DNA of 64,000 nt from Actinomycetota bacterium (GCA_021325435.1 JAJPHE010000055.1:49906-113905), one strand, 5' to 3'. Counted from the stretch's first letter, positions 1-64,000 are shown. The notes: generated by a model not told the origin, from the letters alone. Program-made: numbers and translations.

Positions 1-1505
1 GACACCACCATTTCGAGGGTTTCCCATTCGTCGTCGCCGAGCAGCGCCAGGTCGTCGGAGACGATGGCGAATCCGCCGGTGCCGGCCACCACCGCCGCCT
101 GGAGACGACGCTGCCAGGGCTCCAACCCGGTCTGGGTGGGTCGGAGCATGAGGCAGTCCGGGTCGTTGGCCCACAAGCGACGGTGCAGCGGAGCCCGCAG
201 CAGGGTCGCCGCCAGGGCGTTGCGCAGCGACGGCAATGTCTCGTCGAACCCCGCCAGCCGGTGCTCGGAGGCCCAGGTGGGGGCCACGTCCGCCGACACC
301 CGCATGGCGTCGACGACTCCGACGGCGGGGCCGAAGGGACAGCCGCAGCCAAGGAGGAAAGCGTCGTCCCCGATCCCGTCGCGCACCGCCTGCAGTCCGA
401 GTCGGAGGGCGCCAGCCCTCGTCGCCGACCCGTCGTGACGCAACCCCGGGGCGGCCGCCGCGTAGCAGAAGTCGATCTTGTGGTAGTCGAAGCCTTCGGC
501 CCGCAGGGCGGTGAAGGTCGATCGCAGGTAATCGAGTGCACCCGGATGGGTGGTGTCGAGGGCGTGGGCCCACCCGCCCCACTGCGGGTTGTAGGCGGAA
601 CGCACGGGCAGGCCGTCGGGCCGGCGCACCAGCCAGTCGGGGTGCCGGCCCGCCACCGCGCTGTTCTCGGCCACGAGGAAAGGCGCCGTCCACAGACCTG
701 GCGTCAGGCCCCGGGCCCGGATCCGTCCGGCGGCCGCGGCGGTGCCGCCGGGCCAACCCGGCGCGGCGCGGGTCCAGTCGCCGATGGCTGCCTGCCAGCC
801 GTCGTCGATCTGAACCATCCCCAGTCGGTGGCTGGACGCCAACCGGGTGTTGTCGTCCACGTCCCGTGGGGTGACCCGGTCGAAGTAGTGGTACCAGGAG
901 CACCAACCGGTCGGCGCCGTAGCCGCCGGCCGCGCCTGGCCCGTCGCTCCCCACCGTTCGGCGTAGGCCGAGTACAACGGGCCGGGCTCTCCCCCGGAGA
1001 TCCATAACGGGTCCAATTGCAGCTCGGCGCCCGGCGCGATGGCGGTGGAGTCGAGCAGGGCCCAGGCGACCAACCCGTCGGGTCGGGCCTCGACGGTGGA
1101 GAGGTGGCGACCACCGGCGAGAAATCCGGCCACCCCGGCGTCCCAGAGCAGGAACTGGTCGCCGTTGACCGTCTCTCCAGCGGAGTCCGGGTCCGCCAGG
1201 TGCATCCGTTTCACCAGCCCGGGCGACGACGCCCGCTCCGGCCGGCGGTCGGTCGGGGAGCAACGGCGGACGACCGACCAGCTCTGCCACCCGTGCTCGA
1301 GCACCTGGGCCAGCGATGCAGGGACAACCATCCCGACCCGGCCGGGCACGACCTCGGCGCGCCCCGGGTTTCGCAGCGTCACCTCGAGGCGGAGACCGGG
1401 CGGATCGTCGGCCAGTCTGGTCTCGAGCTCGACGCCGCCGGCGGCGGCGAGGCGCCGGAACGGCACCCGCTCACCACCGACGACCAGACCGTCGGGTTCC
1501 AGCAC
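1..1505 (-). CDS. alpha-galactosidase, GH36/melibiase-like (C-terminal end runs off the window start)
   Basis: Absent from the ORF track because it is open at the window edge. My minus-strand translation from GTG 1505 gives HGWQSWS, GWCSWYHYF, MVQIDDGWQ, YHKIDF and ANDPDCL, the GH36 core motifs. GTG 1505 is the first start codon after an in-frame TAG near 1600. Confidence 0.7.
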   Translation of the reverse strand, partial: MLEPDGLVVGGERVPFRRLAAAGGVELETRLADDPPGLRLEVTLRNPGRAEVVPGRVGMVVPASLAQVLEHGWQSWSVVRRCSPTDRRPERASSPGLVKRMHLADPDSAGETVNGDQFLLWDAGVAGFLAGGRHLSTVEARPDGLVAWALLDSTAIAPGAELQLDPLWISGGEPGPLYSAYAERWGATGQARPAATAPTGWCSWYHYFDRVTPRDVDDNTRLASSHRLGMVQIDDGWQAAIGDWTRAAPGWPGGTAAAAGRIRARGLTPGLWTAPFLVAENSAVAGRHPDWLVRRPDGLPVRSAYNPQWGGWAHALDTTHPGALDYLRSTFTALRAEGFDYHKIDFCYAAAAPGLRHDGSATRAGALRLGLQAVRDGIGDDAFLLGCGCPFGPAVGVVDAMRVSADVAPTWASEHRLAGFDETLPSLRNALAATLLRAPLHRRLWANDPDCLMLRPTQTGLEPWQRRLQAAVVAGTGGFAIVSDDLALLGDDEWETLEMVV

Positions 1506-1669
1506 GGGCGCACTGTACCGGCGATTAGCCCTTGTATTTCGGGCCTGTTCGTGGTGCGATGGGCCCTTGGCCGGTAGAAATGCTCGGGAATTCGGCCACT
1601 ATCCGCGCCTCGCGGCGTGGGGCGAACCACAATGACGCCTGTCGTAGCCCCCATGGAGGAGATCTGCAG

Positions 1670-2089
1670 ATGAATCGACGTGATCTGGTCAAGGCTGTTG
1701 CGGCCCATACGGGTCTGGACGGCAGGCACGTGGACGCCGCCCTGAAGGGTTTTCAGGACGTCGTCACGGCAGTCGTCTCGAAGGGCGAGCCGGTGTCGAT
1801 CAGCGGCTTCGCCAAGTTCGCCAAGATCGAGCGCCCGGCCCGTATGGGTCGCAACCCCGCCACCGGCGAGCAGATCCGCATCAAGGCCTCCAAGAAGGCC
1901 CGGATCACCCCGATGAAGGGGTTCAAGGACGCGGTCATGAGCCCCAGCCAGGCGCCCAAGCTCGGCAGGGGCGTGTGGCCGCCCGCCCCGGCCGCGGCCC
2001 CGGCCAAGAAGACGGTCAGCCGCGCTCCGGCGAAGAAGGCGCCGGCCCGCAAGGCCCCGGCCAAGAAGACGGCCGCTCGCAAGCGCTAG
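1670..2089 (+). CDS. hup: HU-family nucleoid protein with Lys/Ala-rich C-terminal tail (HupB/Hlp type)
   Basis: MNRRDLVKAV...FAKFAKIERPARMGRNPATGE is the HU fold signature. The tail is PAKKTVSRAPAKKAPARKAPAKKTAARKR. GGAGGA at 1655-1660 lies 9 nt upstream of ATG 1670. The track ORF (1532) is over-extended. Confidence 0.9.
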   Translation: MNRRDLVKAVAAHTGLDGRHVDAALKGFQDVVTAVVSKGEPVSISGFAKFAKIERPARMGRNPATGEQIRIKASKKARITPMKGFKDAVMSPSQAPKLGRGVWPPAPAAAPAKKTVSRAPAKKAPARKAPAKKTAARKR

Positions 2090-2103
2090 CCCCCGGTCTA
2101 GGT

Positions 2104-2136
2104 CCGGTGGTGGGTCGCCCGCCGCCCCACCACCGG
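2104..2136 (+). terminator. hairpin after the HU gene (11-bp stem CCGGTGGTGGG/CCCACCACCGG, 11-nt loop)
   Basis: Perfect inverted repeat 2104-2114 / 2126-2136, 15 nt after the HU stop. There is no U-tract, which is common in high-GC actinobacteria. Confidence 0.4.
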
Positions 2137-2147
2137 ACGCCTGAGGT

Positions 2148-3221
2148 ATGACCCAGCCCGCCGATGTGGTGGTTGTCGGCGCCGGCGCCATGGGGTCGGC
2201 GACCGCGTGGTGGCTGGCCCGGGCCGGACGTCAGGTCGTGCTCCTCGATCGCCACCCGCGGGGCCATACCCTCGGCAGCTCGCACGGTGGATCGCGGATC
2301 TTCCGCCTCGCCTATCCCCATCCGGCGTGGGTCGCTACGGCCCAGGAGGCGCTGGGGTTGTGGCGCCAGTTGGAGGAGGAGGCGGGGACGGAGCTGCTCC
2401 TCGTGCGGGGTGGCGTGGATCATGGAGCCCGCCCGGCGGTGGAGGCCGTGGCCTCGGCCCTGGCCGCCCGAGGCGCCCGTCACGAGATGCTCTCGGCTGC
2501 GGAAGCGGCGCAGCGGTGGCCAGGAATGCGCTTCCGGGGACCGGTATGCCACCAGCCCGACGCCGGCACCGTGCTCGCCGACCGGGCCGTTCACACCCTG
2601 CAGGAGCGAGTGGCGGACCTCGGCGGCCTGGTCCGCTTCTCGAGTCCCGTCACCTCGGTCGAGTCCGACGCCGGCGAGATCGTCGTGAGCTGCGCCGACG
2701 ACGACTTCCGGGCCGGTGCCGTGGTCGTCACCGCCGGCGCCTGGGCTCCGTCGCTGATCCCCGACCTGCCCGGCCGGCCCGTGGTTCCCCCCATGACGGT
2801 GACCCAGGAGCAGACGTTCCACTTCGCCCCCGCCCCGTCCGGTGCGCCGACCCGATGGCCGAGCTTCATCCACCACCGGTCCCCGGTGATCTACGGCCTC
2901 GAGACGCCGGGCGAAGGGGTGAAGGTCGCCGAGCACATGGCCGGTCGGGTCCTGGCCCACCCCGACGACCGTTTCGACGGTGTCGACCCGGCGGCCCGGC
3001 CGAGGGTGCGCACCTACGTCGAGAGGTGGTTGCCGGGCCTCGTGCCGGTTCCGGTGACCGAGTCGACATGCCTGTACACCACCACCCCCGACGAGAGCTT
3101 CGTCATCACCAGGCGCCAGCGGGTGGTGATCGGTGCCGGGTTCTCGGGCCACGGCTTCAAGTTCGTGCCGTGGGTCGGCCGGCGGCTGGCGGACCTGGCC
3201 GAGGAGGCGCTAGCGGGCTGA
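2148..3221 (+). CDS. FAD-dependent amine oxidase, monomeric sarcosine oxidase / N-methyltryptophan oxidase-like
   Basis: N-terminal VVVVGAGAMGSATAWWLARAG dinucleotide fold and C-terminal GFSGHGFKF motif typical of the MSOX/SolA family. Confidence 0.7.
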   Translation: MTQPADVVVVGAGAMGSATAWWLARAGRQVVLLDRHPRGHTLGSSHGGSRIFRLAYPHPAWVATAQEALGLWRQLEEEAGTELLLVRGGVDHGARPAVEAVASALAARGARHEMLSAAEAAQRWPGMRFRGPVCHQPDAGTVLADRAVHTLQERVADLGGLVRFSSPVTSVESDAGEIVVSCADDDFRAGAVVVTAGAWAPSLIPDLPGRPVVPPMTVTQEQTFHFAPAPSGAPTRWPSFIHHRSPVIYGLETPGEGVKVAEHMAGRVLAHPDDRFDGVDPAARPRVRTYVERWLPGLVPVPVTESTCLYTTTPDESFVITRRQRVVIGAGFSGHGFKFVPWVGRRLADLAEEALAG

Positions 3222-4484
3222 TCCGCCGGTGGTGGCCCGGGCCCGGCGGACCTCCGGGTTGTAGCAGATGCCCTTCATTCCGAGCATCTGCGCCGGCACG
3301 CACAGGTTGGAGCTGCGGCAGAGTCGGGGACCGGGGTCGCCGTCGAGGATGCGGGCGGCCAGGTCGGGCTCGGCATAGAAGGGCCGGCCGATGCCGACCA
3401 TGTCGGCCTCTCCTTCCTGCAGGATGGTGGTCACCTCCTCGGCGGTCCGGATCCCTCCGACGGCGAAGACGGGGATCGACACCTGTCGTTTGGCCGCGCT
3501 GAACAGGTCGCGGTTCCAGACCGGCCGGAAGGCGGCCTGCTTACCTCCGAGCCACGACCCGGCAAGGATGGCCGTGCGCCGCCTCCGGCTGGGAGCCGCC
3601 CGCCGCAGCCGGTCGCGCATCGAGCGATTGGTCCAGAACGACCGGGGCACGCCCCCCCGGCTGAGCGTGGTGTCCGGGAACACCGATACGTGCACGGGCG
3701 TCACCGCGTCGAAGCCGAACTCCTCCACCAGCCGGCACAGCTCGAGCGCCTCGGCGGGGGAGGTGCGAGCCGTGAGCGGCGGGGACTTCTCGCACGGCAC
3801 CTTCACCGCGCACGGGTAGTCAGCCCCGGCCCGGGCAGCCACCTCAGCGCGGATCAGCTCTAGAAGGCGGGCCCGGTTGCGCAGCGTGCCGCCGAACTCG
3901 TCGCGACGGTGGTTGAAGAAGGGCGACAGGAACTGATCGAGCAGCTTGGCGTTGGCTGATCCCAGTTGGACGCCGTCGTAGCCGGCCTCGCGGGCCCAGG
4001 CGGCCACATCGCCGAACCGACGGGCGAGGTCGCGAACCTCGTCGGTGGTGAGGACGTGCACCGGCACGCCCCGGAACGCCGGTTTGAGCAGCCAGGGCAC
4101 CGGCGAGGCAGCCAACAGCGGGCCCTTGCGGGCGGAGGCGTAGGGCTCGTGCCAGGCCTCCATGGCGAAAATGCCGCCGTGGCCGAGCTGCAGGAAGATG
4201 GACGCCCCGGCCTGCTGCACGGCCCGCACCATGGGTGAGAGTTCCATGACCTGCCGACGGTTGGCGACCACCGTCATACCGGGCGACGTCCGGCCCTCCT
4301 CCAGGACACAGGAGCTGCCCTGGATGATGAGGCCGACCCCGGCGGTGGCGTTCTCGACGAAGTGGCGGGCGTAGATTTCGGCGGCGTCGGGCCCCGAGCC
4401 GGCGCCTTCGAGCACCGGCGCCCGGTAGAGGCGGTTGCGCACCAGGGAGCCGCCGATGCGCAGTGGGGTACGCACGTTGGTCAT
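3210..4484 (-). CDS. NADH:flavin oxidoreductase, Old Yellow Enzyme family
   Basis: RNRLYRAPV...LIIQGSSCV...FLQLGHGG...GYDGVQLGSANAKLLDQFLSP pattern. ATG 4484 is preferred over GTG 4487 because of the -10 spacing. Confidence 0.8.
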   Translation of the reverse strand: MTNVRTPLRIGGSLVRNRLYRAPVLEGAGSGPDAAEIYARHFVENATAGVGLIIQGSSCVLEEGRTSPGMTVVANRRQVMELSPMVRAVQQAGASIFLQLGHGGIFAMEAWHEPYASARKGPLLAASPVPWLLKPAFRGVPVHVLTTDEVRDLARRFGDVAAWAREAGYDGVQLGSANAKLLDQFLSPFFNHRRDEFGGTLRNRARLLELIRAEVAARAGADYPCAVKVPCEKSPPLTARTSPAEALELCRLVEEFGFDAVTPVHVSVFPDTTLSRGGVPRSFWTNRSMRDRLRRAAPSRRRRTAILAGSWLGGKQAAFRPVWNRDLFSAAKRQVSIPVFAVGGIRTAEEVTTILQEGEADMVGIGRPFYAEPDLAARILDGDPGPRLCRSSNLCVPAQMLGMKGICYNPEVRRARATTGGSAR

Positions 4485-4491
4485 CACCGGA

Positions 4492-4497
4492 AACCTA
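4492..4497 (-). promoter_or_regulatory. -10 hexamer TAGGTT, 7 nt upstream of ATG 4484 (leaderless candidate)
   Basis: TANNNT match with no SD between it and the start codon. Confidence 0.35.
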
Positions 4498-4542
4498 CCG
4501 AGGTCTCGATAGGGTCACACTCGTGCACCCCGGCAACACCGA

Positions 4543-4576
4543 TGCTGAGTCCTGACTGGTGCTGAGTCCCGACTGG
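4543..4576 (+). repeat. 17-bp tandem duplication TGCTGAGTCCYGACTGG x2 at a gene 5' end
   Basis: Copy 1 is 4543-4559 and copy 2 is 4560-4576, with 16/17 identical (T4553 vs C4570). Confidence 0.85.
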
Positions 4577-4966
4577 GCCGACGTCCGGCTGTTCCTGCAC
4601 GTCATGGCGGCCGCCGTGTGGGTCGGCGGACAGCTCACCCTGGCCGGACTGGTGCCGGGGTTGCGGGGGATCTCCGCCGACGCACCGAGAGCCGTGGCCC
4701 GGGCCTTCGCCATCCGCCTGGCCTGGCCGGCGTTCGTCCTTCTGCTCGGCACCGGCGTGTGGAACATGGTGGCCGTGCACGCCGGGTCAAAGGACCAAGC
4801 CTGGAAGGTCACCCTCTGGGTCAAGCTGGGCGTGGTTGCTGTGTCGGGCGTCTCGGCCTACGCCCACAGCCGGGCTCGCAGCCGGGCCCCGCTGGCGGTG
4901 TGGGGCGCCCTGACGGGCCTGTCGGCCATGCTGGCCCTCTTCCTCGGGGTGATGCTGGCCGATTGA
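4559..4966 (+). CDS. hypothetical integral membrane protein (about 4 TM)
   Basis: Hydrophobic segments VMAAAVWVGGQLTLAGLV, WPAFVLLLGTGVWNMVAV, LGVVAVSGVSAY and LSAMLALFLGVML. The GTG start is created at the junction of the 17-bp duplication. Confidence 0.5.
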   Translation: MLSPDWADVRLFLHVMAAAVWVGGQLTLAGLVPGLRGISADAPRAVARAFAIRLAWPAFVLLLGTGVWNMVAVHAGSKDQAWKVTLWVKLGVVAVSGVSAYAHSRARSRAPLAVWGALTGLSAMLALFLGVMLAD

Positions 4967-4967
4967 C

Positions 4968-5819
4968 CTACGACGGCCGGGCCGACTCGAGGTCGGCGGT
5001 CGACTGCCCGCTGAACTGGAAGGGGCCGTAACTGCCCTTGGTCTGGGTCTGGACGTGGGTGGAGAAGCGGATGGCAGGGTCGAACCAGTCCTGCTCGTTG
5101 ATGGTGGACTCCAGCGATCCGTGGGTGACGATGGTGCTGTCGATCACGTAGGTCAGCACCGACGCCCCATCGAGGGTGACCTGGCGGGTGCCGTCCACCC
5201 GACCGTTGACCTGTGCGGTGAAGCTCCCGCAGTTGCCGTTGCCGGCGAAGGTGGAACCGACCTTGGCCGGCCACGGCGGCGAAGGCAGCGGCGGGTTGAA
5301 GGTGCACGTGAACGAGACGGTCTGGCCCCCGGTCGTCGAGCGGTCGACGGTCGTGACTATGAACATGCCGTCGGGGCGGAACAGCAGGGTCGTGTCCGAC
5401 GGCGGCTTGCTCGGATCGACGTAGCGGTGGGTGACCTGGGTGCCGTCAGGCTTGGCCGGGTCCACCACGAAGGTGCCCTCGGCCGGAAGCTGCCCGGTCT
5501 GGGTTCCGGCGGTGAAGCTGCCGGACTGGCGGTACCTGTAGGTGCCCGCGGCGATGGGCGCCGGGCCCGCCGGGGCCGATCCGCTCGACCGGCTGGGGGC
5601 GGCGGAGCCCGTGGCGGGAGCGACCGTGCTGGAGCCCGTCCCGTGGGCCGAAGTGCTGGTGGTGGTGGACGAGGCACCCGAACCGGCCGGGGCCGCCGCC
5701 GTCGTCGCCGAGCCAGCCTCGGTCGTGGTCGTGTGGTTGGCGGCTGTGTGGTTGGTCTGTGCGCCGCACCCGGCCAGCGCCAACGCCGCCGCCAGCACCC
5801 ACCACCTAGCTCCCCGCAT
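4968..5819 (-). CDS. secreted lipoprotein, unknown function
   Basis: Signal peptide plus lipobox (LALAGC), Ser/Thr/Ala-rich linker, GGAGGA SD 4 nt upstream of ATG 5819. Confidence 0.6.
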   Translation of the reverse strand: MRGARWWVLAAALALAGCGAQTNHTAANHTTTTEAGSATTAAAPAGSGASSTTTSTSAHGTGSSTVAPATGSAAPSRSSGSAPAGPAPIAAGTYRYRQSGSFTAGTQTGQLPAEGTFVVDPAKPDGTQVTHRYVDPSKPPSDTTLLFRPDGMFIVTTVDRSTTGGQTVSFTCTFNPPLPSPPWPAKVGSTFAGNGNCGSFTAQVNGRVDGTRQVTLDGASVLTYVIDSTIVTHGSLESTINEQDWFDPAIRFSTHVQTQTKGSYGPFQFSGQSTADLESARPS

Positions 5820-5887
5820 CCCGTCCTCCCCAGCGCCGTCGCCGGCGGCGTCCGCTCCCCGGCCGGCTCATGGTGCCAGGCGCAGGG

Positions 5888-7498
5888 TCAGGGCGACCAG
5901 CCCGGGATGACGTCGCGGCGGCGCCAACCGTACGCCGCCACCGCCGCCGCACTCAGCAGCAGGAGCGCGGCCCCGGCCATCGCCGGCGCCACCGTCCGCC
6001 GGGCGCGAACCGGCCGGGTCGCGACGGCCGCGGGGGCGGGCGGCACCGCGGCCAACGGCGCCCCCAGCCACGCCTCGACCGGCAGCGCGGCCGTCCGCCC
6101 GGCGCCGGCGTCGGCCTCCACGGTGACCTCGTAGAGGCCACGGTCATGTCCGGGCGGCAGGGGAACCGTGACGGTGCCGGCGCCCAGCACACGGGGGGGC
6201 AGGGCGACAGGATCGAGCCCTGGCTCTTCGACGGTGAGGTGGACCACGGCGGGGAGCGTCAGGGACAGGCGCAGAGCCCCGGGGGCGAGGTCGGTCGAGC
6301 TGATGGCCAGGGGCCCGGCGTAGGCAGTCGGCGGGGTGACCTCCACCGTCCCGTCCGGCCCGGGGCCGAGGGTCCACCACCCGGCAGCCATGACGGCGAG
6401 CGGGCGCCCGTCGGCCCCGACCACCTCGAACGGGCCATTGGCCCCGACGGTCAAGCTGGACAGGCCCGAGCCCAGCCCCACCTTGATGGTGGCCGGCTCC
6501 TGCCCGGGCAGGAGCCGGGTCGGCCTCACCCCCCCGTAGTAGGCGGCGACGATGTCGGCGGCGGACCAGCCCCGCTCCGCTTTGCCCAGGGCGCCGTACT
6601 GGCTGAGGCCCATGCCGTGTCCGAAGCCGCCGCCGTCTACGACCAGCTGGTCGCCCGAGCTGGAGACGGTGAAGCTCCAGCTCGGCAGGGGGTAGGGCAG
6701 CCCGGCGGGGGTGGGCAGGTTGGCGTTCACCATGTCGTGGAACGACGCCAGCGAGATCTGCTCGCTGCCGGTTGAGCCGTCGGCAGCCTGGAGGGCCAGG
6801 GTGAGGGTGCTGCCGTTCTGGCTCACCCCGGTGAGCGTCCAGTTGGCCGGAACGCCGAGGGCGGCGCCCACCGAGCTGAGGGGGGCGGTCCAGTGCCAGG
6901 AGTGCATGGGGCTGGTTGAGTCGTCGGGGTCCTCGACCGACGGCAGCCAGGGGACGCCACCGTCGCCGGTCCGGCCCCCGTTGCTGGACCCGTACATGGC
7001 CTCGATCACCTTGCCCTGGTAGAGCAGGACCTGGCCGGCGGTCGCCGTGACGGCCTGGGCCCAAGCCCGGTCGCCCGCCTCCCGTTCGCGGTCGAGTCCC
7101 CGGTAGACCTGGCAGGCGTCGGTGGCGCAGATCTGGGCCCCCGATGCGGAATCTGGCCGACGGACCAGCATCTCCCATAAGGCGTAGGTTCGGGCCGCGA
7201 TGGCCTGGGCCTGGAGAGCGGCGGCCGGCCAGGTGGGCGGCATCTCGGAGATCCCCTGCAGGTAGTCCTCAAACCCCACGTCGTTGACGACCGACAGTCC
7301 TCCTGGGTCGCGCGAGACCTGGATGGCCCCCCGGTAGGAGCCGAGGCCTTGTGCCGTCAGCACCGTGGCCCCGAGAGGCTGGAACCGGACAGGTGAGGCC
7401 TCCGACCAACCGGAGCCGGCCGCGCGCGCCTGCCCCCCGGGCCACAGCAGGGCGGCAGCCAGGGCGAGGGACGCGGCAACCCGCCAGAACGTTCGCAT
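5888..7498 (-). CDS. SpoIID/LytB-domain protein (cell-wall amidase enhancer-like) with C-terminal TM anchor
   Basis: FEDYLQGISEMP...AQAIAARTYAL...EAMYGSSNGG motifs. Signal peptide from M33 of the track ORF (MRTFWRVAASLALAAALL). C-terminal AGAALLLLSAAAVAAYGWRRRD. Confidence 0.75.
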   Translation of the reverse strand: MRTFWRVAASLALAAALLWPGGQARAAGSGWSEASPVRFQPLGATVLTAQGLGSYRGAIQVSRDPGGLSVVNDVGFEDYLQGISEMPPTWPAAALQAQAIAARTYALWEMLVRRPDSASGAQICATDACQVYRGLDREREAGDRAWAQAVTATAGQVLLYQGKVIEAMYGSSNGGRTGDGGVPWLPSVEDPDDSTSPMHSWHWTAPLSSVGAALGVPANWTLTGVSQNGSTLTLALQAADGSTGSEQISLASFHDMVNANLPTPAGLPYPLPSWSFTVSSSGDQLVVDGGGFGHGMGLSQYGALGKAERGWSAADIVAAYYGGVRPTRLLPGQEPATIKVGLGSGLSSLTVGANGPFEVVGADGRPLAVMAAGWWTLGPGPDGTVEVTPPTAYAGPLAISSTDLAPGALRLSLTLPAVVHLTVEEPGLDPVALPPRVLGAGTVTVPLPPGHDRGLYEVTVEADAGAGRTAALPVEAWLGAPLAAVPPAPAAVATRPVRARRTVAPAMAGAALLLLSAAAVAAYGWRRRDVIPGWSP

Positions 7499-7653
7499 CC
7501 GAGATCTCGCCGTAGGTCGAGGCCCCCGGTGGGGCCGCACCGGCCTCCAGCTTGATGGTTTCGGGCTGCGGTGGCAAGTGGGAGGACTAGTCACGACTGA
7601 CCATGGACGTAAACGCCCCGGTCCTTTAATGTCGCCGATCGGAGGTGGTGCGC

Positions 7654-7941
7654 ATGGCCGCCACGGTCACTGTCCGGCGAGGAGCTTCCGGCCGCGTCGA
7701 TCACTGGAGGAGTCGGGCGGCCTGCCGGCACATGCCCGCCGAGATGTTCTTCCCGATCGGCAGCAGCGGCATGGCCGCCGAGGAGGTGACGGCGGCCAAG
7801 GCCGTCTGCGCCGGCTGCCTCGTGTCCGGGCCCTGCCTCGACTTCGCTCTGGTCTCCCGTCAGGAGTTCGGCGTGTGGGGCGGCACGGACGAAGACGAGC
7901 GGCGGCTGCTTCTCCGGACCGCCCGCCGCACCCCGGGCTGA
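7654..7941 (+). CDS. whiB: WhiB-family (Wbl) Fe-S transcription factor
   Basis: C..C-X2-C-X5-C pattern (AACRH...VCAGCLVSGPC) and GVWGG turn. GGAGG at 7641-7645 lies 8 nt upstream of ATG 7654. Confidence 0.85.
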   Translation: MAATVTVRRGASGRVDHWRSRAACRHMPAEMFFPIGSSGMAAEEVTAAKAVCAGCLVSGPCLDFALVSRQEFGVWGGTDEDERRLLLRTARRTPG

Positions 7942-7975
7942 TCGGGCGGCCGTCGACCGACCGTCGGCCGGCGGC

Positions 7976-9016
7976 ATGAACCCGGACTCGTTCGATCCCG
8001 CCGAGGCCCTCGACCGGATCGCCTACCTCCTCGAGCGCCAGCGCCAGCCCAGCCACCGGGTCCGCGCCTTTCGCCGTGCCGCCGGGGTGGTGCGGGCCCT
8101 GCCTCCTAGGGACCTCGAGGCGCTGGCGTCGGCCGGGCGGCTTCGCTCTCTGGCCGGCATCGGCGAGTCGACCGAGCGGGTGATTACGGAGGCGCTGGCC
8201 GGGCAGACGCCCGCCTACCTGAGCCGGCTGGAGGACGAACCGGCTGAGGAGCTCGAGGGCGCCGCCGTCTCCCTTCGCCAAGCGGTACGAGGGGACTGCC
8301 ACGGCCACTCCGACTGGTCCGACGGGGGCAGCCCGATCGAGGAGATGGCCGCGGCTGCCGCCGCCCTGGGACACGAGTACTGGGCCCTCACCGACCACTC
8401 TCCCCGGCTGACGGTGGCCCACGGCCTCGATCCGGACCGGCTGCGGCGCCAGCTCGAGGTGGTGGGCGAGCTCAACCAGCGATTGGCCCGAGAGGGCGGG
8501 TTCCGGATCCTCACCGGCATCGAGGTCGACATCCTCGAGGACGGCCGGCTGGACCAGGAGGAGGAGCTCCTCGCCCGCCTCGACGTCGTCGTCGCCAGCG
8601 TTCACTCCAAGCTGCGCATGGAGGGCCCGGCCATGACGGCGCGGATGGTCCGGGCCGTGCAGAGTCCACACGTCGACATCCTCGGCCACTGCACCGGCAG
8701 GATCGTCGTCGGCCGGAGCCGTCCCCAGTCGGATTTCGACCCGGAGGCGGTCTTCGCCGCCTGCGCCGCTTCCGGGACGGCGGTGGAGATCAACTCGCGC
8801 CCCGAACGCCTCGACCCCCCACTGCCACTCCTGGAGAAGGCCCTTGAGGCCGGGTGCTTGATCGCCATCGACACCGACGCCCACGCCCCGGGTCAGCTCG
8901 AATGGCTGGGAAACGGCTGTCGGATCGCGGCCGACGCCGGCGTCGAGGCCGAGCGGGTCATCAACACCTGGGAGCGCGAGCGGCTGTTGGACTGGACTGC
9001 CTCCCGGACAGGCTGA
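7976..9016 (+). CDS. HhH + PHP-domain protein (PolX-related phosphoesterase lacking the polymerase core)
   Basis: The N-terminal RVRAFRRAAGVV...LAGIGESTERVI helix-hairpin-helix region is followed directly by CHGHSDWSDG...ALTDHSP...ASVHS...ILGHCTG...AIDTDAH PHP metal-binding motifs. Confidence 0.7.
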   Translation: MNPDSFDPAEALDRIAYLLERQRQPSHRVRAFRRAAGVVRALPPRDLEALASAGRLRSLAGIGESTERVITEALAGQTPAYLSRLEDEPAEELEGAAVSLRQAVRGDCHGHSDWSDGGSPIEEMAAAAAALGHEYWALTDHSPRLTVAHGLDPDRLRRQLEVVGELNQRLAREGGFRILTGIEVDILEDGRLDQEEELLARLDVVVASVHSKLRMEGPAMTARMVRAVQSPHVDILGHCTGRIVVGRSRPQSDFDPEAVFAACAASGTAVEINSRPERLDPPLPLLEKALEAGCLIAIDTDAHAPGQLEWLGNGCRIAADAGVEAERVINTWERERLLDWTASRTG

Positions 9017-9020
9017 CCGG

Positions 9021-10001
9021 TCATGGCTCGCGCCCGACGTCGGTGGCGATCCGGTCCGAGCGCAGCCCCTTGAACCGTGGGGCCCGCAGGGTGCCGGACC
9101 GGGTCCACTCGGCGAAGGCCACCTCGGCGACCAAGCTCGGTTCCACGAAGCGGGCCGAGCGCCTGACGGGGGGCGGCAGCGGGGGGGTGGCCGCGAAGGG
9201 GCTGTCGGGGCGGCCCAGGCCGGCCAGGGCCTGCCCGATCCGTCCCAGGTCGGCCTCGGAGAGGCCGCTGCCGACCCGGCCGGCGTATCGGAGCTGGGCG
9301 TCCTCGTAGTAGCCGACCAGTAGCGACCCCAGACGACCGGAGCGGCTCCCCTCCCCCGGCAGCCAGCCCCCGATCACCAGCTCCTGACGGCGGACGTTCT
9401 TCACCTTCAGCCAGCAGCGCGACCGGCGGCCCGCCTCGTAGGCGCTGTCCAGCCGCTTGGCGACCAGGCCTTCGAGCCCCTGGCGGCGGGTCGCCTCAAG
9501 CAGGGCGGCCCCGTCACCCACGTGGTAGGCGGGCACCTGCACCCGGCCTTGCGGTCGCACCGTGTCCTGGAGGAGCCGGCGCCGATCGGCATACGGCAGC
9601 TCGACGAGGGATCGATCGTCGAGTCTGAGCAGGTCGAAGGCCACGTAGTGCACGCCGATCTCCGCCATCCGGCGTTGGATCCGGACAGCCCCGGCGATGT
9701 TGATCCGCTGCTGCAACCGCTCGAAGCTCGGCCGGCCGCCCTCGTCGTAGGCGACGATCTCCCCGTCCAGCACGACCCGGTGGCCGCCGGTGGCGTCGGC
9801 CAGCTCACCCAGCTCCGGGTACTGAGGGGTGATGTCGAGCAGGTTACGGCTCTGGAGCCGGACCCCGGAGTCGTCGACGAACGCCAGGGAGCGCACGCCG
9901 TCCCACTTGAGCTCAAAGGCCCAGCGCGACTCGTCGGTGGGCAGCCGGTCCGTCGCCACCGCCCTCATGGGCTCGATCACCTCGGGCACCGGTGGGGTCA
10001 C
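9021..10001 (-). CDS. ATP-dependent DNA ligase (LigD ligase-domain / LigC type)
   Basis: Adenylation motif I ELKWDGVR, DGEIV, and LEGLVAKRLDSAYEAGRRSRCWLKVK (motifs IV-V). Confidence 0.85.
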   Translation of the reverse strand: MTPPVPEVIEPMRAVATDRLPTDESRWAFELKWDGVRSLAFVDDSGVRLQSRNLLDITPQYPELGELADATGGHRVVLDGEIVAYDEGGRPSFERLQQRINIAGAVRIQRRMAEIGVHYVAFDLLRLDDRSLVELPYADRRRLLQDTVRPQGRVQVPAYHVGDGAALLEATRRQGLEGLVAKRLDSAYEAGRRSRCWLKVKNVRRQELVIGGWLPGEGSRSGRLGSLLVGYYEDAQLRYAGRVGSGLSEADLGRIGQALAGLGRPDSPFAATPPLPPPVRRSARFVEPSLVAEVAFAEWTRSGTLRAPRFKGLRSDRIATDVGREP

Positions 10002-10054
10002 CGGTGGTTTGATACCGGCGAGTCGACCGGGCGCAGGGGGGGAACGGAAAGCTG

Positions 10055-10960
10055 GTGACTGTCAGCCAGGACGTGGAGATCGAAGGCCGCACCCTCCGGG
10101 TGACGAATCTCGACAAGGTCCTCTACCCGAACGGATTCACCAAGGCTCAGGTCATCGACTACTACATCCGGGTTGCTCCCGCCTTGCTCCGTCACCTCGC
10201 CGGGCGCCCCATCACCCTGAAGCGTTATCCCAACGGCACCGAAGGTCAGTTCTTCTACGAGAAGAACTGCCCTTCTCACCGCCCGGAGTGGGTGAACACC
10301 GTCAAGGTGCCCCGCGCCCGGGGGGACGAGCGTTTCATCACTTACTGCACCGTCGACGACCTTCCCACCCTCGTGTGGCTGGCCAACCTGGCCGCCATCG
10401 AGCTCCATCCACTGCTGGCCAGGGCCGTCGACGTCGACTCGCCCACCCACGTGGTATTCGACCTCGACCCTGGTCCGCCGGCCGGGCTGCTCGAGTGCGC
10501 TCGCGTCGGATGCCTCGTGCGCCAAGAGCTGGATGGAATGGGGCTGCAGTGCTTTCCCAAGACGTCGGGCTCGAAGGGGCTGCAGCTCTACGTCCCCCTC
10601 AACCGGCCCCACACCTACGAGCAGACCAAGCCCTTCGCCCATCGCCTGGCCGCCGCCCTGGCCCGGCGGCATCCGGAGCTGGTCGTCGAGAAGATGGACA
10701 AGTCGCTGCGCAAGGGGAAGGTGCTCATCGACTGGAGTCAGAACCATCCCACCAAGACGACCGTGGGCCCCTACTCGCTGCGCGCCCGCGAGCGCCCGAC
10801 CGTCTCCACCCCTGTCAGATGGGGCGAGGTGGAGGACCTTCTCGCGGGAGGCGACGCCTCCCAACTCGCTTTTGACGCCACCCAGGTCCTCGATCGGCTG
10901 AACGAGGAGGGCGACCTGTTCGAGCCGGTCGCCACCCTGCACCAGGAGCTGCCGGTCTGA
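10055..10960 (+). CDS. LigD primase-polymerase domain protein (NHEJ polymerase)
   Basis: LRVTNLDKVLYPNGFTKAQVIDYY, VVFDLDP and FPKTSGSKGLQLYVPL are the archaeo-eukaryotic primase motifs of LigD-Pol. Confidence 0.85.
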   Translation: MTVSQDVEIEGRTLRVTNLDKVLYPNGFTKAQVIDYYIRVAPALLRHLAGRPITLKRYPNGTEGQFFYEKNCPSHRPEWVNTVKVPRARGDERFITYCTVDDLPTLVWLANLAAIELHPLLARAVDVDSPTHVVFDLDPGPPAGLLECARVGCLVRQELDGMGLQCFPKTSGSKGLQLYVPLNRPHTYEQTKPFAHRLAAALARRHPELVVEKMDKSLRKGKVLIDWSQNHPTKTTVGPYSLRARERPTVSTPVRWGEVEDLLAGGDASQLAFDATQVLDRLNEEGDLFEPVATLHQELPV

Positions 10961-10968
10961 GCTCGGGC

Positions 10969-11448
10969 TCATCGCCCCGCTTGCACCCACAGCTCCATGG
11001 CGATGTGGGGCCCGATGTCGGGCTCCTCCCACTCCTCGCCGACCGGGCAGAGGCCGAAGTGCCGGTAGAAGCCGACCGCCGGCACTCGGGCGTTGCACCA
11101 CAGCCGCCCACCACCGGCGCCGGCGACGTGCCCGATGGCTGCGGTGAGAACCGCCGCCCCGACACCCTTCCCCCGCATCGTCTCGTCCGTGGCCATACCT
11201 CGCAGCCTCCACGCCGATGAGTCGTCTGCCGCCCACGGTGGCGGCTGGCGCATCAGCGAACCGATGCCCACCAGCCGCCCATCGGTGTCGAAAGCGCCGA
11301 GGTGGCGAGAGTCGGCATCGTCATCCCCTGGGAAGCGGACCTCGTCCATCCGCTGGTGGGGACGCAGCACTCTCTGGCGGAGGGGAAGGGTGGCGTCGGC
11401 GGCGATGGTCCCGACCACCACCGGGCCGTCGAGTGCCGCTCCTGCCAC
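10969..11448 (-). CDS. GNAT family N-acetyltransferase
   Basis: RGKGVGAAVL...ARVPAVGFYRHFGL acetyl-CoA binding region. Start set at GTG 11448 because TACCGT lies 6 nt upstream. The track ORF start (11541) and ATG 11499 are alternatives. Confidence 0.65.
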   Translation of the reverse strand: MAGAALDGPVVVGTIAADATLPLRQRVLRPHQRMDEVRFPGDDDADSRHLGAFDTDGRLVGIGSLMRQPPPWAADDSSAWRLRGMATDETMRGKGVGAAVLTAAIGHVAGAGGGRLWCNARVPAVGFYRHFGLCPVGEEWEEPDIGPHIAMELWVQAGR

Positions 11449-11454
11449 CGGTCG

Positions 11455-11460
11455 ACGGTA
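11455..11460 (-). promoter_or_regulatory. -10 hexamer TACCGT, 6 nt upstream of GTG 11448 (leaderless candidate)
   Basis: TANNNT match and spacing. No SD. Confidence 0.4.
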
Positions 11461-11486
11461 CCGCCGCCCACGCCGGCGCGCGGCGC

Positions 11487-11492
11487 TACCGT
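11487..11492 (+). promoter_or_regulatory. -10 hexamer TACCGT, 5 nt upstream of ATG 11498 (leaderless candidate)
   Basis: TANNNT match and spacing. No SD. Confidence 0.4.
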
Positions 11493-11497
11493 CGGCC

Positions 11498-11887
11498 ATG
11501 CTGGCGCGCGACCATTGTCGGGTGCCCCTCCGCCGCATCAACCACGTGCAGCTGGCGATGCCCGCCGGCCGCGAAAGCGACGCCGTGGCCTTCTACGAGG
11601 GTCTGCTCGGCATCCCCCACGTCCCCAAGCCCGAGCACCTCGCCCGCCGGGGTGGCTGCTGGTTCGAGAAGGGGGACCTGAAGGTCCATGTCGGGGTCGA
11701 CTCGGACTTCGTGCCGGCCCGCAAGGCTCATCCCGCTTTCGAGGTGCAGGGCCTGGGCGAGCTCGAGGCCCGGCTGCGCGGGGCCGGAGCCCCGGTCAAG
11801 GACGACGAGCCCCTCGAGGGGTGGCAGCGGATCTACACCGAAGACCCCTTCGGCAACCGGATCGAGCTGATGGAACCCACCGGCTGA
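11498..11887 (+). CDS. VOC/glyoxalase-family protein
   Basis: INHVQLAMP...AVAFYEGLLG...KAHPAFEV...DPFGNRIELMEP, the typical vicinal-oxygen-chelate fold pattern. Confidence 0.75.
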   Translation: MLARDHCRVPLRRINHVQLAMPAGRESDAVAFYEGLLGIPHVPKPEHLARRGGCWFEKGDLKVHVGVDSDFVPARKAHPAFEVQGLGELEARLRGAGAPVKDDEPLEGWQRIYTEDPFGNRIELMEPTG

Positions 11888-11925
11888 CCTCGGGCGACCG
11901 GCCGCTGTCACACCTCCGGGTCACC

Positions 11926-12966
11926 ATGCCCGGTATGAGCGCTGAAATCTTCCTCGCCCTGGTGGTAGCCGGGTTCCTCGGCGGCCTGGGCGCCGGCCAC
12001 CTGCTCGAACGTCGCCGCCGGGCCACCGCCGTCGCCTCCCTCGTCGAGCCCATCGGGTCGTCACTCGAACGGGTCGAGAGCCGGCTGCAAGAGATCGAAG
12101 CGGCCCGGCGCGAGGCCTACGGGGGCATCACCCAGCAGATGCGGTCGATGATGGAGTCCCAAGAGCTGCTGCGAGGCGAGACGGCGGCGCTGGGACGGGC
12201 GCTGCGCAACCCCGGCGTCAGGGGACGATGGGGGGAGCTGCAGCTGCGGCGGGTGGTCGAGATGGCCGGGTTGGTGGCCCAGTGCGACTTCGTCGAGCAG
12301 CCGGCGCTGTCCGCCGGCGGCGGAGCTCTCCGTCCCGACCTCGTCGTGCGGCTGCCCGGAGGGCGCTCGGTGGCCGTGGACGCCAAGGTGCCCCTCGATT
12401 CCTACATCGAAGCGACCGCGGCCACCGACGAGAAGGCCGTGCGGGCCGGTCTGGCCGACCACGCCCGCCGGCTCCGAGCCCATGTCGCCTCCCTCTCGTC
12501 GCGGGAGTACTGGTCTCGGCTGCCGGGCAGCCCCGAGTTCGTGGTGGCCTTCCTGCCGGCCGACCCGCTGCTGGCGGCGGCCATCGAGGCGGATCCCAGT
12601 CTGATGGACTTCGCCGTGGCTTCCGACGTGCTCCTCGCCACCCCCGCAACGCTCATCGCCCTGCTGCGGGCGGTCGCCCACGGGTGGAGGCAGTCGGCCC
12701 TGGCCGACAACGCCCGCGAGGTGTGCGAGGTTGGTCGCGAGCTGCATCACCGGCTGGGCGCCCTCGCCGACCACTTGGGAGCGGTGGGTCGCAGCCTCGA
12801 TCGGGCGGTGGAGGCCTACAACCGTTCGGTCGGTTCGTTCGAGACGCGGGTTACGGTGAGCGCCCGACGCCTGGCGCAACTGGGGGCGGCCGACGAACCG
12901 CTTGACGCTCCTCAGGCCGTTACCGCCGTGGCCAGGACGCCGAGGCCGCCCGACGCCGCCGCCTGA
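11926..12966 (+). CDS. rmuC: DNA recombination protein RmuC
   Basis: N-terminal TM, coiled-coil, then WGELQLRRVVEMAGL...DFVEQ...PDLVVRLPGGRSVAVDAKVPL...FVVAFLP, the RmuC nuclease core. Confidence 0.85.
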   Translation: MPGMSAEIFLALVVAGFLGGLGAGHLLERRRRATAVASLVEPIGSSLERVESRLQEIEAARREAYGGITQQMRSMMESQELLRGETAALGRALRNPGVRGRWGELQLRRVVEMAGLVAQCDFVEQPALSAGGGALRPDLVVRLPGGRSVAVDAKVPLDSYIEATAATDEKAVRAGLADHARRLRAHVASLSSREYWSRLPGSPEFVVAFLPADPLLAAAIEADPSLMDFAVASDVLLATPATLIALLRAVAHGWRQSALADNAREVCEVGRELHHRLGALADHLGAVGRSLDRAVEAYNRSVGSFETRVTVSARRLAQLGAADEPLDAPQAVTAVARTPRPPDAAA

Positions 12967-12977
12967 CGTTTGGTGGC

Positions 12978-14603
12978 TCAGATGACGGGTTGCTCGGTCC
13001 AGCGGCCGAACACCTGGGCCATGGCGTCGACGATCTCGCCGATGGTGGCGTAGGCACGGGTCGCCTGGAGGATCGGCTCCATGAGGTTGCGGGTGGGGTC
13101 GGCGGCCGCCCGGGTCACCTCCGAAAGGGCCGAGTCGACCGCGCCTTGGTCCCGCGCTGAGCGGACGTGGGCCAGCCGTTTCCGTTGGCGCTCCTCCACC
13201 TCGGGTCCGATGTAGAGGATGGGCGTGGCCTCGTCGTCCGTGTCGGTGAACCGGTTGGCACCCACCATCACCCGCCGGCCCGACGTCAGTCGGGTTTCGG
13301 CCTGGTAGGCGGACTCGGATATCTGGGACTGGAACCAGCCGGCCTCGATGGCCTCGTACACCCCTTCGAGGATCGACCCGTTACCGAGCTCGTCGAGGTA
13401 GGAGAAGACCTCCTCGGCCCGCCGCTCCATCTCGTCGGTCATCCACTCCACGTAATGCGATCCCCCGAGCGGGTCGGCCACGTGAGGAACTCCGGTCTCG
13501 TGGGCGATCACCTGTTGGGTGCGCAGGGCTATGCGGGCGGCCCTCTCGGTGGGCAGGGCCAGCGCCTCGTCGAACGCGTCGGTGTGGAGGCTCTGGGTGC
13601 CGCCGAGCACCCCGGCGAGCGCCTCGATCGCCACCCGGGCGATGTTTACCTCGGGCTGTTGGGCGGTGAGCGACACGCCTGCGGTCTGGGTATGGAAACG
13701 GAGACGCGTCGAGGATTCCTGGCGGGCGCCGTACCGGTCGCGCATCCAGCGAGCCCAGATCCGCCGAGCGGCCCGGTACTTGCCGATCTCCTCGAAGAAG
13801 TCGATGTGAGCGTTGAAGAAGAACGACAGGCGGGGGGCGAACCTGTCGACGTCGAGCCCGGCGGCGACGGCGGCCTCCACATAGGCGAAGCCGTTGGCCA
13901 GAGTGAAGGCCAGCTCCTGGGCGGCGGTCGAGCCTGCTTCGCGGATGTGGTAGCCGGAGACCGACACCGGATGCCAGCGCGGCATCTCCACCGTGGTGAA
14001 GCGGATCACGTCCGTCACCAGCCGCACCGAAGGCCGAGGCGGGAAGATGAACTCCTTCTGGGCCTGGTACTCCTTCAGGATGTCGTTCTGAATGGTGCCG
14101 CCCAGCGCCGACCGCTCCACGCCGCCCTTCTCGCCCACCACCGCGTACATGGCGAGCAGGATCGGGGCGGCGGAGTTGACCGTCATCGAGGTGGTGATCC
14201 GCGACAGGTCGATATCGGCGAACAGGTCCTCCATGTCGGCGAGAGTGTCGACCGCCACCCCGGCCTTGCCCACCTCGCCGAGGCAGCGCGGGTCGTCGGA
14301 GTCACGTCCCATCAGGGTGGGCAGATCGAAGGCGGTCGAGAGCCCGTCACCCCCAGCGCGCAGGATCTCCTTGAAACGGGTGTTGGTGTCCTCGGGGGTC
14401 CCGAAGCCGGCGAACATCCGCATCGTCCACAGCTTCGACCGGTACATGGAGGCGTAAGGCCCCCGCGTGAATGGCCACACGCCGGGGAACTCCCCGTCAT
14501 CAGGTCCGTGGACCGGCGCCACCGGGATGCCGGACAGGGTCTCGAAGTCGGCGTCACGGGTCGTGGAGCTGTCGAACCGGCGCCGCCACTCGTCTCTGAC
14601 CAC
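12978..14603 (-). CDS. acyl-CoA mutase large (substrate-binding) subunit, isobutyryl-CoA-mutase-like
   Basis: WTMRMFAGFGT...GLSTAFDLPTLMGRDSD...GTIQNDILKEYQAQKEFIFP. It has Phe and Gln where, from memory, methylmalonyl-CoA mutase has Tyr/Arg. Only GTG 14603 is available as a start. No B12-binding domain is present. Confidence 0.8.
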   Translation of the reverse strand: MVRDEWRRRFDSSTTRDADFETLSGIPVAPVHGPDDGEFPGVWPFTRGPYASMYRSKLWTMRMFAGFGTPEDTNTRFKEILRAGGDGLSTAFDLPTLMGRDSDDPRCLGEVGKAGVAVDTLADMEDLFADIDLSRITTSMTVNSAAPILLAMYAVVGEKGGVERSALGGTIQNDILKEYQAQKEFIFPPRPSVRLVTDVIRFTTVEMPRWHPVSVSGYHIREAGSTAAQELAFTLANGFAYVEAAVAAGLDVDRFAPRLSFFFNAHIDFFEEIGKYRAARRIWARWMRDRYGARQESSTRLRFHTQTAGVSLTAQQPEVNIARVAIEALAGVLGGTQSLHTDAFDEALALPTERAARIALRTQQVIAHETGVPHVADPLGGSHYVEWMTDEMERRAEEVFSYLDELGNGSILEGVYEAIEAGWFQSQISESAYQAETRLTSGRRVMVGANRFTDTDDEATPILYIGPEVEERQRKRLAHVRSARDQGAVDSALSEVTRAAADPTRNLMEPILQATRAYATIGEIVDAMAQVFGRWTEQPVI

Positions 14604-14628
14604 CTCCCGAGTGTACGGCCAGGTGCGA

Positions 14629-15819
14629 CTAGGGCGGCCCCACCGGTTCGGCGAGCAGGCAGCCTGACCCCACCAGGGCGGCCACCTCCTCGGCGTCCAG
14701 CCCGAGCCACTCCGACAGCACGGCCGTGTTGTGCTCCCCCCGGTAGGGGGCGCCGCCTCTCGCGCCCGTGGGTGAGGACGACAGGTGGTAGGGCGACTGG
14801 ACCACCCGGCGCTGTCCCCCTCCCCGGTCGTCCACCGTGGTCCAGGCGCCGCGGGCGGTGGGGGAGTCGAACGACGCCATGGGCTCTCGTACATCGGCCC
14901 ACGCCAGGTCGGCCCGCTCGAGATCGGCCAGCAGTGAGCGACGGTCGGGGCGGGACGCGATCCATTGGGCGGCCGCCTGGCGCCGGGCCAGGATCTTGTC
15001 CTCCAGCGGGGCGTCAGGCGCCGGGTCGGCCACGCCGAGCACCCGGTTCAGCTGGCGCCACACGTAGCGGAACTCCCCGGAGATCAGTAGCGGCCCGCCG
15101 GGCCCGTCCCAGATCTCACCCCCGAGTCGGCGCATGGGGAACCCGTCGAGGGCGTGGTGGGCGTAGTCGTCGGTGGCCAGCATGGACTCCAACATTGAGA
15201 TCTCGACGTGCTGACCCCGGTGGGTTCGCTGGCGCTCGAGCAGACAGGACAGCACACCGACGAGGCCGTGGAGAGCGGCGTTGGTGTCGGCGATGGAGAG
15301 CATCGGATCACTCGGGGCGCGCTGGTCGAAGGCGGCTTGGCGGCCGATCAAGCCGGACTCAGCGTGGATGACCGGGGCGAAGGCCGCCCGGCTGGCGTCA
15401 CTCCCCTCGGGACCGAATCCGGTCACCGACAGCATGATCAACCCGGGGTTGTCGGCGGCGAGCACCTCCCACCCGAGACCGAGGCGAGCCATCACGCCGG
15501 GCCGGAAGTTCTCGATGAGCACATCGGCGACGCCAGCGAGGCGCCGGGCGAGCTCGACTCCCTCCGGTTGGCGCAGGTCGATGCACACGTTGCGCTTTCC
15601 CGCGTTCTGCTGGGTGTAGAAGCCCGACAGGCCGTGTCTCACCTCTCCCCACACGCGGGTCATGTCCCCGTCGGGAGGCTCGAGCTTGACCACATCGGCC
15701 CCGAGGTCCGACATCATGCGACCGGCGAACGGTCCGGATACGACGCGGGACAGATCGAGGACGCGGATGCCGAAGAGCGGCCCGGAGTGGGCCGGGGCGC
15801 CCGCCGCCCGCTCAGCCAT
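14629..15819 (-). CDS. CoA-transferase family III (CaiB/BaiF)
   Basis: GIRVLDLSRVVSGPFAGRMMSDLGADVVKLEPP...ADVLIENFRPG signature. Confidence 0.85.
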   Translation of the reverse strand: MAERAAGAPAHSGPLFGIRVLDLSRVVSGPFAGRMMSDLGADVVKLEPPDGDMTRVWGEVRHGLSGFYTQQNAGKRNVCIDLRQPEGVELARRLAGVADVLIENFRPGVMARLGLGWEVLAADNPGLIMLSVTGFGPEGSDASRAAFAPVIHAESGLIGRQAAFDQRAPSDPMLSIADTNAALHGLVGVLSCLLERQRTHRGQHVEISMLESMLATDDYAHHALDGFPMRRLGGEIWDGPGGPLLISGEFRYVWRQLNRVLGVADPAPDAPLEDKILARRQAAAQWIASRPDRRSLLADLERADLAWADVREPMASFDSPTARGAWTTVDDRGGGQRRVVQSPYHLSSSPTGARGGAPYRGEHNTAVLSEWLGLDAEEVAALVGSGCLLAEPVGPP

Positions 15820-16288
15820 CCTGTTGGACGACCCTCCAGCTCTGGGAGGCGAGCCCGGTTCCGGTCACGTCGGTCGGCGGGAGGTCCGCCACCTGGATGC
15901 GATAGTGAGCCGACTCGGGCACCGGAACCTGGTACGGGTAGCTGCACGAGCCGTCGCCCAGTGGGCTCGGCGAGCCGAGGGTGGAGCCGGCCAGGGTCCG
16001 CCCCCACTGGTCGACGACGACCACCGACGCTCCGGCGGCGACCCCCGCCGGGGCGGTGGCGCACCCGCCGTGACCATCTCCGGGCGCCAGCACCGTGCCG
16101 TGGATCACGTGGACGCCGCGAGCGGTCGGCGCGGAAGTCGGCACGGGTCCCGGTTGGCGGTGGAGCCGCCCGGCCAGCATCCCACCCCCCACTACGGCGA
16201 CCATCACGAGGATCATCAGGAGTTGGCCTCGGCGGACGGGACGGCCGGTGGGGCGGGGCGGCGTCGCGGTGCGTTGCGGGGATGTCAC
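15812..16288 (-). CDS. hypothetical membrane-anchored protein
   Basis: Single N-terminal TM (LLMILVMVAVVGGGMLAG). GGAAGGAG SD 4 nt upstream of GTG 16288. An 8-nt overlap (ATGGCTGA) couples it to the CoA-transferase start. Confidence 0.5.
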   Translation of the reverse strand: MTSPQRTATPPRPTGRPVRRGQLLMILVMVAVVGGGMLAGRLHRQPGPVPTSAPTARGVHVIHGTVLAPGDGHGGCATAPAGVAAGASVVVVDQWGRTLAGSTLGSPSPLGDGSCSYPYQVPVPESAHYRIQVADLPPTDVTGTGLASQSWRVVQQDG

Positions 16289-16344
16289 GGCTCTCCTTCC
16301 GCCGTCACCTTACCGGCCGGCCCCCGGCGCGCCACACTTGGTGG

Positions 16345-17199
16345 GTGCCCGAGCTGCCTGAGGTCGAGGCCCTCTCCCTGTTCCTTGGCGAACGCACGGA
16401 GGGAGCGATCGTCGAGCGGGTCGACGTGGTCGCGGTCAGCGCCCTCAAGACCTTCAGCCCCTCTCCGGACGAGCTGTGTGGCCGGACCATGCAGTCGGTG
16501 GGCCGGCGGGGGAAGTTCCTCGTGATGGCGACCGACGGCCCCTCGCTGGTCGTTCATCTAGCCCGGGTCGGGTGGATCAGGTGGCGCGACGTTCCCGCCG
16601 GACGGCCGAAGCCGGGCCGGGGCCCGTTGGCCCTGCGGGTGACCCTCGATCGGGGGGAGTTCGACGTGACCGAGGCGGGCACCCAGAAGAAGGTGGCGGT
16701 CTACGTCGTGGAACGGCCCGAGGATGTCCCTGGCGTGGCGTCCCTCGGCGTCGATCCGCTCTCCTCGGAGTTCACGGCCGATCGCCTCGCTGCGCTGCTG
16801 GGGTCGACCCGCCAGCAGCTCAAGGGGGCCCTGACGGACCAGTCCCTGGTCGCCGGGGTCGGCAACGCCTACTCCGATGAGGCGTTGCACGCCGCCCGCC
16901 TCTCACCGTTCAAGGCGGCGTCGTCACTCACCCCCGAGGAAGTGGAGAGTCTGCACACGGCCATCTTGTCGGTGCTGGCCGATGCCGTCGGTCGCTCGGC
17001 GGGGTTGCCGGCTGCCGGCCTGAAGAGCGAGAAGAGGTCGGGAATGAGGGTCCATGGCCGGACCGGAGAGGGGTGCCCGGTGTGCGGGGAAAAGATCCGC
17101 CAGGTGGCCTTCGCCGATCGCTCGTTGCAGTACTGCCCGGGCTGTCAGACCGGTGGCAAGGTGCTGGCCGACCGGCGCCTCTCGCGGCTTCTCAAGTGA
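16345..17199 (+). CDS. Fpg/Nei-family DNA glycosylase/AP lyase
   Basis: Starts (V)PELPEVE, giving a catalytic N-terminal Pro. H2TH region and C-terminal zinc finger CPVCG...YCPGCQ. Confidence 0.85.
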   Translation: MPELPEVEALSLFLGERTEGAIVERVDVVAVSALKTFSPSPDELCGRTMQSVGRRGKFLVMATDGPSLVVHLARVGWIRWRDVPAGRPKPGRGPLALRVTLDRGEFDVTEAGTQKKVAVYVVERPEDVPGVASLGVDPLSSEFTADRLAALLGSTRQQLKGALTDQSLVAGVGNAYSDEALHAARLSPFKAASSLTPEEVESLHTAILSVLADAVGRSAGLPAAGLKSEKRSGMRVHGRTGEGCPVCGEKIRQVAFADRSLQYCPGCQTGGKVLADRRLSRLLK

Positions 17200-17214
17200 C
17201 GGGGCTGGGGAACG

Positions 17215-17700
17215 TCACCTCCTCGGTGGTCGGGTGCGCCACCATCGCCCCCCCAGGATCGCCAGGACCACGAACGCACCCGCCCCGCTGAGGGCCGGGA
17301 AGGCCGGGCTGATGTGGGCCCCCGGCTCCGGGCCGATGGCCAGCGTCGTCGGCGGAGGCGGCGGCGGGGGGAGGGGCAGAGTCGTGACCGACGACGTGGT
17401 CGTCGGCGCCGTCGTGGTGGTGGTCGTCCGCAAGGTGCGCGCTGTGGTCGGGGGGTGCGCCACCCCGGTAGTGGTCGTGGTCCGCACGGTCGTCGTCGAC
17501 GACCGGGGAACGCTCGTGGTGGTGGTGGTGAGGGGAGTGGTGGTCGGTGTCGTCGTGGGCGCCGTGGTCGGCGGGGGGGAGGTCGTCGTGGTCGTTCCGG
17601 GTGCCACCCTGGCCTCGGTGGGCCCGGCGAGGGACAGTCCGGCCAGCAAGGTGACGCCGAGCGCCGCGGGTGGCAGGAGTCGAAGGACGGGCACGTTCAC
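17215..17700 (-). CDS. secreted Thr/Pro-rich low-complexity protein with C-terminal TM and Arg-rich tail
   Basis: Signal-like VNVPVLRLLPPAALGVTLLAGLSLAGPTEA, long TTTT/PT runs, and C-terminal AGAFVVLAILGGRWWRTRPPRR. The start is ambiguous (GTG 17700 vs 17817). Confidence 0.5.
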   Translation of the reverse strand: MNVPVLRLLPPAALGVTLLAGLSLAGPTEARVAPGTTTTTSPPPTTAPTTTPTTTPLTTTTTSVPRSSTTTVRTTTTTGVAHPPTTARTLRTTTTTTAPTTTSSVTTLPLPPPPPPPTTLAIGPEPGAHISPAFPALSGAGAFVVLAILGGRWWRTRPPRR

Positions 17701-17771
17701 AGTTTGGACGACCGGTGGGTCGAAGGCGCGCCGGCAGCGCTGTGACAGTCGCCGGGCGCTCTGACGATGAT

Positions 17772-19328
17772 GTGGCGGTGACCGCCGCTGACGTGCCTGC
17801 GCCGGCGCGGGCCGCACGACTGGCCGGTTACGGTCCCAGCCTGGCGGTCATCGGGCCGTTCATCCTCCTTGGGCTGCGGTGCGCGCTGTGGCGGAGCCAC
17901 GTGTTCCTACGTGGCGACCTGGCCCTGATCGACCTGTCGGTGCGCAACGCCGGCCGCCTCCACCAGGTGCTCGGCCCCTACGACCGCTTTGGTTGGCACC
18001 ACCCCGGCCCCGTCTACTTCTACCTGGTGGCCAGCGTCGCCCGGGTGGTGGGCGGCGGGCTCCAGGCCCAGGCGGTGGGAGCAGCTCTCCTCAACGGACT
18101 GTCGGTCGGCGGCGTGGTGTTCGTCGTGGGCCGTCTGGCCGGGCGCCGGGCAGCGGTCGGCGCCGGCGCCCTGCTGGCGGCGGCAGTGGCGGTCCTGGGC
18201 CCGGTGGTCATGATCAACCCCTGGAACCCCTACGTCGTGGTCCTGCCGGTGCTCCTGGTGGGCGTCCTTTCCGTCGGCGCTGCCTGTGGGGTGACCACGT
18301 GCTGGGCGGCGGCGGCCCTGGTGGGCACCTTCGTCGTCCAGACGGATGTGGGAACGCTGCCGGTGGTGGCGGCCGCCCTGGTCCTGTCGGGCGCGTCCTG
18401 GCTCATCTGGAAGCCCCAGCGGACGGCGCTCACCAAGGCGCCCGCCGCGGTGGTGCTGCTGGTCCTGGCGGTCGCCCTCTGGGTGCCCCCGCTCGTTCAG
18501 CAGTTGACTGGATCGCCGGGCAACCTCGGACAGATCGTCTCTTTCATGACGGCCGGACATCCCCGAGCCGGCCTGCCCGCAGCGGTACGGGCCCTTGGCA
18601 GTGCCCAGCTGAATGTGGTCGGACTCTCGTCTGGAGGCGCCGTTGGCCTGTTGCTGCCGGTGGCGCTGGGATCGACCGGTGTGGTGTGGGGTACCAGGCG
18701 CCGCAGCCTCTTTGCCGCCGCCGCCGGCGCTCTGTGCCTCTTGAGCGTGGTGGTCTCGATCGCGGCGGCGGCCGCCGTTGTGGGTCCCGTGTACCGCTAC
18801 CTGATCGAATGGTCGGTGGCCCTTCCACTCCTTGGCGCGGTAGGCGTCATCACCGCGGCCGGCACGGACCAGCCCGCCGGGGAATCCTCCAGTCGCGCCG
18901 GGCGCCCGATGACGGCCGTGCCGTGGGTCGCCCTGGCCGTCGGCGTGTTGGCGTTGGTGGGTCGCATGTTGTCCCTGCCGTCGTTCGGCACCTACTCGGC
19001 GCCGGAAGTGGCCGCGGCATGGGACCTGGTGCGCCCGGCGCTGGCCGTCCGACCCCACGAGCGCGTCGAGGTCGACGCCGTCGATCCGGCTGGGTGGGCG
19101 GTGGCTGCCGGACTGTGTGACGAGATCGACCGGACCGCGACCGGATTCGTAGTGCCCTCCCAGTGGGGATTCCAGTACGGCAGCGATCGGGTGGGCTCGG
19201 CCGCCACCGTCGTGTACCTCCGGGCGCCGGCCCCCCCGCCGGGCGAGCCCGGGCAGTTGCTGGGCCGGGCCGGGCCGGTATCGGTGTGGCTGGCCCACCA
19301 AGCCGGCGGCCCCACTGGAGTGAGCTGA
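17772..19328 (+). CDS. polytopic membrane protein, possible GT-C-type glycosyltransferase
   Basis: More than 10 predicted TM segments with a large C-terminal soluble domain. The first loop contains GDLALIDLS. Function call is weak and the start is ambiguous (GTG 17772/17778). Confidence 0.4.
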   Translation: MAVTAADVPAPARAARLAGYGPSLAVIGPFILLGLRCALWRSHVFLRGDLALIDLSVRNAGRLHQVLGPYDRFGWHHPGPVYFYLVASVARVVGGGLQAQAVGAALLNGLSVGGVVFVVGRLAGRRAAVGAGALLAAAVAVLGPVVMINPWNPYVVVLPVLLVGVLSVGAACGVTTCWAAAALVGTFVVQTDVGTLPVVAAALVLSGASWLIWKPQRTALTKAPAAVVLLVLAVALWVPPLVQQLTGSPGNLGQIVSFMTAGHPRAGLPAAVRALGSAQLNVVGLSSGGAVGLLLPVALGSTGVVWGTRRRSLFAAAAGALCLLSVVVSIAAAAAVVGPVYRYLIEWSVALPLLGAVGVITAAGTDQPAGESSSRAGRPMTAVPWVALAVGVLALVGRMLSLPSFGTYSAPEVAAAWDLVRPALAVRPHERVEVDAVDPAGWAVAAGLCDEIDRTATGFVVPSQWGFQYGSDRVGSAATVVYLRAPAPPPGEPGQLLGRAGPVSVWLAHQAGGPTGVS

Positions 19329-19331
19329 CGG

Positions 19332-19570
19332 CGGAAGAAGTTCCGGCAGGAAGCCCACCGCAAGGGCTCCGGGCGCAACCCCGGCCACGTCCTTCCGGAA
19401 GGACTTCCGGAAGGAAGCAGCCTGCCCGCGGGGAAGGCGGGAAGGCCAACCGGAAGGAAACCGGCCGGCTTCCGTGGAGTCCTGGCATCCTTCCGGAAGG
19501 AAACTGCTGGCTTCCGGCCGGAAGGAAGTCGGTGGGAACGTCCTTCCTTCCGGAAATCCTCCGGAAGCAG
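19332..19570. repeat. array of TTCCGGAA-core palindromes and CGGAAGG half-sites
   Basis: Perfect palindromes: GTCCTTCCGGAAGGAC 19389-19404, CTTCCGGAAG 19404-19413, TCCTTCCGGAAGGA 19488-19501, CTTCCGGCCGGAAG 19511-19524, TTCCGGAA 19548-19555. Additional half-sites lie at 19332, 19341, 19431, 19439, 19449 and 19558. The region is non-coding. Confidence 0.9.
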
Positions 19571-19587
19571 ACGACGTCCACGATGGG

Positions 19588-19593
19588 TAGTAT
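19588..19593 (+). promoter_or_regulatory. -10 hexamer TAGTAT, 6 nt upstream of ATG 19600 (leaderless candidate)
   Basis: Near-consensus TANNNT. No SD. Confidence 0.5.
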
Positions 19594-19599
19594 GGGGCG

Positions 19600-20088
19600 A
19601 TGCCCAGCGCCAAGGACACTTACTCCGCCGCCCAGGCGGCCGACATCATCGGGGTCAGCGAACGGCGGGTCCGCCAGTTGGTTGCCGAGAAGAAGCTTCC
19701 GGGGGTCCGGTCGGCCGACGGAACGGTGAGGATTCCCCAGCAGGCAGTGAACGAGGAACGGAAGAAGCGCCGCGGCGGCTCGACCGCCACCGCCTCCACC
19801 GCCACCAAGCGCAAGGCGACGGGTGCGACCAAGGCCCGATCCGACGTTGATGTCGACGCCCTGGCCTCGGCGGTCGCCAGCGCCGTGGGCCAGCGGCTGG
19901 AGGGTCAACTGGAGGTGACTCGGCGGGCTGAGAGTCTTGTGCGGGCCGAACTCGACGAGGAGCGGGCCCGACGCATGGAGGCCGAAGCGAAGCTGGCCGA
20001 AGCCCAGCGGCAGGTCGAGGAGCTCAGGGAAGCGGCGTCGAAGCGCGGGATCTTCAAGCGCCGGCGGCCGGTGGCGAGCGAAGCCTGA
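19600..20088 (+). CDS. HTH (excisionase/MerR-superfamily, HTH_17-like) DNA-binding protein with coiled-coil C-terminus
   Basis: YSAAQAADIIGVSERRVRQLVAEKKLPGVRSADGTVRIP is the HTH. A basic linker follows, then the heptad-like ERARRMEAEAKLAEAQRQVEELREAA. Confidence 0.65.
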   Translation: MPSAKDTYSAAQAADIIGVSERRVRQLVAEKKLPGVRSADGTVRIPQQAVNEERKKRRGGSTATASTATKRKATGATKARSDVDVDALASAVASAVGQRLEGQLEVTRRAESLVRAELDEERARRMEAEAKLAEAQRQVEELREAASKRGIFKRRRPVASEA

Positions 20089-20513
20089 TGAGAAGGGCAG
20101 CGGCGGCGGTGTCGGTGCTGGCGCTGGCCGCCTGCGGAGGGGCGTCGGGCGGCGCCCAGGGAACGTCGACCACCAGCCCGGCCCAGGCGAAGTCGGCGAT
20201 CGCCTCGACGTGGACCACCTTCTTCTCCGCCTCGACCCCGCTGAGCACCGAGATCTCCCTGCTTCAGAACGGGAACCGTCACGAGGCTCAGATCCAGGCC
20301 CTGCACAAGCAGATGCCCGCCGACCTCTCGGCCCGAGTCGTCTCGGTGGCGGTGTCCAACGGGCAGGCGACGGTGACTTACGACCTCATCAGCAACGGGC
20401 AACCGTTGTTGAGCTCCCACTCGACCGGCAAGGCGGTCCTGGTGGCCGGTAGGTGGCTGGTCAGCGAAGGGACGTTCTGCTCGCTGGTCACCCTCGCCGG
20501 GTCGAGCTGCTGA
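20088..20513 (+). CDS. lipoprotein, unknown function (small alpha+beta domain)
   Basis: Lipobox VLALAAC. Its start overlaps the upstream stop (TGATG). Confidence 0.55.
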   Translation: MRRAAAAVSVLALAACGGASGGAQGTSTTSPAQAKSAIASTWTTFFSASTPLSTEISLLQNGNRHEAQIQALHKQMPADLSARVVSVAVSNGQATVTYDLISNGQPLLSSHSTGKAVLVAGRWLVSEGTFCSLVTLAGSSC

Positions 20514-20519
20514 GCTCGC

Positions 20520-21200
20520 TCAGGGCGGCGTCTCCTCCTGTAAGGGAGAGACCCGACCGTGGCTCATCTCCACGACATCGTTGGTGAGCAGGCGGGCGCG
20601 GTCGGCCCGCTGCTCCACGAGGAGGAGGGCCGCGCCGGCGTGGTGAAGGCGTCCCAGGCCGGCGTAAATCTCCTCGATGGCCGCCGGAGCCAAACCGAGC
20701 GCCAGCTCGTCGGCGATGACGAGGCGGGGTGGGTCGGCCAGCACCCGGGCCAACGCCAGGAGGCGCTGCTCCCCACCGGAGAGGGTTCCCGCCGCCTGGC
20801 GCCGCCGCTCGCGCAGGCGGGGGTACACCTCGAAGGCGGCCTCGAGGGCCTCATCGACGCGACGGGTCGACTGGCGGAAGGCGAGGACGAGGTTCTCCTC
20901 GACCGTGAGGCTGGCGAAGACGCCACGTCCCTCCGGGATGTGCGCCATTCCGGCCGTGGCCAGATCATGCGGTGAGCTGCTGGTGACGTCGCGGCCATCG
21001 AAGACGACTGAGCCCCGGGTGGGGCGGACCAGGCCGGAGCAGACTCGCGCCAGGGTCGTCTTGCCCGCCCCGTTCGGTCCGACCACAGCGCAGGCTGAAC
21101 CGGCGAGAAGGGTCAACGACACGCCGAACAGGACTCGGAACTTCCCGTAGCCGGCGTCGACCTCCTCGAGGCGGAGGAGGACCTCGCCCGCCTCGCTCAC
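20520..21200 (-). CDS. livF: branched-chain amino acid-type ABC transporter ATPase (LivF-like)
   Basis: Walker A GPNGAGKTT, signature LSGGEQRLLAL, Walker B LVIADE. Confidence 0.85.
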   Translation of the reverse strand: MSEAGEVLLRLEEVDAGYGKFRVLFGVSLTLLAGSACAVVGPNGAGKTTLARVCSGLVRPTRGSVVFDGRDVTSSSPHDLATAGMAHIPEGRGVFASLTVEENLVLAFRQSTRRVDEALEAAFEVYPRLRERRRQAAGTLSGGEQRLLALARVLADPPRLVIADELALGLAPAAIEEIYAGLGRLHHAGAALLLVEQRADRARLLTNDVVEMSHGRVSPLQEETPP

Positions 21201-21955
21201 CGGTCCACCCCCGCCCGGTAGGCCGCCTCCACCGCCGCGCTGTCCAGCGTCGTCGCCGGGTGGCCTTCGGTGAGGACCAGGCCGGCGGAGAGGACGTAGA
21301 CGCGGTCGGCGACGGCGCGCACGAGGTCCAGGTCGTGCTCGACCAGCAGGACCGAAGTGCCCCCGGCGCGCACCGACGTGAGGGCCTGTACCAAGGTGTG
21401 CCGATCGGCGTCGTCGAGCCCGGACGACGGCTCGTCGGCGAGGACCACCGAGGGGTCGGTGGCCAGGGCCCGGGCCAGCTCCACCAGCCGGGCCCGGCCC
21501 AGGCTGAGTACCTGGGCTTGCCGGTCGGCGTCCTCATCCAACCCGAGGAGGGAGAGGAGCGAGTTCACCCGGGCCTGCTCCTCGGGGCGTTCCGCCGTAG
21601 GTGCGATCAGGTCTCGCACCAGCCCGCGGTGTTGGCGGCGGGCCCGGGCGGCGACAATGAGGTTCTGCCGGACGGTGAGCTCGGAGAACAGCTCGACCCG
21701 TTGGAAGGTTCGGGCCATGCCCAGGCGGGCCCGACGGTGGACGGGAAGGTTGGTGATGTCGCGCCCGTCGAGGAGCACCGAGCCCGAGTCCGGGCGGGTG
21801 GTGCCGAGCAGACAGTCGAAGAGGGTCGTCTTGCCCGCTCCATTGGGCCCGATGACCGCGACCAGCTCCGACTCGTCGATCCGGAGGGATACGTCGCTCA
21901 GCGCCAGGATCCCCCCGAAGCGTTTGGTCAACGACGTGGCTTCGAGGACCGTCAC
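21197..21955 (-). CDS. livG: branched-chain amino acid-type ABC transporter ATPase (LivG-like)
   Basis: GPNGAGKTTLFDCLLG, LSLGRARLVELARAL, VLADEPSSGL. Confidence 0.85.
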   Translation of the reverse strand: MTVLEATSLTKRFGGILALSDVSLRIDESELVAVIGPNGAGKTTLFDCLLGTTRPDSGSVLLDGRDITNLPVHRRARLGMARTFQRVELFSELTVRQNLIVAARARRQHRGLVRDLIAPTAERPEEQARVNSLLSLLGLDEDADRQAQVLSLGRARLVELARALATDPSVVLADEPSSGLDDADRHTLVQALTSVRAGGTSVLLVEHDLDLVRAVADRVYVLSAGLVLTEGHPATTLDSAAVEAAYRAGVDR

Positions 21956-23874
21956 CCGGCACCTCCGCCCGACCAGACCCTACGGGCGCGGTCCACTATC
22001 GCTCGGCTCGCCCAGGGAACCAACCCTTCCTGGTGCCGGATGTAGCTCAGGGCGCCGAACCCGAACAGCACGGCGGCCACCGTGCTGTATCGCGACGGAA
22101 GCGTGGCCAGGAACTCGGGAACGACGGTGATGGCCACGCCGGCGGCCACCGCGCCCCCCACGGTCCGCACTCCCGTGATGGCCACCACCACCAGCCAGAA
22201 CAGCGATTGGAAGAAGGTGAAGTTGCTGGCGCTCACCGCCCCCAGCGTGGTGCCCAGCAGCGCTCCGCCGAGGCCGGCGACTCCGGCGGACAGGGTGAAG
22301 GCCACCACCTTGGCCCTTCTCACGTCGATGCCGATCGATTCGGCGGCCACCTCGCTTCCTCTCAGGGCTCCCAGGTAAAGGCCGATCGTTCCCCGCTTCA
22401 GCCGCGACACGAGAAGGGCCGCTAGGGCTAGCACCAGGACCGAAAGGGCGAAGAAGGGCCGGTTGGCGTTGAAGCTGACGGGGCCGATCAGAGGGCGGGG
22501 CACGACGATGCCGGTGGTTCCGTTGCCCGCCCAGGACTGAGGGAACACCAGGTTGTCCACCAGCAGCCCGAAGGCGAAGGTGGCCAGGGCGAGGTAGATG
22601 CCGCCCACCCGCAGCGACGGTACAGCCGCCACCACTCCGACGAGGCCGGCGACGACCCCGCCGGCGATCAGGCCGGCCACTACCGACAGGTTGTAGTGGC
22701 TGGCCAGCTGGCCAGCGGTGAACGCACCTATGCCGGCGAACTCTGCTTGGCACAGCGAGACCTGGCCGCTCATACCCACCAGGACGGTGAAGGACAAGAA
22801 GACGACGCCCATGGCCACCGCCTCGGTGCCCACATAGAGCCAGTAGGAGGGCAGCACCAAGGCCATCACCACGGCGACGGCCAGGGCGGCGCCGGCCTGA
22901 CTGGAGGAGCTCAGGCTCTGGATCCGGGCCGGAAGGGCGATCGGCCCGGTCGCCGTCGGAGGATCCACGCCGGCCAGGGGGTCAGCGCCCGAACCCCGGC
23001 GCGCCAGGCTCGGCCAGGCCAGCAGGGCGATGAGCAGCAGCAGGAAGGGCAGCGAAGGACGGAGACCCTTGACGAACTGGCTGCCCAGGGGCAGGTAGGC
23101 GGTTATCAGCTCCTGGCCGATGCCGAGGACGAGTCCTCCGGCCACGGTCAGGCTCAGGCTGGTCAGGCGACCGATGGCGGCGGCGGCGATCGCCGCCACC
23201 ACGAGGGTGTCGAAGTTGAAGACGTCTACTGACCGGTACAGCGGGGCGAGGAGCACCCCGGCGAGGCCGGCCACCACGCTGGAGACGATCCAGGCCAGCG
23301 AGCTGACCCGAGCCGAGTCGACCCCCACCAATTCGGCCAGGCGAGGGCTCTCTACTACCGCCCGCATGCGGAGTCCGAGTGGTGTGTAGCGGAACATGAA
23401 ACCGATCGCGACGGTGATGAGGACGGTGGCGGCGACAACCGCCAGCTGGGCCGTGTCGATCCGGTCAGTGCCCGTGCCGATGACATCCGGAGGGGTCGGG
23501 CCGAGGGCCGGGGGGGCGAGTCGGGTGCCCACTCCGAGCCAGGCGGCCTGGATCAGGGCAGGGATGCCGACTAGGAGCCCCAGGCTGCTGACCAACCGGA
23601 CGACCATCGGCGCTGTCCGCAGGCGGCGGAACAGAACCCGCTCGAGGATGTAGCCCACCGCCCCGCCGACGATCACGACGGAGGTGAGGGTGGCCGCCCA
23701 CAGCGGCCAGCGGTGGGTTCCCCGCGTCTCGTAGAACACCGCCGCCGACAGGTACGCCTGGGCGCCGAAAGCCAGGTTGAACACGCCCGACGAGCGGTAG
23801 GTGATCACCAGGCCCAGTCCCACCAGGGCGTAGATGCAGCCGAAGGGCACCCCCGAGATCAGGTAGCGGGTCAC
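21952..23874 (-). CDS. fused LivH-LivM type ABC permease (640 aa)
   Basis: The N-terminal half resembles LivH (YALVGLGLVITYRSSGVFNLAFG). The C-terminal half resembles LivM (VLVGMSGQVSLCQAEFAGIGAF). They are joined by a roughly 40-aa linker. Confidence 0.85.
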   Translation of the reverse strand: MTRYLISGVPFGCIYALVGLGLVITYRSSGVFNLAFGAQAYLSAAVFYETRGTHRWPLWAATLTSVVIVGGAVGYILERVLFRRLRTAPMVVRLVSSLGLLVGIPALIQAAWLGVGTRLAPPALGPTPPDVIGTGTDRIDTAQLAVVAATVLITVAIGFMFRYTPLGLRMRAVVESPRLAELVGVDSARVSSLAWIVSSVVAGLAGVLLAPLYRSVDVFNFDTLVVAAIAAAAIGRLTSLSLTVAGGLVLGIGQELITAYLPLGSQFVKGLRPSLPFLLLLIALLAWPSLARRGSGADPLAGVDPPTATGPIALPARIQSLSSSSQAGAALAVAVVMALVLPSYWLYVGTEAVAMGVVFLSFTVLVGMSGQVSLCQAEFAGIGAFTAGQLASHYNLSVVAGLIAGGVVAGLVGVVAAVPSLRVGGIYLALATFAFGLLVDNLVFPQSWAGNGTTGIVVPRPLIGPVSFNANRPFFALSVLVLALAALLVSRLKRGTIGLYLGALRGSEVAAESIGIDVRRAKVVAFTLSAGVAGLGGALLGTTLGAVSASNFTFFQSLFWLVVVAITGVRTVGGAVAAGVAITVVPEFLATLPSRYSTVAAVLFGFGALSYIRHQEGLVPWASRAIVDRARRVWSGGGAG

Positions 23875-25190
23875 CCGGGGGGCCCCCCCGACCCGCCGGC
23901 TGCGGATGAGCCCGGGACACCGGGTACGGCTATCGGGGTAAGCGCCGCGGTCGTCGCCGCCGAGTTGCTGAGGCAGACGAACGGGTTCCCGAAGAGCGTG
24001 ATGAACCTTCCGCCTCGCACCTGCAGGTACACCGAGCAGTTGGTGCTGCCGGCTTGGGTGTGGTCGGTGCGCCAGTTCACCGGGGTCTCGATCCCGTTGG
24101 CGGTGAACTCGGTGAGCGAATTGATGGCTTCGACCAGACCGTGGCGGGTGAGGTCGCGCCCGGCCCGCTGCAGTCCCTCAACGAACATGGCGGCCGATAC
24201 CCAACCGGCGAGGGATACCTGGCCGATCGCCGCCTTGGGGTAGTGGGATCTCATCTCCGACAGGTACTGGGTCATACCGGGGGACAGGCCCGCGTCCTCG
24301 AAGGGGACGAAATCGGTGGTGAGGTAGACCCCTTCGTACTCGCGGGGGAACTTCTCGAGGGTGGCATGGTCGTAGCCGTCCAGCCAGTACTGGGCCACGT
24401 GGCTCAGGCCGGCTCTGGCCAGCCCGGCCGACACGATGGTGCTGCCGGTGGGATCCATGCAGGTGACCACGAAGTCGGCGCCCGATCGGCGGATGCGGGA
24501 GATGTCGGCGTCGACGTTGGCGACGCCGATGGGCAGGCTGGAGTCGTCCAGGACGACAGGGAAGCCGAACTTCTCGAAGGAGAGCTTCTGGCCCCGGGCG
24601 CAGGCGGCGGACTGGGAGACGGCGTAGGCGAGCACCGCGACCCGGTGGGCGCCGATGCGACCGGCCAGGAACGGGCCGGCCACGTCGACCGCAGTCGGGT
24701 CGGTGTACGAGCCGTTGTGGCCGAACATGGTGGGGCCGGCCCCCCACTCGGGGTTGACGTTCCATCCGAAGGTCGGGACGTCGTGTTGGGCCAGGTACCT
24801 CCCCCCGGAGAACACTGGCGTGGCTACCGGGATCACCGCGAACACTCCGTCCTTTTCCACCAGCTGGCGGGCGGCGGCGATGTCGCTGCTGGGGTCGGTC
24901 TGGTCGTCGAGCTCCGCCACCAGCTCGATGCGTCGCCCGTGGACGCCACCGGCCGAGTTGACCATGTCGAAATAGGCCTTCGCCCCCTGAAAGGCGGGAG
25001 ACCACTGGTCGCCGAGGGGGCCGCTTATGGCGGCGATGCCTCCGACCCGGATCACGTCGGGCCCGACCCCGGTGGCGCCGGAGCCCGAGCCCAACCCGCC
25101 GGCCGGCGCGTTTCCGCACGCGCCAGCCAGGACGGCGAGGATCAGGGCGGCGCCCCTGGACCGCCAATGGAACCGCGGGGGCGGGATCAC
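23871..25190 (-). CDS. Liv-type periplasmic substrate-binding lipoprotein
   Basis: Lipobox LAGAC and type-I PBP pattern (IRVGGIAAISGP...YFDMVNSAGGVHGRRIEL). GTG start lies 1 nt after the upstream stop. Confidence 0.8.
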   Translation of the reverse strand: MIPPPRFHWRSRGAALILAVLAGACGNAPAGGLGSGSGATGVGPDVIRVGGIAAISGPLGDQWSPAFQGAKAYFDMVNSAGGVHGRRIELVAELDDQTDPSSDIAAARQLVEKDGVFAVIPVATPVFSGGRYLAQHDVPTFGWNVNPEWGAGPTMFGHNGSYTDPTAVDVAGPFLAGRIGAHRVAVLAYAVSQSAACARGQKLSFEKFGFPVVLDDSSLPIGVANVDADISRIRRSGADFVVTCMDPTGSTIVSAGLARAGLSHVAQYWLDGYDHATLEKFPREYEGVYLTTDFVPFEDAGLSPGMTQYLSEMRSHYPKAAIGQVSLAGWVSAAMFVEGLQRAGRDLTRHGLVEAINSLTEFTANGIETPVNWRTDHTQAGSTNCSVYLQVRGGRFITLFGNPFVCLSNSAATTAALTPIAVPGVPGSSAAGGSGGPPG

Positions 25191-25191
25191 G

Positions 25192-26337
25192 TCATGCGCC
25201 GAGGTCGTCGAGCGTCTCGACGAGGCGGTCCGCCGCCGAGCGGCACATCGCCTCCCAGGCGTTCACGTCGTCGGCTGCCGCCTCGGCCTCCTGCCACAGG
25301 GTGGCCTCCAGGGGGTCCAGCTGGGCCCGGACGTTCGGGAGGTGCTCGGGTGCCGTCTCCACCAGCTGTCGCAGCGCGGCCATCCGCTGGTGAAGGGCCG
25401 GGTCGCCCAACCCGCCCGGCAGCTGGTCTGGCACCAGGGCGGGCAGGAAGACGCTGACGCAAGGGCTGCCGGGGGCGACCCAGGCCCGGGGCCGGCCGCC
25501 GGCGGGGAGATAGGCGATCATCGCCGCCGCCGTGTGCATGTAACCCGGCAGGTGCATGCACACGGTGACTCCCTCGCCGTCGGAGTTGAACGTGGTGGGC
25601 GGTGGCGACGCCGCCCCGGCCCCGTCACCGTGGTCGCGCAGGTGCCGGGCCAGGTCCGCCAGCTGTGGCCCAGCGGTCACGGCCCGGCGCGACGCGGCGA
25701 GGCGGCGGTCGGCATGGCCCGTCGGCACGGACGGGTGTGACCAGCGGGCGGAGACGTCCGTGCCCGGCGGCACCCCGGCCGAACCTGTCGTCCAGTCCGT
25801 CCCGAGGGTGAACCGGTTGGAGATGGCCGTCGCCGTCCGGCTCGGCGTCGCCACCCATTGGCGGCCCATGGTCTCGACGACCCAGCTCTCCTCTGAGTCG
25901 GCGACGAGGAACGAGGAGAAGTAGCGGTCGCCCGACTCATCGCACACACCGCCCTGGCCGTGGGCCTCGATCAGCTGGGACAGCAGGTCCACGCCGTGAG
26001 AGGCCGACGTGGCACCTTCGAGGCACAGCCGCACCAGCTCCATGCCGGTGAGGGCGTCCGGCGCCGACCTCGGGTCCTCGGCGGTCCACAGCTTCTCGTT
26101 GCCCACGGCCACGCCGTGCTCGTTGACGCCGTGCTCCAGGCCCCACATCCACCGAGGCCGCGAACCGAGCACCGCCTGGGCACCCCGATCCGGGATCTCC
26201 AGGTGCTGGGTGCGGAGGGTTCGTCCGGGCGGCCGAGGGGGCAGCGCCTCGATCAGCTGGAGCTCCCCATCCGGACGGTCCGAGTTCTTGGCGAAGAACG
26301 TCCCGCCGGCACCCGGTGCCCAGAGGGTGTCGCACAC
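25192..26337 (-). CDS. secernin / peptidase C69-like Ntn hydrolase
   Basis: (V)CDTLWA...FFAKNSDRPDGE N-terminal nucleophile motif. Start placed at GTG 26337 so the mature protein begins with Cys. The track start ATG 26361 is the alternative. Confidence 0.65.
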   Translation of the reverse strand: MCDTLWAPGAGGTFFAKNSDRPDGELQLIEALPPRPPGRTLRTQHLEIPDRGAQAVLGSRPRWMWGLEHGVNEHGVAVGNEKLWTAEDPRSAPDALTGMELVRLCLEGATSASHGVDLLSQLIEAHGQGGVCDESGDRYFSSFLVADSEESWVVETMGRQWVATPSRTATAISNRFTLGTDWTTGSAGVPPGTDVSARWSHPSVPTGHADRRLAASRRAVTAGPQLADLARHLRDHGDGAGAASPPPTTFNSDGEGVTVCMHLPGYMHTAAAMIAYLPAGGRPRAWVAPGSPCVSVFLPALVPDQLPGGLGDPALHQRMAALRQLVETAPEHLPNVRAQLDPLEATLWQEAEAAADDVNAWEAMCRSAADRLVETLDDLGA

Positions 26338-26344
26338 CCGGCGA

Positions 26345-26350
26345 ACGGTA
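26345..26350 (-). promoter_or_regulatory. -10 hexamer TACCGT, 7 nt upstream of GTG 26337
   Basis: TANNNT match. It overlaps the opposite-strand -10 by 2 bp (ACGGTAATCT). Confidence 0.4.
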
Positions 26351-26354
26351 ATCT
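26349..26354 (+). promoter_or_regulatory. -10 hexamer TAATCT, 5 nt upstream of ATG 26360
   Basis: TANNNT match. No SD. Confidence 0.4.
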
Positions 26355-26359
26355 CGCTC

Positions 26360-28246
26360 ATGACCGACGCGACGGTTCACCCGCTGGATCCACTCGGGCC
26401 GGACGAGATCCGCGACGCCGTTCGCATCACGAGGGAGCTCAAGGATCTGGGGGAGCGCGCCCGGTTCGCCTTGGTCGCCCTGGAGGAGCCTTCCAAACAA
26501 GAGGTGCTGGAGCAGCTCGGTGGCACGGAGCGGCGGGCCCGGGTCCAGGTGGTCGACCCCGACGCCCGACGGGCGTGGGACGGCGTGGTGTCGCTGAGCG
26601 CCAAGGACGTCCTGGCGTGGGACGAGATCGAGGCGGGCCAACCCCCCTTCACCTTCGGCGAGTTCCGCTTGGCCGTAGCGGCGGTTCGCGCCGATCCGCG
26701 GTGGCAGGACGCGGTCCGGGCCCGGGGCGTCCAAGACATCGACTCCGTTCAGATCGACCCGTGGTCGGTGGGCGCCTTCGGGGCGGAGCCCGAGACCCGC
26801 CGGCTGGCCCGGTGCGTCTCCTACGTGCGGACAACCCCCACCGACAACGGGTACGCCCATCCCATCGAAGGACTGGTGGCGACGGTGGACCTTCAGACCG
26901 GTGAGGTCGTCGAGGTCGTCGACGCCGGCGTGGTCCCGGTGCCCCAGGAGACCGGCGCCTACGACGCCGAGGTGGTGGGCGCCCGGTCGGGCCCGCGGAC
27001 CCTCGACATCGTCCAACCCGAGGGCCCAACGTTTGAGGTGGAGGGTCAGGAGATCCGTTGGATGGGCTGGCACATCCGCTTCTCGATGACCCAGACCGAA
27101 GGTCTCGTGCTCCACACGGTGGGTTTCGAGGACCACGGCCGCCTGCGTCCGATCCTCTACCGGGCGAGTCTCTCCGAGATGGTCGTTCCCTATGGGGACA
27201 CCGCGCCCGGCCACTGGTGGAAGAACGCGTTCGACGCGGGGGAGTACGGCATAGGCAAGATGGCCAACTCCCTCGAACTCGGCTGCGACTGTTTGGGGGA
27301 GATCACCTACTTCGACGCGTGGTTCGCCGACGACGACGGCGAACCGGTGCGGATCGGTAATGCGGTGTGTCTGCACGAGGAGGATTTCGGCATCCTCTGG
27401 AAGCACACCGACGGCTGGTCGGGTAGATCGGAGGTGCGCCGCAGCCGACGGCTGGTGCTGTCGTCGATCTCCACCGTTGGCAATTACGACTACGGCTTCT
27501 ACTGGTACTTCTACCTCGACGGGACCATTCAGCTCGAGGTCAAGTCGACCGGCATCGTTCAGACCGCCGCCCTGCCGCCTGGTGAGACGCCGGCTCACGG
27601 CCAGCGGGTCGCCCCCGACCTCTACGCCCCTCACCACCAGCATTTCTTCTGCTTCCGTCTCGATGTTGACGTCGATGGCGTCACCAACTCGGTGCAGGAG
27701 GTCGACGTCGTCGCCTCCGAGTCCGGTCCGGACAACCCCTACGGCAACGCCTTCGAGCTGCGCCGGACGCCGCTGCGCTCCGAGCGCTCGGCCCGCCGGA
27801 GGGCCGACCCCTCGGCGTCGAGGTCTTGGTGGATCCTCAACGAAGCGGAGCACAACCGGCTGGGGGAACCGGTCGGCTACCGGCTGGTGCCCGGACCGAC
27901 CACCTGCCTGTTGGCGGCGCCGAATTCGAGCATCGGAAGACGGGCGGCCTTCGCCACCGAGACTCTGTGGGTCACCGTCAATTCACCCGAGCAGCGCCAT
28001 GCGGCTGGCTCGCACCCGAACCAACATCCTGGGGGGGAGGGTCTGCCCGCCTGGACAGCGGCCGACCGCTCGCTCGAGTCGACCGATGTCGTGCTCTGGT
28101 ACACCGTCGGTATCACCCATGTCGCCCGCCCGGAGGACTGGCCGGTGATGCCGGTCGAATGCTCCGGCTTCAGCCTCAAGCCCCAGGGGTTCTTCGAGCG
28201 CAATCCGGCGATCGACCTGCCGGCCGCTGATCATTGTCACCGCTAA
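26360..28246 (+). CDS. copper-containing primary amine oxidase (TPQ enzyme)
   Basis: TPQ consensus TVGNYDY, His ligands in APHHQHFF and ITHVARPEDWPVMP, and the DPWSVG region. The start MTDATVHPLDPLGPDEI resembles known bacterial amine oxidases. Confidence 0.9.
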   Translation: MTDATVHPLDPLGPDEIRDAVRITRELKDLGERARFALVALEEPSKQEVLEQLGGTERRARVQVVDPDARRAWDGVVSLSAKDVLAWDEIEAGQPPFTFGEFRLAVAAVRADPRWQDAVRARGVQDIDSVQIDPWSVGAFGAEPETRRLARCVSYVRTTPTDNGYAHPIEGLVATVDLQTGEVVEVVDAGVVPVPQETGAYDAEVVGARSGPRTLDIVQPEGPTFEVEGQEIRWMGWHIRFSMTQTEGLVLHTVGFEDHGRLRPILYRASLSEMVVPYGDTAPGHWWKNAFDAGEYGIGKMANSLELGCDCLGEITYFDAWFADDDGEPVRIGNAVCLHEEDFGILWKHTDGWSGRSEVRRSRRLVLSSISTVGNYDYGFYWYFYLDGTIQLEVKSTGIVQTAALPPGETPAHGQRVAPDLYAPHHQHFFCFRLDVDVDGVTNSVQEVDVVASESGPDNPYGNAFELRRTPLRSERSARRRADPSASRSWWILNEAEHNRLGEPVGYRLVPGPTTCLLAAPNSSIGRRAAFATETLWVTVNSPEQRHAAGSHPNQHPGGEGLPAWTAADRSLESTDVVLWYTVGITHVARPEDWPVMPVECSGFSLKPQGFFERNPAIDLPAADHCHR

Positions 28247-28268
28247 GCGGGGGCGGCGACGGGCCGGT

Positions 28269-29372
28269 CTAGTCGAGGGCCTGGTGGTGAGCGGTGGCGT
28301 GGTGATGGCCGGTGCCCGAAGGGTCGGTGTGCAGGGTGGCCGCGGAGAGCCGGGGCAGGTTGTGCAGGAGCCGGTGGTGGGCCTCCTCGGCGATCGAGTG
28401 ACCCTCCGCCACGGTGAGGCTGGCGTCGACCTCCAATGACGCCTCGGCCAGCATGCGATGGCCGATCCAGCGGACGCGGAGGTCATAAACCCCCATGACC
28501 CCCGGCACCTCCTCCAGGACGTGGGCGGCTCGGCCGACGAGCTCGGGGTCCACCGCGTCCATCAGCCTCCGGTAGATGTCGCGGGCCGCCGTGCGCAGGA
28601 CGAGGAGGATGGCGGCGGTGACCACCAGCCCCACGATGGGATCGGCCAGGGGCGCCCCCAGCATCACGCCGATCGCCCCCGCCAGCACGGCGAGAGAGGT
28701 CAGCCCGTCGGTCCGGGCGTGAAGGCCGTCGGCGACCAGAGCCGCCGACCCGATGCGGCGGCCGATGCGGATGCGGAACACCGCCACCGCTTCGTTTCCC
28801 AGGAATCCGACCACCGCCGCGGCCATGACGGCGCCCACATGGTGGACCCGGGCCGGGTGGACGAGGCGGTGGACCGATGCCCACCCGGCGGCGATGGAGG
28901 AGCCCGCCATCACCGCCACGATGAGGATGCCGGCCAGGTCCTCGGCCCGCCCGAATCCGTAGGTGTACCGCCGGGTCGGCGGGCGCCGCCCCATGGAAAA
29001 GGCGATCCACAACGGCACGGCGGTGAGGGCGTCGGCCAGGTTGTGCAGCGTGTCGCCCAGCAGGGCGACCGAGCCGCTCAAGATCACCACGCCGGCCTGG
29101 ATGACGGCCGTGACGCTGAGGCCCACGACCGATATCACCAGGGCCCGGCGTCCCTCCTCGGTCGCCTCCAGGGCCCGGTCGAGTCGGTCGGCCGGGTCGT
29201 GGCTGTGGCCCGGGCGCAGAGCGTGGAGGATGGATCCCAGCGCAGACGACATCCGGCCGCGGCCGCGGCCGTGGTCGTGCTCGTGGTGGTGGTGGCCCTC
29301 CGACGGCCCGTGGTGGGCGTGGCCGTCGGGGTAGCCGTCGGGGGCGTGGCTGTCCTCGGGGTGGGTCCTCAT
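28269..29372 (-). CDS. cation diffusion facilitator (CDF) metal exporter with His-rich N-terminus
   Basis: His-rich HAHHGPSEGHHHHEHDHG. TM motifs LLGDTLHNLADAL and ADGLHARTDGLTS. GGAG SD lies 6 nt upstream of ATG 29372. Confidence 0.85.
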   Translation of the reverse strand: MRTHPEDSHAPDGYPDGHAHHGPSEGHHHHEHDHGRGRGRMSSALGSILHALRPGHSHDPADRLDRALEATEEGRRALVISVVGLSVTAVIQAGVVILSGSVALLGDTLHNLADALTAVPLWIAFSMGRRPPTRRYTYGFGRAEDLAGILIVAVMAGSSIAAGWASVHRLVHPARVHHVGAVMAAAVVGFLGNEAVAVFRIRIGRRIGSAALVADGLHARTDGLTSLAVLAGAIGVMLGAPLADPIVGLVVTAAILLVLRTAARDIYRRLMDAVDPELVGRAAHVLEEVPGVMGVYDLRVRWIGHRMLAEASLEVDASLTVAEGHSIAEEAHHRLLHNLPRLSAATLHTDPSGTGHHHATAHHQALD

Positions 29373-29413
29373 CGTCGCTCCGAGTGGATTGTGCCCCAGG
29401 CGGCCCGGGCGCG

Positions 29414-29446
29414 ACGACGGCCCGGGTGGAGGGCCCGGGCCGTCGT
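29414..29446. other. 12-bp GC-rich hairpin (ACGACGGCCCGG / CCGGGCCGTCGT, 9-nt loop) between two minus-strand genes
   Basis: Perfect inverted repeat seen directly. It lies 18 nt downstream of the 29464 stop and 42 nt upstream of the CDF start. Confidence 0.6.
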
Positions 29447-29463
29447 GCGAGGTGACCGGTGGG

Positions 29464-30168
29464 TCAGGCGAAGGTCGGTGCGTGGGAAGGCGCCCGTTCA
29501 ATCTCCGGGTGCTGGTACATGGCCCCGCTGGCGAGAAGCATCCACAGGGCGAAGCCGAGGAGGCCCACCAGGCCGACCACGTCGACCACCCGGCTGTAGG
29601 TGGTCAGGTAGAGGGAGGCTGACCCCGAGATCCACAACAGGGCCCCGACGAGGATGCCGAGCCATCCGAGGTTGGGGCTCACCATCTCCTTGCGCACCAT
29701 GGCCATCGACCCGGTGACGACGAACAGTCCGGCCGCCAGGGCGAGGAGGGCCTGGGTCACGAAATTGAGGTCGAACATCATGCGGACGGTGGCGGCGCTG
29801 GCCGGGTCACCCGGCCGACCGGCCATCAGGGCCAGCGTTGCGGTGGGCAACGCCGAGATGATGCCCACCGTCGCCACCGAGATGCCCGACCCGAACACGG
29901 CAGGGGACAGCGCCTCGGCGCCTCCTTCGGCCCGCTGCAGCACGTGGCGGAGGTGGGCGACGAACCACAGGAAGACCAGCGAGGCGAAGCTGGCCAGCAG
30001 GGTCGAGGTGACCAGGGCCCGGCGGTGGTCGGAGAAGTAGGACGTGATCTTCGCCGTGGAGGCGTTGAGGTGGGGCGGCATCGGAGCGATGAACACGCTG
30101 ACCAGAAGCAGCACCACGAAGGCGATACCTGCGGAGGCGCCGTAGCGCTCCCACTTGGTCTCGTTCAT
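29464..30168 (-). CDS. hypothetical integral membrane protein (about 6 TM)
   Basis: Repeated hydrophobic helices. Start at MNETKW (ATG 30168), with TTG 30189 as the alternative. Confidence 0.5.
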   Translation of the reverse strand: MNETKWERYGASAGIAFVVLLLVSVFIAPMPPHLNASTAKITSYFSDHRRALVTSTLLASFASLVFLWFVAHLRHVLQRAEGGAEALSPAVFGSGISVATVGIISALPTATLALMAGRPGDPASAATVRMMFDLNFVTQALLALAAGLFVVTGSMAMVRKEMVSPNLGWLGILVGALLWISGSASLYLTTYSRVVDVVGLVGLLGFALWMLLASGAMYQHPEIERAPSHAPTFA

Positions 30169-30255
30169 TGGGCGGATCCCCCTTGTCAACGGACCGTCAG
30201 GCCCGTACTCCGCCCTCCACCAGTTGTACGCCCGCCGAGCGCCCTTGGCAATGAT

Positions 30256-30276
30256 CCCCGTCGGACGGCGACGGGG
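30256..30276 (-). terminator. hairpin CCCCGTCG-GACGG-CGACGGGG just after the amidohydrolase stop
   Basis: 8-bp perfect stem, 6 nt downstream of stop 30283 on the minus strand. Confidence 0.4.
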
Positions 30277-30282
30277 GCAGGA

Positions 30283-31449
30283 TCAGACTCCGGCCAGGGC
30301 GTCGCCCATCAGGTCGACGAAGTTGTCGACGTAGAAGCGGCGGCGGGCCCGTTCGCCGACCTTCTCCAGGCTGCGGCCGAACCGCCCGAGGGGGTTGCGG
30401 CCCCCCTCCACGTGGGGGTAGTCGGAGGAGAACATGCAGACCTCCTCGCCGGTCTGCTCGATGACCCAGCCGGCGTCTTCGTGCGGGTAGGGCGTCACTC
30501 GCACCTGGCGCAGGATGTACTCGCTCGGCTTCAGCTCCAGCTTCTGAAGGCGCTCCTCGTTCTTGCGGAAGGCGTCGCCGGCCGAATCCAGCGACCGCAT
30601 CAGTCCGGGCATCCAGCTCGCCCCTTGCTCGATGACCCCGATCTTGAGGCGGGGGAACCGGTCGAGGATGCCGTCGATGATCATGGTGGAGAGGGTCTGC
30701 ATCACCGGGTAGGGGATGGCCATGTAGTCGACGGACCGGAAGTTCCCGTCGCCGCCGTGGAAGTCGGGCACGGGAGGCAGGCCGTTGACGAAGTAGCTGG
30801 GATCGAGCAGCTGCCCTCCGCCGCCGACGTGGAAGACGATGGGCAGCCCGGCGTCCTGCGCCTGGGACCACACCCGATCGAGGCCGACGTGGCTGGGGGA
30901 GTGACCCTTCGGGCAGGCGGAGGCGATCATCAGCGCCTTGCAGCCCATGTCGATCGCTTCTTCGGCGAAGGCGGCGGAGGTGTCGAAGTCGGCGAGCGGC
31001 ACGTAGCCGACCGGCAGCAGCCGGCGGTCCACCGAGCAGAAGTCGACGATGGCCCGGTTGTGGGCCCGGGCGACGCCGTAGGCGTACTCGAGGTCGTCGC
31101 CGTGCTCGGCGGCCAGCAACGCTTTGTTGGCGAAGGTGTTGAAGACCAGCTGCGACGCGAACCCGAGAAGGTCGAGGGCAGCGGGCCGGTCCTCTTTGAT
31201 GAAGGACCCCGTCGCCGCCCAGTTCTTGCGCAGCATGATCTCATCGGCGTCGTGGCTGCGGTACTCGGGATCCTGGTGACGGGCCCGGACCTTGTCGAGG
31301 AAGCGGTCCTCGCCCGGGGCCACGGTGCTGGTGTACAGCGGCTGCAGCCGATCGCGCACCGGCGGGTCGGCATAGTCTCGCAGCCAGTCCGGCGTCTCCA
31401 TCACGTGGGCGTCGGCGTCGTGGATCAGCAGGTCACCGGCGTAAGGCAT
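30283..31449 (-). CDS. amidohydrolase-2 family metal-dependent hydrolase/decarboxylase
   Basis: N-terminal DADAHVMETPDW metal-binding HxH-like motif, FHVGGGG, and SSDYPHVEG at the C-terminal metal site. Confidence 0.7.
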   Translation of the reverse strand: MPYAGDLLIHDADAHVMETPDWLRDYADPPVRDRLQPLYTSTVAPGEDRFLDKVRARHQDPEYRSHDADEIMLRKNWAATGSFIKEDRPAALDLLGFASQLVFNTFANKALLAAEHGDDLEYAYGVARAHNRAIVDFCSVDRRLLPVGYVPLADFDTSAAFAEEAIDMGCKALMIASACPKGHSPSHVGLDRVWSQAQDAGLPIVFHVGGGGQLLDPSYFVNGLPPVPDFHGGDGNFRSVDYMAIPYPVMQTLSTMIIDGILDRFPRLKIGVIEQGASWMPGLMRSLDSAGDAFRKNEERLQKLELKPSEYILRQVRVTPYPHEDAGWVIEQTGEEVCMFSSDYPHVEGGRNPLGRFGRSLEKVGERARRRFYVDNFVDLMGDALAGV

Positions 31450-31542
31450 CGGAGGGTCCCCCTGGTTCGTGCGGTCTCGATGCTAGTGGCGAGGGTCCGT
31501 CGGGGGGTCCCGGGAGGAATCCGGCTGCTGGGTGGGGAAAGT

Positions 31543-32622
31543 GTGTCGGACGTGCGTGGGCTCAGTCGTACCCGGACCGCGGCGGCTGTCATGGCCGCTG
31601 CCGTGTGCGTCGTGGGCTCCACGTGTCTGCTGACGGCCGGCCCGGCGGCCGCCGCCGCCTCCGGCTCGACGACGCCGACGACGTCACCGGCGCCCGCCCC
31701 GACGGCGGCGCCGACCACCATGCCGACGGTGGCGCCGGCCAACTCCACGACCACCACCACGGCGGACGGAGCATCGGGCTCTTCGGCCGACCAGAGCGCC
31801 ACCACGGCCAGCACCAGCGCCGCCGGGTCGCCCCAGGTCAACTATCAGATGCTGTCCGAATCGGAGGCGGTCCGCCGGACCGGCCCCACCTCGACCGCTC
31901 CGCTGCTGGCGGCCCTGGCCCAGCTCCAGCGGTTCGGTCTCACGCCGGTGCAGGCGGCGATCATCGGTATGGGCCAGTTCCCCGTCGCCGGTCTGGCCAC
32001 CTACGGCGACGACTTCCTGGAGTACCGGTCCTTCCCCACGCCCCACCTGCACCAGGGCATCGACATCGTCGCCGCCGAGGGGACGCCGTTGCGGTCACCG
32101 GCAGCGGGCGTGCTGCGCTACAGCACGGCCGACCCCGACGGCTACGGGCTCACCGCCCTGGTCGTCCAGCCCGACGGGACGTACTTCCTGCTCGCCCACA
32201 TGAGCGCCACCGTCCTCGGCCTGGCCAGCGGGGCCAGCGTCAAGCAGGGCCAGGTGATCGGCTTCGTCGGCGCCTCCGGGGACGCCACCGGGCCCCACTG
32301 CCACTTCGAGGTCCACCCCCGGGGTGGGGCGGCGACAGACCCGAAGCCCTTCCTCGACGGGGCCCTGGCCCAGGCGATGGCCCAAGTGCCCGCCCTGGTG
32401 CAGGCCTTCGCCGGCCCGCAGCAGGCGACCGCCCCGGTGGTGACGGCCGTTCCCTCGCCGGCTCCGGTGCCCGCCGCGCCGACCCAGAGCTTCGTTGCGT
32501 CCGGCGCCGTCCCCCGCCGGTCGTCAAAGCTCCCGTACGCCCTGGCCGCGGTGGTGGCGCTGGTGGCGGGGGCGGTGGCCTGGGACGTGGTCGACCGCCG
32601 GCGGCTCACCGGTCCTCGCTGA
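31543..32622 (+). CDS. M23 (LytM-type) peptidoglycan endopeptidase with C-terminal TM anchor
   Basis: HQGIDIVAAEGTPLRSPAAG...GASGDATGPHCHFEVH are the M23 zinc motifs. N-terminal signal/TM, Thr/Pro/Ala linker, C-terminal LPYALAAVVALVAGAVAWDVVDRRR. Confidence 0.75.
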   Translation: MSDVRGLSRTRTAAAVMAAAVCVVGSTCLLTAGPAAAAASGSTTPTTSPAPAPTAAPTTMPTVAPANSTTTTTADGASGSSADQSATTASTSAAGSPQVNYQMLSESEAVRRTGPTSTAPLLAALAQLQRFGLTPVQAAIIGMGQFPVAGLATYGDDFLEYRSFPTPHLHQGIDIVAAEGTPLRSPAAGVLRYSTADPDGYGLTALVVQPDGTYFLLAHMSATVLGLASGASVKQGQVIGFVGASGDATGPHCHFEVHPRGGAATDPKPFLDGALAQAMAQVPALVQAFAGPQQATAPVVTAVPSPAPVPAAPTQSFVASGAVPRRSSKLPYALAAVVALVAGAVAWDVVDRRRLTGPR

Positions 32623-32636
32623 CCCCGGATTGCCAC

Positions 32637-32662
32637 CGATCGACTTGGTCTAGGGTCGATCG
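32637..32662 (+). promoter_or_regulatory. inverted repeat CGATCGAC-N10-GTCGATCG containing -10 TAGGGT (32651-32656), abutting the gabD ATG
   Basis: Perfect 8-bp arms. TAGGGT ends 6 nt upstream of ATG 32663. No SD. Confidence 0.45.
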
Positions 32663-34126
32663 ATGGCCGCGACCGCCGAGCGTTCCGTCGTTGAGGCCGT
32701 CCCCCGTCGGCTCCTGATCGGCGGCGACTGGGTCGACCCGACCAGCGGGGCCACCCTGCCGGTCGAGGACCCCTCGACGGGCGAGACGATCGTCGAGGTC
32801 GCCGACGCCGGCCCGGAGGAGGCCCGCCAGGCCCTGGCTGCCGCGGCCGATGCCCAGGAGTCGTGGGCGGCGACGCCGGCCCGAGAGCGCGGCGAGATCC
32901 TGCGCCGGGCGTTCGAGCTGATCACCAGCCGGGTCGACGACCTGGCCCTGCTCATGACCCTCGAGATGGGCAAGCCGATCAGCCACTCGCGGGCGGAGGT
33001 GGCTTACGGCGCCGAGTTCTTCCGCTGGTTCTCCGAGGAAGCGGTCAGGGTGGCCGGCCGGTACCTGCCGGCCCCCGACGGGCGAGGCCGCATCCTCACC
33101 ATGCGCCAGCCGGTCGGACCCTGCCTCCTCGTCACGCCCTGGAACTTCCCGATGGCCATGGGGACCCGCAAGATCGGGCCGGCGGTGGCGGCCGGCTGCA
33201 CCATGGTCATCAAGCCGGCCGGCCTCACCCCCCTCTCCATGCTGGAGTTGGCCCGGATCCTCACCGAGGCCGGGTTGCCGCCCGGCGTGCTGAACGTGCT
33301 CACCACCTCGTCGTCCGGATCGGCCACCGCGCCGCTGTTCGACGACCCCCGGCTGCGCAAGGTCTCCTTCACCGGGTCCACCGAGGTTGGCCGCAAACTC
33401 CTCGAGCAGGCGGCCGGCCGGGTCCTGCGGGTCTCGATGGAGTTGGGCGGCAACGCCCCGTTCATCGTGTTCGAGGACGCCGACCTGGACGCGGCGGTGG
33501 AGGGAGCGGTGGTGGCCAAGATGCGCAACGTCGGGGAGGCCTGCACCGCCGCCAACCGCTTCCACGTGGCCGCTCCGGTCGCCGCCGAGTTCACCGAGCG
33601 GTTGGCCGCCCGCATCGGCGCCATGAAGGTGGGTCGGGGGACGGACGAGAGCGTCGAGGTCGGCCCGCTCGTCGACGAGGCCACCCGGTCGAAGGTCGAG
33701 GAGCTGGTCGACGACGCCAGGGCCCGCGGGGCCCGCCCCGTCGTGGGGGGGACGAGGTCAGACGGCCGCGGCTACTTCTTCCAGCCGACGGTGCTGGCCG
33801 ACGTCCCGCCCGACGCCCGGCTGCTCAGGGAGGAGATCTTCGGCCCCGTCGCACCGGTCGTCCCCTTCGAGGGCGAGGATCAGGCGGTGGCGGCCGCCAA
33901 CGACACCGAGTTCGGGCTGGTCGCCTACGTGTACACCCGCGACCTGCGTCGGGCCTTCCGGGTGGTCGAGCGGCTGGAGTCCGGCATGGTCGGGCTCAAC
34001 CGGGGAATGGTCTCCAACCCGGCGGCCCCGTTCGGGGGGGTGAAGCAGTCAGGGCTGGGACGCGAGGGCGGCTTCGAGGGCATCGACGAGTACCTCGAGA
34101 CCAAGTACGTGGCCATCGACCTCTGA
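32663..34126 (+). CDS. gabD: NAD(P)-dependent succinate-semialdehyde dehydrogenase (aldehyde dehydrogenase family)
   Basis: FPMAMGTRKIGPAVAAGC, ELGGNAPFIVF and GEACTAANR are the ALDH catalytic Glu/Cys motifs. The N-terminal region is GabD-like. Confidence 0.8.
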   Translation: MAATAERSVVEAVPRRLLIGGDWVDPTSGATLPVEDPSTGETIVEVADAGPEEARQALAAAADAQESWAATPARERGEILRRAFELITSRVDDLALLMTLEMGKPISHSRAEVAYGAEFFRWFSEEAVRVAGRYLPAPDGRGRILTMRQPVGPCLLVTPWNFPMAMGTRKIGPAVAAGCTMVIKPAGLTPLSMLELARILTEAGLPPGVLNVLTTSSSGSATAPLFDDPRLRKVSFTGSTEVGRKLLEQAAGRVLRVSMELGGNAPFIVFEDADLDAAVEGAVVAKMRNVGEACTAANRFHVAAPVAAEFTERLAARIGAMKVGRGTDESVEVGPLVDEATRSKVEELVDDARARGARPVVGGTRSDGRGYFFQPTVLADVPPDARLLREEIFGPVAPVVPFEGEDQAVAAANDTEFGLVAYVYTRDLRRAFRVVERLESGMVGLNRGMVSNPAAPFGGVKQSGLGREGGFEGIDEYLETKYVAIDL

Positions 34127-34132
34127 GCCGCC

Positions 34133-34423
34133 ATGACCCCGGGCGCCCCCCAGCCGATCGATGTCACACCCCCCGGCCAGGATTACCCCATGTTCGCCAC
34201 GACCGACTGGGACTCCGCCCCGCCCATCACCGCCGCGCCCGCCCCCAGGTGTCCCCGCCGGACGTCAGCTCCCTCCCTCGGGCTGGCCTGCCTTCTGGCC
34301 GTGGCCTTCGGCCTGGTGGTCGCCGCCCATCTCGCCGGGGGCTGGCCCCGACTGGTTCTGGCCGTGGCCGCCTGCTCGTGGTCGGCCAGCGCCCTCGCCC
34401 GCTCGGCCACGCCGGGGGGCTAG
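34133..34423 (+). CDS. small hypothetical membrane protein
   Basis: Strong GC3 bias in this frame, two hydrophobic helices, and a start 6 nt after the gabD stop. No recognisable family. Confidence 0.35.
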   Translation: MTPGAPQPIDVTPPGQDYPMFATTDWDSAPPITAAPAPRCPRRTSAPSLGLACLLAVAFGLVVAAHLAGGWPRLVLAVAACSWSASALARSATPGG

Positions 34424-34428
34424 CGGGG

Positions 34429-35583
34429 TCAGTACGAGCGGGGGAGGCCCAACGAGTGCTGGGCCACGTAGTTCAGGATCATCTCCCGGCTGACCGGCGC
34501 CGTGCGCTGCAGGCGGGTGAACCCCCACAGGTCGGCCAGCCCGTACTCGGAGGAGAGCCCGTTCCCCCCGTGGGTCTGGATGGCCTGGTCGAGAGCGGCC
34601 AGGGCCGCCTCGGCCGCCGCGTACTTGGCCATGTTGGCCGCCTCACTGGCGTCGAGGCCCCGGTCGTGCAGCCACGCCGCCTTCTGGGTCATCAGCCGGG
34701 CCAGCTCGGACTCCACCTTGGCCTTGGCCAGCGGGTGGGAGATCCCCTGGTGCGCCCCGATCGGAACGTTCCACACCCGCCGGTCGCGGGCGTACTCGGC
34801 GGCCCGGTCGAGGGCGTAGCGGGCCAGCCCGTTCGAGATCGAGGCCCCGGTGATCCGCTCCGGGTTGAGGCCGGTGAAGACCTGGCGGAGGCCTTCCCCC
34901 TCGGCGCCGATCAGCCGGTCGGGGCCCACCTCCACATCGTCGAAGTGCAGGGTGAACTGCTTTTCCGGGGCGACGATCTCCACCGGTATGAGGCTTTTCT
35001 CCAACCCAGGGGCGTCGAGGTCCACCACGAACAGCGACAGCCGGCCCCGACCGGTGCGCTCGTCTGTCCCCGTCCGGGTGACGACGAGGAGCGCCTCGGC
35101 CTCGTCGGCGCCGGAGATGTAGTGCTTGGTGCCCCGGATGCGGTAGCCGCCCTGGTAAGGGGTGGCCACCGTGGAGATCTGGTGGGAGTTCGACCCGGCG
35201 TCGGGCTCGGTGATGGCAAAGGCCATCTTGAGCTCACCGGTGGCGAAGCGGGGCAGCCACTGCTGGCGCTGCTCCTCGCTGCCGTGGCGGGCGATGACCG
35301 TGGCGCAGATGGCCGGTGACACCACCAGCAGCAGCAACGGGCAGCCGGCGGCGGCCAGCTCCTCGCAGACGATGGCCAGCTCGGAGATGCCCATGCCGCC
35401 CCCGCCGTAGGCCTCGGGCACGTTGACGCCCAGGTAGCCCTGGCCGGCCAGGGCGTCCCACAGCTCGTCGGACTTCTCGCCCTGCCGGGCCTTGGTCACG
35501 AAGTAGCGGTGCCCGAAGCTGGCTGCGATCTTGGCCACGGCCGAGCGCAGCAGGCTCTGTTCGGAGGTCTCGGCGAAGTCCAC
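34429..35583 (-). CDS. acyl-CoA dehydrogenase
   Basis: AFAITEPDAGSN, TKHYISGA, and the C-terminal QTHGGNGLSSEYGLADLW...REMILNYV pattern. Confidence 0.85.
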   Translation of the reverse strand: MDFAETSEQSLLRSAVAKIAASFGHRYFVTKARQGEKSDELWDALAGQGYLGVNVPEAYGGGGMGISELAIVCEELAAAGCPLLLLVVSPAICATVIARHGSEEQRQQWLPRFATGELKMAFAITEPDAGSNSHQISTVATPYQGGYRIRGTKHYISGADEAEALLVVTRTGTDERTGRGRLSLFVVDLDAPGLEKSLIPVEIVAPEKQFTLHFDDVEVGPDRLIGAEGEGLRQVFTGLNPERITGASISNGLARYALDRAAEYARDRRVWNVPIGAHQGISHPLAKAKVESELARLMTQKAAWLHDRGLDASEAANMAKYAAAEAALAALDQAIQTHGGNGLSSEYGLADLWGFTRLQRTAPVSREMILNYVAQHSLGLPRSY

Positions 35584-35626
35584 CGGTTGATTGTCGCAGG
35601 CCCGGCCGGTCGCCGGCGGCCGCCCG

Positions 35627-36268
35627 TCAGTGGACGGTGACGGTGCCCTGGGTGCCGTCGACGGTCACCATGGCCCCGTCGGGCACCTTGTTGGTGGCGT
35701 CGGTGACCGACACGACACAGGGGATGCCGAGCTCCCTCGAGACGATGACGGCGTGGGTGATCTGGGCCCCGACGTTCACCACCACGGCCGCGGCGGGCAC
35801 GAAAAGAGGTGTCCACGAGGGGTCGGTGATCGGGGCGATCAACACGTCCCCGGGCTCCAGGGCCTGCGGGTGGGACGGGTCGAGAACCACCCGGGCCCTA
35901 CCGGTGGCCTTTCCGGGGCAGCCGGGGATTCCCGTGAGGGTGGTGCCGGGCTTGACGGTGGCGGCGCCGTGCTGGTCGCGCCGCTTCCACTGGGACAGCG
36001 GAGGCACCTCACCCACGACGATGAACGGAGGCTCGAGGGCGAAGAGTTCCTCGTAGGCGGCGGCCCGGGTCTGGACGACCGAGGTGAACGAGGCGGGGTC
36101 GGCCACGAAGTCGTCCAGCTCCTCGTCGGTCAGCATGAAGACGTCGGCCAGGTGGGCCAAGTGCCCGGCCTCGGCCATGCGTCGTCCCAGCTGGCGGAAG
36201 GCGAGGCGCGCCTCGTGGACGATCCTGATGTTGTTGGTCTTGGTGCGCTCGCGGCCCGGCAGGAACAC
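35627..36268 (-). CDS. PEP-utilizing-enzyme swivel (phosphohistidine) domain fragment, the C-terminal part of a gene split by an in-frame TAG
   Basis: GIPGCPGKATGRARVV...GDVLIAPITDPSWTPLF...VVNVGAQITHAVIVSRELGIPCVV. It is in the same frame as ORF 36332-37357, separated by TAG plus 21 sense codons. Confidence 0.7.
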   Translation of the reverse strand: MFLPGRERTKTNNIRIVHEARLAFRQLGRRMAEAGHLAHLADVFMLTDEELDDFVADPASFTSVVQTRAAAYEELFALEPPFIVVGEVPPLSQWKRRDQHGAATVKPGTTLTGIPGCPGKATGRARVVLDPSHPQALEPGDVLIAPITDPSWTPLFVPAAAVVVNVGAQITHAVIVSRELGIPCVVSVTDATNKVPDGAMVTVDGTQGTVTVH

Positions 36269-36331
36269 CCGGGCGCAGCGCAGGCCGGCGCCGAACTGGG
36301 CCCGGGCCTCGTCGTTTCCGGCCAGGGCCGC

Positions 36332-37357
36332 CTAGACCTCGGCGGCGGCGGCGTGCTGTTGGGCGGCCAGCCGCTCGGTATGCAGGCGGGGCGAGGCGTC
36401 GTCGTCGGCGAGGCGCATCCGATCGACGGCGGCCAGGGCCAGCTCGGGGCGGGTGCCCCAGGTGTCGGATCGCAGCTCCCACTCGTTGGGCCCCCGCGAC
36501 CCGTAGCGACGGAGGAAGTCGGCGAACGAGCTGAGGAAAGCGTCGCAGTCGGCGTCGTCCGCTGCCCTCAGGCGGGCCTCCAGGCCGTCGACGCCGCCGT
36601 CGAAGGCGGACGTCAGCCGCTTCGAGGAGCGCACCCGACGCGACAGGTCCCACATCTCCCACGACGGAGCGGCCGAGTCGACCCCGCCCGTCGCCGCCGC
36701 CAGCTGCATGGTCAGCTCGGGACGACCGATGGCGGCGCAGACGCCGGCCACCGTGCCGAGACCCACTCCGGAGCCGCTCGACACGATGATGTGGCGCTCG
36801 AACAGCGACCTCCAGTGGGGGATCATGGCCCGGGCCCGGGCGACCAGCTCAGCGGGTGACAGCGCCGCCAGGTCCGGTCGGGCCCCCACCACCTCTTCGA
36901 CCCGGCTCTGGTCCTCGACCAGCTCCGGCAGGGCCTCGGCGGTCAGGAACCAGCCGAACAGCCGGCTGAGCGCCTCAGTGTGGCGGGGACTCTCGTCGGT
37001 GGGGCGGGGCTGGTAGGGCGGGATGCCCGGCATCTCGCCGAAGTACTGGAAGTCGACCATCTCCGGAGTCATGCCCGGCGCCCGCACCCCGAAGATCCGG
37101 GTCATCGACATGTTGAGGTAGAGGTAGCCCCCGAACGACCCCACGCAGTTGGGCTGGTCGGCGTCGAACTCCTCACGGTCGAAGGTGCCGCCGCTCACGT
37201 AGGCGTCCTGCCAGCCCAGCTCCGAGGCCTTCATCATGCCGAAGGTGCCGAACAGCGGCGACATGGGGTCGGGGCACACCTCGCCGGCGTTGGCCCGGGT
37301 GTAGATGGGATAGGTGGGGCTCGGCTCGTTGTCGGTGATCCAGCGCTCGAGCGGCAT
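36332..37357 (-). CDS. N-terminal part of the same PEP-utilizing-family gene (unknown substrate domain)
   Basis: 341-aa ORF ending at TAG 36332-36334. Downstream sequence continues in frame (AALAGNDEARAQFGAGLRCAR VFLPGRERTKTN...). Confidence 0.65.
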   Translation of the reverse strand: MPLERWITDNEPSPTYPIYTRANAGEVCPDPMSPLFGTFGMMKASELGWQDAYVSGGTFDREEFDADQPNCVGSFGGYLYLNMSMTRIFGVRAPGMTPEMVDFQYFGEMPGIPPYQPRPTDESPRHTEALSRLFGWFLTAEALPELVEDQSRVEEVVGARPDLAALSPAELVARARAMIPHWRSLFERHIIVSSGSGVGLGTVAGVCAAIGRPELTMQLAAATGGVDSAAPSWEMWDLSRRVRSSKRLTSAFDGGVDGLEARLRAADDADCDAFLSSFADFLRRYGSRGPNEWELRSDTWGTRPELALAAVDRMRLADDDASPRLHTERLAAQQHAAAAEV

Positions 37358-37360
37358 CGT

Positions 37361-38167
37361 CTAGGTGTACTCCCACACCAGGGGCTGGACGGCGCCGGTT
37401 CCCAGCAGCTCGGCCGGGCTCTTCTTGTCGATGTGGCCGATCAGCCCGTTGTAGATGCCGTAGCCCACCAGCTCCTGCAGTCGGGGCGGGAAAGTGCGCA
37501 CCAAGTCGGGGGGGATGCCCAGCTGCTGGTTCTCCTGCTGGCGGATGAACCCGGCGCAATAGTTCATGGCGATTCCCACCCGGCGCTGCGAGGAACGGTT
37601 GGCGCCTCCGCCGTGCCACAAGCTGCCGTTCCAGACCAGGACGCTGCCCTTCGGCATCTCGGCGGCCACGGTGTCGTACTCGCCCCCGTAGTCGGGCGAG
37701 CGGTCCGCCAGGTGGCTTCCGGGGACGAGCCGGGTGGCCCCGTTCTCCTCGGTGAAGTCGGTGAGGGCCCACATGGTGTTGCAGACCGTGGCCACGTGGG
37801 GCTTGCCGAGAGGGATCAGCTGGTCGTCGGCGTGGATCGGCTGGGCGGACTCGCCCGGGCAGATCGAGATCGACGACAGCGAGGAGACCAGGCAGCCGGG
37901 GTCGAGGACGCCCTCCACGACGGGCAGCACCTCCGGGTGGACCGGAATGCGCTGGTACAGGGGGCCCTTCGCCAACAGGTTGTAGATCCGCACCGTGGCC
38001 CGCCCCTCGAAGCCATTGTCGGCGGGCACCACCGCATCACGCCGCTCGACCGCCACCAGGTCCTCGGCCAGGGCGTCGATCAGATCGGCCTCGATGACCC
38101 GCTCGAGGATGGTGTAGCCATCCTGGGCCAGGCGGTCGAGATGCTGGCGGAGCTGGGAGCCGTCCAT
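37361..38167 (-). CDS. phytanoyl-CoA dioxygenase (PhyH) family Fe(II)/2-oxoglutarate oxygenase
   Basis: QPIHADD (HxD facial triad), [18 protein letters not shown]. Confidence 0.8.
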
Positions 38168-38173
38168 GGCCGA

Positions 38174-38179
38174 ACGCTA
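38174..38179 (-). promoter_or_regulatory. -10 hexamer TAGCGT, 6 nt upstream of ATG 38167 (leaderless candidate)
   Basis: TANNNT match. No SD. Confidence 0.4.
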
Positions 38180-38292
38180 TCGTCGCGGCCCCCGTGGCGG
38201 CTGCCACCGGGGCCGCCGCCATGTATCCTGTTGGCAGTTCGCCGCTGGGCCAACGTCGTCCCGGAACGGCTGTCGGAGCACCTTTCCCTGGG

Positions 38293-41200
38293 ATGACGAA
38301 CATGACCTTTGGACGACGGGCCCCCGAGGGCCTCTACCAGCCGGCCTTCGAGCACGACGCCTGTGGGGTCGCCTTCGTGGTGGACATGAAGGGACGGCGC
38401 AGCCACCGCATCGTGGAGCAGGGCCTCACCGCCCTGCTGAACCTCGAGCACCGGGGCGCCTCCGGCTCGGAGACCAACACCGGAGACGGGGCGGGCATCC
38501 TGATCCAGGTCCCCGACCGGTTCCTCCGGGCCGTCGCCGGCTTCCACCTGCCATCCGCCGGCTCCTACGGGGTGGGCCTGGCCTTCCTGCCGGCCGAGGA
38601 TCCCGACGGCGCCGCCGGGGCTCTCGACAAGGTGGTCGCCGCCGAGGGGCTCGAAGTCCTGGGCTGGCGTCCGGTGCCGTTCGACGACTCGATGATCGGC
38701 GCCACCGCCCGTTCGGTCGAGCCGGTGTTCCGTCAGCTGTTCGTGGCCGGCGCCGGCCTGTCGGGCCTCGACCTCGAGCGCCGGCTGTTCATGCTGCGCA
38801 AGCGGGCCGAGCGCGAGGTGCCGGCGGTGTACTTCCCGAGCCTGTCCAGCCGGACCCTCGTCTACAAGGGGATGCTCACCGCTCCCCAGGTGCAGCGGTT
38901 CTTCACCGACCTGGCCGACGAGCGGCTCGACAGCGCCCTGGCCCTGGTGCACTCGCGGTTTTCGACGAACACCTTCCCCTCGTGGCCGCTGGCCCACCCC
39001 TACCGCATGATCGCCCACAACGGCGAGATCAACACCCTCCAGGGGAACCGCAACTGGATGAGGGCGCGCGAGGCCCTAATCGCCAGCCCGCACCTCACCG
39101 GCGACCTCGAGCGGATCTTCCCCATCTGCACCCCCGGCGCCAGCGACTCGGCATCATTCGACGAGGTGCTCGAGCTGCTCCACATGGGCGGCCGGTCCCT
39201 GCCCCATGCCGTGCTCATGATGGTGCCCGAGGCGTGGGAGAACCACGAGTCGATGGACCCGGCCCGCCGGGCCTTCTACCAGTTCCACGCCTCGCTGATG
39301 GAGCCGTGGGACGGGCCGGCGGCGGTGGCCTTCACCGACGGGACGGTGATCGGCTCGGTCCTCGACCGCAACGGGCTGCGCCCGCTGCGCTACTGGGTGA
39401 GCGCCGACGGCCTGGTCGTCATGGCCTCCGAGGCGGGGGTGCTGGACATCCCCGCCAGCGAGGTGGTGGAGAAGGGTCGGATCCAACCCGGCCGGATGTT
39501 CCTGGTTGACACGTCTCGCGGCCGCATCGTCGCCGACGACGAGATCAAGGCCGAGCTGGCCGCCGAGCACCCGTACCAGGAGTGGCTCGACGCCGGCCTG
39601 GTCCACATGGACGATCTGCCCCCCCGTGACATGCTGACGCCCCAGCACGCCTCGGTGGTGCGTCACCAGCGGGTGTTCGGCTACACCCAGGAGGAGCTCA
39701 AGATCCTTCTGGCCCCGATGGCGCAGAAGGGCGCCGAACCCATCGGCTCGATGGGGACGGACACGCCGCTCGCCGTGCTGTCGGACCGGCCCCGCCTCCT
39801 GTTCGACTACTTCAGCCAGCTGTTCGCCCAGGTGACCAACCCGCCCCTGGACGCCATCCGCGAGGAGCTGGTCACCTCCCTTTCCGCCACCATCGGGCCC
39901 GAAGGCAACCTTTTGGAGCCGACGCCGAAGTCGTGCCGCCAGGTCGTCCTGCCCTTCCCGGTGATCGACAACTACGACCTGGCCAAGCTGCGCTACATCA
40001 ACGAGCACGGCGAGACGCCGGGGTTCCGGGCGGTCGCCATCGACGGGCTCTACCCGGTCGCCGGCGGCGGCGCCGCCCTCCGTCAGGCGCTGGAGGACGT
40101 GCGGGTGAAGGTGAGCGCGGCGATCGACGACGGCGCCAACGTCATCATCCTCTCGGACCGGTTCAGCTCCGACGAGCTCGCCCCGATCCCCTCGCTGCTG
40201 CTGACCTCCGCCGTCCACCACCACCTGATCCGACAGAAGACCCGCACCCGTGTCGGCCTGGTCGTCGAGGCGGGGGACGCCCGCGAGGTCCATCACGTGG
40301 CCCTCCTCATCGGATATGGCGCCGCCGCCGTCAACCCCTACCTCGCCTTCGAGACGATCGACGACATGATCACCACCGGGGCCCTCAAGGGGGTGACCCG
40401 CCATCAGGCCATCCACCACTACGTGAAGGCGCTGGGCAAGGGCGTGCTCAAAGTGATGTCCAAGATGGGCATCTCCACCGTGGCGTCCTACACCGGCGCC
40501 CAGGTGTTCGAGGCCATCGGCCTCGGCAAGGACCTGGTCGACGAGTACTTCGCCGGCACGGTCAGCCGGCTCGGGGGGATCGGCCTCGACGAGATCGCGG
40601 CGGAGGTGGCGGCCCGCCACGCCCGGGGCTACCCGGACCGCCCGGAGGAACTCGTTCACCGCCCCCTCGAGGTGGGAGGGGAGTACCAGTGGCGGCGCGA
40701 GGGGGAGTTCCACCTCTTCAACCCCGAGACCGTGTACCGGCTCCAGCACGGCACCCGGTCCAAGCGCTACTCCATCTTCAAGGACTACACCCGCCTGGTG
40801 GACGACCAGTCGAACCGGCTGGCGACCCTGCGGGGTCTGTTCCAGCTGCGCACGGGCGTGCGCCCGCCCGTGCCGATCGAGGAGGTCGAGCCGATCTCGG
40901 AGATCGTGAAGCGGTTCTCCACCGGCGCCATGTCCTACGGCTCCATCTCGGCCGAGGCCCACGAGACCCTGGCGGTGGCCATGAACCGGCTCGGGGGGCG
41001 GTCCAACACCGGGGAAGGCGGTGAGGATCCCGAGCGCTTCGTGCCCGACCCCAACGGCGACCTGCGCCGTAGCGCCATCAAGCAGGTGGCCTCGGGGCGG
41101 TTCGGCGTCACCAGCGAGTACCTGGTCAACGCCGACGACCTGCAGATCAAGATCGCCCAGGGGGCCAAGCCCGGAGAAGGCGGACAGCTGCCCGGCCACA

Positions 41201-42823
41201 AGGTCTACCCGTGGATCGCCAAGACCCGGTACTCGACGCCCGGTGTGGGGCTCATCTCGCCCCCGCCGCACCACGACATCTACTCCATCGAGGACATCGC
41301 CCAGCTCATCCACGACCTCAAGAACGCCAATCCGCGGGCCAGGGTCCACGTGAAGCTGGTGGCCGAGGTCGGGGTGGGCACGGTGGCGGCCGGGGTGTGC
41401 AAGGCCCACGCTGACGTGGTCCTGATCTCCGGCCACGACGGGGGCACCGGCGCCTCCCCGCTGACGTCCCTCAAGCACGCCGGCGCCCCTTGGGAGCTCG
41501 GCCTGGCCGAGACCCAGCAAACCCTGCTGCTCAACGGCCTGCGCGACCGCATCGTCGTCCAGGTCGATGGGCAGATGAAGACCGGACGCGACGTGGTCAT
41601 CGCCGCCCTGCTCGGCGCCGAGGAGTACGGCTTCGCCACCGCCCCGTTGGTCGTGTCGGGCTGCATCATGATGCGGGTCTGCCACCTCGACACCTGTCCG
41701 GTGGGCATCGCCACCCAGAACCCCGAGCTGCGCAAGCGGTTCAGCGGCAAGCCGGAGTTCGTGGAGACCTTCTTCGAGTACATCGCCGAGGAGGTCCGCG
41801 AGTACCTCGCCGAGTTGGGCTTCCGCTCCCTCGACGAGGCGATCGGCCACGTGGAGATGCTCGACACCCGGGCGGCGGTCGACCACTGGAAGGCCCACGG
41901 CCTCGACCTCTCCCCGATACTGCACGTGCCGGAGCTGCCCGAAGACGCCGCCCGGCGCTGCGTGACCGTTCAGGACCACGGGCTCGATCGGGCGCTCGAC
42001 AACGTCCTCATCGAGCGATCGGCGCCGGCACTCGAGGACGGCCGGCGGGTGGAGATCGATCTGCCCATCCGCAACGTGAACCGAACGGTCGGAACCATGC
42101 TCGGCTCCGAGGTCACCCGCCGCTACGGCGGCACCGGTCTCCCCGACGACACGATCACCGTTCGGCTGACCGGCTCGGCCGGCCAGAGCTTCGGAGCCTT
42201 CGTGCCCCGCGGCATCACCCTGCGCCTCGCCGGTGATGCCAACGACTACCTGGGCAAGGGCCTGTCCGGCGGGCGGATCCTCGTTCAGCCGCCCCCCGAG
42301 GCGCCGTTCGCGGCCGAGGCCAACGTCGTCGCCGGCAACGTGAGCTTCTACGGGGCGACCGGCGGCGAGGCGTTCATCAGGGGCGTGGTGGGGGAGCGCT
42401 TCTGCGTGCGCAACTCCGGGGTTACGGCGGTGGTCGAAGGGGTCGGCGACCATGGGTGCGAGTACATGACGGGCGGCCTCGTCGTGGTCCTCGGCTCGAC
42501 CGGGCGGAACTTCGGCGCCGGCATGTCCGGGGGAGCGGCCTACGTCTACGACCGCGACGCCACCTTCGCCACCCGGCTCAACCGCGAGATGGTCGATCTC
42601 GACCCGCTCGAGGAGGAGGACCGGGCCACGCTGGTGGAGCTCGTCCGCCGCCACCTGGCCGAGACCGGTTCGACGGTGGCCGAGCGGCTGCTCGCCGGGT
42701 GGGACATCGAGGTCGGGCGGTTCGTGAAGGTCATGCCCCGCGACTACAAGCGGGTCCGTGAGGCGGTGCGTCGGGCCGAGGCCGAAGGCCGTTCGGTGGA
42801 CGAAGCGGTGATGGAGGCGGCCC

Positions 42824-42831
<8 letters not shown>
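38293..42831 (+). CDS. gltB: glutamate synthase large subunit
   Basis: [11 protein letters not shown] provides the Ntn Cys. FMN/Fe-S central domain and C-terminal [13 protein letters not shown] beta-helix are present, about 1512 aa. ATG 38293 or 38302. Confidence 0.95.
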
Positions 42832-44281
<1,450 letters not shown>

Positions 44282-44295
44282 GCTCGGGGGTGCGC

Positions 44296-44327
44296 GAAAG
44301 GGGCCGCCCCGAAGGACGGCCCCTTTC
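44296..44327. terminator. bidirectional hairpin between convergent gltD and the ABC substrate-binding gene
   Basis: 11-bp perfect stem GAAAGGGGCCG/CGGCCCCTTTC with a 10-nt loop, 15 nt after the gltD stop and 21 nt after the minus-strand stop. Confidence 0.55.
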
Positions 44328-44347
44328 GGCTTCAGCGGTGAAGCTGA

Positions 44348-45700
44348 CTAGCTGTTCAGGTTGGACGGCGGTTGGGGCTGGGTGTAGTTGCTGACCGACG
44401 GGGCGCTGCTGCTGTCGTCGGTGGTGTAGACCGAACCCTGAGGCACCAACGTCGAGCCGTCCTTGTTGACGGCGATCTGCTCTCCGGTGAATCCGGCGTT
44501 GGAGCCGGACGAGAAGGCGAACGGAACGATGCCCGGACCCCCCAAGTCGGCGCTGTGCAACGTCTTTATGACGCTGTCGCGGGTCGGGTTGACTCCGGCC
44601 TGGTCCATCAGCCGGACGAAGGTGTAACCCACCGACTCTCCGTAGAGGACGTTGCCGTCCCACGGAAGGGTCGGGATGTACTGGTCGTGGATCTTCTTGA
44701 ACAGGGCGATCCACGGGTTGGAGGTGTCGTTCAGGGCCGGCAGGTAGGTGCCGGTCACCATGCCCGTAAGGAGGCTGCCGCCGGCCTTGCCCGACGAGAA
44801 CTTGGTCAGCAGACCGGACAGGGTGGGCGGGTCAGACCCGACGCTAGAGACGACCCAGGTCGGGTGGTAGCCGATCTTGGCTGCCTGCAGCAGGACCAGG
44901 GCGGTGAAGGCAGGGATGGTGTAGAGGGCGACGACCTGGGCGCCCTTGGCCTGGAGGGCGGCCACCTGGGGACCGACGTTGATGTTGTTCACGTCGTAGG
45001 GCTGCTTGGTGACCACGTCGGAAGCGGGTATCTCGTAGTCGAGACCCTTGATGCCGTCCTGGCCGAAGTCGTCGTTCTGGTATACGTAGCCGACCTTCTT
45101 GCCGGACAGGCTCTGCTTGATGTACTGCCCGAGGATCTTGCCCTCACGGATGTAGTCGGTCTGCCAACCGGAGGTGTAGGGATACTTGCTGGGCTGGTCC
45201 CAGCAGATGCAGCCGGAGGCGACGAACAGGTCGGGGACCTTCTCCGAGTTCAGGAAGGCCTCCACGGCCGAGTGGGTGGGCGTTCCCAAGCCGTTGAAGA
45301 TGGCGAAGACGTTGTCCTGCAGCACCAGCTTGCGGACCACGGTCGTGGTCTGGCTGGGGTTGTAGGCGTCGTCCTCGTAGGTGTACTTGATCTGGCGGCC
45401 GTGCACACCGCCCTTGGAGTTCACGTACTGGAACAGGGCGTTGGCCGCCGGGGCGATCTCGCTGTAGCCCGGGGCGGCTGGCCCGGTCAGGGGCTGATGG
45501 CTGCCGATCGTGATCGAGTTGGCGGTGATGCCCGGTGCCGAGGCCGTGGGCGTGCCGCCGCCTCCGCTGCCGCCGCTGGTCGTGCTGGATGAGCCGGTGC
45601 TCGAGCCGCTCGGGCTGCTGGAGCCGCAGGCGGCCGCCAGCATTCCGAACGCCGCGACCACCGCCACGGAGCGCAAGACCTTGGAGGTCGTGGATCCCAT
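44348..45700 (-). CDS. Liv-type ABC substrate-binding lipoprotein
   Basis: Start at MGSTTSK (ATG 45700) with GAGAAGGGA upstream. Lipobox LAAAC, Gly/Ser linker, and type-I PBP pattern (ITIGSHQPLTGPAA...YVNSKGGVHGRQIKY). Confidence 0.8.
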   Translation of the reverse strand: MGSTTSKVLRSVAVVAAFGMLAAACGSSSPSGSSTGSSSTTSGGSGGGGTPTASAPGITANSITIGSHQPLTGPAAPGYSEIAPAANALFQYVNSKGGVHGRQIKYTYEDDAYNPSQTTTVVRKLVLQDNVFAIFNGLGTPTHSAVEAFLNSEKVPDLFVASGCICWDQPSKYPYTSGWQTDYIREGKILGQYIKQSLSGKKVGYVYQNDDFGQDGIKGLDYEIPASDVVTKQPYDVNNINVGPQVAALQAKGAQVVALYTIPAFTALVLLQAAKIGYHPTWVVSSVGSDPPTLSGLLTKFSSGKAGGSLLTGMVTGTYLPALNDTSNPWIALFKKIHDQYIPTLPWDGNVLYGESVGYTFVRLMDQAGVNPTRDSVIKTLHSADLGGPGIVPFAFSSGSNAGFTGEQIAVNKDGSTLVPQGSVYTTDDSSSAPSVSNYTQPQPPSNLNS

Positions 45701-45747
45701 GTGTGGTCCCTTCTCGCCGTGCGGGGTCTCCCCCCGCCGCGCGGACC

Positions 45748-46782
45748 TTAGCCTCGGCGGACCCGGGAAGCGGCCATTCCCCAGAGACGGACGATCCCGC
45801 CCTGCAGGCCGGACGGGAACACCAGCATCACGACGATGAGGACTAACCCGTAGAAGGCCACGGCGAAGTAGGAGCCCATGACGGTGGAGAAACTGAGCGA
45901 ATGGGCGAGGTCCGTGGACCACTGGGGCACGTAGACCACCAGGATCGAGCCCCAAACGGCCCCGACGATGCTTCCGAGCCCCCCGAGCACGATGCCGGTC
46001 AAAAGGGCGATAGACAGCACCAGGGTGAACCCGGCCGGCGCCACCAGCGAGGTGACCACCCCGAGTAGGGCTCCACCCAGCCCGGCGCTGGCCGCCGAGA
46101 CGACGAAGGCGAGGACCTGGGTGCGGGCCACGTGGATGCCGGCGAGAGCAGCGGCGATCTCGTCGTCGCGTACGGCCCGGAACGTCCGCCCGTACCGGCT
46201 GGTAACCAGGTTCGAGAGCAGGAACAGGACAACCAGGGCGCCGGCGGCGCAGATCCACGACAGCCAGTGCTCGAGGCTGAACGACGAGCCCAGGAACGAC
46301 GGGGCCTGCGGGGACCGCACGGTGAGCCCCTGCTCGCCCCCGAGGGTGTGGGCGAACTGGCGGGCCACCGCCAGCTGGGGGATGCCGACGGCCAGGGCCA
46401 GGGTGGCCCCGGCCAGGTAGGGGCCTCGCAGCCGGGCGGCGGCGACACCGATGATTCCCCCCGCCACGGCGGTGGCGGCGGTGGCGATGACGAGCACGAC
46501 CGCTAGCGGGAGGTGTCCGTTGGGGTCGTGCTGCATTACCAGGGCGGCGCTGTAGCCCCCGATGGCCATCAGAGCGCCGTGGCCGAGCGAGACCTGCCCG
46601 TTCAGGCCGGTGAGCACGGTCAGCCCGGCGATCGCCATCACGTAGATGGCGATCTGGGCCAGCTGGAAGTCGGCGAAGCTGCCGGCGATCTGGGTGTAGC
46701 CGGCGACGGCGGCGGCGAGAACGATCACCACCAGGCCGTGGCGGACGGCGGCGAACCGCAGCGGGCCCGGCATCCTGGTCAC
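45748..46782 (-). CDS. livM: branched-chain amino acid ABC permease (LivM-like)
   Basis: LTGLNGQVSLGHGALMAIGGY motif and about 9 TM. Confidence 0.85.
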   Translation of the reverse strand: MTRMPGPLRFAAVRHGLVVIVLAAAVAGYTQIAGSFADFQLAQIAIYVMAIAGLTVLTGLNGQVSLGHGALMAIGGYSAALVMQHDPNGHLPLAVVLVIATAATAVAGGIIGVAAARLRGPYLAGATLALAVGIPQLAVARQFAHTLGGEQGLTVRSPQAPSFLGSSFSLEHWLSWICAAGALVVLFLLSNLVTSRYGRTFRAVRDDEIAAALAGIHVARTQVLAFVVSAASAGLGGALLGVVTSLVAPAGFTLVLSIALLTGIVLGGLGSIVGAVWGSILVVYVPQWSTDLAHSLSFSTVMGSYFAVAFYGLVLIVVMLVFPSGLQGGIVRLWGMAASRVRRG

Positions 46783-46783
46783 T

Positions 46784-47662
46784 TCACACCCTCCTCGGGG
46801 CGACCCGGGTGAAGAGCCCCTCGGGCCGCACCATCAGCAGGGCGATGAGGATCACCAGCGCCCCGATGGTCTCGAGGCTCGCCCCCTCGTAGCCGCCTAT
46901 GTAGCTGAGAGCCAGGCCGATGCCGAGGCCACCGATGAGGGCACCCACCGGGCTGTCCAGCCCCCCGAGGATGGCGGCGGTGAACCCGTAGACCAGCACC
47001 GCGTCCATGTTCGACGGGTACAGGAAGACGTTGGGCGCCACCAGCAGGCCGGCCAGGGAGCCGGCTCCGGCGGCCAGGGCCCAGCCGAGGGTCAGCATCC
47101 TTCCCACCCGCACGCCGAGCAGCCGGGCCACCTCCGGCTCGAAGGCGGCAGCTCTCATCCGCAGCCCGATGCTGGTCCAGCGGAACAGCACCAGCAGACC
47201 GACCATGACCGCCAGCACCGCGCAGATGGTGAAGATGTCGAAGGGCGAGAGGTTGATGCGTGAAGAGCCGACGAACACCCCCTGCACCGAGAAGGCGGGC
47301 GGGAAGGATCGGTACCTGCCGCCCCAGACCATGCCGGCTATGGCCTCGAGGAGGATCAGTAGACCGAGGGTGACGATCACCGCGTTGAGCGGCGGCTTGG
47401 ACTCCACCGGCCTGACCAGGACCAGCTCGACCAGCCCTCCGATGATCACTCCGGCGAGGATGGCGATCACCAGGGCCCACCAGTACGAGTCGCCCCGGTC
47501 GACGACCGTGATCGCCACGTAGGTGGTGATCATGCCCATCGCTCCCTGGGCGAAGTTCACGATGCGGGTACCCCGCCAGATGAGCACCAGGGACATGGCC
47601 AGGGCGGAGTAGATCATCCCCTGGGTCACCCCGCTCAGTGTGAAGGACACGAACTCGTGCAC
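46784..47662 (-). CDS. livH: branched-chain amino acid ABC permease (LivH-like)
   Basis: GMIYSALAMSLVLIWRGTRIVNFAQG motif. Confidence 0.85.
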   Translation of the reverse strand: MHEFVSFTLSGVTQGMIYSALAMSLVLIWRGTRIVNFAQGAMGMITTYVAITVVDRGDSYWWALVIAILAGVIIGGLVELVLVRPVESKPPLNAVIVTLGLLILLEAIAGMVWGGRYRSFPPAFSVQGVFVGSSRINLSPFDIFTICAVLAVMVGLLVLFRWTSIGLRMRAAAFEPEVARLLGVRVGRMLTLGWALAAGAGSLAGLLVAPNVFLYPSNMDAVLVYGFTAAILGGLDSPVGALIGGLGIGLALSYIGGYEGASLETIGALVILIALLMVRPEGLFTRVAPRRV

Positions 47663-47674
47663 CGGTAATCCCCC

Positions 47675-48382
47675 CTAGAACCCCAGGTAGTGATGGCGGA
47701 GGTCCTCGTCCTCGGCCAGCCGGCTGGCTTCGGCGGTGACCACCACCTTGCCGAGGGCGAGGACGATCCCCTGGTCGGCAATTGACAATGCGCTGCGGGC
47801 GTTCTGCTCCACGAGGAGCACGGTCAGGCCCGACTCCGAGCTCAGCTGGCGCAGCAGGGCCATGATCTGGGCGGTGATGAGGGGGGCGAGGCCGAGCGAG
47901 GGCTCGTCGAGCAGGAGCAGCTTGGGGCGGGCCATCAGGGCCCGACCGATGGCCAGCATCTGGCGCTCCCCGCCCGACAGCGTGTAGGCCGACTGCCGCC
48001 GGCGGGTGTCGAGCGGCGGGAAGAGCTCGTAGACCTCCTCGAGCGCCTTCTTGCGGTCGTCGCGATCTGATCGCCACAGAGCTCCCAGTCGGAGGTTCTC
48101 GTCGACGGTGAGATCCTGGATGACGCCGCGGCCCTCGGGGACGTGGGCCACGCCGCGGCGCACGATCTCCTCGGCCCGCAACGAGGTGAGCTCGACGCCG
48201 TCGTAGGCGACCCGCCCGGAGCGAGGCCGCACCAGGCCGGTGATGGTGCGCAGCAGGGTCGTCTTGCCCGCTCCGTTGGCGCCGAGCACGGCGGTCACGG
48301 CGCCGTCGGGGACCTCGAGGCTTACTCCCGAGATGGCCTCCACCGCCCCGTAGCTGACCCGCAGGTCGTGGACGCTGAGCAT
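47675..48382 (-). CDS. livF: ABC ATPase (LivF-like)
   Basis: Start MLSVHDLRVSYG overlaps the upstream stop (TGATG). GANGAGKTT, LSGGERQMLAIGRAL, LLLDEPS. Confidence 0.85.
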   Translation of the reverse strand: MLSVHDLRVSYGAVEAISGVSLEVPDGAVTAVLGANGAGKTTLLRTITGLVRPRSGRVAYDGVELTSLRAEEIVRRGVAHVPEGRGVIQDLTVDENLRLGALWRSDRDDRKKALEEVYELFPPLDTRRRQSAYTLSGGERQMLAIGRALMARPKLLLLDEPSLGLAPLITAQIMALLRQLSSESGLTVLLVEQNARSALSIADQGIVLALGKVVVTAEASRLAEDEDLRHHYLGF

Positions 48383-49191
48383 CAGGCCTGGCCCTCGGGC
48401 TCGCCACCGGTCACTGGCCCGGCGTCGGCCTGGCCCACCTCCTGGCCGAGGTAGGCGGCGGTGACCGCCGGGTCGTCGCGAACCTGATCGGGGGTGCCCG
48501 TGGCGATGACCGCACCGAAGTCGAGCACGACGATCCGGTCGCACACCGTCATGACCAGGTCCATGTGGTGCTCGACGAGCATCACCCCCATCGTCGAGCG
48601 CAATTCGCGGATCAGCTCACCGAGCTCGTCCATCTCGGCGGCGGACAAGCCGGAAGCCGGCTCGTCGAGGAGGAGCATCCTGGGCTCGGCGACCAGCGCC
48701 CGGGCGATGGAGGCCCGCTTCTGGATGGCATAGGGGAGGCTCGCCGGCCGGTGGTTAGCGGCGTCCCGGATGCCCAGGCGGTCCAGGACCTCCACCGCAG
48801 AGTCGCGGATGGCCGATTCGGTGCGGACGGAGGGCGGAAGCCCGAGCAGGGCCGACCAGAAGCCGGAGCGGTGGCGGCGGTGGGCGCCCACCATCACGTT
48901 GTCCAGCACTGTCATTCCCTGCCACAAACCCACCCCCTGCAGGGTGCGGGCGATGCCCAGGCTGACGAGCTGGTGGGGATGGACGCGAGGGAGGGGACGA
49001 CCGTCGACTTCGAGACGTCCCGACGTGGGGCGCACGAAGCCGCAGATCACGTTGAACAACGTCGTCTTGCCTGCGCCGTTGGGACCGATGACGCCGACGA
49101 CCTCGCCGGTGTCTGCCGTCAACGAGACCCGGTTCAGGGCGGTGAGGCCCCCGAACCGGACGGTGACCTCCGAGGCGGCCAGAACCGGCAT
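48382..49191 (-). CDS. livG: ABC ATPase (LivG-like)
   Basis: GPNGAGKTTLFNVICG, LPYAIQKRASIARAL, LLLDEPASGL. ATG 49191 is preferred (CATTAT 6 nt upstream). The track start 49239 is the alternative. Confidence 0.8.
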   Translation of the reverse strand: MPVLAASEVTVRFGGLTALNRVSLTADTGEVVGVIGPNGAGKTTLFNVICGFVRPTSGRLEVDGRPLPRVHPHQLVSLGIARTLQGVGLWQGMTVLDNVMVGAHRRHRSGFWSALLGLPPSVRTESAIRDSAVEVLDRLGIRDAANHRPASLPYAIQKRASIARALVAEPRMLLLDEPASGLSAAEMDELGELIRELRSTMGVMLVEHHMDLVMTVCDRIVVLDFGAVIATGTPDQVRDDPAVTAAYLGQEVGQADAGPVTGGEPEGQA

Positions 49192-49197
49192 CCGGCG

Positions 49198-49203
49198 ATA
49201 ATG
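49198..49203 (-). promoter_or_regulatory. -10-like CATTAT, 6 nt upstream of ATG 49191
   Basis: Matches xANNNT with correct spacing. Weaker than the other candidates. Confidence 0.25.
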
Positions 49204-49339
49204 GCACTCCCGGACGTCGATGGGAGTGCTCTTCGTCACGGAAGATCCGGACAGCGACGGATCCCAGCCTGTGACAAACGGGCTGAAACCACGTCTGGCC
49301 GACAGTACGGATCAGCGGCACCCTGCCCCCCGGAGCACC

Positions 49340-51793
49340 ATGATCACCACAGGGAAGCTGGCGCTGGGGGGCGCGGTGGCCACTTTGGCCATCGGGCTCA
49401 TGCCCGCGTTGTGCGGGCCGGCATGGCCGGCGTCGGGTGCTGCCGCGGCTGCGGTGACCAGCGCGCCCAGCCAGATGATTCCGGGAACGCTCGGCGGATT
49501 CGCGCCGGTTGCACCAGTTCCACGGCTAGCCGGGGCGGCCGTCGCCGGCTCACCTCGCCTGACCTCGGACCTCCCCGGTGTCGGACTGGCAACGGGGTCA
49601 CCCGTCGCCGTGCTCACCCAGTTCGCCGGTTTGGACCGCGCATCGGAACGCAACGCCTACGGGATCGACGCCGAGCCGCCCGACACCCAGGTGGCGGTCG
49701 GCGCCGGACGGGTGGTCGAAGCGGTCAACAGCATTATCGAGGTGTACGACGAGTCCGGGGTCGCCCAGGAATCGTTCGACCTACGGCCCCTGCTCGGAGT
49801 GACCGGCTCCGCCTATGTCACCGACCCGTCGCTGCTGTTTGACCCGGCCAGCTCCCGATGGTTCATCACGGCTCTCGTGGTGTCCCCCGGTGCGAGCCGG
49901 GTCGCCCTGGCCGTGTCGTCGTCCCCCGACCCGACCGGCCGGTGGGTCGTCGGCACCGCGTCCGCCGGCCTCGGCCTGGTGCGCGACCAACCGAAGGCCG
50001 GGGTGGGGGGCGGCAAGGTGGTCGTGGCCTGGAACGACTTCGCCACGGGGGGCGGCTTCCTCGGGTCGGAGCTGCTGGTGCTCGACGAGGCCGCTGTCCT
50101 TGCCGGCCATCCGACGGTGGCGACGGCCAGCGCCGGGGCGCCCAACCCCGGGCGATTCGGCCTGCTGCCGGTGTCGCCACCGGCGGGCGCCGACCAGGTG
50201 CTCGTGGTCTACAACGGCAGCAGCGGCCCGGTCGCCGGGCCCGGTTACGTAGGCGTCGTGTCGATCACCGGCCGGCCGGCGGCGGGCAACACCACCCTCG
50301 TGGTGACTCAGATCCGCTCCGACTCCGACGGGGCGGCGTTCGCCCCCACCGTGCCACCTCCCCCGGCGGCGCAGCCGGGCACCAGCCAGACCATCGACGC
50401 CGGCGACGACCGTTTCGTCAGCGCTGCCCAGCGAGGCGGGCGGGTCTGGGTCGCGGCGGGCGACGCCTGCCCCGGCGCCGGTGGTGACTGCCTGCGCCTT
50501 ATCGCCTTGGACCCGACCAATCTGGGTGCCGGGCTGATAGTCGACGAGGAGCTGGGCGGAGCCGGCGTCGACGACTACTACCCGGCGGTGGCCATCGACG
50601 GGACGGGCACCGTCTTCGTCACGTTCTCCGAGTCGTCGCCGTCCCTCTACCCGAGCCTGGCCCTGATGGCCCGCTCGGGGGCGGGCTCGGACGTCGGCCC
50701 CGTCCTGCTCGGCGCGGGACAAGGGGACTACGGCGGCGCCCGGTGGGGCGACTACAGCGGGGCCGCCAGCGACCCGGTGGACCCTGGAGACGTATGGGTC
50801 GCCGGCGAATACCAGGCGTCAGGGAGCGACCCGGGGGAGTGGGGCACCGTCGTCGCCCGGACCACCGTGTCGCCGCCCACCGTCGGTTCGGTGTCCCCGG
50901 CCCGGGGAGAGCTGAGTGGCGGCACGGCGGTGGTCATCGGCGGAGCTGACTTCGTCGCCGGCTCGACCTCCGTACTGTTCGGCACGTCGGCGTCGCCGTC
51001 GGTGGCCGTCACCGACCCCGACACGCTCTCCGCCGTGGTGCCCCCGAACGAGGCTCCGGGGGCGGTCGCCGTCACGGTCCAGACGCCGGAGGGCCTCTCG
51101 GCGGCCGGGCCGGGCGGGGAGTACGCCTACGGCGGCGTACCGGGGCCGGCGGGCAAGGTGGCGGTCCGGCCCGGAGCGGTCGCCGACACAGCCGTCGTCA
51201 CCTGGTCGCCACCCCCGGACGACGGGGGCTCACCGCTGACCGGCTACCTGGTCAGCGCGTGGCCGACGGGCCCGTCGGTGAGCATCGGTCCCAACCAGCT
51301 GAGCGTGACCGTCGGCGGGTTGGACGGCTCCAGGGGCGAGGTCTTCTCCGTGGCCGCCCTCAACGATCAGGGCCGGGGGCTCGACTCGGCTCCGTCGGCG
51401 CCGGTGTGGACCGGGGCCGGCTACTGGTCCGTCACCTCCGCCGGCGGCGTGTTCAGTTTCGGGGACGCGGGTTTCTTCGGTTCGGCGGGCGGGTCGCGCC
51501 TGGCGGCGCCGATTGTGGGGATGGCGGCGTCGCCTGATGGTGGGGGTTACTGGTTGGTGGGGGCGGATGGGGGCGTGTTCAGTTTCGGGGCGGCCCTCTT
51601 CCACGGGTCGGCTCGCACGGCGGGGGTCACGGTCAGGGTCACGGGCGTATCGGCTGACCGCAGCGGCGCCGGGTACTGGCTGTCGACCGCCGGCGGGGCG
51701 GTGCTGGGATTCGGGGACGCCGCCAACTTCGGACCCATCACCGGGGCCCAATTGGGCGGCCCGGTGATCGGCCTAGCCGGCCTCGCCGGCTGA
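49340..51793 (+). CDS. large secreted multidomain protein (N-terminal propeller-like region, IPT/TIG, FN3, and 3 C-terminal repeats of about 42 aa)
   Basis: Signal peptide MITTGKLALGGAVATLAIGL. IPT/TIG-like PTVGSVSPARGELSGGTAVVIGGADF. FN3-like VVTWSPPPDDGGSPLTGYLV. Three GYW(L/S)V..(D/A)GGVFSFG(D/A)A..FGS repeats. Confidence 0.6.
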   Translation: MITTGKLALGGAVATLAIGLMPALCGPAWPASGAAAAAVTSAPSQMIPGTLGGFAPVAPVPRLAGAAVAGSPRLTSDLPGVGLATGSPVAVLTQFAGLDRASERNAYGIDAEPPDTQVAVGAGRVVEAVNSIIEVYDESGVAQESFDLRPLLGVTGSAYVTDPSLLFDPASSRWFITALVVSPGASRVALAVSSSPDPTGRWVVGTASAGLGLVRDQPKAGVGGGKVVVAWNDFATGGGFLGSELLVLDEAAVLAGHPTVATASAGAPNPGRFGLLPVSPPAGADQVLVVYNGSSGPVAGPGYVGVVSITGRPAAGNTTLVVTQIRSDSDGAAFAPTVPPPPAAQPGTSQTIDAGDDRFVSAAQRGGRVWVAAGDACPGAGGDCLRLIALDPTNLGAGLIVDEELGGAGVDDYYPAVAIDGTGTVFVTFSESSPSLYPSLALMARSGAGSDVGPVLLGAGQGDYGGARWGDYSGAASDPVDPGDVWVAGEYQASGSDPGEWGTVVARTTVSPPTVGSVSPARGELSGGTAVVIGGADFVAGSTSVLFGTSASPSVAVTDPDTLSAVVPPNEAPGAVAVTVQTPEGLSAAGPGGEYAYGGVPGPAGKVAVRPGAVADTAVVTWSPPPDDGGSPLTGYLVSAWPTGPSVSIGPNQLSVTVGGLDGSRGEVFSVAALNDQGRGLDSAPSAPVWTGAGYWSVTSAGGVFSFGDAGFFGSAGGSRLAAPIVGMAASPDGGGYWLVGADGGVFSFGAALFHGSARTAGVTVRVTGVSADRSGAGYWLSTAGGAVLGFGDAANFGPITGAQLGGPVIGLAGLAG

Positions 51794-51845
51794 CCGCCCG
51801 GCATACCGGCTGACGGCCCGGCATACCGGCTGACGGCCCGGCATA
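51786..51845 (+). repeat. 3 x 20-bp perfect/near-perfect tandem repeat CCGGCTGAC(C/G)GCCCGGCATA
   Basis: Copies at 51786-51805, 51806-51825 and 51826-51845. Copy 1 contains the stop codon (TGA 51791-51793) of the preceding gene. Confidence 0.9.
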
Positions 51846-51882
51846 CATTGTCAGGGCCGACCGGCGGCACGGGAGGGATGCC

Positions 51883-53505
51883 GTGACCCAGTGGAACTTC
51901 GCCGACGTCTACGAGACGGTGGCCGAGAAGCTGCCCGACGCCCCTTGCCAGGTCCAGGGCGAGCGAACGCTGTCGTGGGCCGAGTTCGACCGCCGGGCCG
52001 ACGCCCTGGCCGCCGACCTGCTCGACGCCGGCCTGACCCGCCAGTCCAAGGTGGCTGCCTACCTCTACAACTGCCCCGAGTATCTGGAGACCTACCTGGC
52101 CGCGTTCAAGGCTGGGCTCGTTCCGCTCAACACGAACTACCGCTACGGGCCGGACGAGGTGACCTACCTGCTCGACAACGCCGACGCCGAGGCGGTGGTG
52201 TTCCACGCTTCGCTCGCCAACCTGGTGGAGGAGGTCCGCCCACGACTGCCGAAGGTGCGCCGCTGGTACCTGGTCAGCGACGTTCCCTCCGACACGCCGG
52301 TCTGGGCCACTGACTACGAGGAGGTGGTGGGTCGCCGGGTGGGGAGAACCGTCGCCCCGTGGGGCCGGACGGCTGACGACATCCTGATGCTCTACACGGG
52401 CGGCACCACCGGCATGCCCAAAGGCGTCATGTGGCGTCAGGACGACCTGTTCAACGTGCTGGGCGGCGGGGGCAACCCACTCATCGGAGCGCCCCCCTCC
52501 AAGGACATGGAGGAGTACTCCGCCCATCTCACCCAGCCGGGGCTCAAGATGCTGCCCGCCTGCCCGCTGATGCACGGCACCGGCCAGTTCAGCGCCTTCA
52601 TCGCCATGAACCTCGGCGGGTGCATCGTCACCCTCGCCAACCGCCATTTCGACCCGGCCGAGGTGTGGGACGAGGTCGAACGCCGGGGCGTCAACTCGCT
52701 GGTGATCGTGGGGGACGCCTTCGCCCGCCCCCTCCTCGCCGAGCTGGACGCCAACCCGGGGCGGTGGGACCTGTCGAGCCTGATGCTCATGTCCTCCTCA
52801 GGGGTCATGTGGAGCCAGGAGGTCAAGGCCGGCCTGCTCAAGCATCACCCCGGCATGGTCCTGTTCGACTCGTTCGGCTCATCCGAGGCGGTCGGCATGG
52901 GCGCATCGACCTCGGCGGCCGGAAAGGCCGAGAGCACCGCCGTGTTCCAACTCGGCGAGCAGGTCAAGGTGTTCACCGAGGATGGCAACCCTGTCCAGCC
53001 CGGTTCCGGTGAGGTGGGCTTCGTCGCCCTGGGCGGCTACACCCCGATCGGCTACTACAAGGACAGCGAGAAGAGCGAGCGCACGTTCCGGACCATCGAC
53101 GGTGTCCGCTACTCCATCCCCGGTGACTACGCCACCGTCAACGCCGACGGGACCATCCACCTCCTGGGACGAGGGTCGGTGTGCATCAACACCGGCGGCG
53201 AGAAGGTCTTCCCCGAGGAGGTCGAGGAGGTCCTCAAGCTCCACCCTGCCGTCGCCGACGCCGCCTGCGTCGGCCTACCCGACGAACGGTTCGGCGAGGT
53301 CATCTGCGCCATTGTCGAGCCGGTCCCCGGGGGGACGGTCGGCCAGGACGAGCTGATCGAGCACGTCCGCGGCCGGCTGGCCCGCTACAAGGCGCCCCGC
53401 CAGGTCCTCACCGTCGACACCCTCGGCCGCAGCCCGGCCGGCAAGGTGGACTACGCCGGCCTCAAGGCTCTGGCCGCCGAGCGCAGCGGCGGGCTCTCGT
53501 CCTGA
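51883..53505 (+). CDS. acyl-CoA synthetase (AMP-forming, FadD-like)
   Basis: LYTGGTTGMPKGV AMP-binding motif, GDYATV and TGGEKVFPEEVE. GGGAGGG SD lies 5 nt upstream of GTG 51883. Confidence 0.85.
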   Translation: MTQWNFADVYETVAEKLPDAPCQVQGERTLSWAEFDRRADALAADLLDAGLTRQSKVAAYLYNCPEYLETYLAAFKAGLVPLNTNYRYGPDEVTYLLDNADAEAVVFHASLANLVEEVRPRLPKVRRWYLVSDVPSDTPVWATDYEEVVGRRVGRTVAPWGRTADDILMLYTGGTTGMPKGVMWRQDDLFNVLGGGGNPLIGAPPSKDMEEYSAHLTQPGLKMLPACPLMHGTGQFSAFIAMNLGGCIVTLANRHFDPAEVWDEVERRGVNSLVIVGDAFARPLLAELDANPGRWDLSSLMLMSSSGVMWSQEVKAGLLKHHPGMVLFDSFGSSEAVGMGASTSAAGKAESTAVFQLGEQVKVFTEDGNPVQPGSGEVGFVALGGYTPIGYYKDSEKSERTFRTIDGVRYSIPGDYATVNADGTIHLLGRGSVCINTGGEKVFPEEVEEVLKLHPAVADAACVGLPDERFGEVICAIVEPVPGGTVGQDELIEHVRGRLARYKAPRQVLTVDTLGRSPAGKVDYAGLKALAAERSGGLSS

Positions 53506-53548
53506 CCCCCCTCACCCCCGGCCGCCGGCGGCCAGGGTGACCATCGGT

Positions 53549-54280
53549 TCAGCCTGACCTGGGGGCGGCCGCGTCACCGCCCTGCGACCGGTTGCCGATC
53601 CGCTGGATCGAGCTGTGCGGCACGTACCACACCGTTCCTTCGTCGTCGCGCAGGCGGGTGGCCCTGAGGCTGATGCCCTCCACCACGCCGGTCGCCAACC
53701 CGGTGTCCACCACGTCACCCACCCCGTACTGGTCTTCCACCAGCATGAACATTCCCGTCAGAAAGTCCTTGACCAGGGTCTGAGCGCCGAAGCCGATGCC
53801 GACGCCGACGATGCCGGCTCCGGCGATCAACGGTCCGAGGTTGATGCCGAAGTCGGCCAGGATGGTCGCCACCGCTATCGCCCAGATGCCGAAGGCCACC
53901 ATGCTGCGCAGGAGCGAGCCGATGGTCTGAGCCCGCTGCGCCGCCCGGGGCGAGGTCGGCATGGCCTCGGCCAGGGGAAGGCGCCGTAGCCGGCCCAGCC
54001 CGCGGCCGCCCAGGCGGACTCCGGCGACGAACCGGTTGATCGCTCGCCGGGCCAACAGGTGGGCCAGGACGGCGACCCCCACGATGAGGAGGATCTTGAG
54101 GGGCTGGGTGATGATCACATCGGCGATCCGGGCCAGGTGCTGGCTGTGGGTCAGCCGGTAGATGACCAGGCAGGCCTGGTGGGCCTGGCCGGGGGAGCCG
54201 CAGGCCTGCTGCTCGGCCTGCTCCGGCGACAGCTGGGCGGCGACCGCCAGCACAAGTCCGGTGGCGCCGGGAGCCGTCAT
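53549..54280 (-). CDS. small-conductance mechanosensitive channel (MscS family)
   Basis: GAGIVGVGIGFGAQTLVKDFLTGMFMLVEDQYGVGD pore-helix/beta-domain signature. Confidence 0.75.
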   Translation of the reverse strand: MTAPGATGLVLAVAAQLSPEQAEQQACGSPGQAHQACLVIYRLTHSQHLARIADVIITQPLKILLIVGVAVLAHLLARRAINRFVAGVRLGGRGLGRLRRLPLAEAMPTSPRAAQRAQTIGSLLRSMVAFGIWAIAVATILADFGINLGPLIAGAGIVGVGIGFGAQTLVKDFLTGMFMLVEDQYGVGDVVDTGLATGVVEGISLRATRLRDDEGTVWYVPHSSIQRIGNRSQGGDAAAPRSG

Positions 54281-54332
54281 CGGGCCCCGACCGTACCCCG
54301 CGGGTGCGACCCCGGTCGCAGGGTTCGGCTGT

Positions 54333-54338
54333 CTAGCC
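54333..54338 (+). promoter_or_regulatory. -10 hexamer TAGCCT, 7 nt upstream of GTG 54346 (leaderless candidate)
   Basis: TANNNT match. No SD. Confidence 0.35.
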
Positions 54339-54345
54339 TGCGGCG

Positions 54346-55947
54346 GTGCGCCGGGGTCTCGTCGTCGCCGTCACCCTGACGGCCCTCGCCGTGGCGGTTG
54401 GCGTGTATTCCAGGGTGTCGGGTGGATCCCCGCCGCCTCCCCGCCGCCACTCGCCCCCGACGACGGTGCCGCCCACCAGCCTCGGTCCTCACGGAACCAC
54501 CGCGACATGGGTGGTGGCCGAGAATCAGCGCCCGGGCACCTCCGGCTGGGAGATCTCCGGACAGCAGCGGCCGGACTCCATAGAGGGCTACGCCTCGGTG
54601 ACGAGCGCCCAGCGCGGAGAGTCGGTCGGCCTCTACGTGTCGACGGCGGCACCGACCTTCCACGTCGAGGCTTATCGCATCGGGTGGTACCAGGGGCACG
54701 GCGGCCGTCTCGTCTGGTCCTCGCCCGACGCGCCGGGCGGGGCGCAGCCCAACCCGGCCCCGCAGCCGGGTACGAACATGGTCGAGTGCCATTGGAAGGC
54801 GTCGATGACCCTGACCGTCGGCGCCGACTGGCCCCCGGGGGACTACATCCTCAAGCTGGTCGGCTCCGGTGGCCAGCAGAGCTGGGTGCCTCTGACCGTG
54901 CGTGACGACACCAGCCGCGCCACCTATCTCGTCCTCAACGCGGTGACGACGTGGCAGGCCTACAACCTGTGGGGTGGCTACAGCCTCTACCAGGGGCTGT
55001 CCGGACGGGGTCACAGCGACTTCGCCCACCGGTCGCGGGTCGTGTCCTTCGACCGTCCCTACTCGTTCGGCAGCGGCGCCGCCGACTTCTACGGCAACGA
55101 GTACCCGCTGGTCCGGTTGGTCGAGCGCCTCGGGCTGGATGTCAGCTACGCCACCGACGTCGACCTCGACGAGGAGCCTGGCATGCTCCAGGCCCACCGG
55201 GCCGTCATCTCGCTGGGTCACGACGAGTACTGGTCCACCGCCATGCGCGACGGGGCCACCGAGGCGCGCGATCAGGGGGTCAACCTGATGTTCCTCGGCG
55301 CCAACGCCGTGTACCGCCACATCCGCTTCGCCTCCTCACCGTTGGGCCAGGACCGCCACGAGATCTGTTACAAGGTCGCCTCGGAGGACCCCCTGCACGG
55401 GGTGAACGACTCCGAGGTGACGTCGAACTGGCCCGACCCGCCCGTCCCCCGGCCGGAGAGCGATCTGGTCGGCGACATGTACCGGTGCAACCCGGTAAAG
55501 GCGGACCTGGTCGTGGTCGATCCGTCCTCGTTCGTGGTGGCCGGCACCGGTCTCACCGCGGGAGCCAAGCTGGCGGGTGTGGTGGGTTCGGAGTACGACC
55601 GCTACGTGCCCTCCCTCCCCGGACCCCGCAACGTGGAGATCGTTGCCCACTCGCCCCTCACCTGCCGGGGCGCCCCCGACCACTCCGACGTCACCTACTA
55701 CACGGCCCCCAGCGGGGCGGGTGTCTTCGCCTCCGGCACCAACCTCTGGGTCGCCAGCCTGGGAGGCGCGTGCGCCACCGAGTGCGAGGTGCCGGCCGTC
55801 ACCGCCATGACCGAGAACGTCCTGGCCGCCTTCGCACCAGGCCCGGCCGGGCGGAGATACCCGAGTCGGACCAACTGGACGGACTTCTATCCGGTCCCAT
55901 CGGGCTCCACCACGTCGACCACCGCTCCCCCGAGCGGCCCGGATTGA
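54346..55947 (+). CDS. membrane-anchored protein of the N,N-dimethylformamidase large-subunit-like family
   Basis: N-terminal TM, then LVLNAVTTWQAYNLWGGYSLY and HDEYWS...NLMFLGANA, which I recall as typical of this family. This call is from memory only. Confidence 0.5.
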   Translation: MRRGLVVAVTLTALAVAVGVYSRVSGGSPPPPRRHSPPTTVPPTSLGPHGTTATWVVAENQRPGTSGWEISGQQRPDSIEGYASVTSAQRGESVGLYVSTAAPTFHVEAYRIGWYQGHGGRLVWSSPDAPGGAQPNPAPQPGTNMVECHWKASMTLTVGADWPPGDYILKLVGSGGQQSWVPLTVRDDTSRATYLVLNAVTTWQAYNLWGGYSLYQGLSGRGHSDFAHRSRVVSFDRPYSFGSGAADFYGNEYPLVRLVERLGLDVSYATDVDLDEEPGMLQAHRAVISLGHDEYWSTAMRDGATEARDQGVNLMFLGANAVYRHIRFASSPLGQDRHEICYKVASEDPLHGVNDSEVTSNWPDPPVPRPESDLVGDMYRCNPVKADLVVVDPSSFVVAGTGLTAGAKLAGVVGSEYDRYVPSLPGPRNVEIVAHSPLTCRGAPDHSDVTYYTAPSGAGVFASGTNLWVASLGGACATECEVPAVTAMTENVLAAFAPGPAGRRYPSRTNWTDFYPVPSGSTTSTTAPPSGPD

Positions 55948-56016
55948 GGCCGGTCGCCTTGCGTCCCGGGGGCTGGCGGCCGACAATCTCCTCTCCCCCC
56001 GTAGGAAGGACCTGAC

Positions 56017-57156
56017 ATGTCGCCGCGGGTCCTCGACCCCAAGACCAGCCCGGCCCGCCGCTACCTGCAGCACCTCGACGTGGTGCTGCTGGCCTCGACG
56101 CTGATCGTCTCGATCATCGGCGTGGTGATGGTCTATTCCGCCACCCGCACCAAGCTGTCGGCCCTGGGCCTCGATCCCCACCAGTACCTCAAGCACCAGG
56201 CGTTGTTCGTGGTCCTCGGTATCTGCGCCATGGTGGTGTTCGCCGCCATCGACTACCACCGGTTCGAGGAGCTCGGCATTATCGCCTACGGAGGCGTGGT
56301 CTTCCTCCTGCTGGCGGTGATGTCCCCGGTCGGCTCGCGGGCTCTCGGCTCTCAGCGCTGGTTCCAGCTGGGACCGTTCCAGCTGCAGCCGTCCGCTTTC
56401 GCCATCCTTGCCCTCATCCTCGCCGGGGCCACGGTCATCCGCCGCGGCAATGGAGACGTCGAGCCCCGCCGGGTGCTCACCATCCTGGTCCTCGGTGCCG
56501 TGCCTGCCGGCCTCGTCGCCATCCAGCCGGACCTGGGCACGGCCATCACCATCGGGTGCGTCCTCGGCACCATGCTCGTCATCGCCGGGGTGCGGGGGCG
56601 TTACCTCCTGGCGATCGCCGCCCTCGTCGTGGCAGCCACCGTCGGCGGCATCCACATGGGGTTGTTGAAGCACTACCAGGTCCAGCGCCTCACCGCCTTC
56701 GTCAACCAGGGGGCCGACACCGGCCAGGCCGGTTACAACCTGCGTGAGTCCAAGATCGCCATCGGGGCCGGGGGCATGTTCGGCAAGGGCCTGTTCCACG
56801 GTCCGCAGACCAACCTCCAGTACGTCCCCGAGCAGCAGACCGACTTCATCTTCACGGCCGTCGGGGAGCAGCTCGGCTTCGTCGGCGCCGGCAGCGTGCT
56901 GGCCCTCTTCGCCATCATCGTGTGGCGGGTGTGGAGGACCGCCCAGCTCGCCTACGACCTGTTGGGGGCCATGCTGTGTGCCGGGGTCCTGGGCTACATC
57001 GCCTTCTCGGTGTTCCAGAACGCCGGCATGACCATGGGCATCATGCCGATCACCGGCATCCCCCTGCCGCTCGTGAGCTACGGGGGCTCGTCGACCATCG
57101 CTACCTTCGCCGCGGTGGGGCTGGTCCTGAACGTGGGGATGCGGAGGTTCCGGTGA
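56017..57156 (+). CDS. SEDS-family peptidoglycan polymerase (RodA/FtsW)
   Basis: VMVYSATR, QPSAFAIL, PEQQTDFIFTAVGEQLGF, GIPLPLVSYGGSS. AGGAAGGA SD lies 6 nt upstream of ATG 56017. Confidence 0.85.
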   Translation: MSPRVLDPKTSPARRYLQHLDVVLLASTLIVSIIGVVMVYSATRTKLSALGLDPHQYLKHQALFVVLGICAMVVFAAIDYHRFEELGIIAYGGVVFLLLAVMSPVGSRALGSQRWFQLGPFQLQPSAFAILALILAGATVIRRGNGDVEPRRVLTILVLGAVPAGLVAIQPDLGTAITIGCVLGTMLVIAGVRGRYLLAIAALVVAATVGGIHMGLLKHYQVQRLTAFVNQGADTGQAGYNLRESKIAIGAGGMFGKGLFHGPQTNLQYVPEQQTDFIFTAVGEQLGFVGAGSVLALFAIIVWRVWRTAQLAYDLLGAMLCAGVLGYIAFSVFQNAGMTMGIMPITGIPLPLVSYGGSSTIATFAAVGLVLNVGMRRFR

Positions 57157-57172
57157 CCACGGGCGGCGGCGG

Positions 57173-57835
57173 TTGAGACAGGTCGGCGTGGCCGGCGTGT
57201 TCGTCGAGCTGCCGAGCCCCTACCCCGTACTCGTCCTGCGCGAGGTCGAGGGGCAGCGGCGCGAGCTGCGCATCCCCATCGGCTTCGCCGAGGGCATGGC
57301 CATCGCGTCGGCCTTGCGCAAGGTGACGCCTCCCCGACCGCCCACCCACCAGCTCATGGCCGACGTGATGGGCGAGTTCGCCATCCGGGTCGACCAGGCG
57401 GTCATCTCCGGGCTCCGGCAGGGGACCTTCTACGCCCACCTGGACCTGCGGGTGGGCGAGGACCTGCGGGTCGTGTCGTGCCGTCCGTCCGATGCCGTCG
57501 CCCTGATGCTGCGCATGCCCAACGCCGGACCGCTGCTGGTCGTCGACGACCTGATGGACAGCGAGGGGGTGGCGCCGGAGTCAGACGGGGACGGGGGTGT
57601 TCTCCTCGTCGGAGATGCGGACGAGCAAGCCGAGCAGGACGTAGTTGGCGAGCAGCGAGGATCCGCCGTAGGCGACGAAGGGCAGGGTGACGCCGGTGAC
57701 GGGGAGCAGCCTCACCACCCCGGCCATGATGAAGAACGCCTGGAAGCCGAGGATGGTCGCGATGCCGGCGGCGAGCAGCTTGGAGAAGTCGGACCGCGAG
57801 CGCAAGGCGATCCGCAGGCCGGTCCCCACCAGTAG
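57173..57835 (+). CDS. bifunctional nuclease (BFN/DUF151) domain protein with an extended tail
   Basis: GVFVELPSPYPVLVLREV...RPPTHQLMADVM...GTFYAHLDL...CRPSDAVALMLR. The ORF has no stop until 57835, and its last 255 nt are antisense to the convergent SEDS gene. Confidence 0.6.
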   Translation: MRQVGVAGVFVELPSPYPVLVLREVEGQRRELRIPIGFAEGMAIASALRKVTPPRPPTHQLMADVMGEFAIRVDQAVISGLRQGTFYAHLDLRVGEDLRVVSCRPSDAVALMLRMPNAGPLLVVDDLMDSEGVAPESDGDGGVLLVGDADEQAEQDVVGEQRGSAVGDEGQGDAGDGEQPHHPGHDEERLEAEDGRDAGGEQLGEVGPRAQGDPQAGPHQ

Positions 57836-58876
57836 CACGAAGGCGAAGATCACCAGCGTCGTGCCGAGCAGCCCGAGCTCCTCGCCGATGGCCGCGAAGA
57901 TGTAGTCGCTGGCCACCACCGGTATCAGCTGGGGGCGGCCCAAGCCCAGGCCGGTGCCGGCCAACCCTCCGCTGCCCATCGCGTAGAGGGCCTGCACCGC
58001 CTGGTAGCCGATGGTGTCGGCGTGGGGCCACGGGTTCAGCCACACGGTGATGCGGTCGTGGACGTGGCTGAACAGCCGGCTGGCGGCGAGGGCGCCGATC
58101 ACGAAGAGGACCAGTCCCACCCCGAGGTAGGCGGCCCGCCCGGTGGAGATCCACAGACAGGCGACGAACAGGACGAAGATGAGCAAGGAGAAGCCGACGT
58201 CGCGCTCGGCCGTCATCACCAGCATCGACAGGCCCCACATCAACAGAACCGGGCCGAAGGGGCGGGGATCGGGGACGAGGAGGTTGCCGATTCGTGATGT
58301 CGGCGTGGCCAACAGGTCTCGCTTTTCGACCAGGTAGGAGGCGAAGAAGACGGCCAGGCATATCTTGGCCAGCTCTACCGGCTGGAAGGTGAGCCCGCCG
58401 AGGCGGACCCAGAGACGGGCGCCGTTGATGTTCTGACCGACGTGGGGGGCCAGCGGCAGCAGGAGGAGCACTATTCCGGCCAGGGCGATGAGGTACCGGT
58501 AGCGCTCGAGCAGCTGGGTCCGCCGGATTGCGAACAGGGTCACGACGTACGCCATGACGCCGAACGCCGTCCAGGCCGCCTGCAGCCCGGCGAGGTGGGA
58601 GTCGAGGCGGGCGATGAACACGTAGCCGAGCCCGTTCAGGAAGGCGGCGAGGGGCAGGAGGACCGGGCTGGCGTGCGGGGCCAGCCGCCTGGTGGCGATG
58701 TGGGCGGCGAGGAGCAGGATAAGCAGGGCGACGAGGAACGGGCCGACGTTGGCCGGTATCGAGGCCGTACGGCCCAGGGACGCCAGGATGTAGGCGAACA
58801 CGGTGAACCCGGCGGCGAGGGCGAGAAGCCCCAGCTCGGTCGACCGGCGCGGCAGCGCCTGGCGGGCCGTCAGCAT
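57581..58876 (-). CDS. SEDS-family peptidoglycan polymerase (actinobacterial RodA-like)
   Basis: RRSTELGLLALA...LLPLAAFLNGLGYVFIARLD N-terminus, QPVELAKI, SDYIFAAIGEELGL, GVTLPFVAYGGSS. Confidence 0.85.
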   Translation of the reverse strand: MLTARQALPRRSTELGLLALAAGFTVFAYILASLGRTASIPANVGPFLVALLILLLAAHIATRRLAPHASPVLLPLAAFLNGLGYVFIARLDSHLAGLQAAWTAFGVMAYVVTLFAIRRTQLLERYRYLIALAGIVLLLLPLAPHVGQNINGARLWVRLGGLTFQPVELAKICLAVFFASYLVEKRDLLATPTSRIGNLLVPDPRPFGPVLLMWGLSMLVMTAERDVGFSLLIFVLFVACLWISTGRAAYLGVGLVLFVIGALAASRLFSHVHDRITVWLNPWPHADTIGYQAVQALYAMGSGGLAGTGLGLGRPQLIPVVASDYIFAAIGEELGLLGTTLVIFAFVLLVGTGLRIALRSRSDFSKLLAAGIATILGFQAFFIMAGVVRLLPVTGVTLPFVAYGGSSLLANYVLLGLLVRISDEENTPVPV

Positions 58877-58882
58877 CGGCGG

Positions 58883-58888
58883 AGACTA
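58883..58888 (-). promoter_or_regulatory. -10 hexamer TAGTCT, 6 nt upstream of ATG 58876 (leaderless candidate)
   Basis: TANNNT match. No SD. Confidence 0.4.
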
Positions 58889-58898
58889 CCCGGGGCGG

Positions 58899-58904
58899 TA
58901 CCAT
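58899..58904 (+). promoter_or_regulatory. -10 hexamer TACCAT, 7 nt upstream of GTG 58912 (leaderless candidate)
   Basis: TANNNT match. No SD. Confidence 0.4.
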
Positions 58905-58911
58905 CCGATTC

Positions 58912-59454
58912 GTGGGCCACGCCCTGGTGATCATCGCCGTGTTCCTGGGCGCGGTGGTGGTTTCGGCCACCGTCGCCCTGGCCGTCACCGTTCACCGGCT
59001 GCGCCGTCCCATGATGCTCAGCCCGGCGGTCCGGGTGCCGCTGCGGTGGCGGTGGTCGCTGGCCCGCCAGGCCGTGCTCCACCGCCGCTTGCTGGTGGCC
59101 ATCGGGGGTGTGCGCCTGGAGCTGCCCCGGGCCGGCGGCGCCGGTCCATGGAGCGACCTGATCGCCGAGGTCGAGGCCCTGGCCCTCGAAGTCGACCGCG
59201 AGCTGGTCGCGGTCGAATCCCACCCCCGGCCCATCCGCCAGAAGGCGATGGCCGGGTTGGAGGCCAGGGTGCGCGAGGTGGAGCAGGTGGCCGGGCGGCT
59301 GGGTCAGACCCTCGGGTCCCTCGAGGCCGGGCGTCCCGGCCGGTCGGCGGCCGAGCTGATGGAGCGACTCGACGCCATTCAGGGGGCGCTGGCGGAGCTC
59401 GACGCCGTGCCCGGGGCGTCGAGGTCGTCCGGAGGCCCCTCGGCGAGGCGCTGA
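58912..59454 (+). CDS. hypothetical N-terminally anchored protein
   Basis: TM helix LVIIAVFLGAVVVSATVALAV followed by a helical, Arg/Glu/Ala-rich domain. No recognisable family. Confidence 0.4.
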   Translation: MGHALVIIAVFLGAVVVSATVALAVTVHRLRRPMMLSPAVRVPLRWRWSLARQAVLHRRLLVAIGGVRLELPRAGGAGPWSDLIAEVEALALEVDRELVAVESHPRPIRQKAMAGLEARVREVEQVAGRLGQTLGSLEAGRPGRSAAELMERLDAIQGALAELDAVPGASRSSGGPSARR

Positions 59455-60461
59455 AGCTCCTCGGGCCGCAGCAGGCCTCCGGGGCCGACCCGCAGGGAGA
59501 GGTAGGCGGCCGCCCCGGCCGGTATCGGCAGCCAGAAGTTCACCAGCCTCCAGCCCAGGACGCCGAGGATGGCCACACCCCGAGGCGACCCGAACCCGAC
59601 CAGGGTGGGAGCGAGTACCCCCTCCACCACCCCGAGACCCGACGGGGTGATCGGAATGGCCGCCAGCACGTTGGCCAGGCCGTAGGCGACGACGAGGCCG
59701 TAGATCGACGGGCGGTGCCCGAAGGCGGCGACGAACACCCACAGAGAGGCGGCGTCGAGCAACCAGTTGGCCGCCGCCCAGGCGCCGGCCCGAACCATGA
59801 GAGAGCGGTCCGAGGTCAGCTCGCGCAGCCGGCCGCCGATCTGGCGGAAGACGCGCTCGGCGGCGTCCTCCTTCACCAGCGGGGTGTGTCGGGCCACCGC
59901 CCGCAACACCCGGACGGCGCGCTCCTCGCCGCGGGTGATGAGCACGATGAGGGCGGCCACGAAGCCGATGAGCAGCACCCCGAGGACGGCCGCGGTCACG
60001 TAGAGCGGGCTGAAGCCCCTCAAGGGGATCGACACCAGCAGACCCACCCAAAGGAAGAGGTTGAGCACGACCGCTGAGCCGACCCCTTGGGTGGCGAGGG
60101 CCACCCCGACGTCGGACTTGGGCACGCCCGACTCGGACAGGAGCCGGTAGCCGAGGCTGGCGCCCGCCGCCGTCCCGCCGGGCACGACGTGGCTCACCGA
60201 CATGGTCGCCAGGTTGATCCTGGTCACGTTCCCGAATCCGATCCGGTGGGGGGCCAGCACCGCCTGGGTCAGCTTGGAATAGGCGAGGAGGGACGCCACT
60301 TCGAGGCCGACCCCGGCCAGCGCCAGCCACAGGTTGGCCGTGCTCACCAGGTGGAGGGCCTTGCGCGCCCCGGCCAGCTGGGGGAGGACGAGATACTCGA
60401 CCACGGCGGCGAGCAACAGGAGGGTCACGAGCCGCCGCAGGGTCTTCGGGATTCTCGCCAT
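59379..60461 (-). CDS. lysylphosphatidylglycerol-synthase-TM-region / flippase-like membrane protein (UPF0104)
   Basis: 8-TM pattern with LANVLAAIPITPSGLGVVEG, characteristic of the MprF flippase-like domain. No synthase domain is present. Confidence 0.6.
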   Translation of the reverse strand: MARIPKTLRRLVTLLLLAAVVEYLVLPQLAGARKALHLVSTANLWLALAGVGLEVASLLAYSKLTQAVLAPHRIGFGNVTRINLATMSVSHVVPGGTAAGASLGYRLLSESGVPKSDVGVALATQGVGSAVVLNLFLWVGLLVSIPLRGFSPLYVTAAVLGVLLIGFVAALIVLITRGEERAVRVLRAVARHTPLVKEDAAERVFRQIGGRLRELTSDRSLMVRAGAWAAANWLLDAASLWVFVAAFGHRPSIYGLVVAYGLANVLAAIPITPSGLGVVEGVLAPTLVGFGSPRGVAILGVLGWRLVNFWLPIPAGAAAYLSLRVGPGGLLRPEELQRLAEGPPDDLDAPGTASSSASAP

Positions 60462-60470
60462 GGGATGCCC

Positions 60471-61250
60471 TCAGACAGCGTGGCAGGAGTACCGGTGCCC
60501 GTGCCGGATCACGCGCAGGCTGATACCGAAACAGTCCGACAGGGAGGCGTCGCTGAGGGCCCCCTCGAGGGGGCCGGTGGCCACCACCTGTCCGGAGCGG
60601 AGGAGCAGCAAATGGGTGAATCCGGCCGGGATCTCCTCCAGGTGGTGGGTCACCAGCACCATCGGCGGTGACATGGGGTCGACGGCCAGATCGGTGAGCC
60701 GGCCCAGGAGCCGCTCACGGGCCCCCAGGTCGAGGCCGGCGTTGGGCTCGTCGAGCAGGAGCAGCTCGGGCCGGCCCATCAGCGCCCGGGCCAGCTGCAC
60801 CTGCTGACGCTCGCCCTCCGACAGGGTGACGAAGGGATGGTGCTGGAGATGGGCCAGGCCGGCCGCCTCGAGCAGGGCCAGGGCCCGCGACCGCTCGGCG
60901 GACCCGTAGTCGTTCCACCAGGTCTCGAGGGCGGCGTGGACCCCGGTCAGGACCACGTCGATGGCGGCCACCGACGGTCGCAACCGCTTGGCCAGGTCGG
61001 CGCTGGTGATGCCCAGGCGTTTGCGCAGCTCCCTGACGTCCACCCGCCCGAGTCGTTCACCCAGAATGTCCACCGTGCCGGTGGTCGGGTGGTCGTAACC
61101 GCTGGCCAGTCGGAGCATGGTGGTCTTGCCCGAGCCGTTCGGCCCCAGGACCACCCAGCGCTGGTCCGGCTCGACCCGCCAGCTGACGTCGTCGAGGATG
61201 CGCAGTCCGTCTCGTTCGAACCCGACGGCGATCAGCTCCAGGGCGGGCAC
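60471..61250 (-). CDS. stand-alone ABC ATPase
   Basis: GPNGSGKTT, LSEGERQQVQLARAL, LLLDEPNAGLD. Start set at GTG 61250 (VPALELIAVGF) with TACCGT 8 nt upstream. Longer alternatives are 61304 and 61328. Confidence 0.75.
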   Translation of the reverse strand: MPALELIAVGFERDGLRILDDVSWRVEPDQRWVVLGPNGSGKTTMLRLASGYDHPTTGTVDILGERLGRVDVRELRKRLGITSADLAKRLRPSVAAIDVVLTGVHAALETWWNDYGSAERSRALALLEAAGLAHLQHHPFVTLSEGERQQVQLARALMGRPELLLLDEPNAGLDLGARERLLGRLTDLAVDPMSPPMVLVTHHLEEIPAGFTHLLLLRSGQVVATGPLEGALSDASLSDCFGISLRVIRHGHRYSCHAV

Positions 61251-61258
61251 GGCGGAGG

Positions 61259-61264
61259 ACGGTA
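61259..61264 (-). promoter_or_regulatory. -10 hexamer TACCGT, 8 nt upstream of GTG 61250
   Basis: TANNNT match. No SD. Confidence 0.35.
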
Positions 61265-61288
61265 GCTGGCGGTGCTCGGCCCGCCCCT

Positions 61289-61294
61289 TACACT
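61289..61294 (+). promoter_or_regulatory. -10 hexamer TACACT, 8 nt upstream of ATG 61303
   Basis: TANNNT match. No SD. Confidence 0.35.
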
Positions 61295-61302
61295 GCTCGG
61301 CC

Positions 61303-62052
61303 ATGCGACCCCTGGTGGTGCTGCCCACCTACAACGAGGCCGCCAACATCGTCGAGGTACTCACCCGGGTCAGGCAGGCCGCCCCCGAGGCGGACGTGCT
61401 CGTCGTCGACGACGCCAGTCCCGACGGAACCGCCGACCTGGCGGAGGAGGCGGCCGGTCGTCTGGGCCAGATCCACCTGCTGCGCCGCCCCGGCAAGTCG
61501 GGGCTCGGTAATGCCTACCGCTCGGGCTTCCGGTGGGGGCTCGAGCGGGGCTACGACGCCTTCGTCGAGATGGACTCCGACCTCTCCCACGACCCGGCCG
61601 CCCTCCCGTCGCTGCTCGGCGGCCTGGAGGCAGCCGACCTGGTCATCGGGTCGCGCTACGTGCCGGGTGGGTCGATCCCCCAGTGGGGCCTGCACCGGCG
61701 CCTGCTGTCGGAGGCGGGGAACCGCTACGCGTCGCTCATGCTCGGCATGAAGGTGCGTGACCTCACTTCCGGATACCGGGCCTACGACGGCGACACCCTG
61801 CGGTTGATCGACCTCGACCGGGTGCGGGCCGACGGCTACGGATTCCAGATCGAGATGGCCTACCGGGCCGCCCGGGGCGGAGCGTCGATCGCCGAGGTCC
61901 CCATCCGGTTCGTCGACCGGGTCGAGGGCCAGTCCAAGATGTCGATGCGCACGATCGTGGAGGCGCTGGCCCTGGTGACGGTGTGGGGCGTGCGCCGGGT
62001 CCTCGGCCGGCGCAGCCGGGCCGGGGCGCCGACCCATTCCACCGCCGCCTGA
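61303..62052 (+). CDS. ppm1: polyprenol-phosphate mannose synthase (GT2, Ppm1/DPM1-like)
   Basis: VVLPTYNEAANI, VVDDASPDGT, EMDSDLSHDP, and DLTSGYRAY...GYGFQIEM. Confidence 0.85.
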   Translation: MRPLVVLPTYNEAANIVEVLTRVRQAAPEADVLVVDDASPDGTADLAEEAAGRLGQIHLLRRPGKSGLGNAYRSGFRWGLERGYDAFVEMDSDLSHDPAALPSLLGGLEAADLVIGSRYVPGGSIPQWGLHRRLLSEAGNRYASLMLGMKVRDLTSGYRAYDGDTLRLIDLDRVRADGYGFQIEMAYRAARGGASIAEVPIRFVDRVEGQSKMSMRTIVEALALVTVWGVRRVLGRRSRAGAPTHSTAA

Positions 62053-62055
62053 TCT

Positions 62056-62766
62056 CTAGAGGCCGTGCTCGGCCAGGGGGCCGATTCGCCAGCCTCTCGC
62101 CCGCACCAGCTCGGTCAGGGGCTGGAGGGCTCCGACCGCCGCTCTCCACGCCCCGGGGTCCGAGGTGCAGTCCGAGTCGTGCAGCAGCACGGTCGCCCCG
62201 TCGCACAGGTCCCGTGACACGTCGGCGACCACCGAGGACGGGGTGGCGGCTGCCCTCCAGTCGCGACCCCACGTGGTCCACAGCACGAGCCGCAACCCGG
62301 CCCGCCTGGCGGCGACGGGGCCGGCGGAGGAGACGATGCCGTAGGGCGGCCGGAACCAGCGGGGGGTCGACCCGGTGGCGTGGGCGACAGCGTCGCGGGC
62401 CCGGAGAAGGTCGGTGACCACGGCACCGGGCGACCGCCACAGCTCGGACACGTGAACGTCCCCGTGGACGGCCACCTCGTGCCCGGCCGCCGCCACCTCG
62501 GCGGCCAGCCCCGGGGACAGGCGGACCATGGACCCGAGCATGAAGAAGGTGGCTTTGACGCCCAGCCGGTCGAGCTCGTCGACGACGCGGGGGGTCGACA
62601 CCGGGTCGGGACCGTCGTCGAACGTCAGGGCGACATGACCGGGCGCGCCCACCGCATGCCATGCCGGGGCGACCCGTCGGCGCACGGGTGGCAGGGCGGT
62701 GACCGAAGGGGCGGCGTGGGCGACGAACCCGGCGGTGGCCAGGGCCGCGGCGGTGCGGACCCTCAC
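62056..62766 (-). CDS. polysaccharide deacetylase (CE4/NodB homology)
   Basis: ALTFDDGP, HEVAVHGDVH and RPPYG are NodB motifs 1-3. Confidence 0.8.
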   Translation of the reverse strand: MRVRTAAALATAGFVAHAAPSVTALPPVRRRVAPAWHAVGAPGHVALTFDDGPDPVSTPRVVDELDRLGVKATFFMLGSMVRLSPGLAAEVAAAGHEVAVHGDVHVSELWRSPGAVVTDLLRARDAVAHATGSTPRWFRPPYGIVSSAGPVAARRAGLRLVLWTTWGRDWRAAATPSSVVADVSRDLCDGATVLLHDSDCTSDPGAWRAAVGALQPLTELVRARGWRIGPLAEHGL

Positions 62767-64000
62767 CGCAGGTCCGACAAAGGCTCGACGACGAGCCCGG
62801 CCCGGTCGGCCCCCATGACCAGCTCGTTCAGGGCCCGCTCGAGGGTGCCGGCGTCGGCCCGGTCACCCCTCAGGATGTACACCCGAAGCGGCCTGAGCCG
62901 GACCGGGCCTCCGAGCGCCACCAGGCGCGATCCCCTGACGATGCGGACGTGGCCCATCAGGGCGGAGGCCAGATCCACCCCGCTCACGCCGGAGATGGGG
63001 GCGTACTCCCGGCAGTTGCGCCCGGCGGCCAGCCGGAGGGCCCGGGTCGACCGCAGCAACCCGTCGGACGCGGACTCCCAATGGAACCGCTGCGGTGCCT
63101 GCCAGCCGCCGGTGGCCACGTCGACAGCGGCGCGGACCAGGCGCCTGACCCCGGCCGGGTCGGCGGCCGCGGTCCGGCCGTCGACGACGGCCGTCACCCC
63201 GTCGGCGGCCAACACCGGGGCGAGGTCCGGGGAGGCGAGCGCGGCGGGCCCGACCCGGACGGCCACGTAGACGTCGGCGGTGCCCCGCTCGGCGTGGGCG
63301 GTATCCACCCCGTGGGCCGTGGCGGCGTCGGCGGCCAGGTTGAGCCCGCCGTAAGCGACGGCCAGCCCCAGCCCGCAGGCGGCGATCCGGCGACGCCGTG
63401 GCCGTCGGTGCCGGCGGGCCGCCGGCTGGTCGGCCGGGGCCGACGGGGTGGCGAGGGAGACCACCTCACCGGCGGGGTCGCCGACGAAGAGAGCGCGACC
63501 GGCGGCCACGAGGGCGTGGCGGTCGACGGTGACGGCCCGGTCGAGGACCTCGGCCAGGCGGCGGGGGTCGCGGGCCGTCGCCGTCACCCCGGCGGTCTCC
63601 ATGGCTGAGGCGTTCTCGCGGCCGTGGCCGGGGATGGGGTGGAAGGTCACCACGGGCAGGCCCACGGCGAAGGCCTCCATGCACGACAGCCCTCCCGCGT
63701 TCTGCACGAGGACGTCGGCCGCCGCCATCAACTCGGGCATGCGGTCCGTCCAGCCCAGCACCACGCCGCCGCCGCGGCTGGCCAGTCGGGCCCGGAGGTC
63801 GTCGTTGCGGCCGCAGACGGCGACCGGCAGCCAGTCGTCGGTGTGGAGCAGCGCGTCGAAGGTGGACTCAAGGTCCCCGACCCCCCAGGAGCCCGACACG
63901 GCCAGGGCGATCTTCGCCTCCTGGGGCAGGCCGAGGGCCTGGCGGGCGGCGAGCTTGGTGATCGGAGCCCGCCTAAAGGCGGCGGACACCATGGGCCCGG
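62763..64000 (-). CDS. GT28/MGDG-synthase-like glycosyltransferase C-terminal domain fused to TM plus an unknown extracytoplasmic domain (5' end beyond the window)
   Basis: VSGSWGVGDL...VAVCGRN...ADVLVQNAGGLSCMEAFAVGLPVV...PGHGRENA is the GT-B C-terminal nucleotide-sugar domain. It is followed by an RRHRRPRRRR-TM segment and a roughly 210-aa domain without NodB motifs. The ORF is still open at 64000. Confidence 0.6.
   Translation of the reverse strand, partial: GPMVSAAFRRAPITKLAARQALGLPQEAKIALAVSGSWGVGDLESTFDALLHTDDWLPVAVCGRNDDLRARLASRGGGVVLGWTDRMPELMAAADVLVQNAGGLSCMEAFAVGLPVVTFHPIPGHGRENASAMETAGVTATARDPRRLAEVLDRAVTVDRHALVAAGRALFVGDPAGEVVSLATPSAPADQPAARRHRRPRRRRIAACGLGLAVAYGGLNLAADAATAHGVDTAHAERGTADVYVAVRVGPAALASPDLAPVLAADGVTAVVDGRTAAADPAGVRRLVRAAVDVATGGWQAPQRFHWESASDGLLRSTRALRLAAGRNCREYAPISGVSGVDLASALMGHVRIVRGSRLVALGGPVRLRPLRVYILRGDRADAGTLERALNELVMGADRAGLVVEPLSDLR

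Follow-up and report, generated by a model that had tools for sequence, protein, structure and literature searches.

The non-coding gap at 19329–19599 of the window (by which the whole stretch of 64,000 nucleotides analysed here is meant) is filled by a dense cluster of short palindromes, and this cluster is, with a probability of about 0.6, the predicted cooperative binding lattice of the helix-turn-helix (HTH) protein encoded directly downstream, which would in this way autoregulate its own promoter. The gap extends between the stop codon TGA (19326–19328) of an ORF for a PMT_2-like membrane protein and the ATG at 19600 of the HTH gene, whose product has 162 residues in a family of 150–180. 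In uncultured Acidimicrobiia the array always accompanies the HTH gene, which makes it most likely the place where this protein docks and controls its own expression. We infer the HTH protein to be the binder, and likewise how it oligomerises and in which direction it regulates, the regulation being most probably negative.

The window has a G+C content of about 71%, and the gap, with 66.1%, lies under this mean. Nevertheless, it is not the most A/T-containing stretch of the window, as the earlier note had supposed, since 270-bp windows near 44.97 kb (60.0% GC) and near 27.24 kb (61.1% GC) are lower. The counts of that note could be reproduced: the five palindromes described there as built on one core are all perfect and lie exactly where they had been placed, and a recount of TTCCGG (6 copies) and CCGGAA (7 copies) in the gap gave identical figures. 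The site may be summarised by the symmetrised consensus (C)CTTCCGGAAG(G), with CGGAAG as the half-site. All 4 copies of the octamer TTCCGGAA in the 64-kb window fall within the gap, while shuffled sequences held 0.38 on average and reached 4 or more in none of 100 cases. In addition, 8 of the 11 copies of CCGGAAGG in the window are inside the gap, as are 13 of the 52 CGGAAG/CTTCCG hexamers, so that hexamer density amounts to 13 per 250 bp in the gap and to 3 in the second-best cluster of the window. The individual sites are collected in Table 1. The double site at 19389–19413 is a 12-bp tandem of CTTCCGGAAGGA in 2 copies, and the last half-site, TCCGGAAG, occupies −40 to −33, over the expected −35 region.

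Table 1. Sites of the intergenic array and parts of the HTH gene (positions in the window).
Feature	Position	Strand	Remarks
Whole intergenic array	19329..19599	.	11 site centres: 5 perfect palindromes and half-sites; about −268 to −33 from ATG 19600
Degenerate distal double site CGGAAGAAGTTCCGGCAGGAAGC	19332..19354	.	87% identity to 19396–19418
Double site: 16-bp palindrome GTCCTTCCGGAAGGAC (19389–19404) and abutting CTTCCGGAAG (19404–19413)	19389..19413	.	Centres 12 bp apart
Two half-sites face to face, CCGGAAGGAA and CTTCCG, around CCGGCCGG	19450..19474	.	
Perfect 14-bp palindrome TCCTTCCGGAAGGA	19488..19501	.	
Perfect 14-bp palindrome CTTCCGGCCGGAAG, variant with 4-bp expanded centre	19511..19524	.	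Same 14-mer inside the orthologous gene of L144
Promoter-proximal TTCCTTCCGGAA (palindrome core TTCCGGAA, 19548–19555) and half-site TCCGGAAG (19560–19567)	19544..19567	.	
−10 box TAGTAT, promoter of leaderless mRNA	19588..19593	+	6 nt before ATG 19600; TANNNT conserved among loci
Winged HTH domain, residues 1–59	19600..19776	+	Profiles, AlphaFold2 (pLDDT about 90), fold matches
Disordered linker, residues 60–84, sequence-variable	19777..19851	+	pLDDT 42; alignment columns variable
Single long helix, residues 85–154 (predicted coiled coil), conserved block, basic C-terminal tail, stop	19852..20088	+	Alignment and AlphaFold2

The window is part of an Acidimicrobiales metagenome contig, Ga0070739_10000095 (191,654 bp), of which a further 7.85 kb, extending the window to the left, held no copy of the motif. 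A wider comparison was made over 20 loci with orthologues (47–100% protein identity) from Acidimicrobiia metagenomes, all of uncultured organisms; the sources were a metagenome scan (at least 18 loci) and exact-protein look-ups (11 more). In 16 of the 20, the window being counted (about 53–100% identity), 7–14 site centres are found within the 320 bp that precede the gene. The commonest 10-mers in the arrays are CCTTCCGGAA and CTTCCGGAAG, the latter occurring in all 15 upstream arrays used for the k-mer analysis. The spacers between sites cannot be aligned from one locus to another, and the upstream genes vary (PMT_2, a hypothetical gene after Fpg, an aminoglycoside-phosphotransferase-like gene (APH), a Spherulin4-like gene and a hydrolase-associated one), as do the downstream genes. 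It is therefore the HTH gene, and not its upstream neighbour, to which the array belongs. The comparison with relatives that had been suggested as a check found the array kept in them, where it tracks the HTH gene while the flanking genes differ. Taking as gene module the stretch from 350 bp upstream to 150 bp downstream of the gene, TTCCGGAA occurs 67 times in the modules of the 20 loci and not once in the 197,317 bp outside them; hexamers reach 14.6 per kb in modules versus 0.52 outside, where clusters never exceed 3 per 250 bp. Moreover, recognition helix and motif are both invariant over the range of 47–100% identity. Three more distant homologues with a GISERRVRQ helix (L012–L014), whose loci were fished with that very peptide, have no CGGAAG clusters.

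These figures bear on the idea of a functionless palindrome, be it a dispersed REP- or MITE-like element or a microsatellite made by slippage. Such an origin would agree with the tandem duplication of one 12-bp unit and with the fact that the pattern TTCCGGAANNNNTTCCGGAA arises by chance in many unrelated genomes: among the matches listed across genome contigs, nearly all are due to chance and come from unrelated phyla, and most of the loci listed hold merely the pattern's own 4 half-sites. However, the REP-like scatter that would have spoken for a dispersed repeat is absent, with no copy outside the gap in the 64 kb, in the 7.85-kb extension or in the 197 kb of orthologous flanks; the cluster has been kept at one gene across proteins only 47–73% identical, and the motif is maintained at synonymous sites, as described below. 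A repeat of no function has, on this basis, a very low probability. The earlier note's proposal that an oligomeric regulator, possibly the downstream HTH protein, binds here to a multi-site operator or iteron-like array is in turn supported, the array being not dispersed and conserved in relatives together with the HTH gene.

As regards the promoter, 20 of 21 related loci have a TANNNT box 6–8 nt ahead of the start codon. Since its position is conserved and leaves no room for a Shine-Dalgarno sequence, the reading of the HTH gene as leaderless, with the TAGTAT −10 box 6 nt upstream of ATG 19600, gains support. A simple sigma-70 scan found no promoter in the gap, an outcome to be expected with actinobacterial promoters of high GC. 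Of 17 loci, about 10 have a site overlapping −45 to −20, among them the window with its TCCGGAAG, and the position of the array relative to the −10 box ranges from −26 to about −105 among loci. This distance is loose for a simple occlusion operator, a fact that counts against the lattice reading.

The sites themselves are regularly phased. Successive palindromes are most commonly 12 bp apart (10 of 44 pairs), the distances between site centres peak at 11–12, 21–24, 35–36, 46–48 and 59 bp, and the spectral power is highest for a period of 12.0 bp (z = 9.8 relative to a null of simple random placement). Within a palindrome the half-site centres are 5 bp apart, a spacing unusual for a classical HTH dimer, which also counts against the lattice reading. 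Over the loci, half-sites are about evenly divided between both orientations (88 CGGAAG vs 74 CTTCCG), which fits the recognition of double-stranded DNA and not a strand-specific RNA signal. An RNA element had also been considered, in the form of a hairpin stack acting as terminator or 3′ UTR of the upstream membrane-protein gene, or of a structured leader, and the gap does fold with −139 kcal/mol (z = −3.5 vs shuffles), a value trivially expected from the palindromes. Nevertheless, no stem with a T-tract or other terminator-like site is present in the gap, and no Rfam family scores above chance (best 22 bits against a gathering score of 80 bits). The terminator stack is further contradicted by the variation of the upstream genes from locus to locus, with the array remaining at the HTH gene, and the multi-hairpin element by the even orientation of the half-sites; moreover, a −10 box at 6–8 nt before the start codon places the array upstream of the transcript. 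A role in RNA is thus very improbable.

The HTH protein is composed of three parts. The HTH_17-like DNA-binding domain that the earlier note had recognised was confirmed by profiles (PF12728, 31.9 bits with a cutoff of 27; TIGR01764, 29.2 bits with a cutoff of 28.8), and the coiled-coil tail finds its counterpart in a helix of 70 residues, predicted as a coiled coil, in the AlphaFold2 model (mean pLDDT 80), where it follows a winged HTH at residues 7–59 and the disordered linker. The winged HTH is made up of a strand (7–9), helices 10–17 and 21–29, a wing (43–46) and a helix (47–59). In an alignment of 32 sequences, the recognition helix, GVSERRVRQ in the window, is invariant as G(V/I)SERRVRQ, as is a block in the C-terminal half; the long helix bears about 12 invariant residues and is followed by a tail with an invariant Phe; the C-terminal tail reads RGIFKRRR in the window protein and RGLFRRR in the family consensus. 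About 160 relatives were found, nearly all from Acidimicrobiales or Actinomycetota MAGs and from soil or freshwater metagenomes, and an exhaustive search gave 10 representative clusters (50% identity) at E ≤ 1e-30 and 77 at E ≤ 1e-10.

The sequence search of the PDB gave a sole match with E < 0.01, the Xis of mycobacteriophage Pukovnik (4j2n, E = 0.0023). The best Foldseek matches were the DNA-binding domain of RacA (top), Pukovnik Xis, HiNmlR (a MerR-type regulator) and BldC, the DNA-binding domains of RacA, Xis, BldC and MerR being matched at a probability of 1.0. The nearest folds, RacA, Xis and BldC, are DNA-binding domains acting on clustered or repeated sites, in favour of the lattice reading. 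A weak profile match to PHROG 57 (small terminase) was obtained at E = 8e-7, with the DNA-binding domain of lambda gpNu1 at rank 28 of the fold search, and the Rv2175c-type winged HTH (PF21531) stayed below its cutoff (23.8 vs 27.1 bits), with PDB 2kfs at fold-search rank 38. Literature searches combining HTH_17, coiled coil and actinobacteria found nothing relevant, and full-text searches for TTCCGGAA and CTTCCGGAAG returned primers and eukaryotic sites only, with no bacterial operator; in these searches, family and motif were without described precedent.

The cluster does not lie upstream of the gene in every locus. In the clade with the order thrS-HIT-HTH (L144, L146 and L147, 54–55% identity), the HTH gene begins 11 bp after a HIT-family gene, and the upstream array is missing because there is no intergenic room for it. 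Here, 13–15 CGGAAG/CTTCCG hexamers are located within the 483-bp gene, with 1–2 more just past the stop codon and 1–2 in the rest of the locus. Synonymous recoding, carried out with each locus's own codon usage, predicted 1.6–2.5 hexamers and reached the observed count in 0 of 5000 cases, and genes with an upstream array contain 0–3 hexamers in their coding sequence, as by chance. The copies of the HIT clade are found in the variable linker, and include the 14-bp palindrome CTTCCGGCCGGAAG, also present in the gap of the window. Further copies fall into segments coding for conserved peptides: ASAVASA is written GCTTCCGCGGTTGCTTCCGCC in this clade, with rare T-ending Ala codons, and GCCTCGGCGGTCGCCAGCGCC in the window, and the tail FFRKE of the clade is written TTCTTCCGGAAGGAA. 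Furthermore, third-codon variation was seen at 2 of 32 sites within the motif vs 42 of 129 outside it (Fisher p = 0.0018, from three related genes). When inside coding sequence, the motif is under selection at synonymous sites. In L008 (47% identity), which has a divergent neighbour and a gap of about 60 bp, the motif is found in the part coding for the linker and again, at high density, immediately after the gene. The placement in the HIT clade and in L008 therefore indicates that the cluster is selected to sit physically at the HTH gene, wherever space allows; a pure promoter-operator view is too narrow, because one clade has the cluster within its coding sequence.

The same observations allow the binder to be discussed, since the array might be the operator of a different regulator, encoded elsewhere, in which case the HTH protein would not bind it. 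The distant homologues L012–L014, which share the recognition helix and yet lack the motif clusters, agree with this and at the same time count against the lattice reading. However, the sampled DNA, about 205 kb from at least 20 genomes, showed the motif at the HTH gene only, and the invariance of the motif is paralleled by that of the recognition helix over 47–100% identity. Its retention even when written into the gene's own coding sequence would also be difficult to account for if the regulator acted in trans and had other targets, and a binder encoded elsewhere must be regarded as improbable.

Regarding the genomic context, the HTH gene is preceded in the window by a gene for an Fpg-type glycosylase (about 16300–17199), a minus-strand Thr/Pro-rich ORF and the PMT_2-like membrane-protein gene, and is followed by a lipoprotein gene, the start of which overlaps with the stop codon of the HTH gene, and by a convergent liv-type ABC transporter operon. 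With a relative, L139, the window shares a wider arrangement of genes (WhiB, PolX/PHP, ligase, LigD, glyoxalase, Fpg, HTH), which points to ordinary chromosomal DNA and vertical inheritance. No integrase, tRNA, phage or plasmid genes were found in the window, and no integrase families among the neighbours in 12 annotated related loci; ParA, ParM, TubZ or other partition NTPases were not found among the varying neighbours of the HTH gene, and dnaA, parB or dif-type markers were not seen in any locus. Searches for relatives in phages and plasmids (tblastn) and in IMG/VR viral contigs (scan with the family alignment) gave none. Readings as a mobile element or a plasmid-partition system were dropped, there being no relatives in the phage, plasmid and IMG/VR collections, and a terminase is less favoured for the same reason. 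A true excisionase or recombination directionality factor was likewise rejected, as there is no integrase, att or tRNA context and the housekeeping surroundings are syntenic with L139; the absent mobile-element context and the extra coiled coil of the HTH protein both speak against its being such a factor. As for a defence system, PADLOC gave a weak HTH-domain match to mad1 only, without defence context, and this candidate was discarded too.

In the mechanism proposed for the lattice, the winged HTH domains would bind CGGAAG half-sites, two per palindrome, and the coiled coil, together with contacts between neighbouring subunits, would build a cooperative multimer along the 12-bp lattice. This multimer could cover about 230 bp, from about −270 to the −35 region of its own leaderless promoter, and the outcome would be a steep autoregulation. 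Where the sites are inside the gene, as in the HIT clade, the bound protein might act as a transcription roadblock. Nevertheless, in the DNA sampled the protein would have itself as its sole visible target, which counts against the lattice reading, since a further function is then needed.

This need for a second job favours the view of the cluster as a chromosomal landmark or anchor, comparable to RacA-ram or ParB-parS, where the protein would nucleate on the sites next to or within its gene and form a large nucleoprotein complex, the coiled coil and the RGLFRRR tail would tether or organise the locus through a cellular partner, and autoregulation would be a by-product. In RacA, a kinetochore-like protein of Bacillus subtilis sporulation, a divergent disordered linker joins the N-terminal winged HTH of MerR/Xis type to a coiled coil at the C-terminus, and its ram site, TGACGCCGGCGTCA, forms clustered palindromes with a central CCGG in about 25 regions over about 600 kb around the origin (PMC4914108). 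The HTH protein resembles it in the three-part plan of the AlphaFold2 model, with a disordered linker of 25–60 residues between winged HTH and coiled coil, and in having the RacA domain as top fold match (PMC4914108), and its sites are likewise short, G+C-containing palindromes with a central CCGG, arranged in clusters. In addition, a cluster that stays at the gene whether upstream, inside or downstream is closer to parS in or near parB than to an operator, 10–19 half-sites on a 12-bp lattice exceed what autoregulation needs, and the roughly 12 invariant residues of the helix, together with the invariant Phe of the tail, suggest a partner interface. However, the likeness to RacA in structure is confined to the DNA-binding domain (E about 1e-2); a PDB search with the family profile brought up no RacA chain even at E ≤ 10, and there is no sequence homology to ParB either. 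The motif is a different one, it belongs to Acidimicrobiia and not to Firmicutes, and it forms one dense cluster at the protein's own gene, a single cluster per locus, with no dispersed sites like those of RacA in the 197 kb of flanks. Polar anchoring in the RacA system comes from the binding of the coiled coil to DivIVA. Moreover, there is no conserved neighbouring NTPase or partner gene, the chromosomal neighbourhood is not fixed, and the loci carry no dnaA, parB or dif-type markers. A landmark of this type is the main rival of the lattice reading, though rather an unlikely one. In its most far-reaching form, gene and cluster might constitute a self-contained, RacA- or ParB-like mini-kinetochore specific to Acidimicrobiia, in which the coiled coil and the tail would couple the locus to a cellular structure, for instance the membrane, a polar scaffold or the divisome.

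The predicted lattice can also be compared with other systems that assemble on repeated sites. BldC and Xis oligomerise on repeat arrays, where variable numbers of short sites carry cooperative multimers or filaments (PMC5859096). The HTH protein shares with BldC and Pukovnik Xis a DNA-binding domain of the same fold class; nevertheless, these are single domains of 50–70 residues acting on head-to-tail direct repeats, whereas the present protein has 162 residues, with linker and coiled coil, and sites that are palindromic or lie in both orientations. In the ParR-parC system, about 10 short repeats in an 11–12-bp register lie directly upstream of the binding protein's gene and serve both as operator and as assembly platform. 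The arrays described here are similar, as phased short repeats (7–14 centres, 12-bp register) upstream of their own gene, but the protein has a winged HTH and not a ribbon-helix-helix fold, no ParM, ParA or TubZ is present, and the gene is chromosomal. Small terminases of the gpNu1 type, which join a winged HTH to a coiled coil and recognise repeated R sites at cos, show a weak likeness through PHROG 57; however, there are no large terminase or phage genes nearby, no relatives in IMG/VR or GenBank phages, and the neighbours are syntenic housekeeping genes. The HTH gene and its cluster would thus belong with the systems in which a winged HTH protein acts cooperatively on an array of sites, and are unusual in that the array can move into coding sequence.

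These results describe a widely conserved and seemingly undescribed protein family of the Acidimicrobiia, paired with a precise DNA motif and a predicted lattice geometry, and make a protein-DNA system available to direct testing in a class where genetics is almost absent. The binding-site cluster shifted into its own coding sequence by means of rare codons represents a clean natural case in which a protein code and a DNA code overlap. Should the complex prove structural and not regulatory, it would constitute a new RacA-like chromosome-organising system in Actinobacteria.

In orthologues of the HTH gene that lack intergenic space, the half-site hexamers CGGAAG/CTTCCG are clustered within the gene's own coding sequence and directly past its stop codon (table below), with 13-15 hexamers observed against about 2 expected, and rare codons are used to write them. 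In the low-GC distant homologues (L013 1025-1090 and L014 2320-2380; cluster P0173), from which the CGGAAG cluster is absent, the GISERRVRQ helix is retained and a coiled coil is likewise present. One cluster of these homologues comprises 97 members, one of which (P0173) is labelled Candidatus Nanopelagicales by NCBI. The coding sequence for the SGTPSGT stretch in their N-terminal part is made up of recurring words similar to TCCGG(T/A)AC.

Coordinates of hexamer clusters in orthologous metagenome loci and of end-joining-like genes in the window
Feature	Sequence	Position	Strand
Coding-embedded CGGAAG/CTTCCG cluster	L144	6148-6500	
Coding-embedded CGGAAG/CTTCCG cluster	L146	3148-3500	
Coding-embedded CGGAAG/CTTCCG cluster	L147	1553-1910	
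CGGAAG/CTTCCG cluster, in and just past the gene	L008	3160-3540	
PolX/PHP	window	7976-9016	
ATP-dependent ligase	window	9021-10001	-
LigD primase-polymerase	window	10055-10960	

In Streptomyces sp. NPDC015131 (L030 846-890), an unrelated chance match of the pattern scan consists of about four 12-bp units of GAAGAGCTTCCG in tandem, at the apparent start of an opposite-strand gene. In a contig labelled as an Odoribacteraceae MAG (L055 5855-6192; 62% GC), two families of approximately 20-bp tandem repeats containing TTCCGGA occupy the final 340 bp of the retrieved stretch, and are unrelated to the 12-bp-register motif lattice of Acidimicrobiia. As regards base composition, the palindrome-bearing gap had been described in the earlier note as the most A/T-containing stretch noticed in the window, a position which in fact belongs to 44900-45300 and 27240-27570, where the 270-bp stretches of lowest GC content are located (60-62%, below the value for the gap).

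Upstream of the gap, a Thr/Pro-rich minus-strand ORF (17215-17817; 200 aa, GC3 0.85), for which no family match was found, shares sequence with the beginning of the PMT_2-like membrane-protein gene when the latter is taken as its longest frame (17670-19328, plus strand), so the true start of this protein is probably further downstream. On the other side, a lipoprotein gene (20085-20513; weak WKL-family match) has its start codon overlapping the stop codon of the HTH gene in the sequence ATGA. Translation of both genes may accordingly be coupled, although no orthologous locus keeps this pairing. Elsewhere in the window, a gene set resembling non-homologous end-joining functions (7976-10960) is preceded by a WhiB gene and shows synteny with the related locus L139.

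Two weak profile matches were obtained for the HTH protein (19600-20088), one with the small-terminase family PHROG 57 at E = 8e-7 and the other, through its HTH domain only, with PADLOC mad1 at E = 2e-7; phage or defence context was absent for both. In its C-terminal part (residues 85-162, window 19852-20085), the long helix contains a block of the invariant residues G102, Q103, E105, T107, A110, E111, R115, E117, E121, R122, A123 and R125, and the tail ends in a conserved RGLFRRR, the Phe being invariant. This conservation exceeds the needs of a plain coiled coil, and therefore the helix and tail may constitute a partner-binding or membrane-binding surface.
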